Shown here: in pieces, positions 1-47,594 of the stretch
Layout of the letters: every line of letters begins with the position of its first letter
Numbering within the stretch: the first letter of the stretch is position 1
Program-made: the position numbers and the translations under genes
Assembly: GCA_013697045.1 (NCBI GenBank)
Contig: JACCXJ010000253.1
Location: forward strand, 1-47,594
Length of the DNA: 47,594 nucleotides
Source: Gammaproteobacteria bacterium
GTDB lineage: Bacteria; Pseudomonadota; Gammaproteobacteria; JACCXJ01
Direction: 5' to 3'
Notes under the pieces: generated by a model
Seen by the model: only the letters and a program-made list of their open reading frames with translations
What the model was told of the DNA's origin: nothing
The model's database searches: none

Positions 1-269
1 TCCTGGTGCCCAGGCCCGACCAGGACGAAGATTGGAAAGCGGACCTGAACCCGTCTTCACTCGAACGCCTGACCGGATGTCGCATCGAGCCGTCGGTGCA
101 AGCCGCGCAGCCCGGCGATCGCTACCAATTCGAGCGTAACGGCTACTTCTGCGTAGACCTCGACGCCTCACCCTCGGGGTTGGTTTTCAACCGCACCGTT
201 TCCATGCGCGACACCTGGGCCAAAATGGAAAAGGCGATGGTCTCACACTCGAGCGCATCGTCCGCGTGA
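1..269 (+). CDS. glnS: Glutaminyl-tRNA synthetase, 3' end (partial)
   Basis: LNPSSL...YQFERNGYFCVD...LVFNRTVSMRDTW matches the GlnRS anticodon-binding C-terminus. Confidence 0.92.
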   Translation, partial: LVPRPDQDEDWKADLNPSSLERLTGCRIEPSVQAAQPGDRYQFERNGYFCVDLDASPSGLVFNRTVSMRDTWAKMEKAMVSHSSASSA

Positions 270-297
270 ACTATCCGTTCGTGAGACGAACCCGGGC

Positions 298-432
298 GCA
301 ACCCTGCTCGGACCCGTGCCGGCCCCCATGGAGCGACGCGCCGATCGCTACCGCTGGCACCTCCTCGTCCAGGCCCGCGAGCGGAACCGCCTGCAGACCT
401 TTCTACGCGCCTGGCTACCACAACTCGCCGCG
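298..432 (+). pseudogene. priA: priA C-terminal fragment
   Basis: Reads TLLGPVPAPMERRADRYRWHLLVQARERNRLQTFLRAWLPQL, typical of the PriA C-terminal domain; rest of the gene absent. Confidence 0.75.
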
Positions 433-557
433 CCTCTCGGTGCGCCCGCATCGGCGCCTTTCCAAGCGCCTACCGAAGCGCGAGAGGAGCGGGACACCAA
501 CCCCCGCGCGGACCGCCCAATCACCGCCCGCCCCTCCGACGAGATAGTACCCCTTGC

Positions 558-581
558 AAAAGGGCATTGAACCTCCTATAC
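558..581 (+). mobile_element. ISCR/IS91-family oriIS-like end
   Basis: AAAAGGGCATTGAACCTCCTATAC resembles the ISCR oriIS terminus and the minus-strand copies at 29451 and 43170. Confidence 0.55.
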
Positions 582-845
582 TCGACGGGGTGAGCGTGAG
601 TGGCCTCAAAGGCCTCTAATGGAGAAGGTAACCATAGTCGTTTGTGACTTACGAAAACCGAATGTCACGATACACTGTCTGGGGTGCAACCAGATAGCGA
701 AGCGTGTCGGAGAACATATAATACAGTCAGGGCAACTACGAGAATCATTGAACCGCGCAGCGTCAAAAAGCAATTGCCTATCAGTTCAGTAAACCAAACG
801 AACAATACAACATGAGCACCAAAAAAACACAAGGATCCAAACATC

Positions 846-2523
846 ATGGTCAAAAAGCAAACCGAGTCCGTCATCCCGAAGATCATCTACGCCAATGTCT
901 CGCCGCACTCGGTGGGCGGCGTGTCGATGTTTGAGGCGGGCAATCGCATCAACGCCGAGACCGCAGCCAATTTCGTCTCGGAGCACGAGGTCATCGTCCG
1001 CTCCGTGAACCGGCTGAGGGACGCGGGCTTTGAAATCCTCCAGGTGACGCCAATGACGATCAACATCGCGGGATCGCAGGCCACTTATGAGCGGGCTTTC
1101 AACACCAAGCTCGTCGCCGAGGAGCGGCCCGTAATCAAGCCAGGCGGGGTGCATGACACGGGGACCTTCATCGACTGCCCGGAGACGGAGATGTCCGGCC
1201 TGATCGCGACGGCGGGGAGCACGGTGGGCGATCTGATCGAGGGCGTGGCCATCGAGGAGCCGAGGTATCCTATGGCGACGTCGATGTTCGCCCCACACAA
1301 AGCCTACTGGCATCTCGACGTGCCGGCCGGCGTCTCGCTCGGCTGCAACGCCGACAAGGCGCACCGGTCGGGCATCACCGGCAAGGGGATCAAGGTCGCG
1401 ATGGTGGACAGCGGGTGGTCCAAGCATCCGTTCTTCGTCAACCGCGGCTACCGGGCGGCGCCCGTGGTGCTCGGGCCGGGCGCCGCGAATCCGCTGAAGG
1501 ACGAGAGCGGGCACGGCACGGGCGAATCGGCGAACATTTTCGCGTGCGCGCCGGACATCGAGCTGCTGCCGGTGAAGATTAACTTCGCCAACTCGCTCGG
1601 CGCGTTCAACACGGCGGTGGGCTGAACCCGCACATCATCACCTGCAGTTGGGGCAGCGACACGGGCACCAGCGCCGCGCTCAGCGCGGCGAACCAGGCGC
1701 TCGCGGCGGCAATCGCTGCGGCGGTCGCGGCGGGGATCACCGTCATTTTCTCCGCCGGCAACGGCCATGTGGGCTTCCCCGGCCAGCACCCGGATGTGAT
1801 TTCCGCCGGCGGTGTCTTTAATGAACGTGGATGAGAGTCTGCGGGCGTCGGACTACGCGAGCGGCTTCAACAGCGTCATCTATGCAAACCGCCGCGTGCC
1901 CGATTTGTCGGGCCTCGTGGGGATGAAGCCGGGCGCAAATTACATCATGCTGCCCCTCGAGCCCGGGGATGATATCGACGTGTCAAAGGCGGGCGGCGTC
2001 TTCCCGAACGGGGACGAGACGGCGAACAACGACGGATGGGCGGCGTTCAGCGGCACCTCCGCCGCCGCGCCGCAGTTCGCGGGCGTGGCCGCGCTCATCA
2101 AGCAGGCGTGCGCGAAACTCACGCCCAAGGAAATCAAGGCGATCATGATGAAAGACCGCGCGCGACGTGACGACCGGCAAGTGCAACGGCACGGCACTGA
2201 CGCCCGGCGGCGTGACATCCATCGTCGGCCCGGATGCCTCGACCGGCAATGGGCTCGTCGATGCGCACAAGGCGGTGCTTTCCGCGAAGGTGCAATGCCT
2301 CGGGCCAATCCAGCCCATCACCGTGCAGCCCATCCGGCCAATCCAGCCCATCACCGTGCAGCCCATCCAGCCGATCAAACCCATCTCGCCCGTCGTCCTC
2401 CCGCCGCCGACCGCGATGGCCGGGGACGCCGCGCCGGAGCAGGGCCAGGCGACTTTGTCGGAGGAAGATGTCGCCGCGTTGCAGGACTTGATTGCCAACT
2501 CGGACTTCGACCCAGGCAAGTAG
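846..2523 (+). CDS. S8 subtilisin-like serine peptidase with pro-domain and Pro/Ile/Gln-repeat C-terminal tail; three apparent frameshifts (~1620, ~1818, ~2153)
   Basis: Catalytic motifs across frames: VAMVDSG (Asp), HGT (His), FSAGNG (oxyanion Asn), GTSAAAP (Ser), then TARDV...TGNGLVDAHKAV; no signal peptide; start could be ATG 812 if there is another indel. Confidence 0.88.
2304..2369 (+). repeat. 33-bp coding tandem repeat x2 (PIQPITVQPIR/Q)
   Basis: gccaatccagcccatcaccgtgcagcccatcc(g/a) at 2304-2336 and 2337-2369, followed by degenerate PIK/PIS units. Confidence 0.95.
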
Positions 2524-2598
2524 CCCGGCGCCATCCGGCCGCCGCGGCCCTGCAGGGGGCCGCGGTGCGCCGTGAGCGTTGGGACCTCGCACGAAGCG

Positions 2599-4507
2599 AT
2601 GAAAAGAATCCTCCTCCTCAGCATGCCCTTCGGGGCGATGGAGCGCCCGGCGCTCGGGCTGAGCCTGCTCAAAGCGCGGCTCACGTGGGACGGTATCGCG
2701 TGCGATGTGCGCTATCCGTCGTTCACGTTCGCGGATTTGCTCGGCGCGGAGGAATACCAATGGATTTCCTCCGCGCTGCCCTACATCGCCTTCGCGGGCG
2801 ACTGGTGCTTTACGGAGTCGCTCCACGGCCCGCGCCCGGCGGCGGACGCGGGATATCTTGCCGAGGTGCTGCAAAAGACGTGGCGGCTCGGCGCGGAGGA
2901 CATCGCGCGGGTGAAAGCCGTGCGGGCGATGGCGGGAGAATTCCTCGACCACTGCATGGCGTGCATCCCGTGGGAGGATTACGCGGTCGTGGGCTTCACC
3001 TCGACCTTCGAGCAAAACATCGCGTCGCTCGCGCTGGCGAAGCGCATCAAGACGGCACACCCGTGCATCGCCATCGTGTTCGGCGGCGCGAACTGGGAGG
3101 GCGAGATGGGCGAAGAGCTGCACCGGCAGTTCAGCTTTGTGGATTACGCGTGCCCCGGCGAGGCGGATGAAAGTTTCCCCGCGCTCGCCGCGCTGCTGCT
3201 CGAGGGCGCCGCGAAGGGCGTGGTGCTGCCGCCGGGTATCGTTTTTCGCGACGGTGGGCGCACGCTTTCCACCGGGCGCGCGGTACCGGTGCGGAACATG
3301 GACGCGCTGCCCGTGCCGGATTTTTCGGATTACTTCCGCGAGTGGTCGGAGAGCGGCGGGTCGCTCGTGGCCGTGCCGACGGTGCTGATCGAGACATCGC
3401 GTGGATGCTGGTGGGGCGACAAGTCGCACTGCACGTTCTGCGGGCTGAACGGGGCGACGCTCGCATATCGCAGCAAGAGCGGCGCGCGCGCTGGAGGAAA
3501 TGCGGTATTTGTCGGATCGCTGGCAGACGGATCGCATCGAGGTGGTCGATAACATTCTGGACATGCGTTATTTCTCCGACCTCCTGCCCGCGCTGGCGGA
3601 GGACGGGAGGCCGTGGGAAATTTTCTACGAGGTGAAGGCGAATCTCACCCGCGCGCAGGTCGCGGCGCTGCGGGCCGCTGGCGTGGCGCACATCCAGCCG
3701 GGCATCGAAAGCCTGAGCGATCATGTGCTCAAGCTGATGCGGAAGGGGACTTGCGGGCTGCGCAACGTGCAACTGCTCAAGTGGTGCCGGGAGCACGGCA
3801 TCGGCGTCGATTGGAACATCCTCTACGGCTTCCCCGGCGAGACGCGCGAGGACTACGAGGAGATGCTCGCGATGCTTCCCGCCATCGAGTTCCTCGACCC
3901 GCCCGTCGCCTGCGGGCCGCTCCGGATGGATCGCTTCAGCCCGTATTTCGAGAAGCCGGAGGAGTTCGGGCTGATCAATGTCCGGCCCATGAAGCCCTAC
4001 GCGTTTTTGTATCCCTTCCCGCGCGAGAGCCTGATGCGCATCGCCTATCATTTCGATTTCGACTACCGCCCCGGCGAGGCGCCCGCCGGGCACGCGGACG
4101 ACGTGATCCGTTTCACGGAGGCGTGGCGGCAAAAGGAGGAGCGGGGGCTGCTCTGCTCGGTGCGGCGGCCTAATGGTGCGCTGCTGCTGCGCGACACCCG
4201 GCCCGGCGCGACGATGCGCGAGGTCGAGCTGTCCGGCGGCGAGGCGGCGGCGTACGAGTTTTGCGATGAGTTCCGCCCGTTTGCGGGAATCGTGCGGCGT
4301 CTGCGCGAGTGGTCGCCCGGCGCGGAAATCACCGAGGAGGGCGTGCGCGGCTTTCTCGAATCGCTCGCGGCAAACAGGCTCATGCTCACGGACGGGCGCA
4401 ACTGGTTGAGCCTCGCCGTGCGAGTCCGCGAAGTGCCACGCGCCAATGCGCCGGATGGCAAGCAAGCCCGCCCGTGGGTCACGACGAGGGAGGCCGTCCT
4501 CGTGTGA
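2599..4507 (+). CDS. B12-binding radical SAM RiPP-maturation C-methyltransferase (rSAM_ocin_1-like); frameshift ~3490
   Basis: N-terminal SMPF...PALGLSLLKA and GFTSTFEQN...GGAN cobalamin domain; RGCWWGDKSHCTFCGLNG cluster motif; IQPGIES, WNILYGFPGE, DRFSPYF; C-terminal PqqD/RRE-like segment. Confidence 0.9.
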
Positions 4508-4529
4508 CCGCCCCCGTTTTCAACCTCCG

Positions 4530-4922
4530 ATGAACTCCGAAAAAATCGTCTCGGCCCAAGTCGTCCTCACCGCCGCCGGTGGCGCGCGCCCCGGCCCGCA
4601 AACGCGCATCACGTCGGAGAACATCCGCGAGTGGGCGCCGTCCGCCGAGACCATCGTGCGCGTCTCCGGCGAGCTCCGCGGCATGGGTTTCACCGTCGGC
4701 GAATGCGTCGGGAACAGCATCTCGATCACCGGCGCCGCGCGGCTTTTCGAGTCGTGCTTCCGCACGAAGCTACGCGAAACCGGCGGCGGCGTGCAGTTCG
4801 CGGGCGATGGCTGTGAGCTGGCGGCGGAGAAAATCCCCTCCGCGCTCCAGGCGCAAATCTCCGCCGTCACGTTCACGCCACCGCCCGACTTCGGGCCGGG
4901 CGCCACTTCGAGCTTCGCGTGA
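4530..4922 (+). CDS. Stand-alone peptidase pro-domain-like protein
   Basis: Aligns by eye with the N-terminus of the S8 peptidase at 846 (GG...RI..E......E.IVR....LR..GF........I.I.G....E..F.TKL). Confidence 0.7.
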   Translation: MNSEKIVSAQVVLTAAGGARPGPQTRITSENIREWAPSAETIVRVSGELRGMGFTVGECVGNSISITGAARLFESCFRTKLRETGGGVQFAGDGCELAAEKIPSALQAQISAVTFTPPPDFGPGATSSFA

Positions 4923-4928
4923 TTTTCC

Positions 4929-5596
4929 ATGCACGGCCCACGCGCGACGACCGTCCGCCCGCGGCCCGTACCCCGCGCCATCCGCGACTCAGCGCTGATG
5001 AAAGAGGGAGGCTGCGCGATCTATGATCACCTCCCCGGCGCCGCCGCGTGCGCACGCCTCCTCGCGGAATCCCGCCTTTGCCTCCCCGGCGCCGTCGCCA
5101 GCACCGTCGCCACGTCCGACGACGAAGAACTGCGCGGCGGAAACCCCGCGCGCCGATTCATCAGCGCGGGCGGCGGCGAGGAGCAGGCCGCGTTTTACCG
5201 CGACTCGGAGACGGCGCGCTTCCTCGCCCGCATCTGCTGCGCTCCCGTGCGCCCGACCGGCGAAAGCGGCACCTACACCTACTACGCCCGCGCCGGCGAC
5301 CACCTCGCCCTTCATCGCGACATCGACACATGCGACGTTGCCGTCGTCACCTGCGTGCTCGACCGCCATCACGAGGGCAGCGCCGGCGTCCTCACGCGCT
5401 TTTACCCCGCCCGCCAGGCACGAGCCGCTCTCCCGTATCCGCGCCACGCCCGGCCACGGCGCCGTGAGCGTCCGCCTCCCCGTCGGGCATACGATGGTGA
5501 TGTTCGGTGGCCCTTGTCCCGCACCTCATCGAGCCGCTCGCCCCCGGCGAACTCCGCATCGTCTCGATCCTCTGCTTCCGCGTCTGCGCCGGCTGA
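4929..5596 (+). CDS. 2OG-Fe(II) oxygenase-like protein; frameshifts ~5415 and ~5512
   Basis: YTYY...LHRD (HxD); after reframing, VPHLIEPL (distal His) and LRIVS (Arg in 2OG-binding position). Confidence 0.65.
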
Positions 5597-5685
5597 AAAT
5601 CTGGACGGCGATCAGGGGCTCTACGGCACCGACTTTCGGGCCGGCGAGCGCCTGGCCCAGCAACTCGTACAGGTCGCGGGCCGCA
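5597..5685 (+). pseudogene. priA: priA internal fragment (helicase motif VI region)
   Basis: LDGDQGLYGTDFRAGERLAQQLVQVAGR matches PriA D..L...DFRA.ER..Q...QVAGRAGR. Confidence 0.8.
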
Positions 5686-5753
5686 CGCGCCGAAGGCCGC
5701 GACATCCGCGGCCCCGAGGCCTTTCTTCAGGAAGCCCGTAGCCCGCGTAGCCC

Positions 5754-5837
5754 GCAGGATGGGTAGAGCGGAGCGAAACCCATCGGTGGATAAAGGGGTC
5801 AGATAAAGGGGTCAGAGCCGATAAAGGGGTCAGAGCC
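5754..5837. repeat. REP-like palindrome plus three GATAAAGGGGTCAGA units
   Basis: GCAGGATGGGTAGAGCGGAGCGAAACCCATC (GATGGG...CCCATC stem) followed by three short direct repeats. Confidence 0.65.
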
Positions 5838-6027
5838 CTTTACTGAATAATTCTCGGGGTCTTTTTCGGCCTTCCTCGTCGGGCGTAGCCGACGTTGCGC
5901 CCCACCATTAGCGCATCGCGGATCGAGCAAGTGACCAGCCGGTCGATGCCGATCCCCTCTGCACCAGGGTGGCGTGCCGTGCTTTAAAGAAGCGGTAGAC
6001 CGGGCACACCCGGTCCCCTCGACCGCG

Positions 6028-6660
6028 TCATGCGGCGAAGGAATCTACCGTATACCGCCAGACCCGGAGGTCCAGCCATCCGTCGGCGGGCGGGACGCCG
6101 GCCTTGTGCCGCAGCTCGCGCAGGAACGCGGCCGGGTCCGGGAGGGTGTCCCAGACCGCCGGTAGAAAGGTCGCGCGCCGCTCCCCGTGCTCAATGACGA
6201 TGCCATCGACGCCCGGGCGGAGCTTTGCACAGAGGTCCCGTTCCGATGCGAAGGCGATGACCGTGGTGGCGGACAGGACGGCGATGTGGACGGCGAGCTC
6301 GGGAAGCTCTTCGGCACGAACGGCCTCGAAGCGCGGGTCCTCGAAGGCGGCGGCATAGGCGTTGGACGCCACGTCCTCGACTAGCGGGCGGCAGGCTTCG
6401 ATGCTCCCGACGCAACCCCGGAGCGTGTCGCCGCGGTGCAGGGTGACGAAGGCGCTCTGGTGCGCCAGGAGGCGGGGCGGAAACGCCCGGCCCGTGAGAT
6501 CCACGGAGCGATGGTGCGCGAGCCCGTGACGGATGGACGCCCAGGCGATCTCGGCCAGCCGGCGGCGCAGCGGCGCGGAGATGGCCCGAGACCCAGTGGC
6601 ATGAGGTCCAGTGACGTGACGTCTCGTGCCGTGATCTCTAGTGGATCGCATAGGCCCCAT
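6028..6660 (-). CDS. amrA: AmmeMemoRadiSam system protein A (AMMECR1 domain)
   Basis: AFVTL...LRGCVGS, AAFEDPRF, RATFLPAVW; start uncertain. Confidence 0.92.
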   Translation of the reverse strand: MGPMRSTRDHGTRRHVTGPHATGSRAISAPLRRRLAEIAWASIRHGLAHHRSVDLTGRAFPPRLLAHQSAFVTLHRGDTLRGCVGSIEACRPLVEDVASNAYAAAFEDPRFEAVRAEELPELAVHIAVLSATTVIAFASERDLCAKLRPGVDGIVIEHGERRATFLPAVWDTLPDPAAFLRELRHKAGVPPADGWLDLRVWRYTVDSFAA

Positions 6661-7432
6661 AACCGACGACCTGGTGCCGGGGTCCGGCTGTATCGCCGGA
6701 GTTGCGCAGGTCCAGGGTCGTCACCGTGAGCAGCATGCGCCGCGCGTAGTGCAGGAGGCCGTTGATGGGCGCCGAGCCGCAGGCCTGATCCGGCGCGAGG
6801 TCCGTGCGTTTCGCTTCGATGGCGAGCGTCGTCTCCCGGTCGCGCCGGGTCGCGCTCTCGTAGTCCAGGTAATGGCTCAGATCGGAGCTGACCACCACCA
6901 GGGTCTCGGGGCCCCCGGAGAGCCTATCGATGACCTCGCCGACCTCTTCGGGACCGGCATCTCCCACGACCAGAGGCACGATCGTGAAGTGCTCCAGGAC
7001 CACCTGCAGGAACGGCAGATGGACCTCGATGCTGTGTTCGGCAAGATGCGCCCGGTCGTTGGGCCTGACATCGGAGAGCGCCGACAGCCGGGCCGCCTCA
7101 TCGAGCGGTACGTCCCCGAGCGGCGTCCGGAAGGCCTCCGCGGTGGACCGCGCCACGCCCTTGAGGTAGACGCGATGCGAGGGACCCAAGAGCACCACCC
7201 GGCGCACGCTGGTCCGGGCGGGGACGAGACACGAGTAGGCGCTGGCCGCCACGGGGCCGGAGTAGACATAGCCGGCGTGGGGCGCGATGACGGCCCTGGG
7301 CGGTCTATCGGGCAGCGGTACATTGGGCAGCGGCGCGGCCGCGGCCAGATAGTCGCACACGCACGCACGCAGTTCCTCGGGGTCATCCGGGTAGAAATGC
7401 CCGGCCACCGCCGCCAAGCGTACATTCGACAT
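6638..7432 (-). CDS. amrB: AmmeMemoRadiSam system protein B (MEMO1 family)
   Basis: AVAGHFYP, PHAGYVYSG, EHSIEVHLPFLQ, SSDLSHY, NSGD...VVGY. Confidence 0.93.
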   Translation of the reverse strand: MSNVRLAAVAGHFYPDDPEELRACVCDYLAAAAPLPNVPLPDRPPRAVIAPHAGYVYSGPVAASAYSCLVPARTSVRRVVLLGPSHRVYLKGVARSTAEAFRTPLGDVPLDEAARLSALSDVRPNDRAHLAEHSIEVHLPFLQVVLEHFTIVPLVVGDAGPEEVGEVIDRLSGGPETLVVVSSDLSHYLDYESATRRDRETTLAIEAKRTDLAPDQACGSAPINGLLHYARRMLLTVTTLDLRNSGDTAGPRHQVVGYGAYAIH

Positions 7433-7554
7433 GACAGAACCCTCCCATCCAGTCGATCCAGCCCAGTATAGCCCCGCCACCGCGGCACGGCCCGCGCCAT
7501 CCGCCTGTCCCGGTAGCCGCGCTGCCCCCGGGAGGTACTCCAGGTGCGAGTGAC

Positions 7555-7584
7555 TTGAAACCCGGCACCACTTTTCCCTATAAT
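7555..7584 (+). promoter_or_regulatory. Sigma70-type promoter for the tRNA-rimP-nusA operon
   Basis: TTGAAA-18 nt-TATAAT, 14 nt upstream of the tRNA. Confidence 0.7.
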
Positions 7585-7598
7585 TGATCTCCGACCAT

Positions 7599-7675
7599 TG
7601 CGGGGTGGAGCAGTCTGGCAGCTCGTCGGGCTCATAACCCGAAGGTCGCAGGTTCAAATCCTGCCCCCGCTACCA
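7599..7675 (+). tRNA. metY: tRNA-fMet (CAT), initiator
   Basis: Cloverleaf with GGG-CCC anticodon stem, CAT anticodon, GTTCAAATC T-loop, encoded CCA, unpaired 1:72; canonical position before rimP. Confidence 0.97.
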
Positions 7676-7683
7676 GGAAGTTG

Positions 7684-7707
7684 AAAGCCCCGTCGTCGGG
7701 GCTTTTT
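7684..7707 (+). terminator. Intrinsic terminator/attenuator after the tRNA
   Basis: AAAGCCCCG-TCGT-CGGGGCTTTTT. Confidence 0.75.
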
Positions 7708-7851
7708 GCTTTCGATTGGGTTGGAGGGCGATGGACTCGATTGCCCCGCTTCGCGCTGGCGGGGGGCGTGTGGGTGCGGGACGGATGACGACGGTACCCA
7801 GCCCGGCGACCGGGTGAGATGCTCGGAGCCGAGTAGGACAGAGGGTGAGCG

Positions 7852-8349
7852 ATGGGTCAACGAGGGGCACTGGAACGATTGTTCGAGCCCGCGGTGCGGG
7901 CACTGGGTTATGAGCTCGTCGGTGTGGAGCACATCGTCGGCAAGACGCGGTCACTGGTGCGGGTTTATATCGACAGCGAGACGGGTATCACATTGCACGA
8001 TTGTGAGCGGGTGAGCCGGCAACTCGGCGGGATCCTGGATGTCGAGGATCCGCTGCGGGGCGCCTATACCCTGGAGGTATCGTCGCCGGGGCTCGACCGA
8101 CCCTTGTACTGCTTGGAGCACTACGCGCGGTTCATGGGCCAGAGGGTACGCATGGAATTGAAACAGCCGATGGCCGGCCGCCGGCGCTTCGTGGGGCTCG
8201 TCGCGGCCGTGGAGGGAGACGGCGTGCGTATCACCGAGGACGGTCGCGACTATGCGATCCCGTTTGTCATGATCCACAGGGCCCGGCTGGTGCCCGAGGT
8301 GCCGTTTTGTACGAGATTAATTGGTAGGCAGCGCGGACGGATGGTATGA
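7852..8349 (+). CDS. rimP: Ribosome maturation factor RimP
   Basis: [14 protein letters not shown]; synteny. Confidence 0.96.
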
Positions 8350-9962
8350 ACAAAGAGATCTTGACGGTGGTCGAGGTGGTGTCGAACGAGAAGGGTGTCG
8401 CGAAGGACATCATCTTCGAGGCCCTGGAGGCCGCGCTCGCCAGCGCCACCAAGCGACGTTTTCGCGAGGACGTGGAGGTGCGCGTCGCGATCGATCAGGC
8501 GACCGGCGACTACGAGGCCTTCCGGCGCTGGCAGGTCGTGGAGGACGCGGCCAAGGATCGGGTCGCCGCGCCCCTACCCCCGCGGGTTCACACCGGCGAC
8601 CTCGAAGACGAAGTCGCGGACACGAGCGGTGCCTTCGTTCCCGATCGCCAGATCCTCTTGAGTCAGGCGCGCGAGATCCCGGGGGGTATCGAGAGACCGG
8701 ATATCGAGATCGGTCACTTCATCGAGGAACCGATAGAGGCCTCGGAGTTCGGCCGCATCGCGGCGCAGACGGCCAAGCAGGTGATCGTTCAGAAGGTCCG
8801 CGATGCCGAGCGCGCCCAAGTGCTCGAGGCCTATCAGGACCGCAAGGGCCAGCTCGTGACCGGCACGGTCAAGCGGGTGGAGCGCGGCAACGTGATCCTG
8901 GACCTCGGCGGCAACGCCGAGGCCTTGATCGCCAAGGAAGAGATGCTGCCGCGGGAGATCGTACGGCCCGGCGACCGGCTGCGCGGCTATCTACGCGATG
9001 TGCGGCCGGAGAAGCGCGGCCCGCAGCTGTTCGTGAGCCGGACCGCGACCGATCTCCTGATCGAGCTGTTCCGCCTCGAGGTCCCCGAGATCGGCGAAGG
9101 GCTCATCGATGTCCTCGGTGCGGCGCGCGACCCCGGGGTGCGGGCCAAGATCGCCGTGCGCAGCCGCGACCCGCGCATCGATCCCGTCGGCGCGTGCGTC
9201 GGGATGCGCGGTTCCAGGGTTCAGGCCGTCTCCAACGAGTTGGGCGGCGAGCGGGTGGACATCATCCAGTGGAACGAGAACCCCGCGCAGTTCGTCATCA
9301 ATGCCATGGCGCCGGCCGACGTCGTGTCGATCCTGGTGGATGAAGATTCACACAGCATGGACGTGGCCGTGGGCGAGGATCAGCTCTCCCAGGCCATCGG
9401 GCGCAGCGGACAGAACGTGCGCCTGGCGAGCCAGCTCACCGGCTGGGAGCTGAACGTCATGACCGAGGCGGAGGCCGCCGAGAAGTCCGAGACCGAGATC
9501 CAGCGTATCCAGAAGGTGTTCATGGAGGGCCTCGAGGTCGACGAGGAGATCGCCAACATCCTGGCCCAGGAGGGGTTTTCCAGCATCGAGGAGGTGGCCT
9601 TCGTGCCCGAGAAGGAGATGCACGACATCGAGGAATTCGACCCCGATCTGATCGTGGAGCTGCGCAATCGGGCCAAAGACTGGCTGTTGACCCGCGCCAT
9701 CGCCAACGAAGAGCGCATGGGCGACATCAAGCCCGCCGAGGATCTGCTGGCAATGGCGGGCATGGACCCCGATCTGGCGTTCACCCTGGCCAGCCACGGC
9801 ATCCTGACGCTGGAGGACCTGGCGGACCAATCGGTGGACGAGCTCTGCGAGGTCGGGGACATCGCCCCGGAGCGCGCCGCCGAGCTCATCATGGTGGCGC
9901 GCGCCCCGTGGTTCGCATCGGCCGCAGAGGGGCAACCGGTCGGAGACAGGCTCGATGGCTGA
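8346..9962 (+). CDS. nusA: Transcription factor NusA
   Basis: [26 protein letters not shown]1/KH domains and AR repeats. Confidence 0.98.
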
Positions 9963-12459
9963 CGTGACGGTCGAACAGTTCGCCCAGGTCGTCGGGATCA
10001 CCGTGGATCGCTTGATCGCACAGCTCGACGAGGCGGGACTGGCCAACCGCCAGGCCGGCGACACCATCACCGAAAACGAGAAGGGTGCCTTGCTGTCGCA
10101 CCTCCGACAGCGCCATGGGCGGGGTGCCGAAGGCAAGGAGCCGACGCGCATCGTCTTGCAGCGCAAGACCATGAGCGAGATCAAGCTCTCGGTCGAGCGC
10201 CGCGGGGCGCGGACCACCACCAAGACCGTGAGCGTCGAGTTCCGCAAGCGCCGCACCTACGTCAAGCGCAGCGTGATGACGGAGGGAGAGACCCAGAAAC
10301 GTGCCGAGGAGACGGTCGAGCGCGAACGCGTCCTGGCCCTCGAGCAGGCCGCGCAGGAAGAGACCCGCCTTGCGGACGAGCGCCGTCAGGAAGAGGAACG
10401 CCAGAGGCACGAGGCGGTCGAGCGCGAGGCCCAGGAGGCCGAGGCGCGCGAGCGCGCCCGCGCCGCGGAGCAACAGGCACGCGAGGCACCCGTGATCGTC
10501 CCCGCGCCGCCCCCGCAGCCGGCGGCGCCCGAGCAGCGGCGGCCGGCGCGGCGCCAGAAGGGGGATGGCGCACCCGCGCCGGGCCGCCAGGAGCTGCACG
10601 TCGCGACCAGCAAGTCGGGGCGCCGCAAGCGAAAGCCGATGGCGCGCCGGGTGGTCGTGCCGATCTCAACCCGGCACGGGTTCGCGATGCCGACCGCGCC
10701 CATCGTGCGCGAGGTCGCGATACCGGATCGCGTGACGGTCGCGGAGCTGGCCCAGAGGATGTCGGTCAAGGCCGCCGAGGTGATCAAGTGCCTGATGAAC
10801 GTCGGGACGATGGCGAACATCAACCAGATCATCGACCAGGAAACCGCCGCCATCGTCGTGGAAGAGATGGGGCACAAGGCCAGGCTCTTGAACGACGACG
10901 CCCTCGAGGCCGACCTCGTGCGCACCACCTCCGCGGGCGAGGCACAGGCCGATCCGCGATCGCCCGTGGTGACCATCATGGGGCACGTCGATCACGGTAA
11001 GACGTCGTTGCTCGATTACATCCGGCGCACCCGGGTCGCGGCGGGGGAGGCCGGCGGGATCACGCAGCACATCGGTGCCTATCACGTCTCGACCGACAAG
11101 GGCAGCATCACCTTCCTCGATACCCCCGGGCATGCGGCCTTCACCGCGATGCGCGCCCGCGGCGCCAAGGTGACCGACATCGTCATCCTGGTGGTCGCCG
11201 CCGACGACGGCGTCAAGACCCAGACGGTCGAGGCCATCCAGCACGCCAAGGCCGCCGCGGTCCCGATCCTGGTCGCCGTCACCAAGATCGACAAACCGGA
11301 GGCCGATCCGGATCGCGTCAAGCAAGAGCTGTCCGTGCACGGCATCCTCCCCGAGGAGTGGGGCGGCGAGGTCCTGTTTACCCCGGTGTCGGCCAAGTCC
11401 GGCGAGGGGATCGACGCCTTGTTGGAGGCCATCCTGTTGCAGGCCGAGGTGATGGAGATCACGGCCGTTCGGGACGGCCCGGCCTCCGGCACCGTGATCG
11501 AGGCGCGGCTCGATAAGGGGCGTGGACCGGTGGCCACGATCCTGGTCCAAAGCGGCACGCTCCGGAAGGGCGATGTGCTCCTGTGCGGGCAGGAGTTCGG
11601 CCGCATCCGCGCGATGCTGGACGAAAACGGGCGGTTCATCGACGAGGCCGGGCCTTCGCTACCAGTCGAGGTACTGGGTCTGTCCAATGTCCCCAATGCC
11701 GGTGACGAGGCCCAGGTCGCCCCCGATGAGCGCCGGGCGCGAGAGATCGCGCAGGTCCGTCACAGCAGACAGCGCGAGGGCAAGCTGGCCCGGCAGCAGG
11801 CCCAGAAGCTCGGCAACGTCCTGTCCCAGATGGAGGAGGGCAAGGCCAGCGCCGTGAACCTGCTCATCAAGGCCGACGTACAGGGCTCCGCGGAGGCGCT
11901 CTGCGATGCCTTGACCGGCCTGTCCACCGACGAGGTACGCGTCGATATCATCGCGAGCGGCATGGGTGGCATCACCGAATCCGATGTCAACCTGGCCGTG
12001 ACATCGCGTGCCGCCATCATCGGCTTCAATGTGCGCGCCGACGCTTCGGCGCGGCGGCGGGTCGAGGACACCGGTATCGATCTACGCTATTACAGCATCA
12101 TCTACGACGTCATCGACGATGTGAAGGCGGTGATGAGCGGTCTCCTGGCCCCGGAGGTCAAAGAGACGATCATCGGCAACGCGGAGGTCCGCGACGTGTT
12201 CCGCTCATCGCGCTTCGGCGCCATCGCCGGCTGCATCGTGACGAGCGGCGTGGTGCGCCGCAATAGCCCCATCCGGGTGCTGCGCGACAATATCGTGATC
12301 TTCGAAGGCGGCCTGGAGTCCTTACGCCGCTTCCGCGACGACGTCGCCGAGGTCAAGTCCGGCACCGAATGCGGGATCGGGGTTAAGGACTACAATGACG
12401 TCAAACCCGGCGATCAGATCGAGGTCTTCGAACGGGTCGAGTTGGCCCGCAGCCTGTAG
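9955..12459 (+). CDS. infB: Translation initiation factor IF-2
   Basis: [22 protein letters not shown]. Confidence 0.98.
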
Positions 12460-12947
12460 TGATTACAGCGGGAAAAAAAGGGGGTCAAAAAAAGGGGTCG
12501 GAGTCAATTTCGATTCGGCCCCGCAGGGTCTTCGAGTCTTTGTCTACGAAATTGACTCCGACCCCTTTTTTTGAAGACCGTACCCTGCGGGTCGCGGCCC
12601 TCATTCAGCGCACGCTCGCCCCGCTCTTGCAGGCGGAGGCGCGGGAACGCGGTCTGGGTCTTGTGAGCATCACGAGCGTCGCGCTCAGCCGCGATCTGCG
12701 GCATGCCAGGGTCTATGTCTCGGCGCTCTCGGGAGGCGTTCCCGATCCCATCGCGCGCATACAGCGCGGCGTCGGGCGCTATCGAGCCCATGTCGCCAAG
12801 GCGCTGCGGCTGCGGGTGGTGCCACGGCTCGTGTTCGTCGCCGATGACACACAGGCGCGCGCGGCGCGCATCAACGCGCTGCTCGCGGGCTCGAACGGCG
12901 CTCCCGGCGCTGCGTCGGCGGATCCTTGCCCGCACCCCCTTTTCTAA
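12459..12947 (+). CDS. rbfA: Ribosome-binding factor A with an N-terminal palindromic insertion
   Basis: RTLRVA..IQR.LA, SRDLRHARVYVS, LRVVPRLVF..D; synteny. Confidence 0.9.
   Translation: MITAGKKGGQKKGSESISIRPRRVFESLSTKLTPTPFFEDRTLRVAALIQRTLAPLLQAEARERGLGLVSITSVALSRDLRHARVYVSALSGGVPDPIARIQRGVGRYRAHVAKALRLRVVPRLVFVADDTQARAARINALLAGSNGAPGAASADPCPHPLF
12487..12572. repeat. MITE-like element with a perfect 26-bp inverted repeat
   Basis: AAAAAAAGGGGTCGGAGTCAATTTCG (12487-12512) and its exact complement (12547-12572), 34-nt spacer. Confidence 0.9.
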
Positions 12948-13009
12948 TTGATGATGGCGCGCGTCCTGGTCCCCCGCACCGCCTGCTCGAAAGCCCCCTG
13001 CTCGAACCT

Positions 13010-13927
13010 ATGGTCTCGCAACGGTGGCCGCGCCGTGATGTGAGCGGCATCCTGCTATTCATCAAATCGCCGGGGCCCAGCTCGAACGAGGCCCTGCAGT
13101 GCGTCAAACGCCTCTATCAGGCCCGCAAGGCCGGCCATACGGGCAGTCTGGACCGGCTCGCCACGGGGCTACTGCCGATCTGTTTCGGCGAGGCCACCAA
13201 GCTCTCCGGCTTCCTGCTCAACGCCGACAAGTGCTATCGGGCGATCGTGAAGCTCGGGGTGGTGACGACCACCGGAGACGCCGAAGGGGAGGTAATCCGC
13301 GAGCGGCCGGTGACGGACCTCGACGCGGCGCGCGTCGCCGGGGTCTTCCGCGCTATGCTGGGCGCAAAGACCCAGGTGCCGCCCATGCACTCGGCGCTCA
13401 AGCACCAGGGGCAGCGGCTCTACGAGCTGGCCCATCGTGGGATCGCGATCGAGCGCCAGCCACGTCCGATCGTGATCCATGCGCTCGACCTGGTCCGCTT
13501 TCTGGGAGACGCGCTCGAGATCGGCGTGCGCTGTTCCAAGGGGACCTATATCCGGACCCTGGCCGAGGACATCGGAGAGGCCCTCGGTTGCGGGGGGCAT
13601 GTCGCGTCCCTGGAACGAACGGCGGTCGGTGGCTTCGAGGTGCGCGACGCCATCGACCTCTGCGGGCTCACCGAGCTCGCATCCACGGGTCTCCAGGCGC
13701 TCGATGCCAGGCTCCTGCCGCTCGATTGCGTCTTGCCGGGGGAACCCGCCGTTGCGCTGTCCCGGGATGCCGCCTATTACCTGGGGCGGGGTCAGGCGGT
13801 CCTGGTGGCGCACGCGCCCAAGGCGGGCCTCGTCAAGCTCTACGACGATCGGCGCCGGTTCCTGGGGGTCGGCGAGGTGCAGGACGACGGCCGGATCGCG
13901 CCACGGCGCCTGCTCAGGACGGCATGA
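13010..13927 (+). CDS. truB: tRNA pseudouridine(55) synthase
   Basis: KAGHTGSLD, QVPPMHSALK, CSKGTYIRTL. Confidence 0.96.
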   Translation: MVSQRWPRRDVSGILLFIKSPGPSSNEALQCVKRLYQARKAGHTGSLDRLATGLLPICFGEATKLSGFLLNADKCYRAIVKLGVVTTTGDAEGEVIRERPVTDLDAARVAGVFRAMLGAKTQVPPMHSALKHQGQRLYELAHRGIAIERQPRPIVIHALDLVRFLGDALEIGVRCSKGTYIRTLAEDIGEALGCGGHVASLERTAVGGFEVRDAIDLCGLTELASTGLQALDARLLPLDCVLPGEPAVALSRDAAYYLGRGQAVLVAHAPKAGLVKLYDDRRRFLGVGEVQDDGRIAPRRLLRTA

Positions 13928-14029
13928 GCGGCGCGTGCCTCACTTGTCGTTCTCTCCTGGGGATACTAGAATCAACCTTTTGCGCCATCACGGGCTTCGA
14001 GGCATCGATACCAATGGGGAGATGACATC

Positions 14030-14296
14030 GTGCTGACCGCCGAGGCAAAGAAAGACATTGTCGATAAACACCGGCTCGCGCCCGGTGACACTGGATCGCC
14101 CGAGGTGCAGGTGGCCCTGCTGACCCGTCGCATCGAGGACCTCGGCGAGCACTTCAAGGCCCACCGCAAAGACCACCATTCCCGGCAGGGGCTTTTGCGC
14201 ATCGTCAACAAACGTCGCAAGCTCCTGGAGTACCTGAAGACGTACCACCTGCAGCGCTACCGCGATCTGATCGCGGCCTTGGGTTTGCGAAAATAG
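14030..14296 (+). CDS. rpsO: 30S ribosomal protein S15
   Basis: [26 protein letters not shown]. Confidence 0.98.
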
Positions 14297-14365
14297 GCCC
14301 GGGGAACCGCTCGATCATCGTGGCGGTGCGAGAATGCCCATTGAAATCGGCCTGGGAGCCCTGTC

Positions 14366-16480
14366 ATGGCAGCAATAAGAAGAAGCTTCGAGTATGGTCC
14401 CCGGACCGTGGTGCTGGAGACCGGAGAGATAGCGCGGCAGGCCACGGCCGCGGTGATGGCCAGCATGGGCGACACCGTCGTCCTGGTGAGCGTGGTCGGG
14501 AACAAGGCGGCGATCCCGGGCCGCGACTTCTTCCCCTTGACCGTCGACTACCAGGAACGGACTTATGCCGCGGGCAAGATCCCGGGCGGGTTCTTCAAGC
14601 GCGAAGGGCGTCCCAGCGAGAAGGAGACGCTCACCTCGCGCCTGATCGACCGGCCCTTGCGGCCGCTCTTCCCCAAGGGCTTCCATCATGAGGTCCAGAT
14701 CATCGCGACGGTCCTGTCGCTGGATCCCGAGATCGACCCCGACATCCCGGCCTTGATCGGTGCATCGGCCGCGGTCAGCCTGTCGGGGCTCCCGTTCGAC
14801 GGCCCGATCGGCGCCGCGCGGGTGGGCTACATCGACGGTCAGTACGTACTGAACCCGACCTTCGGCCAGCTCGCCACCTCGGCGCTGAACCTGGTGGTTG
14901 CGGGGACAAAGAGCTCGGTGCTCATGGTCGAATCGGAGGCCCATCAGTTGTCCGAGGAGGTGATGCTCGGCGCGGTCATGTTCGGGCATGCAGAGATGCA
15001 GGTCGCGATCGACAACATCCGTGCCCTGCGCGAAGAAGCCGGGGCCGGCGCCTGGCCGTGGAGCCCGCCCCCCAAGGATCAGGCGCTCGAAGAGCGTGTC
15101 CAGTCCTTCCTCGGCGGGCGGCTGCGCGAGGTCTATGCCACGACCGACAAGCTTGCGCGGCGCGATGCCCTTGGCGCCCTGCGCAAAGAGGCCGTCGCCG
15201 CCTTGGCCGGCGGGACTTCCACGGATGCGACGCCCGGGTGGACCGAGGCGCAGGTGGCGCACGCCTTCGAACGGATCGAGCATGAGCTGGTGCGGCACAT
15301 GATCCTGGAGGAGGCCAAGCGCATCGATGGGCGGCCGATGGACGCCGTGCGGCCCATCCAGATCCGGGTCGGGCTATTGCCGCGGACCCATGGCTCGGCG
15401 CTCTTCACGCGCGGCGAGACCCAGGCACTCGTGATCACGGCCCTCGGCACCGAGCGGGATGCGCAGATCATCGATGCCATCGAGGGCGAGCGCCGGGATC
15501 CGTTCCTCCTGCATTACAACTTCCCCCCCTACTCCGTCGGTGAAACCGGCCGAGTCGGGTCGCCCAAGCGTCGCGAGATCGGTCACGGACGCCTGGCCAA
15601 GCGCGCGGTGCTGGCGGTCATGCCGGACCCGGAGGAGTTCCCCTATGTGATCCGCGTAGTGTCCGAGATCACCGAATCGAACGGATCGAGCTCCATGGCC
15701 ACGGTGTGCGGGACCAGCCTCTCGCTCATGGATGCCGGTGTTCCGGTCAAGGCGCCGGTCGCGGGCATCGCCATGGGTCTCGTCAAGGAGGGAGACAAGT
15801 TCGCCGTGCTGTCCGACATCGTGGGCGATGAGGACCACCTGGGCGACATGGACTTCAAGGTGGCCGGTACCCAGACGGGTGTCACGGCCCTGCAGATGGA
15901 CATCAAGATCAGCGGGATCACCCGCGAGATCATGCAGGTCGCGCTCGCCCAGGCGCGCGCGGGACGCTTGCACATCCTGCAAGAGATGGATGCCGTGCTG
16001 GACAAACCGCGCACCGAGATGTCCGAATATGCGCCGCGCATCATCACCATCAAGATCGATCCCGAGAAGATCAGAGACGTGATCGGCAAGGGCGGCACCA
16101 CCATCCGCGCCATCACCGAGCAGACCGGTGCCGTCATCGATATCTCCGACGACGGCACCGTGAAGATCGCCTCCGTCGACAACGCCGCCGGACAGGAGGC
16201 GCGTCGGCGCGTCGAGCAGATCACGGCCGATGTGCAGGTGGGGATGATCTATGAAGGCCGGGTCGCCAAGCTCATGGACTTCGGGGCCTTCGTCACCATT
16301 TTGCCCGGCAAGGACGGGCTCGTGCACATCTCCCAGATCTCCGAGGAGCGCGTGGAGAACGTGGGGGACAAGCTCCGGGAAGGGGATATGGTCAAGGTGA
16401 AGGTCCTGGAGGTGGACAAGCAGGGGCGCATCCGGCTCAGCATGAAGGCGGTGAACGCCGGGGACCGGGCGAGGGCATAG
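14366..16480 (+). CDS. pnp: Polyribonucleotide nucleotidyltransferase
   Basis: [31 protein letters not shown] and S1 domains. Confidence 0.98.
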
Positions 16481-16557
16481 CAACTCGCTCCCGCGTTCCC
16501 GAGAGCGCCCCTAGGGGTGAAATGGTATTTTCTCAGATAGCAGTCTTGCGAGGACAC

Positions 16558-16806
16558 ATGGTCAGCATTCGTCTCAGCCGCCACGGCACCAAGAAGAGGC
16601 CCTTCTACCACATCGTGGTGACGGACAGCCGGAACCGTCGCGATGGGCGCCATCTCGAGCGCATCGGCTACCTGGACCCCTTGGCCGCTGAAGCGGCCGC
16701 GGCCTGCAAGATCGATGTGGCGCGCGCCGGCTATTGGTTGGCCTGCGGCGCCAAGGCGTCCGCGCGCGTCGCCGGCCTGCTCAAGAAGCACGCCCCGCCG
16801 GCCTAG
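16558..16806 (+). CDS. rpsP: 30S ribosomal protein S16
   Basis: MVSIRLSRHGTKKRPFYHIVVTDSR. Confidence 0.96.
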   Translation: MVSIRLSRHGTKKRPFYHIVVTDSRNRRDGRHLERIGYLDPLAAEAAAACKIDVARAGYWLACGAKASARVAGLLKKHAPPA

Positions 16807-16840
16807 CCAACGCTCGGCCGAGGGGGCTGCCCGCGGCGCG

Positions 16841-17392
16841 ATGTCGCTGATCGCCACAGCCCAAAAGGCGATAGAGACGGCTTCCCCAGGCGGCGCGGGG
16901 TTCATAGTCCTGGGCCGCATCGCCGGCTTGCATGGCCTTCAAGGGGGGCTCAAGGTGTATTCGTACACCCGTCCCGCCGAGGGGATCCTCGAGTACACGC
17001 CCTGGTATCTGGACTTCGGCGGGGCTTGGCAGGCCGTCGTCAGGACCGATGCCTACGCCCGCCAGAAGCGGCTCATCGCGTATCTGGACGGCTTCGGCGA
17101 TCGCGATCGTGCGACCGGGCTCGTGGGCGCGGACATCGCCGTGCGGCGCGCGCAGCTCAGACCTTTGCAAGTCGGTGAGCACTATTGGGTGGACCTCATC
17201 GGCCTGGAGGCCTACACCCCGACCGGCCAGCATCTTGGGAGCGTCGTCGGCATGCTGGACACGGGGGCGAACGACGTCCTGATCGTGCGCGGCGAGCGCG
17301 ATCGCCTGGTTCCCTACGTGGAGGGGGTGTACGTCCGCAACGTCGATCTGGCGAACCGCCGGTTGGTGATCGATTGGCGCCTGGATGATTGA
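16841..17392 (+). CDS. rimM: Ribosome maturation factor RimM
   Basis: G.I...HGLQG, YWVDLIG, TGANDVL. Confidence 0.95.
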   Translation: MSLIATAQKAIETASPGGAGFIVLGRIAGLHGLQGGLKVYSYTRPAEGILEYTPWYLDFGGAWQAVVRTDAYARQKRLIAYLDGFGDRDRATGLVGADIAVRRAQLRPLQVGEHYWVDLIGLEAYTPTGQHLGSVVGMLDTGANDVLIVRGERDRLVPYVEGVYVRNVDLANRRLVIDWRLDD

Positions 17393-17395
17393 TCG

Positions 17396-18184
17396 GTGCT
17401 GCGGATCGCGGTGGTCACGTTGTTCCCCGAGATGTTTCGGGCGATCATGGACTACGGCGTTACCGGGCGCGCGGTGGCCCGGGGTGACGTCCGGATCGAG
17501 ACGCGCAACCCCCGGGACTTCGCCACGGGCCATTACCGGGCCGTGGATGATCGCCCGTATGGCGGCGGTCCCGGGATGGTGATGATGTACCGGCCGCTGG
17601 TGGACGCCATCGCCGCTGCGCGCGGCGCTCTAGGACCTGGGGCCAGCGTGATCGCGATGACGCCGCAGGGCCGTCGCCTCGATCAGGCGGCGGTCGCGCG
17701 GCTGGCGCGCCAGGGGCCGCTGGTGATCGTGGCCGGCCGCTACGAGGGCGTGGACGAGCGGGTGCTCGTGTCGCAGGTGGACGAGGAATGGTCGATCGGC
17801 GATTATGTGCTGAGCGGGGGTGAGATCGCGGCCATGGTGCTGATCGATGTGATGGTGCGCCTGCTGCCGGGCGTCCTCGGGCACGCCGACTCGGCACGCG
17901 AGGAGTCGTTCCAGACGGGGCTCCTGGATCACCCGCACTACACGCGGCCCGAGGTGATCGATGGGCGGGCGGTGCCGCCGGTGCTGCTCACGGGCGACCA
18001 TGGGGCGATCCGGCGTTGGCGGTTGAAGGCGACCCTGGGGCGGACCTGGATCAGACGGCCGGACCTCCTGGCCGAGCGGTCGTTTGGCCCGGACGAGGCC
18101 ACGCTCCTGGAAGAATACCTTCGGGAGCACCAGCTTCTTCCCTCCCCCGGGCAGGGGCAGGGGGAGGGTGAGGGCGGGGGTTGA
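17396..18184 (+). CDS. trmD: tRNA (guanine-N1)-methyltransferase
   Basis: [31 protein letters not shown]. Confidence 0.97.
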
Positions 18185-18247
18185 GCGTCGCATAGTTCTG
18201 AGAAACTCAACCCCCATCCTACCCTTCCCCCTTCCAGGGGGAAGGAA
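18135..18247. repeat. GC-rich palindromic REP-like pair overlapping the trmD 3' end
   Basis: TTCCCTCCCCC...GGGGGAGGGTGAGGGCGGGGGTTGAG / CTCAACCCCCATCCTACCCTTCCCCC...GGGGGAAGGAA form imperfect inverted copies. Confidence 0.7.
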
Positions 18248-18261
18248 TCGAAAAGAGTCAG

Positions 18262-18332
18262 GTAGGGTACGCATTGCGTACAATTGCCCTTGGCGAACCG
18301 CAGGCGCCCTAGGTACGCGGTGCGTACCCTAC
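18262..18332. repeat. GTAG-type REP doublet (REPIN-like)
   Basis: GTAGGGTACGCATTGCGTAC and inverted GTACGCGGTGCGTACCCTAC. Confidence 0.85.
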
Positions 18333-18378
18333 AAGCTACTTGAATGCGCGAGCGGGTGACGGTTCGAGGAGAACGAGC

Positions 18379-18735
18379 ATGAGCCAGATCATTCAACAAA
18401 TCGAGGCGGAGATGATGACCCGCGAGGTCCCGGCGTTTCGGCCCGGGGACACGGTGGTCGTCCAGGTCAAGGTGAAGGAAGGGGAGCGCGAACGCCTGCA
18501 GGCCTTCGAGGGCGTGGTGATCGCCAGACGCAACCGGGGGCTCAACTCCTCGTTCACCGTTCGGAAGATGTCGCACGGCGAGGGCGTCGAGCGTGTGTTT
18601 CAACTCTACAGCCCGCTCATTCACGATATCACCGTGAAGCGGCGCGGCGATGTGCGCCGTGCCAAGCTCTACTACACCCGCCACTTGAGCGGCAAGGCGG
18701 CGCGCATCAAGGAAAAGATCACCCCCCGCCAATAA
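18379..18735 (+). CDS. rplS: 50S ribosomal protein L19
   Basis: [27 protein letters not shown]. Confidence 0.98.
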
Positions 18736-18788
18736 CGCGCGCGGCAATTTCTTGGATGTCGGGGCCTGGATGTCGGGGTAGCGCTTCG

Positions 18789-19262
18789 ATGGGGCAGGCG
18801 GGTGAGCACGAACGCTTCTATCGTTCACCTCTCGGTGTCCTCTGCGTACGGCTGTGCAGTCGAGGGCTTGCTGCGGTCCGTTTTCTGCCCGATGACGACG
18901 ATGGAGCGGGGCGCGATCCCGCCCCGGACCCGATCGGCAAGGAATTCGATCGCTATTTCCACGATCCCGGTCACCGCTTTTCCCTGAAGCTCTGCGCTGG
19001 GGGAACCCCGTTTCAGAAACGGGTCTGGCGCCTGCTCCAGGCGATCCCGTCCGGAAGCGTCATCACCTACGGCGAGCTGGCGCGACTCTCGGACAGTGGG
19101 CCACGCGCCGTCGCGGGCGCCTGCGGGGCGAACCCCCTCCCCATCGTGGTCCCGTGTCACCGCGTGGTCGCGGCCGAGGGCCTCGGCGGGTACATGGGCC
19201 GCTCCGAACGCGGACTCTGCATCAAACGCTGGCTGCTCCGGCATGAGCGAGCCATTTCCTAG
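18789..19262 (+). CDS. ogt: Methylated-DNA-protein-cysteine methyltransferase
   Basis: GTPFQKRVW, TYGELA, PCHRV active site. Confidence 0.92.
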   Translation: MGQAGEHERFYRSPLGVLCVRLCSRGLAAVRFLPDDDDGAGRDPAPDPIGKEFDRYFHDPGHRFSLKLCAGGTPFQKRVWRLLQAIPSGSVITYGELARLSDSGPRAVAGACGANPLPIVVPCHRVVAAEGLGGYMGRSERGLCIKRWLLRHERAIS

Positions 19263-20181
19263 CCCTCGGCTTGGCCCAGAACCGGCGGCAGCCGAAGACC
19301 TCTGGCTCATCGAGGGGTTTCTGGACGCCGTGTGGTTGGAGCGCGGGCTGTCCGACAATACCCTCGCCGCCTATCGCAGCGATCTCACGCGGTACGCCGA
19401 CTGGCTGCGCGGCCAAGGGTTGGGTGTGCTCAAGGCACAACGTAGCGATGTGCTGGGTTTTCTGGGGGCGGGATGGCACCCGGGCCGCGCGGTGCGGACC
19501 ATGGCCCGACGTCTGTCGAGCCTGCGTGGCTTCTATCGGCACCTGGTGCAGCGAGGCCGGCTCGGCGAGGACCCGAGTGCGCAGGTGGAAGGGGTGCGTC
19601 TGGGACGGGCCTTGCCCGCGGCCCTCAGCGAGGCGGAGGTCGATGCGCTCCTCGGTGCCCCCGACCGCGAGGCGGTCCTGGGCCTGCGCGATGCCGCGAT
19701 GTTGGAAACGCTCTACGCCACGGGACTTCGGGTTTCTGAATTGGTGGGGCTTAGGGCCAGCCGCTACAACCCCAGGCAGGCGACGGTGCGCGTCACCGGT
19801 AAGGGTGGCAAGGACCGCCTCGTCCCGCTCGGCGCTAGCGCGCTGGATCTACTCGATCGCTATCTGCGGCAATCCCGACCCGTGCTCCTGGCGAGCGCGC
19901 CGTCCGACTTTCTGTTCGTCACGCGGCGCGGGAGGCCCCTGACCCGCCAGGCCTTCTGGTATCTCATCAAGCGCTACGCCGTGCGTGCCGGGATCGCAAA
20001 GCCCCTGTCGCCACACACCCTGCGCCATGCCTTCGCCACGCATCTCCTCGATCACGGCGCGGATCTGCGTGTCGTTCAACTGCTTCTGGGGCACCGCGAT
20101 ATCTCGACGACCCAGATCTATACGCACGTGGCACGGGCGCGGCTCAAGGCGCTGCACGCAGAGCACCATCCTCGCGGTTGA
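19243..20181 (+). CDS. xerD: Tyrosine recombinase XerD
   Basis: ERGLS.NTL.AYR.DL, LYATGLRVSEL, SPHTLRHAFATHLL.HGADLRVVQ.LLGH, HHPRG end; dsbC nearby. Confidence 0.96.
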   Translation: MSEPFPSPRLGPEPAAAEDLWLIEGFLDAVWLERGLSDNTLAAYRSDLTRYADWLRGQGLGVLKAQRSDVLGFLGAGWHPGRAVRTMARRLSSLRGFYRHLVQRGRLGEDPSAQVEGVRLGRALPAALSEAEVDALLGAPDREAVLGLRDAAMLETLYATGLRVSELVGLRASRYNPRQATVRVTGKGGKDRLVPLGASALDLLDRYLRQSRPVLLASAPSDFLFVTRRGRPLTRQAFWYLIKRYAVRAGIAKPLSPHTLRHAFATHLLDHGADLRVVQLLLGHRDISTTQIYTHVARARLKALHAEHHPRG

Positions 20182-20197
20182 GGTCGGTCGGATCGGA

Positions 20198-21055
20198 TCA
20201 GTGCGGCTTGGGGGCCAGATAGTCGAACACCAGGCTCAGATCGGCTGCGAGGTCGAGGCCGCTGCGGTAGCGGCGCCGGCGGTCCTTGGCCATGGCCTTG
20301 CGGGCGATGCGCTCCAGGATCTCGGGGATCTCCGGCCGCAGCTCGCGCATGGGAGGTGGTTCGTCGTGCAAGACCATGTCATTTATGGTGGCGATCCGTG
20401 CCGCTGCGAAGGGGTGCTTCCCGGTCAGTGCGCGGTACATCACGGAGCCGAGCGAGAACAGGTCACTCTGGCCGGTCAGGGGCTCACGCCGGATCTGCTC
20501 CGGCGACATGTACAGCGGAGAGCCCCCGTGACCGGGGATATCGTCGTCCTCGAGATCCGGAACCACGGCGATACCGAAGTCCGAGATCTTGACCGCCTGA
20601 TCCGGGCCGAGGAGGATGTTGTTCGGTTTGATGTCGCGGTGTACCACGCCCCTCTCATGGACGTAGTCGAGCGCCGTGGCACACTTGTGTATGACCTTGA
20701 TGGCCTGCCCGATCGGCAACAGCTTGCCCGGCGTGCAGAAATCGGCGAGGGTCCGCCCCCCCGCCACGTACTCCAGAACGATATAGGGCAGCCCGTGGTC
20801 TATACCGGCATCGAACACCGCGGCGATGTCCTGGTGCGTCAACCTCCCGGCCGTCTTGGCTTCGCGGAAGAAGAGCCTCTCGTAGTGCTCTCCGGTCCGT
20901 GGGCAGGCGAGGCGCTCGCGGAGGGCGATCTTGACGGCCACGTCGCGCTCGATGAGGGCGTCATGTCCGAGGTACACCCGACCCATGCTCCCCTTGCCGA
21001 TCTCGTGGAGCAGGCGGTATTTCCCGACCGTCGTCGGGTGAGGCATCACGTCCAT
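20198..21055 (-). CDS. Hanks-type Ser/Thr protein kinase (kinase domain only)
   Basis: IGKGSMGRVY, VAVK, HRDIKPNN, DFG, YMSPEQ. Confidence 0.93.
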   Translation of the reverse strand: MDVMPHPTTVGKYRLLHEIGKGSMGRVYLGHDALIERDVAVKIALRERLACPRTGEHYERLFFREAKTAGRLTHQDIAAVFDAGIDHGLPYIVLEYVAGGRTLADFCTPGKLLPIGQAIKVIHKCATALDYVHERGVVHRDIKPNNILLGPDQAVKISDFGIAVVPDLEDDDIPGHGGSPLYMSPEQIRREPLTGQSDLFSLGSVMYRALTGKHPFAAARIATINDMVLHDEPPPMRELRPEIPEILERIARKAMAKDRRRRYRSGLDLAADLSLVFDYLAPKPH

Positions 21056-21205
21056 GTGGTACAGTACTCAGCCGCGCGGCGTGCGGCGTTGGTTCGCTGC
21101 TCTATCGGCTGTCGGCCGGTGCCGACTTGAGCCCCGGCCCGCAACCGTAAGTCCGTCACGACCGGGCCGTGGGAACGGCGAGTCCGATTTTGAGGAGTTC
21201 ATAAC

Positions 21206-21925
21206 ATGCGTTTACCCCTACTCTGTGCATCCGCGTTGATCCTGTCCGGTGTGAGCGCCGCGGCACCGTTGACCGAAAAGGACCTGGCGAACCGGATCGG
21301 CAAGGCCCTGCCGGGGATCGAAGTCGGCGCCGTCACCCGCGCTCCGGTGGACGGCCTCTACGAGGTCGCCTTGGAGGGCGATGTGGTCTATATCAGCGCC
21401 GACGGCCGCTACCTGTTGAAGGGTGATCTCTTGGAGCTCGACAGTCGGCGCAACCTCAGCGCGGAGCACCGCGGCCAGGTACGCCTCAAGGCGCTCAAGG
21501 CGGTACCGCCCGAGACCATGATCGAGTTCGCGCCAGAGGACACCCGGCACGTTCTCTACGTCTATACGGATGTCGATTGCGGCTACTGCCGCAAATTCCA
21601 TCAACAGGTCGGGGAGTTGAACCAAGCCGGGATCGCCGTGCGCTACCTGGCTTTCCCGCGCGCCGGCGTAGGCTCGGAGTCGTTCGCGAAATCGATATCG
21701 GTGTGGTGTGCCAAGGACCGGCAGCAGGCCTTGACCGATGCCAAGTTGGGGAAACCCGTGTCCCCGGCGACCTGCGACAACCCGGTCAAGCGCCAGTATG
21801 ACCTCGGCCAGCGCATGGGGATCCAGGGGACACCCGCCCTGATCACCGATACCGGCGAGGAGCTCGGCGGCTATGTGCCCGCGCAGCAGTTGGTGCAGTT
21901 CTTCAAGGGGCAGGCGGGCTCGTAA
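21206..21925 (+). CDS. dsbC: Thiol:disulfide interchange protein DsbC
   Basis: Signal peptide, CGYC, RYLAFPRAG, GTPA. Confidence 0.94.
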   Translation: MRLPLLCASALILSGVSAAAPLTEKDLANRIGKALPGIEVGAVTRAPVDGLYEVALEGDVVYISADGRYLLKGDLLELDSRRNLSAEHRGQVRLKALKAVPPETMIEFAPEDTRHVLYVYTDVDCGYCRKFHQQVGELNQAGIAVRYLAFPRAGVGSESFAKSISVWCAKDRQQALTDAKLGKPVSPATCDNPVKRQYDLGQRMGIQGTPALITDTGEELGGYVPAQQLVQFFKGQAGS

Positions 21926-21984
21926 TGCCTCCCGGCATTGGCGGGTGGATTGCGTTTCGAGGGGTTCTGTGAGGACTGGCCTCC

Positions 21985-22587
21985 ATGCATGAAATCCTGA
22001 ACGACGTCTTCACCTGGTCTTGGTACTCCGAGCCGCACGGCTATGATTTCAACGGGCACTTGATCCGTTCTGAAGACGGCAACCTGGCCATCGATCCGGT
22101 GCCGATGAGCGACGAAGTGCTGGAAGCAATCACGGCGCTCGGGGTCGCCCGCATCCTCATCACCAATCGCAACCACACCCGCGCCGCCAACCGGCTGCGA
22201 GCCGCGACCTCGGCCCCAACGGCGATTCATGAGAGGGATGCGGGGTATGCAGAGGCCCAGGGTGCGCTCATCGACGGTGCCCTCGAGCCGGGCGCGCGGA
22301 TCGGGCCGCTCGATGTCGTCGCCGTTCCGGGCAAATCACCGGGAGAGGTGGCGTTCCACTGGCCCGTGCGCCGCATCCTCATCGTCGGGGACGCCGTCAT
22401 CGGCAATCCGCCGGGACACCTCGGCCTGCTGCGCGAAGCGGTGATGGACGATCCCGCTCGGCTCAGGCAGAGCGTGCGCGGGCTCCTCGACCTCGATTTC
22501 GACACGCTGCTCCTGGGCGACGGCGTTTCGCTCCTCCATGCGGCGAAAATGGAGATGAAAGCGCTCGTGGACGGCTTTCCCGACTGA
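21985..22587 (+). CDS. Metallo-beta-lactamase-fold protein (degenerate metal motif)
   Basis: AIDP, ILITNRNH.R, PGKSPGE, GDA, LLGDG. Confidence 0.7.
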   Translation: MHEILNDVFTWSWYSEPHGYDFNGHLIRSEDGNLAIDPVPMSDEVLEAITALGVARILITNRNHTRAANRLRAATSAPTAIHERDAGYAEAQGALIDGALEPGARIGPLDVVAVPGKSPGEVAFHWPVRRILIVGDAVIGNPPGHLGLLREAVMDDPARLRQSVRGLLDLDFDTLLLGDGVSLLHAAKMEMKALVDGFPD

Positions 22588-22662
22588 TGGCAGGTCCGAG
22601 CGCGCCCTGCCCCGAGCGGGTGGCGCCGGTAGGCGTCAGGGTGGCGTTGCGATCAGCGAGCT

Positions 22663-23397
22663 TTACTCATCCCGCGAGCGACGCCATCGCCGCGAAGGGG
22701 CGGTGGACCTCCAGTAGCCCCAGTCATGCCCTCGCCAGCGCGAGGGTATGAGGTCTAGATAGAGGAGCAGGCAACGCACGAGCGAATGCATCGTCTTGCG
22801 CCACACCCCGCGATTCAATCGCCGGTGGTCGGTGGCGTAAACCCGGAGCTTGGGATCGAAATCGACCCGGTAGCCGGCGCGTTTGATGCGCCAGGCGATC
22901 TCCGAGTCCTCGTTGCAGGACAGCTTGGGGTCGAAGCCCCCGATGGTCTCGAGGACCTGGCGACGCACCAGGAGATTCGATCCGCTCGCCGCCGGCACCC
23001 CGAGGCGGTGTGCGACGCTTTGGGCAAGGGCAAATCCGCGGTAGTAGCGACGGAAGGCGTCTCTGGATAGCTTGGGTCCATAGAGGGCATGGCAGTCCGA
23101 GTGCCCGCTCAGGCGCTCGAAATAATCCGGCGGCAGCTCGACATCGGCGTCCGTGAAGAGCAGCCATGGGGTGGTGGCCAGATCGGCGCCCAGTTGGCGC
23201 GCTTCGCTCACGTTGGCCGGACAGCGCACGAGGGTGCAGGCAGGGCGCCGGGCGGCCGTCACAATCTCAGGGGTGCGGTCCTCGCTCGCATCGACGACGA
23301 TGATCGGCAAGGCCTGAGGCAGCCTCGCGAGGAACGCGCCGATGTTGCGCTCTTCGTTACGGGTCGGTACGACGAGCGTGATCTCTTCTATGCGCAT
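22663..23397 (-). CDS. Family 2 glycosyltransferase
   Basis: VVPTRNEE, VVD...D.T, FTDAD, GGFD...ED. Confidence 0.9.
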   Translation of the reverse strand: MRIEEITLVVPTRNEERNIGAFLARLPQALPIIVVDASEDRTPEIVTAARRPACTLVRCPANVSEARQLGADLATTPWLLFTDADVELPPDYFERLSGHSDCHALYGPKLSRDAFRRYYRGFALAQSVAHRLGVPAASGSNLLVRRQVLETIGGFDPKLSCNEDSEIAWRIKRAGYRVDFDPKLRVYATDHRRLNRGVWRKTMHSLVRCLLLYLDLIPSRWRGHDWGYWRSTAPSRRWRRSRDE

Positions 23398-23898
23398 GGG
23401 TTCTCGAACGGATTCAGGAAGGTGGAACCGGGGCCCGCGCTGCGACCGTTCGCCACGCGGCGGCGCGTGATGCCTTCGGGCCTCTTGGTTCTTGAGCTTG
23501 CGCGCCCGAAGGCTCCGTAGCCGCAACCGCGGCCTCGTGCTCGTGGTCAAGTGTAGGGGATTGGCGAGCTTAGCGTCAAGCTCTTGCGCAATGTTCATGC
23601 CAACGCTATACTCAATTATAAGCGCAACACCCCAGTGAGACGAACATGTCCGTGCTGTCCGCCCTGCGCCAGATCCACTTGGGCTTTACTTGCGAGCGAG
23701 CCGTAACGATCAGGCCGAGCTGCTGAACCTGATTTACGCCGGGGATGCCTCATGTTTCGGCGGCGGAAATATGATGCATACGCCAGTCGATTTCACCGGG
23801 CCGCGCGAGACGCCCGGATGCGATCGCAGGCACCTGTCCCTCCGGGCAGGGCACAGATCTATTAACACGAAGAAACAAACAAGTATGGACGTGAGATC

Positions 23899-24240
23899 AT
23901 GGAAATGAACGCAATCGCACGCAAGCTGGAGGTCATAGAGAAGAAGGGCGCGATGCGCTCCGTTGACGTCGCAAATCTCCTGGGCACGCGCCCGGAGACC
24001 GTATCGCGCTGGAATCAGGGCAAGGCCTTTCCTCGTCCCGAAACGCAGAAGACACTGCTTGAGCTGGAATACCTGATCGAACAGCTGGCCGACTTCTACG
24101 AGCCGCAGGAGGCTAGGTTGTGGTTGTTCGCACGCCAGAAGCGCCTGGGCGGCGTCACACCTGCCGAGCTGATCCAGGAAGGCAAGATAGACGAGGTCCT
24201 CGCCGTCATCGACCAACTACGGGACGGGGTGTACCTGTAG
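23899..24240 (+). CDS. Xre/MbcA/ParS-type antitoxin
   Basis: N-terminal HTH (VANLLG..PETVSRW) plus W.......LGG.TP..LI..G....V C-terminal domain. Confidence 0.88.
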   Translation: MEMNAIARKLEVIEKKGAMRSVDVANLLGTRPETVSRWNQGKAFPRPETQKTLLELEYLIEQLADFYEPQEARLWLFARQKRLGGVTPAELIQEGKIDEVLAVIDQLRDGVYL

Positions 24241-24262
24241 GCGGCGAGGCAGGGTGTAGTCC

Positions 24263-24835
24263 TTGATTCACGATCTGGATCTCCTCGATCGCCTCAGCGC
24301 GTTCGACCCGATCAAGTTCGGCGGCGAGGTGTTCCGCGCGACTCGGAAAAGCCTGGATCCGCTCACTCCGTCTACCAGCGGTGGACGCTGGGCGCCGAAG
24401 GACGGGCCCGCAGTGCTTTACATGAGCACGGAGGGCGAGGGTGCACTTGCCGAGATCGCGTTTCATTGGAGCCAGTTCTACCCGCTGCCGAGCAAACCCG
24501 CCGCGCTGCACCGCATCGGTCTAACCGCCCGCCGGACCATGCGGCTGCTGCGTGCGGATCTTGTCGATCTCGGCGTGGATTGGGCGCGCTATGGCGAGAT
24601 GAGCTATGAGCGCAGCCAGGTGATCGGGGCCGCCGCGGCGTTCCTCGAACGCGATGGCCTGCTTGCACCTTCGGCTAGATGGTCGTTGCGAAACCGTAGT
24701 CCTATTCGTGGACAACCATGCCCCAGATAACCGCCTGGAGGTGCTCGCCACTGAAGAAGCTGTCGATTGGCTGACATGGGCCGGAGCCAACGACCTGCTT
24801 GCCCCGGAAGGCCCGAATCACTCTGCCGAAGGTTG
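24263..24835 (+). CDS. RES-domain toxin (NAD+ phosphorylase-like); frameshift ~24685
   Basis: VFR, GGRW, LYMS....ALAE, SQ.IG.AA, L.PSAR; continues in another frame (ETVVLFVDN) to the stop at 24836. Confidence 0.82.
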
Positions 24836-25220
24836 AGGGCGCGGGGGCACCCTCCAGATCGAGGCCGGTTCCGGGTCTGCCGACAGCCGTATCGCCGGCT
24901 CGAATCGGCGTTTAGAACAAGAAGCTCATCGCAATGGAACACCTCGGTCTACCGCAGCACCTCCGAAACGGTTTTGCTCAGGCTTCCACAATGCGCTTGG
25001 CAAGCTGAAATTGAATGCCGAAAAACCACCACGGTCGTCGACTGTGACTGTCCGCTATTGGCCGGTATGTGACCTGGATGTCGAGAAGTCGGTACCCGAT
25101 CCAAAGCGGCGAGCGCGATGGACTAAAGATTGGAACGCCAACGCGGTATTGCAACGTCGAGGCGGCGGGTGGTCGCGGGTGTCCTCGCACGGAAGTGTAT
25201 AGTATCGCGACTTATTCAAC

Positions 25221-26285
25221 ATGACGGAATATTGCCCCGCGAAACCCATCCTCATCGCCCATCGCGGGGCGAGCGGTTATCTCCCCGAACACACGCTCGC
25301 GGCCTATATGATCGCCATCGAACAGGGTGCCGATTTCATCGAGCCGGACCTCGTCAGCACGGCCGACGGCGTGCTCATCGCCCGCCACGAGAACGAGATC
25401 GGCAGCACCACGGATGTCGCTTCCCGTCCGGAATTCGCCGCTCGCCGGACCGTCAGGCACATCGACGGCGAGCCCGTAACCGGCTGGTTCGCCGAAGACT
25501 TCACCCTGGCCGAGATTAAGACGCTGCGGGCCAGGGAGCGCCTTCCCGGGATCCGGCCCCACAACGCCCGCTTCGACGGCCTGTTCGAGATCCCGAGCTT
25601 CGAGGAGGTCCTGAACCTCGTCCTGGCCATGAACGAACGCCGGGCACGTGACGCTCTGATGTTCGGCCGGCCGCGACCGAGGCCCATCGGTCTATATCCC
25701 GAGACCAAGCATCCGAGCTACTTCCGCGACCTCGGGCTCCCGCTCGAGGCGCGGCTCATCCACAGCCTGGAGCGCCACGGATACGGTCGGCCGGATGCCC
25801 CGGTGTTCATCCAGTCCTTTGAGGTCGCCAATCTCAAGGCGCTGTCCCGGATGACGGCGCTGCCGCTCGTGCAGCTCATCGAGGCGGAGGGCAAACCGTA
25901 TGATTTCATGCTGAGCGGCGATCCGCGCCGCTACGCCGATCTTCTGGTTCCGGCGGGCCTCGCCGAGATCGCGGCGTATGCGCGGGCCATCGGCGCGAGC
26001 AAGGATGTGCTCATCCCCCACGCAGAAGACGGCTCTCTGGGACCGCCGACCACGCTCGTCGCCGACGCCCACGCCGCGGGGCTCCTGGTGCATGCCTGGA
26101 CCTTTCGTGCCGAGAACGCCTTCCTCCCCGCCGCATCGCGCACCGGGACCGATCCGGCGGCGCTCGGGGATCTCGACAGCGAGCTTTCTGTCTTCCTCGA
26201 TCTCGGCATCGATGGTGTCTTCACCGATCACCCGGGGATCGCCGTGCGCACAATGCGAAGGGCGGCGATGAGCAACTCGGGCTAG
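25221..26285 (+). CDS. glpQ: Glycerophosphodiester phosphodiesterase
   Basis: IAHRGASGYLPEHT, IEPDLV.T.DG, ETKHP, QSFE, WTFR.EN, GVFTDHP. Confidence 0.93.
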   Translation: MTEYCPAKPILIAHRGASGYLPEHTLAAYMIAIEQGADFIEPDLVSTADGVLIARHENEIGSTTDVASRPEFAARRTVRHIDGEPVTGWFAEDFTLAEIKTLRARERLPGIRPHNARFDGLFEIPSFEEVLNLVLAMNERRARDALMFGRPRPRPIGLYPETKHPSYFRDLGLPLEARLIHSLERHGYGRPDAPVFIQSFEVANLKALSRMTALPLVQLIEAEGKPYDFMLSGDPRRYADLLVPAGLAEIAAYARAIGASKDVLIPHAEDGSLGPPTTLVADAHAAGLLVHAWTFRAENAFLPAASRTGTDPAALGDLDSELSVFLDLGIDGVFTDHPGIAVRTMRRAAMSNSG

Positions 26286-26334
26286 CCGGCGGACCGGGCG
26301 GCTCGTGACACTTACGGCGGACCGACCGCCCAGG

Positions 26335-26480
26335 CCCCCGGCTGGCCCCCGGCGCCTCCCCTTGGCCCTCGCTCGCCCGAGACGCCAAAGCACCCCGAAA
26401 CACAGCGCCTCGGGACGAGAAGGGCCCGCAAAGTCCCCGATCTCGGCCGAGGGATCGCATGTTGACCGGTTTGTCGAGTC
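26335..26480 (+). mobile_element. ISCR-like 3' non-coding remnant
   Basis: TTGGCCCTCGCTCGCCCGAGACGCCAAA...CGCATGTTGAC is a diverged inverted copy of 29515-29625. Confidence 0.65.
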
Positions 26481-26808
26481 ACGGTCCTCACGCCACTAAA
26501 ACACGAGTGGTATAAAGTCGCGCGATCGGGCATCCGATGGGGAACCCCCGAACCCTGCAAATGCTTACAATACGCTCGCACCTTTTACCGGTTTAGTTCA
26601 CGGCTTCTCTCTCAGCTCGCTTAGCATTCGACGTTAAAACAATGTGTTACAAAGCGGCATACGCCATGCCAGCGTATGTGGCTAAATTGTGGTAGTAACC
26701 ACCCACAATCAACCTGGGGGCCACGGCAGATGTGGCCCTTTATCTCATCGTCATCGGTGTCCTGGGTCTGGCGAGAAATCTAAGGCGTTAAACTTAAACC
26801 GTAAATGT

Positions 26809-26950
26809 ATGAAAGGCGGGATTTGGTGGGCAGGTTGGCTGAGCAGTAGTCTGCTGCTGCAGGCAGCCGACGCGGATGATTATCGCACGCCCCGCGCCGG
26901 CGAGGAATATCGCACAGAACTGTGGGGAATACCGATCACAGCGCCTGCGT
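26809..26950 (+). pseudogene. Truncated N-terminus of a putative secreted protein
   Basis: MKGGIWWAGWLSSSLLLQAADA signal-like segment, then DDYRTPRAGEEY; ends where the AT-rich island begins. Confidence 0.3.
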
Positions 26951-27011
26951 TCTTTTGTCCTGCAAATCATAAACTTGACTCATTTGCATCGTATTTCATG
27001 ATGCAAGTACT

Positions 27012-27554
27012 CTAGAGAAGTGGGCCCACAATCGTAAAACGAACTGGCTGCTCCCGGGACTCGGCAAACGCTTTGATGTTTCGTGTATCGCGGGCGTCAC
27101 GCGAAATGACGAGGAACTCAATGTCTGCAAGACCCGATGTGCGCTCAACCCCCTCTCTGAAAGCCTGCGACCCTGCGACAAATCTCACAAGGCCAGTAGC
27201 GAAGATAAGGCGTTTCCTCTCATATGTATCAAGTTTACTGACAATGAGTGGATATTTCCACTCGAACTGGCTAACCACCCGACGCAGATCTTTCAAGGTA
27301 AGTTCGGATCCGCTATGTGAGCAAGGACGCGTGCTGATCTCACATAAGCACCCCCCGAGGGTATCTCGGAGAGTGTCGCAGATCCTGATGTGCTGTGCTG
27401 TCAAAGGATTGAAAGAGCCAGGAAATACTGGATACCGAACATCGAGCAATCCATTCTCGCTCGCCGCATTTCGTCGCAGAATCTGCCCATCAGGTTGAAC
27501 TACGAGGTACTCGCTGTCTAAAGATGAATTGTAAAACTGCTGCAGGATGTCCAC
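27012..27554 (-). CDS. Divergent HxGH-superfamily (NadD/NMNAT-like) nucleotidyltransferase
   Basis: VFPGSFNPLTAQH; CEIS...L...D....V.QF; FVAG; FLV..R. Confidence 0.65.
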   Translation of the reverse strand: MDILQQFYNSSLDSEYLVVQPDGQILRRNAASENGLLDVRYPVFPGSFNPLTAQHIRICDTLRDTLGGCLCEISTRPCSHSGSELTLKDLRRVVSQFEWKYPLIVSKLDTYERKRLIFATGLVRFVAGSQAFREGVERTSGLADIEFLVISRDARDTRNIKAFAESREQPVRFTIVGPLL

Positions 27555-27560
27555 AGAAGT

Positions 27561-28328
27561 CTAAGCCTTTGCGATGTTTTTTACTCTGTCTTGTCTCCCC
27601 TTTCTGATGACTGCCCTGTCTTTGAGACTACTCCCATTATTTTCTTTAGTTCCTTCTCCTTTCGGAACACTCACGCTTGCTCTTGCGATCTCAACCTGCT
27701 GGTGTTGTTCCGCTTTGGTAACGGAAACCGTCTTTTCGATCACCAATGATGCTTGTTCGAAATCGGCAAAAAATGCGTCCGTTTCGTCGACCATCAGTCC
27801 ATGCATGATGTTTGAAAATCGCTTAAAAAGGCTGAACGCACGAGCGACGTCTTCATCATCGTCCAATTGATTATGCGTGTGAGCTAGCAACTCACTCCAC
27901 GCTAACTGGAACGCTGAGTGCTCTTTTTCAAGTGCCAGGGCAGTTCTAACATATCTTCTCGAGCCGGACGACATGCAAAGGAGCTTGTCGGCGCCGATGC
28001 AAAACGCCGAACATGCAAACGCAAGGTAGCCCCAAGCGGGATTGGCCTTTAACATCTTGATGTCCGCAAGAAGCAACACTGGATAGGCGGCGCCAAGTAG
28101 GGCCGCTAAAATCGCAATCCACCTCAGCCAGATTGCGAAGTGCTTCCTGGAGTCTTTTCTCTTCATATACCAGCGTTGCACCTCGAGCGATTTCTCCAGC
28201 AAGCTATTGTATATACTGTCCAACGAAACAAACCGGCCGTTCCTCCAGTCTGGAGCCGCAAGCTGTTCACCGACAATATTACGTGGAACCGGCGGCTGAG
28301 ACTCAGCTTTAGGATCAGACACAGCCAT
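27561..28328 (-). CDS. SLATT-domain 2TM effector protein
   Basis: WY..RK......A..LR..AI, two hydrophobic helices, WGY...D.....SSG..RY..T...LE.....F...W (SLATT_2-like). Confidence 0.82.
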   Translation of the reverse strand: MAVSDPKAESQPPVPRNIVGEQLAAPDWRNGRFVSLDSIYNSLLEKSLEVQRWYMKRKDSRKHFAIWLRWIAILAALLGAAYPVLLLADIKMLKANPAWGYLAFACSAFCIGADKLLCMSSGSRRYVRTALALEKEHSAFQLAWSELLAHTHNQLDDDEDVARAFSLFKRFSNIMHGLMVDETDAFFADFEQASLVIEKTVSVTKAEQHQQVEIARASVSVPKGEGTKENNGSSLKDRAVIRKGRQDRVKNIAKA

Positions 28329-28380
28329 CTCCGCGGCTGATTAGTGAGCGTTGGCTCGCAACCGTAGCAGGCGGGTGCGA

Positions 28381-28920
28381 CTACCTTTCGGTATTGTTTG
28401 CGGGGACCAGAGGTAGTCCCACACGCAGCTGTTCGAGCACAACCTCAAGTGCCGAGCGCACACTTGACGCCCTCACCTCATCACGCCCTACATCACCGAA
28501 GTTCAAGCATCGCACTATCGCTCGAGATGGATCCATAACTGCACACGCGATAAACACCAGACCGGTAGGTTTGAACGGGCGTATGGTTCCGGGCCCGGAT
28601 ACACCTGTGATAGCAAGACTCATGTTGGCATGCGGATAGGCGAGCGCGAGCGCGTTAGCGGCCATGGCCACCGCCACCTGCTCACTTACAGCGCCGTGCG
28701 TTGATAGAAGGCTAAGTGCTACATCCAGCATCTGAGACTTGGACTCGGACGCGTATACAACCATCCCACGGTCAAAAACATCGGAGGCGCCTGGCACGGA
28801 TGTCAATACTGCAGCTAGGAGGCCCCCGGTGCAGGACTCAGCCGTCACGAGGCGGCATCCGGCGTTCTGGCATTCGGAGACGACTTGGCGGGCGAGCGCT
28901 TTCGTTGCCTCATTTACCAT
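28381..28920 (-). CDS. pncC: CinA C-terminal domain / NMN deamidase PncC-like
   Basis: TAESCTGG, PGASDVFDRG.V.Y....K, GAVSEQVA..MA, ITGV.GP, G.VFIA, R..VR. Confidence 0.92.
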   Translation of the reverse strand: MVNEATKALARQVVSECQNAGCRLVTAESCTGGLLAAVLTSVPGASDVFDRGMVVYASESKSQMLDVALSLLSTHGAVSEQVAVAMAANALALAYPHANMSLAITGVSGPGTIRPFKPTGLVFIACAVMDPSRAIVRCLNFGDVGRDEVRASSVRSALEVVLEQLRVGLPLVPANNTER

Positions 28921-28999
28921 GTGTGAACCTGCTGAGCACGACGGGGAATGCGCGGCGTTGAGCGCTGCGTTCCCCGCCCAGGTGGTTCCACGTGCGACC

Positions 29000-29350
29000 A
29001 CAAAGCTTATCCGAATGTGGCCAACTGCTCAACGTTGGCGTGCTCGTCGGCACCGGCACTTCAAGCCGACACCGTGTTGTTGATGCGACGTCGTCGTGTC
29101 AGCAGCCGTGGGGGCGCGGTCTGCCGACACCGAGGCGCCGATCATCGTCTTGGTCCCGCGACGACGCGACGCTGGGCGAGTTCTTTGACTGGCTGGGGCC
29201 ACGGTGCGCGGTCGATACGGGGCGTGTACTGCGACGTGCGGGCGCCTTACCTCAAGCACATTCCGTCCCGCCTGCCGCAGGCCACGATTGTGCTCGACCG
29301 GTTTCATGTCGTGCAACATCTCAACGAGGCCGTCCACCACGTGCGCGGGC
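29000..29350 (+). mobile_element. ISL3-family transposase remnant
   Basis: IRGVYCDV.APY...I..RLPQATIVLDRFHVVQHLNEAV; frameshifted and truncated. Confidence 0.85.
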
Positions 29351-29450
29351 CAGTTGACTCTTTTCCATCAACGTGGACGAGGTGCAGAACGTCGCTGAGA
29401 ACGATCTGGTCACATTGCTCCCCGAAGGCCGCAAGTTCGGGGCGGGACTG

Positions 29451-29745
29451 GGAATAGGGATTTAAAACGCCCTGTTTCATGAAGAGGCACAGTACTGCCG
29501 GGCTCGTGAGCTGTCAACATGCGAGCCCTGATCCTGCAATCGGGCCATTGTCGGGCCCTTCATCGGCCCGAGGCGCTATGTTTCGGAGCGTTTTGGCGTC
29601 TCGAGCGAGCGAGGGCCAACAGGGAGGGTCGGCTTAGGGGCTGAACCGGATGGGATCGGGGATCGGTGGGGATCAGGCCATTTGGAATCGATCGAAGGCC
29701 TGGCCGCTGCTCGGGGCGGTGCTCGGGCGGGGCAGGTCTCGATGT
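29451..29745 (-). mobile_element. ISCR/IS91-like remnant with transposase C-terminus and oriIS-like end
   Basis: P.RAPPR....FDRFQMA tail shared with the 43170-43600 copy; ends GAAACAGGGCGTTTTAAATCCCTATTCC. Confidence 0.7.
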
Positions 29746-29979
29746 GTTCTTGTACCAGACTGGTAGAGGGCGGTGTCTTCGGGACGCCGCCGCTCGTCGT
29801 GGACGCGCCTTCCATCCTCGGGGCGCCAAGCAGGCAGCGTCCCTGTGCCTGGCTTTCCCGCTGGCGCCGTCTGAACCGCTTCGTCCATCGTCCTTGGTGT
29901 TGGTCTTCCTGAAAGTTACTGCATTGACAGTAGCATGGGGTTGCCGCTTCGGGCAACCGTTCATGCTACACAACGACGC

Positions 29980-30498
29980 AGATCATCAATGTGAACGACG
30001 GGGCGGTGCACACGAGATAGTCCCGGGGCTGTAGCCCGCCCGACACCCCTTGCCAGGACCCGCCGCGTGCTTATGATCCCCCGCGCCGCCTCGCCGCGCG
30101 TGGTCCTTGCCTATGACGGAATCCGACAACCCTCCTTCGGAAGCTCGGCCATTGGAAACAGAGCCTTTGGTTATCGAGCGTCTGGAGAGCGTCTTCGAGC
30201 CCCCCCTGCCCAAGCGGCCGGGGGATCGCTGGCGCTGGGCGCGCCTCTACGGCTGCGGGAAGGGGCTCGCCATCGCGGCGGCGGCGCGCCGCCATCGGGG
30301 GCCTTGCCTCGTCATCGTACCGAATGCCGCGGAGGCCGGCCGCATCGCTGATGAGGTGCAGTTCTTCGGGGATGACAGCTTGGAACCGCTCGCCTTCCCG
30401 GACTGGGAGACGCTGCCCTATGACCGCTTCTCGCCGTACCAGGACATAGTCTCCGAGCGCCTCGCGACGCTCTACCGCCTACCGGAGCTCCCGGGCGG
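29980..30498 (+). pseudogene. mfd: Diverged duplicate of the mfd upstream region and 5' end
   Basis: Colinear with 43635-44153, scattered substitutions, breaks after LPELPGG. Confidence 0.95.
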
Positions 30499-30664
30499 AT
30501 CGGCCCGCGAGTGTCTCGTAGACCGCGCGGCGCGCCGAGGCGCCTCGCTCGATCGGCGCCCTCTCGGCTCCTCTCTTCGCTCTTCGCGCGCACCCGCATC
30601 CGGATCCGCGGACGTCGCGTATATACTCGGGAAGCGAACGATGATCTGACGAGGAGGGCCTGTC

Positions 30665-32515
30665 ATGGCGTTACGCGCATTCCTTGTACTGCTGGGTGCC
30701 TTGGCCATTACGGTGCCCCCGCCCGCGGCCGCCGGCACGGAGGAATTGGAATGGGGCGAGTGGAGCACGGGCGTATTCGCCCGGGCCAAGGCCGAGAACC
30801 GCTTCGTGCTGCTCGATCTCGGCGCAGTCTGGTGCCACTGGTGCCATGTCATGGAGGAAACCACCTACCGCGATCCGGCGGTCGTTCGATTGATTCGATC
30901 GCGCTACCTGCCCGTCCGCGTCGACCAGGACGCCAATCCCGAGCTGTCGAACCGCTATGAGGACTATGGTTGGCCGGCTACCATCGTGTTCGCGCCGGAC
31001 GGGACCGAGCTCGCCAAGCGTCGCGGCTACATCCCGCCCGAGCAATTCGCCGCATTGCTCCAAGCCTTCATCGACGATCCCAAGCCGGGACCGTCCGTCG
31101 TGCCCGCGACACCGGTCGTGCCCGTTGCCCAGGCGGCGTTGGATCCCGCATCGCAAAGGGCATTGTTGGCCGAATATTTCGCGTTGTACGACGACGAGCA
31201 CGGCGGATGGGGAACGATGCACAAGTTCATGGATGCGGACAGTATCGAGTATGCCCTGCGCGGTGCCCTGAACGGCGACGCCCGCCTCGTCGAAATAGCG
31301 AAGCGAACACTGGATGCGGCGACGGCCCTCATCGATCCCGTGTGGGGGGGCGTCTATCAGTATTCCGTCGGCCCCTGGAACGACCCCCACTTCGAGAAGA
31401 TAATGTCCTTCCAGGCGAGTTACCTGCGCGCTTACTCACTCGCCTTCGGCCTCTGGCACGACGAGAAGTATCGCAAGACCGCCCAAGCCATCATCCGTTA
31501 TCTGACGGAGTTCCTGATGTCACCCGACGGCGTGTTCTACGCCAGTCAGGACGCCGACGCCGGCCCGGACGTGACCGGCAAGGACTTCTATGCCATGAGC
31601 GACGATGCGCGGCGCAAGGTGACGATGCCGCGCGTCGACCGGCACGTCTATGCGCGCGAGAACGGTTGGGCGATCACGGCCTTCGCGCTCTATGCGAACA
31701 TCACCGACGATAAAGGCACCCTCGACCGCGCCATTGAGGCGGCACGTTTCATCATCGGGCATCACGCCCTTCCGGACGGCGGCTTCCGCCACGACGCGGA
31801 CCAGGCGGCGGACGCCACGCCGCACCTCGGTGACAGTCTCTACATGGCGCAGGCCTTCGCCACCCTCTACGCCGCGACCGCGGAGCGCGAGTGGCTCGAT
31901 CATGCCGCCCGATCCATCGAATTCATCAGCCGGACATTCATGGACGAAGACGCCGGGTTCATCATCGCGCCGGTGCCCGCCGATGCCGTCGGCGTCTTCA
32001 AGAAGGCGGTCAGGCAAGTGGACGAGAACGTCACGCTTGCCCGCACCGCCAACTTGCTGTTCCACTACACGGGGAACGCACGTCATCGAGAGATGGCAGG
32101 GCATGCCATGCGCTATCTCGCCGCTCCGGCGCTGCTAGAATCGCGTCGTTCGTTACCGGGCGTTTTGCTCACCGCCCACGAGTTGAGCGAAGAGCCGCTG
32201 CACATCACGGTCGTCGGCAAGAGGAATGATGCCTCCGCTCGTGTGCTCTACGCCGAAGCGCTGCGCTGGCCTGCCGTCTTCAAACGCATCGAATGGTGGG
32301 ATCGTAGCGAAGGTCCGTTGCCGAACCCGGATATTCAATATCCGCAGCTCGATAAGGCCGCGATCTTCCTCTGCACGAACAAGACCTGCTCGCTGCCGAT
32401 GTATACGCCCGAGGCCTTGACGAAACGCCTGCACGCCGTCGCTTCAGAGGACGTTGCTTCGGTGCTCGACCCATCGACTACGGGTTTTCTTGCCATGGTG
32501 GGCGCACGTCGATGA
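30665..32515 (+). CDS. Secreted DUF255/YyaL-family thioredoxin-domain protein
   Basis: Signal peptide, [26 protein letters not shown]. Confidence 0.88.
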
Positions 32516-32584
32516 TCTTGGCCACCTACCTGTCTTCCCCTCCCGATGGAACGGGATTGAGGGAAGGGCGATCGAAAACCGTTC

Positions 32585-32750
32585 GGACGAAGAATGATCG
32601 CGGGGGAACAACAGATCACGCCGGGGGTACATGGGATCATCGCAGCGAGACGAGAGCGCATCGCGTGCGAACGAAGGATCCTCGCGTGCGAACGATGTCC
32701 GGACCGCCGGCAACGTCGTCCGCACGGGTGCGGACGATGTCGTCGTCGAG
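32585..32750. repeat. Partial copy of the 21-bp-periodic element
   Basis: GATCATCGCAGCGAGACGAGAGCGCATCGCGTGCGAACGAAG shared with the copies at 38315 and 39540. Confidence 0.8.
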
Positions 32751-32789
32751 CGCCCCGCCAATCGCATACGCAGCCCCTCGGCCACGGGT

Positions 32790-33340
32790 CGATCCTTCTC
32801 GTCCGCATGGTGCCGGCCGCTCACACCCGAACGCGGATCGACCGAGCGCGTGCGCGCGGGAAAGACGTACGGCCATGCCCATTGCCTTGGGGCGCCTGGG
32901 TACTTCCGCGAAAGCGCGTCGGGGGAGATAGGCCTCGCCGTACCCGGCTGCCGGATCCGACTCGTGGAGCTCTTGACCCGGACGAGATGTGCGAAGATGC
33001 ATACGACCTTTTGGTGGCCCGAATCGACCGGGCAGCCGCGCCGGCCTTTTCGCCGACTCGATGCCTTCGAGCCAAGGCAGAGGTTCCGCAAGCACCTCCT
33101 TGTACAAGAACAGGATCGCCCTCTTGGCCTGGTTCTGCGTCGAGGCCGACACGCGTTTCGCCACCGCGAGGTGAGGTGGGTCAGGAACGCCTCGATCTCC
33201 GCCGCCCCCCGTGTCGCGGGGGTGTCGCTTGTTGTGTGCAAAGCGTCGCATCCAATCGATGTAGGTCCTGCTCGGTCCGGATGCTGTAGTGCTTGCGCCG
33301 GGTACCGATCCGATCCCGGACGTGGTCCAAGAGACGGGGT
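32790..33340 (-). pseudogene. intI: Integron integrase pseudogene
   Basis: [28 protein letters not shown]...[19 protein letters not shown], and the IntI-specific insert ALSRKYP.A..QWAW.YVFPA...SVDPRSG...RHH; frameshifts, central deletion, no C-terminus. Confidence 0.92.
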
Positions 33341-33399
33341 TGTCCCTTACCCATACCGACCTCCGAAGATGTGCTTGCTTTCCCGCTTTTGGGAGTACT

Positions 33400-33510
33400 A
33401 TAATTTGTCTAAGTGCTTGATCTGCGGGACAAGGCGCTCGTCCCACGACTCACTATACCGCCTCGTGACGCAGAAGAAAAGCACCTTTTAGGGGGTCTCC
33501 TCGTTAGGAA
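33400..33510 (+). other. Putative attI region; core GTTAGGAA at 33503
   Basis: Between divergent intI and the first cassette; core is the exact complement of TTCCTAAC at 34392. Confidence 0.7.
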
Positions 33511-33519
33511 GAAATTCAG

Positions 33520-34398
33520 ATGGGAAACGCTCAGCTGAAAAGAAAATACGTAGAGCATGCAATACGCTCACTCAAGAATGTGCTGCGATCGTTTCCGGGC
33601 GCGTATATCTGCCCAATTTGCGTCGAGTTGTTCCCTGACCTTGAAGCTTTCAGCATTGAGGATGTGCCTCCGGCGTCTATCGGCGGGCGGCGGATCTGTG
33701 TGACATGTCAGCCATGCAATTCAACCGCGGGGCATGCCATTGATGCCGCAGTTCAGTGGGAGACAAAGCTTCGCCGCGGATTCTTGGCAAACGGCATGGT
33801 TGCCGAACGAGCAAAGTTGAAGATCAGTGAAGTCTCTCTGAACGTAGACGTAACGCGCGACAAAAATGGCCTCAACGTCGTCGTTGCCCCAGGCCAGAAC
33901 GATCCTCGCGCCGTCGAGGCTGGCAAAGCCGAGATGCAAGATGCTTGTTTTCGAAAGAGAGGGACGTTCACCCTCACCAAATCCGCTTCATACAAGCAAC
34001 GGGCAGCCGATGTTGGCTACTTGAAGTCTGCTTATCTCGCCGCGTTCGCAAAGTTTGGGTATCGGTGGATTTTCCAACCGGCACTCAATTCGGTGCGCGA
34101 GCAGATTCGATGGCCCGGGACTATGGTTCTAGAACGTTTTCGGGTTTACCTTGGTAGTGAACTCCCAAGCGGCGATGGGATCTACTTTTTGTCCAATCCG
34201 CTCAAGTGTCTGCTGGTCAAGATCGACCGCTCTGGGGTCTTACTGCCTTGGCTACGGGGGGAGGGTGCCGGAGTATTCGAGTGGCTACAAACCCAGTCCG
34301 ACCGAGAATCGTCTGTCAGGTGTTCCATCACGGATGGATGGTCGTGGCCGACAACCCTCGAACTCAGCTTGGACCAAATCGAGCCAAATGATTCCTAA
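33520..34398 (+). CDS. Cassette 1: HNH-type endonuclease-like protein
   Basis: CPIC...EDVPP..IGG....TCQPCNS..G zinc/HNH-like motif; AYLAAF..FGY. Confidence 0.7.
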   Translation: MGNAQLKRKYVEHAIRSLKNVLRSFPGAYICPICVELFPDLEAFSIEDVPPASIGGRRICVTCQPCNSTAGHAIDAAVQWETKLRRGFLANGMVAERAKLKISEVSLNVDVTRDKNGLNVVVAPGQNDPRAVEAGKAEMQDACFRKRGTFTLTKSASYKQRAADVGYLKSAYLAAFAKFGYRWIFQPALNSVREQIRWPGTMVLERFRVYLGSELPSGDGIYFLSNPLKCLLVKIDRSGVLLPWLRGEGAGVFEWLQTQSDRESSVRCSITDGWSWPTTLELSLDQIEPNDS

Positions 34399-34415
34399 CA
34401 ATGCGCTTGAGAGGG
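34392..34415 (+). other. attC left half (truncated)
   Basis: TTCCTAACAATGCGCTTGAG overlaps the stop codon; no right half found. Confidence 0.65.
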
Positions 34416-34520
34416 ACGTGCGGGATCGGCGTTCGCTCTTCCCCGTGATGTACGGATTTTGCGACGGTACCCGGATCGTGGTACCGTAGCGACGCAAGCA
34501 CTCGAAAAAGGTGGCACGTC

Positions 34521-36218
34521 ATGTTCGATCCGACTCTGAACGGTGTAATGGCGCAGGTTGATGCCGGCAAGATTGTTCTGCCAGCCATGCAGCGCCCCTT
34601 CGTCTGGAAAGAGGACCGGATCACCAAGCTCATGAACAGCCTCCTCCGGGGCTTTCCTCTAGGAACGGCGCTGCTCTGGAAGACGGCTACGATGCAGCGC
34701 TTCCGCCGCTTTCAGAGGGATGTGCAGCCCGATGCCGGCATCACCGTCGATTTCGACAGCGACGACTCGACCGAGCGATACTTGGTGCTTGACGGTCAGC
34801 AGCGACTCACGAGCCTCTTCGTCGCGATCGCCGGTACGTACGACGGCAAGAAGCTGTTCGTCGACGTGCTGAGTGGAGTCAAGGGCGAGAAGGATGCGGG
34901 CGACGCCTATTGGGACTGCCGCTTTCTCGTCGAGAAGGAAGCGAAGGATCTCAATGCGTGGCCACGCCCGGCTGGCGAGAAGAACGGTAGCGCAGAGCGT
35001 GCCGTTTTCGTGAAGTTCCAGGATCTCACGAGGCTTGCCGCTGCCAAAGCCGGCGTCATCGCGACTCAGCGCGCTGCCGAATTGGGCCTGGATGCGGCGC
35101 AGACGACTCACATGACGACCAGCTACCTTCAGGGCGCGACGGTGCTGGCCAGCAAGACGGCGCTCCAGATCCATCTCATCGACGAGGACGCGGGCGAGCC
35201 GATGCCGATCGAGGAGATCCTGGAGGTCTTCGTCCGCGTGAATTCAGGCGGGCTGGTTCTCCAGAAGTCCGACCTGCTCATGAGCCTGCTGGACCTCAAG
35301 TGGAACGACATCCAACCCGAGCTGTCCCGAGCGGTTACGGAGATCAACGCGTTGCGCCCGTTCAACATTACGCGCGACGACGTGCTCAAGAGCCTCTTGC
35401 TGGCAAAGGGCTCCGAGACCCGGTTCGACCGACTAGTCGCTGATCGCAGCCGTGTAGAGAAGCTCGCGACAGATCTCCCGCAGCTCCTTCCTGCTTTGCA
35501 GGCGGCGTGGAAATCCATGACGTTATTGCTGATGGACGACTGCAAGATCACCTCGGAGCGGTTCTTCCGAGGCGGCCACAACTCGCTGCTTCCGTTCGTT
35601 CTCTACTTCGTTGCGAACCCGGCGCCGAGCCCAGCCGAGAAGCGTAGGCTCGTGGTAGCGGTGTACACGACGCTGATGAGCGGTGTCTTTGCGGGCGCCG
35701 AGGCGCGGATGGGCGCCTTCGTGCGGAAAGAGTGCGTCAAAGGGAAGCCATTCCCGCTCGATAAGCTCACGCGCCTCGTCGCCAGTCACTACGGCGTTAG
35801 TTTGCTCGAGACGCTCCTGTCGCGACACCTTGATCTCACCCTCAACATTGCCCACGGCGGGATCACGGTAGACGACAATAACGCGGAGAACCTGCAACGG
35901 GACCACATCTTCCCCCGTGCGATGCTGGAGAAGCAGGGAATGCCCCCTGAGCGAACGAACCACTACGCGAACTTCCACTTCCTCCGCGGCAAGGGCAACC
36001 TCAACAAGTCGGACACGGCGCCGCACGAGTGGTTCAAGAAGCCGGGCGATCAGCCGGCGTACTCGGACGACGACCTCAAGGAGCGCCTCTTGACGTGGGA
36101 TCTCCTCCAACCGGGCAAGTTCGGCGACATGCTTAGGGAGCGCAGTCAGAAGATTCACGAGAGAGCCCTTGCGCTCTTCGGGATGACGTCGGCCGAGTTC
36201 GACGCGCTTTTCGCATGA
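34521..36218 (+). CDS. DUF262 + DUF1524 GmrSD-like restriction/defence protein
   Basis: P.MQRPFVW, LDGQQRLTSL, F.RVNSGG..L, DHIFP, N...L....N..KS. Confidence 0.88.
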   Translation: MFDPTLNGVMAQVDAGKIVLPAMQRPFVWKEDRITKLMNSLLRGFPLGTALLWKTATMQRFRRFQRDVQPDAGITVDFDSDDSTERYLVLDGQQRLTSLFVAIAGTYDGKKLFVDVLSGVKGEKDAGDAYWDCRFLVEKEAKDLNAWPRPAGEKNGSAERAVFVKFQDLTRLAAAKAGVIATQRAAELGLDAAQTTHMTTSYLQGATVLASKTALQIHLIDEDAGEPMPIEEILEVFVRVNSGGLVLQKSDLLMSLLDLKWNDIQPELSRAVTEINALRPFNITRDDVLKSLLLAKGSETRFDRLVADRSRVEKLATDLPQLLPALQAAWKSMTLLLMDDCKITSERFFRGGHNSLLPFVLYFVANPAPSPAEKRRLVVAVYTTLMSGVFAGAEARMGAFVRKECVKGKPFPLDKLTRLVASHYGVSLLETLLSRHLDLTLNIAHGGITVDDNNAENLQRDHIFPRAMLEKQGMPPERTNHYANFHFLRGKGNLNKSDTAPHEWFKKPGDQPAYSDDDLKERLLTWDLLQPGKFGDMLRERSQKIHERALALFGMTSAEFDALFA

Positions 36219-36244
36219 GTCTGGAGCCGATCTATCGCCCGACC

Positions 36245-36286
36245 ACCGCAAAATGCGCGGCGGGGGGTGATGCCCAAGTTAGGTTC
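36245..36286 (+). other. attC right half; core GTTAGGTTC at 36278
   Basis: Complementary to GAACCTAAC at 36962. Confidence 0.7.
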
Positions 36287-36339
36287 AAAGAGAAGCAGCT
36301 AAACCATTCTCGCTAATACTACTGATTACACTCTGGCAG

Positions 36340-36681
36340 ATGCAAACCATTGCCGAAGTGCCGGAGTACACTCGCCGAGCCGAACGGCTGCTGTCAGAAA
36401 CCGAGCGTCAAGCGGTCATCGACTATTTGGCCGCCTTTCCGAAAGCGGGTGTCATTTTGCAGGGCATCGGAGGCCTTCGAAAAATACGCTGGGCACGGCA
36501 AGGGTCTGGCAAGAGCGGCGGAGTTCGGGTCATTTACTACTTTCACAACGAAGAGATGCCACTGTACTTACTCTCTGTTTTCGGTAAGGGCGAGAAGGCG
36601 AACCTAAGTAAAGCGGAAAGAAACGAGTTGGCTAGGCTAGTTCGTCTTCTTGTCGACGCTTGGAGCACCAGAGATGAATGA
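36340..36681 (+). CDS. RelE/HigB-family toxin (cassette)
   Basis: G..I.G.GG.RKIRW...G.GKSGGVRVIYY, K.EKANLS. Confidence 0.9.
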   Translation: MQTIAEVPEYTRRAERLLSETERQAVIDYLAAFPKAGVILQGIGGLRKIRWARQGSGKSGGVRVIYYFHNEEMPLYLLSVFGKGEKANLSKAERNELARLVRLLVDAWSTRDE

Positions 36682-37012
36682 AGCAGTCAAAAGTATAAAA
36701 CAGGGCTTACTGGAAGCAATCGATCATGCCAATGGTAAGCCTGTTAAGGCTGTTGTACATAAACCCGAGTTTATTGATGTGCAAACAGTGCGGAAAAAGG
36801 TGGGTATGACGCAAGCGGAGTTTGCAGCCTCGTTTGGGGTCAGTCTCGGTACGTTACGGCATTGGGAGCGCGGTGATCGTAGACCACGAGGGCCTGCCTT
36901 AGTTTTGCTCAATGTGGTAGCGAGAGAACCCAAGGCAGTTCTTAATGCATTGTCAAAAAGCGAACCTAACAAATCTCTCCACCGGACGCGCCAAAAAGCG
37001 GCGCGGCGGTGA
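36674..37012 (+). CDS. HTH (HigA/Xre-type) antitoxin
   Basis: VRKKVGMTQAEFA..FGVS..TLRHWERG.R.P.GPA..LL. Confidence 0.9.
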   Translation: MNEAVKSIKQGLLEAIDHANGKPVKAVVHKPEFIDVQTVRKKVGMTQAEFAASFGVSLGTLRHWERGDRRPRGPALVLLNVVAREPKAVLNALSKSEPNKSLHRTRQKAARR

Positions 37013-37027
37013 GCTAATTCGTTGGGC
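36964..37027 (+). other. attC site
   Basis: ACCTAAC...CACCG/CGGTGAG imperfect palindrome...GTTGGGC. Confidence 0.88.
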
Positions 37028-37062
37028 ATCACGGCAGCGCCGCGCCAGAGGAGGCAGTTGAA

Positions 37063-37461
37063 ATGCTAAACGGTGGTTGCTTCTGTGGCGCGATCCGGTA
37101 TGAGACGGCAGGCACGCCCTTTGACCAGACGAACTGTCACTGCTCGATCTGCCGTCGAACGACCGGCGCCCCATTCGTAGCCTGGTTCAGCGTGCCACGG
37201 TCTGAGTTCCGGCTCACCCGAGGCACGCCTATGCGATTCAGATCAACCCCGAAGGGAATGCGGAGTTTCTGTCCTCGGCGCGGCACCCAGCTGACTTTCG
37301 AGCACGACGACGCCCTGGACGAGATTGACGTCACGACCTGCAGTCTTGATGATCCCGAACGGCTGCCGCCGGAAGATCACACGCGCACGAGCAGTAAGCT
37401 CGGGTGGGTCAAGTTGTCCGACGGTTTCCCCGAGTACCGCGAGGCGCGGTACGAAGGGTGA
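37063..37461 (+). CDS. GFA family (CENP-V-like) protein (cassette)
   Basis: GGCFCGAIRY, CHCSICRR, RSFCP.RGT (last Cys replaced by Arg). Confidence 0.9.
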   Translation: MLNGGCFCGAIRYETAGTPFDQTNCHCSICRRTTGAPFVAWFSVPRSEFRLTRGTPMRFRSTPKGMRSFCPRRGTQLTFEHDDALDEIDVTTCSLDDPERLPPEDHTRTSSKLGWVKLSDGFPEYREARYEG

Positions 37462-37468
37462 TCGTGAT

Positions 37469-37546
37469 GGCCAACCCGTGGTTGCACCGGACCCGCGGAA
37501 GCGGGCTTCGCCCGCTCGCACGGACCGGCGGACTCTAACGTTGGGC
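37469..37546 (+). other. attC site
   Basis: GGCCAAC...central GCGGGCTTCGCCCGC hairpin...GTTGGGC; GTGATGGCCAAC complements the cassette start GTTGGGCATCAC with one mismatch. Confidence 0.85.
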
Positions 37547-37567
37547 GGCGGGAGACAGGCTACCGCG

Positions 37568-37972
37568 GTGGACCTTCTGATCAACGTCGATGTCGATGAT
37601 CTCGAGGCGGCGATCGCGTTCTACCAACGAGGTGTCGGGCTTCGCGTCGGACGTCGACTGTTCGAAGGAACTGTGGTTGAGATGCTCGGCGCGTCGTCGC
37701 CGATCTATCTCATGGAAAAGAAAGCTGGGACCTCGGCGAGTACCTATACATCCCAGTTTCGAGACTACGGTCGGCACTGGACGCCGGTGCATCTCGACTT
37801 CATCGTTGACGACGTCGCGGCTGCAGCACGAAACGCTCTGGCCGCGGGGGCGAAGCTGGAAGGCGAGTTGCAGTCGTTCAGCTGGGGACGCCAGGCGACG
37901 ATGAGTGATCCGTTTGGCCACGGACTGTGTTTCGTGCAGTGGCTAGGCAAGGGCTACGGTGATGCGCCATAA
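37568..37972 (+). CDS. VOC/glyoxalase family protein (cassette)
   Basis: NVDVDDLEAAIAFY, VHLDFIVDD, WGR.A...DPFGHG. Confidence 0.9.
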   Translation: MDLLINVDVDDLEAAIAFYQRGVGLRVGRRLFEGTVVEMLGASSPIYLMEKKAGTSASTYTSQFRDYGRHWTPVHLDFIVDDVAAAARNALAAGAKLEGELQSFSWGRQATMSDPFGHGLCFVQWLGKGYGDAP

Positions 37973-37975
37973 CAC

Positions 37976-38080
37976 GCCGCCCGACCCGCGCCGGGCTTCA
38001 AGGGTAATGATAACCGCCGTGGATCGCCGTCGCCTTTCCAAGCCTTCGTGGCCGCCGCGGCTGATCTTGTTTCGTTCGGC
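37976..38080 (+). other. Degenerate attC site
   Basis: GCCGCCCGAC (one mismatch to the complement of cassette start GTTGGGCGGC)...GGCTGATCTTGTTTC-GTTCGGC. Confidence 0.55.
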
Positions 38081-38086
38081 GCTCCC

Positions 38087-38305
38087 ATGGCGTCGTCATC
38101 CTTCGTTCCAGAGTGGGGAACAATGCCTGCACCTGAACCAGAACTACTCTTAGCGATACTGCAGCAGACGCTTGCAACTCAGGGGATCGATTTCGACAGC
38201 ATTATTGCCAAGCTCGGCCAAGTGCAAGCCTCGGAGGACAGGCTGCAAGGAAGGCGGTTCACATTAGGTGACCACTTGCGGGGATCGGTGCTCTCACTCC
38301 TCAGC
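38087..38305 (+). pseudogene. Truncated cassette ORF of unknown function
   Basis: ORF starts just after attC and is cut by the repeat element. Confidence 0.45.
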
Positions 38306-38314
38306 GCGGACCTG

Positions 38315-38805
38315 TCGATCCCCGCACGGATCCATACATTGCCGGAACGCTGAGGCTCGGGATCGAAGGATCATCGCGATGGAGCAAAGGAGCATCAAGC
38401 GCGGGCGAGGGATGATCGCGAGGAAACAAAGGATCACCGCGAGGCAGACATCGGATCATCGCAGCGGGACGAGAGCGCATCGCGTGCGAACGAAGGGGCA
38501 TCGCAGGGGAAGGACAGTCCCCACAGCCGATGACGTCGCCCGCGCGCGTGCGGACGACTGTTTCGGCCGAGAGATCGATCCTCGGGACGCGCGTCCGCGT
38601 AAGCATGGGTCGATGTCCGGTGAAGGATCGGTGCGGCAGAGGAACCGCCCACTACGACTCCTTCCGCAATCGCCGCCGCCCGGACCTTCGGACGAAGGAC
38701 GGGGTGGTCTAGGCGAAGCGCCCGTTCGGCGGTCCCGAAGCGGTGCTCCGCCATCTCAGGCGCTATACCCATCGGATCGCCATCGGCAACGAGCGCCTAC
38801 TCGGT
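38315..38805 (+). mobile_element. Repeat element copy A with internally deleted IS91-family transposase remnant
   Basis: Near-identical to 39540-39965; ends in HYDSFRNR (cf. YNSCRNRHCP) and VV*AKRPFGGPEAVLRHLRRYTHRIAIGNERLL. Confidence 0.8.
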
Positions 38806-38862
38806 TGCGAGAACGACGAGGTTGCGGAGAGCGCGCAGGTTGATTTCGCGGCCATCCGACGC

Positions 38863-38891
38863 TTGACGCTAATCACGCCGCGCGTTACTAT
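38863..38891 (+). promoter_or_regulatory. higBA promoter, probably leaderless
   Basis: TTGACG-17 nt-TACTAT, 6 nt before the GTG start. Confidence 0.7.
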
Positions 38892-38897
38892 CACGGA

Positions 38898-39176
38898 GTG
38901 ATCAGGACGTTCAAATGCGTCGATACGCAAGCCCTTTCAAAGGGCGAGCGAGTGAAGCGGTTCGCGAACATCGCGACTGTTGCGCGACGTAAGCTTCGGC
39001 AGCTGGAGATCGCCGCCCGCTTGGATGATCTGCGCGTACCGCCCGGTAATCGACTTGAGACACTCAAAGGGGATCGCGCGGGCCAGCATAGTATCCGCAT
39101 AAACGATCACTTCCGTGTGTGCTTCCGTTGGGACGCCGCGGGCGCTGAGGACGTCGAGATCGTGGACTATCACTGA
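38898..39176 (+). CDS. higB: HigB (plasmid maintenance killer-type) toxin
   Basis: DLRVPPGNRLE.LKGDRAGQHSIRIND..RVCF.W...EDVEIVDYH. Confidence 0.95.
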   Translation: MIRTFKCVDTQALSKGERVKRFANIATVARRKLRQLEIAARLDDLRVPPGNRLETLKGDRAGQHSIRINDHFRVCFRWDAAGAEDVEIVDYH

Positions 39177-39185
39177 CGGGGAACG

Positions 39186-39515
39186 ATGATGCGTAAGCTC
39201 AAGCCAGTAACACCAGGCGAACTCCTGTTGGAGGAGTTCCTGAAACCTATGGGCATCAGCCAGTATCGGCTGGCGAAGGAGATTGGCGTACCGGCGCAGC
39301 GTATCGGCGACATCGTGGCGGGCAAGCGCGCCATAACCGCCGACACCGACTTGCGGCTATGCCGGTTCTTCGGTCTTTCCAACGGATACTGGCTGCGTGC
39401 CCAAGTGATGCATGACACCGAGATCGCGGAACGTGCGCTGGGCGCTGAGCTGGCGAAGATCAAGCCGTGGGAAGGCACGTCGGGTGATGGGAGGCGCGCT
39501 CTAACCCGCGCATGA
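39186..39515 (+). CDS. higA: HigA addiction-module antitoxin
   Basis: PGELLLEEFLKPMGISQYRLAKEIGV...RAITADTDLRL.RFFG. Confidence 0.95.
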   Translation: MMRKLKPVTPGELLLEEFLKPMGISQYRLAKEIGVPAQRIGDIVAGKRAITADTDLRLCRFFGLSNGYWLRAQVMHDTEIAERALGAELAKIKPWEGTSGDGRRALTRA

Positions 39516-39539
39516 ACACGCATCGTCGGCACGGCCCTG

Positions 39540-39965
39540 ATCGATCCCCGCACGGATACATACATTGCCGGAACGCTCCCGATTGAAGGATCGAGGCTCG
39601 GGATCGAAGGATCATCGCGATGGAGCAAAGGAGCATCGCGCGCGGGCGAAGGATGATCGCGAGGAAACAACGGATCACCGCGAGGCAGACATCGGATCAT
39701 CGCAGCGGGACGGGAGCGCATCGCGTGCGAACGAAGGGGCATCGCAGGGGACGACGTCCCCACAGCCGATGACGTCGTCCGCGCCTGTGGGGACGACGTT
39801 TCGGCCGAGAGATCGGTCCTCGGGACGCGCGTCCGCGTAAGCATGGGTCGATGTCCGGTGAAGGATCGGTGCGGCAGAGGAACCGCCCACTACGACTCCT
39901 TCCGCAATCCCCGCCGCCCGGACCTTCGGACGAAGGACGGAGTGGTCTACGCGAACCGCCCCTTC
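39540..39965 (+). mobile_element. Repeat element copy B (IS91-remnant-containing)
   Basis: Direct repeat of 38315-38730. Confidence 0.85.
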
Positions 39966-39972
39966 GGCCGGC

Positions 39973-40151
39973 TGGCGCCTCTGCAGCGCGGCGTCCGGAT
40001 CAAGAGGACCGGCGCATTGCGATCATCTGCGAGTCCGAGCTCTTCCCCGAGCACGCCCCCAGGCACGCCGCCGGAGCCGCGCCGCGCGCGATCCCGAGGG
40101 GCTCATCCGCGATCTCAGCGAGCTGTCCCAGGGCGCGCCGGTGGTCCACGA
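39973..40151 (+). pseudogene. mfd: Internal mfd fragment
   Basis: Matches about 45125-45302 (APLQRGVRI...ESELFPEHAP...RDLSELSQGAPVVH) with small indels. Confidence 0.92.
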
Positions 40152-40199
40152 AGACCATGGGGCGGGACGGGCACACGAGCGTCGCCGGCGCTGATCTCG

Positions 40200-40311
40200 A
40201 TCTATGCGCCGGCGAGGTGACAGTTGAAGTAGGCGCCGCCGAGAAGTTATCGAACTCGACACCCGTAGTCTTCGAGTTTAACTCAAAACCGGACGACCAA
40301 ACACGCGCCAT
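40200..40311 (-). pseudogene. Truncated 5' end of a gene coupled to the beta-helix gene
   Basis: ATG overlaps the upstream TAA (TAATG); MARVWSSGFELNSKTTGVEF; composition shifts back to GC-rich near 40200. Confidence 0.55.
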
Positions 40312-43121
40312 TAGAAGCCTCTGGTAAACGCAATAATATCCCAGGTACTATCGGTGCCATTGTACACGGCGCCGAGGTAGTCGGTCTTGTTGGCCGTAGT
40401 GGTTAGGGTGATGCTGGCGAGATCGGTGTTCAGCCGGAAAGCGGTGTCGAGCGAAATAGTACGCGATCCGGTGGCATCCTGTTTCAGCCGCCAGATACAC
40501 TTCTGCCCATCGGTGGGATTTGTTGGATTACCGAGCAGCCTGTTGCCGCCAAGCGTGACCATAAATATGTTGCCCGTCGAAGCATCGGTGGCGATCGTCG
40601 CCGCGTCGGTGAGCCCAACAACCGCCGAACCTTTGATGATTGGTTGAGTGAGCACAGTGCTAGCAGATTGCAGCGCCCGGCCTGTCTCGCGCCAGTTATT
40701 GCCATCCCAGACAAGCGATACGGTATCGACCGCATTTGCTGCAGTAGATAACGTAAGTGAGCTGTTGGCAAGCTTGACATTGCTCGGCCAGGTGACCGTC
40801 CGACTACCGGTTGCGTCTTGGGTAAGCACAAGGATGAGCCGGTCGCCAATAAATGAACCATTGGTGACCGTGAACGTCACGTTACCGGTAAGCGTGCCAT
40901 ACTGATGGTCGCCATTGACCCGTGTAACAGTCACCGCACCCGCGATATTGCCCAACGAGTAGGGTGCGATCGGGTTAATACCACGGTTGTTACGGACTGC
41001 GCTATTGGTCCCCGCAACCCTCGGGGTTTGGTTAAAGTTACTGACGAACGAGTTGTTCTCGACGGTGTGTCCATCCCCTCCTAAGATAGTGACTGTCCGT
41101 GAGGTGACGTTACCTTCGATGGTGTTCCCACGTACTACAATCGGGCCAGCGGTGGTGCTACTGAATTGCACAGATGCCTTGTTTATCCGGCCGTTATTTT
41201 TGCAGTAGTTGTCGGCAACGAGCACTCCGGTCTGGGCGCCCTGGCCTAACACGGCCGATGAGTCGGTGTTCTCGATTGTATTGCCAATGATCACTATGCC
41301 GCTGATCGTTGCGGCCGAATCCATTTCAACTCCAACCCCGTCGGTCGAGATTTGCGATACTGAAGCACCAGCAGGGTAGGTGGTAGTCTGTGATGAAGTA
41401 CAACCAGTCAGCGCGTTTATGCTCTTGCCGGTATAAGTAAATTTATCGGTTGAGATCAGCCGGATCGTCCCCGATGCAGCAAGGCTACTCGCGTCGACTA
41501 CCGACGCAGTGAAAGGCGTACTAGATAGTGTAATCGAGGAAGTAAGATAGGTCATTACCCGGGAGGCGTAACACTCGTTAATGATATTGCCGCAAACAGT
41601 AATTGACTGCGCCGTATGCAAGCTGTCGCCTTGAATTGCGACGCCCTTTTGACAATGACTGATTTTGTTACCGCTTACCGTGACGTTCTTGCCACGGACC
41701 TGAATACCATTGACATTTGATGCGGCCGGGTCGAGGTAGCTAATGCCGCCGATACAAGTATTGTTGGCAAACAAACCTCCATCGAGTGGCTGGTGACAAT
41801 CGAAGTGAGCGGTATCTGATGCAACAGAAGTATTCCCTACGACAGTTAAGTCGCGGGTGAGGCCCTCGTAATTCGTCGTGCCGTGCGTACCGACCACGAC
41901 TGAATGACGACATCTGTTGAAGTGATTGTTGGCGACTGTAAGATTGCGGGTAGCTGATGCTACCAAGATACCATAGCGAATCGTAGCCGAGGCCGTGGTA
42001 GTCTTTACACGGTTAACAACGTTGCCTTCAAATGTAGAATTTAAACAGCTGGTGAAGTCGACTGCCGTATACCACACTTCTTTCCATTCGCAGTCTTCCA
42101 CCTTTAGCCCATCCACGTATTGTGCAAGGAATGTTGCTGTGGCAATATCTGGCGTGCTTGTCTGCGCTGAAGTGAACGTAATGCCACGGACGGTGACGTC
42201 CTTTAGGACAGATACCTTGATAATTGTGGCGCTATCGGAAAGCAGGTGAGGAGAATATATCCGGTCATCGAAGTATACCTGACCATTGGTGGCATCAACT
42301 GATTTGACGATTTTAACTTCATCGGTGTGTTTATTTGGTGTGTCCACCAGGGCGTTCGAGCGTACCAAGACATAATCTCCGGCCAAGAAAGTTGCAGCAT
42401 TAGCGGGCGACACCGAGACGGCGGTGTCGCCAATATTGGCAGAAGCCACGAGAGAGAATGAGGTCTCGAAGGTTGGAGACGAGTTGATAGTTAACGCGTT
42501 GCTACTCGCCCCAGTCAATGAAGTGTCCATAGTAATTGTGGTCAGGCCGCGACCCGAGCCTTCAATCACGATATTTGACAGACTTGCTGTCAATGGCGTC
42601 TTGATCAGCATGTTGGCGCCTGGCGGGAACCGGTAAATCTTATTTGCCCCATACGTCGTCAGCATCGTCTGGAAGGCGGCGGAGTCGTCTGTTACGCCGT
42701 CAAGCACAAGCTCATGGTCAGCCGTGTTGATGAAGATAGTATCTTTAGGGATACCATTCGGTGCCTGCCAACTCGCCGCACTGCTGCTGGTTGCCGTTAT
42801 AACTTGACCATTGGAGGGTATCCCAGTAACAGCGACGCCGTTTACTTTCGCCACCGCGGGATTGGGGTACGTACCCGTCAAATCACCGCCGGCCGAACCG
42901 GTTGGCGTGCGGGAATCAGTTAGCCGAGAGTCAGTCGTAACTGCAATACCAGTTCCATTAATGGTAGCGCCGCCAGTAAAGTCTTTAGCGCCAGTTATTG
43001 TTTCGCTACCAGCTTTATGCACCACTGCATTATCGTCGGCTTTAGTGGCAAGGGTAGTAGACGATTTAAGCGTGCCATCGCTATTGTGATCATCTGACCC
43101 AGGGGTTGGAAGTCGCGTCAT
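40311..43121 (-). CDS. Right-handed parallel beta-helix (pectate-lyase/tailspike-like) protein, 936 aa
   Basis: DGVTDDSAAFQ entry motif, many V.GN/I..N repeats, two C-terminal L.QDATGSRT domains, fibre-like GGDLTGTYPNP; AT-richer than host. Confidence 0.8.
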   Translation of the reverse strand: MTRLPTPGSDDHNSDGTLKSSTTLATKADDNAVVHKAGSETITGAKDFTGGATINGTGIAVTTDSRLTDSRTPTGSAGGDLTGTYPNPAVAKVNGVAVTGIPSNGQVITATSSSAASWQAPNGIPKDTIFINTADHELVLDGVTDDSAAFQTMLTTYGANKIYRFPPGANMLIKTPLTASLSNIVIEGSGRGLTTITMDTSLTGASSNALTINSSPTFETSFSLVASANIGDTAVSVSPANAATFLAGDYVLVRSNALVDTPNKHTDEVKIVKSVDATNGQVYFDDRIYSPHLLSDSATIIKVSVLKDVTVRGITFTSAQTSTPDIATATFLAQYVDGLKVEDCEWKEVWYTAVDFTSCLNSTFEGNVVNRVKTTTASATIRYGILVASATRNLTVANNHFNRCRHSVVVGTHGTTNYEGLTRDLTVVGNTSVASDTAHFDCHQPLDGGLFANNTCIGGISYLDPAASNVNGIQVRGKNVTVSGNKISHCQKGVAIQGDSLHTAQSITVCGNIINECYASRVMTYLTSSITLSSTPFTASVVDASSLAASGTIRLISTDKFTYTGKSINALTGCTSSQTTTYPAGASVSQISTDGVGVEMDSAATISGIVIIGNTIENTDSSAVLGQGAQTGVLVADNYCKNNGRINKASVQFSSTTAGPIVVRGNTIEGNVTSRTVTILGGDGHTVENNSFVSNFNQTPRVAGTNSAVRNNRGINPIAPYSLGNIAGAVTVTRVNGDHQYGTLTGNVTFTVTNGSFIGDRLILVLTQDATGSRTVTWPSNVKLANSSLTLSTAANAVDTVSLVWDGNNWRETGRALQSASTVLTQPIIKGSAVVGLTDAATIATDASTGNIFMVTLGGNRLLGNPTNPTDGQKCIWRLKQDATGSRTISLDTAFRLNTDLASITLTTTANKTDYLGAVYNGTDSTWDIIAFTRGF

Positions 43122-43144
43122 ATTCGCGAGTCCTCGGTCTAGAA

Positions 43145-43170
43145 TCGGGGGACTAAGTCGGGGGACTAAG
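43145..43170. repeat. 13-bp tandem duplication at the oriIS junction
   Basis: TCGGGGGACTAAG x2. Confidence 0.9.
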
Positions 43171-43600
43171 GTATAGGAATTTCAAATGCCCTTTTTCGGC
43201 GAGAGGAATAGTACCGATGGGCCTGTGGGTTGTCAATGACGCCAGCCGTCGGTCCAAGATGGGGAACTTTCCGGGCCGTTCATCGACCTGAGGCGCCCGG
43301 ATCCGCGGTGTTTGGCCTCGCGCGAGTGCCGGCGAAAGGAGGCTGTCGGCTCGGGGAGTTGAACCGGACGGGAGGGGGTCGGGGCCCTCATAGAAGGCCA
43401 TTTGGAATCGATCGAATGGCCGCGGGGGCGATCGGGGCGGTGCCCAGGCGGACAAGCCGAGATGGGTGAGGATCTTGGTGATCACGGGGGATCCTCGATG
43501 GCAGCGAGGATCGTCAAGGTGCCGCCGCACTGCGGACAGGTGCAAGCTGCCGCCCACAGGGGCCGGAGCGCGAGCGTCGGATCGGTGTCGGCTAGGTAAG
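43170..43600 (-). mobile_element. ISCR/IS91-like remnant with oriIS
   Basis: TCPQCGGTLTILAAIED.PVITKILTHLGL...APPRSP transposase C-terminus; GTATAGGAATTTCAAATGC on the + strand resembles the ISCR oriIS. Confidence 0.82.
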
Positions 43601-43767
43601 TCATGCCCTGCTCTTCGATGAGGAAGCCCTTGCGAGATCATCAATGTAAACGACGGGGCGGTGCATACGAGATAGTGCCGGGGCTGTAGCCCGCCCGACA
43701 CCCCCTTGCCAGAACCCACCGCGTGCTTATGATCCCCGTGCCGCCTCGCCGCGCGTCGTCCCTGCCT

Positions 43768-46700
43768 ATGACGGAATCCGACAACCCTCCTTCGGAAGCT
43801 CGGCCATGGGAAACAGAGCCTTTGGTTACCGAGCGTCTGGAGAGCGTCTTCGAGCCCCCCCTGCCCAACCGGCCGGGGGATCGTCGGCGCTGGGCGCGCC
43901 TCTACGGCTCCGGGAAGGGCCTCGCCATCGCTGCGGCCGTGCGCCGCCATCGGGGGCCTTGCCTCGTCATCGTACCGAACGCCGCGGAGGCCGGCCGTAT
44001 CGCCGATGAGGTGCGGTTCTTCGGGGGTGACGGCTTGGAACCGCTCGCCTTCCCGGACTGGGAGACGCTACCCTACGACCGCTTCTCGCCGTACCAGGAC
44101 ATCGTCTCCGAGCGCCTCGCGACGCTCTACCGCCTGCCGGAGCTCCCGGGCGGCATCGTGATCGCCGCCGTGACGACCCTCATGCAGCGGCTGCCGCCCC
44201 GATCCTTCCTCGAAGGGAACACGCTCCTGCTCCGCACCGGCGAGCGGGTGGATCGCGACGCGCTTTGCGAGCGCTTGATCCGCGGCGGTTATCGGGCCGT
44301 GTCCCAGGTGATCGAGCATGGGGACTATGCCCTGCGCGGCTCCATCATGGATGTGTTCCCCATGGGCAGCCCCTCCCCGTACCGCATCGACTGGCTGGAC
44401 GACGAGATCGACAGCCTCCGCACCTTCGACCCCGAGAGCCAGCGCTCGACCGGCACCGTCCCCGAGATCCGGGTGCTCCCGGCGCGTGAGTTTCCCCTGA
44501 CACCGACGGCGATCGAACGTTTCCGCGGCAACTGGCGCGCGCGCTTCGAGGGCTCGCCCCAGGGCTCGCCGTTGTACCGGGACGTGAGCCAGGGCCTCTG
44601 CCCGCCCGGCATCGAGTATTACCTCCCGCTGTTCTTCGAGGAGACGGCGACGTTGTTCGATTATCTGCCCGCCGACACCTTGATTCTCGTGGATACCGGG
44701 GTCGAGGAGGCGGCCGAGCGTTTCCACGGCGAGGTCCGCGAGCGCCACGAGTCCCTGCGCCACGACCGCGAGCGCCCGCTCTGCACACCGGCCGAGGTGT
44801 TCTTCTTGCCGAACGAGGTCTTCGCCGCCGTCAAGGCACATCCCTCGATCATGCTTCTCGGCCCGCTCGCGGAGCGCACGGACGGCGTTTCGGTGCTCGC
44901 CACCCTACCGCCTCCCACGCTGCCTATCGGGGCGCATGCGGCGGACCCGCTCGGGCTCGTGAAACGTTTTCTCGCGACCTATGAAGGGCGGGTCCTGTTC
45001 GTGGCCGAATCCAAGGGCCGGCGCGAGACCCTCTCGGAGCTGTTCCGGCAGCACGCGATCCCCTTCGTGCTTTTCGCCGATTTCCCCGCCTTTCTCACGG
45101 GCGACGCGCGCATCGGCCTCACGGTGGCGCCTCTGCAGCGCGGCGTCCGCATCGAGGACCGGCGCATCGCCATCGTCTGCGAGTCCGAGCTATTCCCCGA
45201 GCACGCCCCCCAGGCACGCCGCCAGAGCCGCGCCGCGCGCGATCCCGAGGGGCTCATCCGCGATCTCAGCGAGCTGTCCCAGGGCGCGCCGGTGGTCCAC
45301 GAGCACCACGGGGTCGGTCGTTATCTCGGGTTGTTTTTACTCGATGCCGGCGGCACCCGGGGCGAATACCTGGGCATCGAATACGCCGACGGTGATAAGC
45401 TCTACGTGCCCGTCCTGGCGCTCCATCTGATCACCCGCTACACCGGCGCGGAGGGCGAGCACGCGCCGCTCCACAAGCTCGGCAGCAGCCAGTGGCAAAA
45501 GGCTCGGGCGCGTGCGGCACAACGCATCAGAGACGTGGCGGCCGAGCTCCTCGAGGTCTATGCGAAGCGCAGCGCGCGCACCGGGCATGCCTACGGCATC
45601 GATGAGGACGCCTACCAGAGCTTCGCCCAGGGCTTTCCCTTCGAGGAAACGCCCGATCAAGCCGCGGCCATCACCGCGGTGCTCGGCGATCTCAGGGCCG
45701 AGCAGCCGACGGATCGACTGGTCTGCGGGGACGTGGGTTTCGGCAAGACCGAGGTCGCGATGCGCGCCGCCTTCGTCGCGGCGATGGACGGGAAACAGGT
45801 CGCGATCCTGGTGCCGACCACCCTATTGGCCCAGCAGCACTTCGAGAACTTCAAGGACCGCTTCGCGGACTGGCCGGTACGCATCGAGTTCCTGTCGCGG
45901 TTTCAAAACAAACGCGAGCAGGACCGGATCACCACGGGCCTAAAAACAGGCGCCGTCGATATCGTCATCGGGACCCACAAGCTTTTGCAGGAGGACGTAT
46001 CGTTCAAGCGCCTGGGGCTTCTCGTCATCGACGAGGAGCATCGCTTCGGCGTGCGACAGAAAGAACGGCTCAAGGCTTTGCGCTCCGAGGTGGACATCGT
46101 GACTCTCACGGCCACGCCCATCCCGAGGACGCTCAACCTCGCGCTGTCGGCGGCGCGCGAGCTCAGCATCATCGCGACCCCGCCGGCGCGCAGGCTGGCC
46201 GTCAAGACCTTCGTCAACGAGTGGGACGACCACCTCCTGCGCGAGGCCATGGTGCGGGAGATCGCGCGCGGCGGCCAGGTGTATTTCCTCCATAACGAGG
46301 TCGAGACCATCGAAAACATCGCGAAAAAGATCGAGACCCTGCTCCCCGAGGGCCGCGTGCGGATCGCGCACGGACAGATGCGGGAGCGCGAGCTCGAGCA
46401 CGTGATGCTCGATTTCTACCACCAGCGCTTCAACTGCCTGGTCTGTACCACCATCATCGAGAGCGGTATCGACGTCCCGAACGCCAACACCATCATCATG
46501 AACCGCGCCGACAAGCTGGGCCTGGCCCAGCTCTATCAGCTCCGTGGCCGGGTCGGGCGCTCCCACCACCGCGCCTATGCCTATCTCGTGATCCCGCCGC
46601 GCCAAGTGCTTGGCGCCGATGCGGTGAAACGGCTCGAGGCCATCGCCTCCATTGAAGAGCTGGGCGTCGGTTTCACGCTCGCGACCCACGACCTCGAGAT

Positions 46701-47316
46701 CCGCGGCGCCGGCGAGATCCTGGGCGAGGAGCAAAGCGGGCATATCCAGGAGATCGGCTTCGGCCTCTATTCCGAGCTATTGCAACGCGCGGTCGCCGAC
46801 TTGAAGAGCGGGCGCGAGCCCCTGCTCGACCGCCCCCTCGACCACGGCACCGAGATCGAGCTGCACACCGCTTGCCTCATTCCCGAAGATTATCTCCCGG
46901 ACGTGCACACGCGCCTCATCCTCTACAAGCGCATCGCGAGCGCGGCGGACGATGCGGCCTTGACGCTCATCATGGAAGAGATGGCGGATCGCTTCGGCCG
47001 CCTGCCCGCGCCCGCCAAGGATCTCTGCCGCGTGACCCGCCTCAAGCTCCGCGCCGCGCCGCTCGGGGTCAAGCGCGTCGACCTCGGCCCCAGGGGCGGG
47101 CGCATCGTTTTTCACCCCGAGGCCCCGATCGATCCACTTTCGGTGGTGCGCCTGGTCCAGAGCCAACCCGCTCGCTATCGCTTCGAGGCTAACGAGCGGC
47201 TCCGCATCACGGCCGATCTGCCCGAGGGCGAGCAGCGCATGGACGCCCTCGACGCGCTTTTCGATCGCCTCGCGGGGCGGGATAACGATGCTGGTCGAAT
47301 CACGCGGCCTGGATAA
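43768..47316 (+). CDS. mfd: Transcription-repair coupling factor
   Basis: FPDWETLPYD.FSP, CGDVGFGKTEVA, DEEHRFG, QLRGRVGRS, TRCF domain. Confidence 0.98.
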   Translation: MTESDNPPSEARPWETEPLVTERLESVFEPPLPNRPGDRRRWARLYGSGKGLAIAAAVRRHRGPCLVIVPNAAEAGRIADEVRFFGGDGLEPLAFPDWETLPYDRFSPYQDIVSERLATLYRLPELPGGIVIAAVTTLMQRLPPRSFLEGNTLLLRTGERVDRDALCERLIRGGYRAVSQVIEHGDYALRGSIMDVFPMGSPSPYRIDWLDDEIDSLRTFDPESQRSTGTVPEIRVLPAREFPLTPTAIERFRGNWRARFEGSPQGSPLYRDVSQGLCPPGIEYYLPLFFEETATLFDYLPADTLILVDTGVEEAAERFHGEVRERHESLRHDRERPLCTPAEVFFLPNEVFAAVKAHPSIMLLGPLAERTDGVSVLATLPPPTLPIGAHAADPLGLVKRFLATYEGRVLFVAESKGRRETLSELFRQHAIPFVLFADFPAFLTGDARIGLTVAPLQRGVRIEDRRIAIVCESELFPEHAPQARRQSRAARDPEGLIRDLSELSQGAPVVHEHHGVGRYLGLFLLDAGGTRGEYLGIEYADGDKLYVPVLALHLITRYTGAEGEHAPLHKLGSSQWQKARARAAQRIRDVAAELLEVYAKRSARTGHAYGIDEDAYQSFAQGFPFEETPDQAAAITAVLGDLRAEQPTDRLVCGDVGFGKTEVAMRAAFVAAMDGKQVAILVPTTLLAQQHFENFKDRFADWPVRIEFLSRFQNKREQDRITTGLKTGAVDIVIGTHKLLQEDVSFKRLGLLVIDEEHRFGVRQKERLKALRSEVDIVTLTATPIPRTLNLALSAARELSIIATPPARRLAVKTFVNEWDDHLLREAMVREIARGGQVYFLHNEVETIENIAKKIETLLPEGRVRIAHGQMRERELEHVMLDFYHQRFNCLVCTTIIESGIDVPNANTIIMNRADKLGLAQLYQLRGRVGRSHHRAYAYLVIPPRQVLGADAVKRLEAIASIEELGVGFTLATHDLEIRGAGEILGEEQSGHIQEIGFGLYSELLQRAVADLKSGREPLLDRPLDHGTEIELHTACLIPEDYLPDVHTRLILYKRIASAADDAALTLIMEEMADRFGRLPAPAKDLCRVTRLKLRAAPLGVKRVDLGPRGGRIVFHPEAPIDPLSVVRLVQSQPARYRFEANERLRITADLPEGEQRMDALDALFDRLAGRDNDAGRITRPG

Positions 47317-47498
47317 GGCGGCGGCCGAGCGACCGCACCCTAGCTAGCAAGGCACCTTCGTATAGCGTCACGGGCAAGAACCGGGCGCCTTCCTTGCGCC
47401 TCGGCGGCCTCGCGACGGGCAGTGGTGAGAAAAACGGGCTTGCGGCGCTCGGGGCTGATGAAAGGATCGTCGTGCGCGCAGCCGATCGGTTGGCCTCC

Positions 47499-47594
47499 TC
47501 AAGAGGGGCCGAGCGGCGGCTCGTCCATGAGCGCCACCTGTTCCCGCAATTCCAGGATCCTGTCCTGCCAGTAACGCGGGGTATCGAACCACGG
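47499..47594 (-). CDS. srkA: Stress-response kinase SrkA/RdoA, 3' end (partial)
   Basis: PWFDTPRYWQDRILELREQVALMDEPPL. Confidence 0.8.
   Translation of the reverse strand, partial: PWFDTPRYWQDRILELREQVALMDEPPLGPS

Follow-up and report, generated by a model that had tools for sequence, protein, structure and literature searches.

Do three small genes packed on one strand of a gammaproteobacterial contig belong together, and if so, what could an NMN deamidase, a membrane protein and a nucleotidyltransferase relative do as a unit? The genes lie in a 47,594-nucleotide stretch of DNA (hereafter the window; GenBank assembly GCA_013697045.1, contig JACCXJ010000253.1). The host is a soil bacterium. 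A first-pass annotation, made from the sequence alone, had proposed a defence system gated by NAD metabolites. We compared each gene with protein families, relatives, neighbourhoods and described defence systems, and the cassette appears to be a phage-defence module of a new kind, as judged from its sequence and that of its relatives.

A foreign cassette in a variable region

The three genes are co-oriented on the minus strand, in the order PncC, SLATT_2 and HIGH-type nucleotidyltransferase (NT)-like, with gaps of 52 and 6 nt (Table 1). This tight packing on one strand fits an operon. The GC content of the cassette is 0.53 vs 0.64 for the window (PncC 0.58, SLATT 0.50, NT-like 0.51), and GC3 is 0.59, 0.54 and 0.54, respectively, vs ~0.8 in neighbouring core genes. 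ORF coordinates and base composition thus confirm the co-oriented, closely spaced and AT-richer arrangement described at first, and the cassette is foreign, horizontally acquired DNA. A promoter and terminator scan of the cassette gave results at chance level, with no terminator-like site in either intergenic spacer and one within the SLATT gene (28252-28229). Rfam and tRNA scans returned no match near the cassette, the Rfam scan of the whole window yielding one tRNA only.

Table 1. Features of the cassette and its immediate flanks (positions in the window).
Feature	Position	Strand	Remarks
PncC/CinA NMN deamidase, predicted	28381..28920	-	179 aa, likely ATG at 28920; longest ORF extends to GTG 29001
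SLATT_2 protein, two TM segments, predicted membrane effector	27561..28328	-	255 aa; alternative GTG start possible at 28322
NMNAT/NadD-like HIGH-type nucleotidyltransferase relative	27012..27554	-	180 aa, GTG start; probably non-catalytic
PncC-SLATT spacer	28329..28380	-	52 nt; GGAG immediately 5' of the SLATT start
SLATT-NT spacer	27555..27560	-	6 nt; length permits translational coupling
47-nt multi-copy element	26969..27015	.	abuts the NT gene 3' end and includes its TAG stop; downstream cassette boundary
ISL3-family transposase remnant	29200..29351	+	~280 nt upstream of the PncC start; upstream cassette boundary
Dispersed host repeat, left copy	26349..26427	.	inverted vs 29554-29632; the pair brackets the low-GC cassette
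Dispersed host repeat, right copy	29554..29632	.	inverted pair I1, 79 nt, 80% complementary

Debris of mobile elements is found on both sides. Downstream, the 47-nt element has 8 matches in the source genome (G000), this one included, three of them ~80 nt from contig ends; it carries TTGACT-16-CATGAT and a 7-bp palindrome, and metagenome contigs break or diverge at it. Upstream, the transposase remnant, in an ORF at 28948-29457, matches PF01610 (E 1.8e-12) over profile positions 50-99 of 240 only. Given this debris on either side, the cassette may be what is left of a larger unit after truncation. The 79-nt inverted repeats were considered as ends of a transposon bearing the cassette and ruled out, this sequence being a genome-wide repeat with 30 matches in the source genome.

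The surroundings hold several toxin-antitoxin (TA) modules (RES-Xre, RelE/MqsA-like and HigB) and a GmrSD-like HEC-05 gene. The RES-Xre pair lies 2.3 kb from the cassette with a core GDPD gene in between, and we consider it an insertion separate from the cassette because it is absent from a relative genome (G002, unpublished). With its low GC, repeats, IS remnant and TA modules, the region is variable, mobile and defence-island-like, in line with the defence system proposed by the first-pass annotation.

An intact NMN deamidase and a SLATT_2 protein

The first gene product matches CinA PF02464 (E 1.4e-45, 155.1 bits; cut-off 23.5) and the TIGR00199 PncC_domain model (E 1.3e-35, 122.7 bits; cut-off 68.9). 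The AESCTGG block noted earlier is indeed intact, and the catalytic Ser/Lys dyad is kept as well: S29 and K61 align with S31/K63 of AtCinA, for which the dyad and the roles of conserved active-site residues are given in the available text of PMC5384747. E28, S29, C30, T31, G33, K61, T105, G106 and R146 are invariant in the PncC alignment, and the cassette protein has all the conserved active-site positions of this housekeeping enzyme in common. It is therefore predicted to be a catalytically intact NMN deamidase. It differs from housekeeping PncC in its setting, in an operon with SLATT, and in its origin: the genome carries a high-GC PncC of its own on another contig, and the cassette protein, a second copy, shares only 39% identity with it, the GC content of the two genes being 0.71 and 0.58, respectively. 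The best foreign matches, among the 120 listed out of 5466, reach 44-55% identity.

That the middle gene encodes a SLATT protein, as first proposed, is established by matches to SLATT_2 PF18183 (E 3.8e-20, 73 bits; cut-off 25) and NF033633 (E 2.8e-32, 111.8 bits; cut-off 40), and the Atlas clusters closest to it are annotated SLATT_2/DUF4231 (score 0.96). The two membrane segments expected of it were found by Kyte-Doolittle hydropathy at residues 63-93 and 102-120, with a short loop between them. SLATT proteins act as effectors in UG/Abi defence systems (PMC9226505, available text), and the cassette protein is predicted to be a membrane-disrupting effector. No relative was found by tblastn against plasmids and phages or in a viral scan, a word-based protein search of low sensitivity matched only the query itself, and SLATT_2 occurs in 0/401 genomes sampled from the phylum of locus L013. 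SLATT_2 genes elsewhere adjoin Fic, RhuM, PRTase-CE, KAP NTPase and type I RM genes. A nucleotide-signal enzyme (SMODS, SLOG or TIR), as implied by the family name, was not present among the 28 neighbouring ORFs scanned.

An altered nucleotidyltransferase and its link to CinA and NAMPT

The domain call is less direct for the third protein: while CinA and SLATT_2 score far above their cut-offs, the sole family match of the NT-like protein, CTP_transf_like PF01467 (E 0.022, 15.4 bits), stays under the cut-off of 21. Its membership is based on phmmer matches to PF01467-bearing relatives and on Atlas structural neighbours, which are bacterial CTP_transf_like proteins of 381-449 aa (TM 0.74; pTM of the Atlas model 0.81). 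With this assignment through relatives, all three domains named in the first-pass annotation hold.

The T-x-x-H motif of this protein had been called degenerate (FNPLTAQH). In a profile alignment, GSFNPLTAQH occupies the same columns as GSFNPITNMH of solved human NMNAT (1kqn, 1gzu), human NMNAT1 sharing the T-x-x-H form without Gly; the real losses are elsewhere. The GxD motif reads G128-S-Q130, with Q in place of the Asp (D130) found in 18/18 other relatives (GTD in NadD 2h29, GAD in NMNAT1), the conserved lysine K82 is replaced by G, and the columns of the C-terminal ISSTxxR motif (S-S-x-x-x-R) are gaps. Of 27 columns conserved in at least 16 of 18 relatives, 20 are kept. The protein is thus probably non-catalytic, which is consistent with the earlier suggestion of a sensor rather than an enzyme. 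Because both K82 and D130 are lost, it is doubtful that it may still bind a mononucleotide.

The transferase family is very rare. Out of 1.84 billion clusters, an exhaustive HMMER search matched 20 at E <= 1e-3, a fragment of the query itself being one of them; tblastn against plasmids gave no match, a word-based protein search of low sensitivity gave one weak match, and a viral scan with the alignment of the NT-like protein and its sister P0003 found no relative. P0003, the only sister recovered in the exhaustive protein search, groups with the NT-like protein (support 99/91), and the pair is sister to P0004 (99/83), a CinA-like fusion that is the nearest intact relative. At 36% identity, the NT-like protein and P0003 still have ORF length and fold motifs in common, and neither has D130 or the terminal Arg. 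Such a distant pair with the same losses indicates that the altered state is old and maintained. A recent truncation of the NT-like gene by the 47-nt element was also considered and rejected, as no C-terminal remnant is found downstream in any frame and P0003 is equally long.

The relatives of the transferase supply an independent connection with PncC. At 67/80 genome loci and 3/10 viral loci of the family, the motif is preceded by 200 or more codons of open frame. By hhalign, the fused N-terminal domain shares homology with PncC (probability 93.9%, E 1.6e-7), with Pfam CinA matches of E 3e-5 to 0.06 in 5/10 proteins tested, and it is dead, having no Ser/Lys dyad. By our estimate, the chance for either of two PncC genes in 4.57 Mb to lie beside a given 3-kb span is ~1e-3. 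The functional link between PncC and the transferase that the first-pass annotation had assumed is strengthened by these fusions. Its view of a NadD adenylating NaMN is weakened, since the active relatives are NMN-type and this copy is devoid of key motifs. NAMPT lies within 6 kb in 9/10 viral loci of the transferase family, where the NMNAT-like gene is mostly unfused, and one bacterial locus with a fusion near NAMPT (L080) has the order NrtR-NAMPT-fusion. On account of this NAMPT linkage, the active relatives are assigned to NAD salvage as enzymes of the NMN type.

The phage pathway NARP2, composed of Nampt and Nmnat (preprint 10.1101/2024.02.11.579819, available text), and the bacterial CinA-like-NMNAT fusions share with the NT-like protein the transferase family (PDGQ and GSFNP motifs, fold) and the association with the CinA family. 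They differ from it in that the NT-like protein has lost D130, K82 and ISSTxxR and has no NAMPT gene alongside. The CinA partner also differs: in the cassette it is separate, canonical and intact in its dyad, whereas the fused domain has none.

Occurrence of the triad and comparison with described systems

So far, a single organism is known to carry the triad. PncC plus SLATT occurs at 0/91 other transferase-family loci and PncC or NT at 0/15 other SLATT_2 loci, so that the co-conservation elsewhere sought after the first annotation did not materialise at these loci. As to the sister protein P0003, none of the 120 listed PncC matches out of 5466 comes from its 3262-bp contig. A metagenome scan returned the same cassette (L093), one ordinary member of the transferase family (L094) and nothing else. 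In sequencing runs of at least four studies, the cassette is near-identical with all three ORFs intact, all these copies belonging to the same organism; they differ by one synonymous SNP and, in the C-terminal tail of SLATT, by the in-frame loss of 3 nt next to a substitution. Being clonal, the run copies are uninformative about selection. The runs listed with the cassette include no RNA dataset.

The combination does not correspond to a described system, as had been suspected: PADLOC-DB v2 holds no family matching PncC or SLATT and matches the NT-like protein only with PDC-M45B (E 0.048), and our literature search found no paper tying SLATT to PncC or CinA. For Thoeris, there is neither a TIR-domain ThsB among the neighbours nor a PADLOC match, and for CBASS, the operon contains no CD-NTase/SMODS cyclase. 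One close likeness is to type VII Thoeris, which pairs a TIR ThsB with a SLATT effector, ThsH, canonical cADPR being the proposed activator (10.64898/2025.12.03.692087, available text): a SLATT membrane effector kills the cell, the proposed ligand derives from NAD and the operon is small and located in a defence island. The cassette departs from it in having no TIR or other signal synthase, its partners being an NMN deamidase and an NMNAT-like protein; its SLATT is of the SLATT_2 type without close relatives.

DRT10/UG17 combines a reverse transcriptase, an ncRNA and SLATT (10.64898/2026.04.29.721553 and PMC9226505, available texts), and the toxicity of its SLATT is restrained by partner functions (10.64898/2026.04.29.721553). 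It resembles the cassette in being tripartite with a SLATT effector and in a threshold set by an enzyme that removes the activator, SbcB there and, as we propose, PncC here. It differs in that the cassette contains no reverse transcriptase or ncRNA, and that the DRT10 activator is cDNA, not a metabolite. In animal axons, NMN switches on the death effector SARM1, a bacterial NMN deamidase lowers this trigger, and NaMN is reported to be an allosteric inhibitor (PMC9788811 and 10.1101/2021.07.15.452560, available texts). The parallel is one of analogy only, with a different kingdom and with proteins and effector chemistry unrelated to those of the cassette.

A tentative abortive-infection model and its competitors

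We tentatively read the cassette as an abortive-infection module in which the SLATT effector would be controlled by the pyridine-mononucleotide state of the cell (probability ~0.35). The control part would be made of NAD-salvage parts, an intact extra PncC and a probably non-catalytic relative of NAMPT-linked NMN adenylyltransferases. In the uninfected cell, PncC would turn NMN into NaMN, keeping NMN low, and the NMNAT-like protein, either by itself or in contact with PncC in the manner of its fused relatives, would read the pyridine-mononucleotide state and keep SLATT closed. A surge of NMN, arising from phage NAD+ rebuilding through NAMPT/NMNAT-type pathways or from heavy NAD+ turnover, would overwhelm PncC; SLATT would then open and the infected cell would no longer support the phage. 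Here we infer the ligand, the trigger, the protein contacts and the phenotype.

We counted in favour of this abortive-infection reading the tight one-strand operon with its 52- and 6-nt gaps; a SLATT_2 protein with two TM segments, of a kind serving as effector in several defence systems, as far as the available texts describe; a second-copy PncC with foreign GC and an intact dyad; and the independent PncC-transferase link (fusions, hhalign, P0004 and the low probability of chance adjacency). The NAMPT-linked active relatives, which match the logic of phage NARP2 (10.1101/2024.02.11.579819, available text), the old and maintained altered form of the transferase (P0003), the low-GC, repeat- and IS-flanked, TA-rich context together with the Fic, RM and further neighbours of other SLATT_2 genes, and the intactness of the cassette in runs of at least four studies were also counted for it. 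Counted against it were the single-organism triad with one sister protein only, the missing nucleotide-signal generator (TIR, SMODS or similar) among the neighbours and the lack of PADLOC matches, the K82 and D130 losses by which mononucleotide binding may be gone, and the flanking mobile debris with a possibly truncated piece and clonal run copies. The weak point of the case is the singleton status of the cassette.

This singleton status, with the IS and repeat debris on both sides (the ISL3 remnant, the 47-nt element holding the NT stop and the dispersed repeats), would also suit a mosaic without joint function, in which mobile elements have juxtaposed an accessory PncC, an orphan SLATT independent of both partners and a decaying NT gene that has lost three conserved motifs; the varied neighbours of SLATT_2 genes elsewhere agree with it. 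We regard such a mosaic as a serious, if rather unlikely, explanation, given that the one-strand gaps of 6 and 52 nt fit an operon, that PncC would be found by chance only improbably beside a family normally fused to a CinA-like domain, that the altered transferase is still an intact ORF in a sister of 36% identity, unlike a decaying gene, and that the three ORFs are intact in runs from several studies.

Joint function could also rely on protein contacts alone, as in a TA-like module where PncC and/or the NMNAT-like protein would neutralise SLATT until a phage protein, or the loss of a labile partner, frees it, the NAD-salvage ancestry being irrelevant. The abundance of TA modules in the region (RES-Xre, RelE/MqsA-like, HigB), the loss of ligand-contact columns in the transferase and the precedent of DRT10, whose partners restrain SLATT toxicity (10.64898/2026.04.29.721553, available text), speak for this arrangement. 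However, PncC keeps all the catalytic and substrate-binding residues examined, which argues for selection on enzyme activity beyond binding, and we find a purely contact-based module unlikely.

More specific, and improbable in our judgement, is an immunity that senses an NAD+ precursor rather than a phage protein or nucleic acid: the pseudo-NMNAT would read NMN/NaMN, PncC would set the resting level and SLATT would kill upon the NMN flood caused by phage NAD+ reconstitution or by NAD+ turnover. The pseudo-NMNAT in this scheme comes from the very family of enzymes by which phages restore NAD+. If true, the cassette would stand guard on phage counter-defence itself, a prokaryotic parallel to NMN-gated SARM1.

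NaMN is a precursor of NAD+ in the host's own pathway. A metabolic counter-counter-defence, in which PncC would drain phage-made NMN (NAMPT, NadR and NMNAT routes) and the dead NMNAT would sequester it to reinforce NAD+ depleters such as RES, with SLATT separate or auxiliary, agrees with the NAMPT partnership of active transferase relatives in 9/10 viral loci, with NARP2 and NARP3 both routing through NMN as far as the available texts tell, and with the RES-Xre pair 2.3 kb away, RES proteins depleting NAD+ in defence (10.64898/2026.01.28.702374, available text), but it is very improbable since NaMN feeds host NAD+ synthesis so that deamidation merely delays resynthesis, RES-Xre is a separate insertion beyond a core GDPD gene and absent from G002, and the loss of K82 and D130 makes it doubtful that the transferase could act as a stoichiometric NMN sponge.

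Many defence systems reuse SLATT as their killing module, the sensor being the variable part, and in the abortive-infection reading the sensor side of the cassette would consist of NAD-salvage parts with no signal synthase. If this reading is correct, it would add a layer to the NAD+ arms race, host depletion being followed by phage reconstitution and this, in turn, by host detection of reconstitution, and it would present an immune pseudoenzyme derived from an enzyme of metabolism. Whatever the role of the cassette, the comparison exposes a widespread and uncharacterised family of CinA-like and NMNAT-like fusion proteins that merits biochemistry.

Layout and origin of the cassette

The three ORFs of the cassette are arranged head to tail on the minus strand, separated by spacers of 52 and 6 nt. 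Family scans assigned the first to CinA/PncC (E 1.4e-45; TIGR00199, E 1.3e-35) and the second to SLATT_2 (PF18183, E 3.8e-20; NF033633, E 2.8e-32), while the sole family match of the third was CTP_transf_like (E 0.022, 15.4 bits, under the cut-off of 21). PADLOC gave nothing for PncC or SLATT and only E 0.048 for the nucleotidyltransferase-like (NT-like) protein. ORF layout and family scans thus confirm the operon of PncC, SLATT and NT-like genes proposed in the first-pass annotation.

Features of the cassette and its neighbourhood
Feature	Coordinates	Strand	Remarks
RES toxin + Xre/MbcA/ParS-type antitoxin	23899-24730		left of the cassette, 2.3 kb away
Dispersed repeat, ~85 nt	26349-26427, 29554-29632		inverted pair bracketing the cassette; 30 matches in G000, the genome of this contig, 75-92% identity
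47-nt element	26969-27015		abuts the transferase gene downstream and provides its stop codon; 8 matches in G000
NT-like ORF	27012-27554	-	180 aa, GTG start
SLATT ORF	27561-28328	-	255 aa
PncC/CinA ORF	28381-29001	-	likely start ATG at 28920, giving 179 aa
Direct repeat, ~400 bp	29980-30378 vs 43635-44033		94-96% identical; mfd upstream region and 5' end
Mfd N-terminal fragment ORF	30107-30649		180 aa; produced by the left repeat copy
936-aa ORF	40311-43121	-	in the 13.6-kb island, second low-GC stretch (about 0.50)
Full mfd	43723-47316

The cassette forms a low-GC islet (about 26500-29000), with a GC content of 0.50-0.57 against 0.62-0.70 in the surrounding core. An ISL3 transposase remnant lies upstream, and the bracketing ~85-nt repeat occurs at 28 further places in G000. 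The 47-nt element (other matches, L123-L129) carries TTGACT-16-CATGAT and a 7-bp palindrome; it is the terminus of a longer shared sequence in five copies, is followed ~20-40 nt further on by an apparent RBS and ATG in at least two, and may represent the end of a mobile element, with a promoter directed outward. In two congeners (unpublished genomes G001 and G002) synteny with the GDPD gene stops at about 26270-26284, and a search of 60 relatives, 14 of them from the same family, did not find the transferase.

G000, a 417-contig assembly that is 90% complete, holds two CinA-domain genes, the window copy and one on contig C403. The latter is host-like in composition (GC 0.71, GC3 0.84); the window copy has a GC of 0.58 and a GC3 of 0.59 and shares 39% identity with it. 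The alignment shows S29, K61 and all other PncC-conserved positions to be present in the window protein, the Ser/Lys dyad being supported by mutagenesis of AtCinA (PMC5384747), and its closest foreign relatives, among the best 120 of 5466 matches, are ordinary PncCs (44-55% identity). The window gene thus encodes an additional NMN deamidase, which was acquired and is apparently functional.

In the SLATT protein, the SLATT_2 domain spans residues 19-197 and is followed by a charged tail; hydropathy places two hydrophobic segments at 63-93 and 102-120, with a short loop between them. A word-based protein search for close relatives returned the protein itself alone and tblastn against plasmids and phages gave no match; the structure and cluster atlas places it in SLATT_2/DUF4231 clusters (score 0.96). 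The literature describes SLATT as a predicted pore former that responds to nucleotides, as the effector of DRT10 (preprint 10.64898/2026.04.29.721553) and of type VII Thoeris, where cADPR is the signal (preprint 10.64898/2025.12.03.692087), and as a mobile module that serves UG/Abi systems as accessory or effector (PMC9226505).

The transferase family and its CinA-like domain

The NT-like protein was searched exhaustively with HMMER against 1.84 billion cluster representatives, and at E ≤ 1e-3 there were 20 matches in all: a fragment of the query itself, 17 weak ones, a sister protein of 176 aa (P0003; 36% identity, E 3e-27) and a 345-aa protein (P0004; E 5.5e-11), the nearest intact relative. 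The relatives have in common an N-terminal PDGQ, GSFNPLHxGH, FEIS, QFxWKxP, GxD and SSTxIR, and their profile matches NadD 2h29 (E 2.8e-8), human NMNAT 1gzu and 1kqn (E about 3e-6) and PPATs. A maximum-likelihood tree was built from 66 rows, namely every viral and every P row, the full set of 13 unfused genome rows and one in three of the 67 fused ones. In it the window transferase pairs with P0003 (support 99/91) and the P0004 fusion is sister to the pair (99/83), the long branches leaving deeper placement unsure.

Pattern scans extended the family to 80 loci in genomes and 10 in viral sequences. An open frame of 200 codons or more precedes the motif in 67 of the former and 3 of the latter; if counting starts at the first ATG, with a minimum of 150 codons, the number is 59 of the 80, and contig ends cut three of the 13 short genome cases. 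Of 10 proteins tested, five matched Pfam CinA in the N-terminal domain (E 3e-5 to 0.06), one of them above the cut-off, and hhalign of 28 such domains against PncC gave a probability of 93.9% (E 1.6e-7, 121 columns). The catalytic Ser and Lys are not preserved. This extension is a divergent CinA-like domain. The resulting two-domain protein, CinA-like without the dyad plus NMNAT-like, is widespread and apparently uncharacterised (L003-L082, L087, L091, L092, L094), its hosts being MAGs of Alphaproteobacteria, Chloroflexota, Planctomycetota, SAR86, Rokubacteria and Patescibacteria.

In 9 of the 10 viral loci a NAMPT gene is no more than 6 kb from the transferase; among the 80 genome loci only L080 has one at that distance, in the arrangement NrtR-NAMPT-fusion. 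These neighbours identify the active family members, at the level of gene context, as NAD-salvage adenylyltransferases of the NMN branch; together with NAMPT they make up the pair of enzymes on which phage NARP2 relies (preprint 10.1101/2024.02.11.579819). Elsewhere in the genome set the neighbours are assorted housekeeping genes; one locus adjoins an NAD(P)HX repair gene and another a Nudix gene.

The motif FNPLTAQH of the window transferase had been called degenerate; the solved human NMNAT has the same T-x-x-H form (GSFNPITNMH), so that this motif is no evidence of inactivity. The losses lie elsewhere. Of 27 columns that 16 or more of 18 relatives conserve, the protein retains 20; H52 is replaced by T, K82 by G, T106 by S and D130 by Q, and three C-terminal columns (S, S, R) are absent. 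P0003 likewise has T52, lacks D130 and the terminal Arg, and has lost H55 as well. GxD and ISSTxIR, found in both NadD 2h29 and NMNAT1, contact nucleotide substrates. The atlas model (pTM 0.81) is nearest to the family's bacterial proteins of 381-449 aa (TM 0.74), and the window transferase is probably a pseudoenzyme with its fold kept. A recent truncation by the 47-nt element was rejected: no C-terminal remnant occurs downstream in any frame and P0003 ends at the same place, so that the short form is ancestral to the pair. Three cysteines, C59, C69 and C71, are common to the pair, whereas the other 18 aligned relatives lack them; they are candidates for a metal or redox site specific to this clade.

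Distribution and possible function

Near-identical cassette DNA (at least 0.9 of sampled words) is present in 10 of the 22 sequencing runs listed; these ten are soil, sediment and terrestrial metagenomes from 7 coded studies, and four of them may be the source sample. Contigs from four runs (four studies) span 27012-29511 with 0-2 differences, which are a synonymous change (Leu133) and, in the SLATT tail, an in-frame 3-nt deletion next to a substitution. A metagenome scan gave two matches only, a 3380-bp contig with the same cassette and an ordinary member of the transferase family. With 401 genomes scanned per phylum, SLATT_2 occurs in 9 from the window's phylum (G000 counted), in none from a second and in 6 from a third, four of these above the cut-off. 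A second triad did not turn up: tblastn found no PncC and SLATT partners in 91 other transferase-family loci, and none of 15 other SLATT_2 loci (9 + 6) has PncC or the transferase within about 1.5 kb. The neighbours at the eight Pfam-scanned SLATT_2 loci are Fic, RhuM, PRTase-CE, KAP NTPase, HEAT/wHTH and a type I RM S subunit. Full-text literature searches found no paper on SLATT together with PncC or CinA.

The strongest single argument for a cassette function is a Rosetta-stone link: the transferase family, whose members mostly carry a fused CinA-like domain, here shares an operon with a canonical CinA-family enzyme, with SLATT between them. Together with the foreign DNA of the cassette, its defence-island surroundings and what SLATT does in known systems, this link leads us to read the cassette, tentatively, as a SLATT-effector abortive-infection module whose control side derives from NAD-salvage proteins. 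PncC would set the NMN/NaMN state, the pseudo-NMNAT would read it, and an NMN surge would open SLATT; we give this reading, mechanism included, a probability of about 0.35. A functionless mosaic of three genes is unlikely but deserves serious weight. It is rather doubtful that the cassette is a toxin-antitoxin-like module gated purely by protein. A metabolic counter to phage NAD+ reconstitution is improbable. As a SLATT-effector abortive-infection module, the cassette would bring a new partner set to SLATT-effector conflict systems, the partners' roles being proposed and the cassette a singleton.

Neighbouring features

The RES-Xre pair belongs to a segment (23509-25128) missing in the congener G002; RES proteins deplete NAD+ in the recently described defence aRES (10.64898/2026.01.28.702374). 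Immediately right of the cassette region, the ~400-bp direct repeat delimits a 13.6-kb island inserted at mfd, whose cargo comprises an integrase remnant, an HNH gene, a glyoxalase, a GmrSD-like gene (PADLOC HEC-05, E 4e-60) and two toxin-antitoxin-like modules, RelE/MqsA-like and HigB. The 936-aa ORF has no match in Pfam or PADLOC. Adjoining it within the island, a second mfd-derived fragment, ~200 bp of the gene's interior (39973-40169 vs 45125-45320, 93-94% identical), suggests repeated rearrangement at mfd. A duplication at 1.24-kb spacing flanks the HigB region (38315-38730 vs 39541-39968, 96-97% identical), and related 67-nt and 42-nt units adjoin the integrase remnant (32608-32738); both suggest recombination-site-like repeats within the island.
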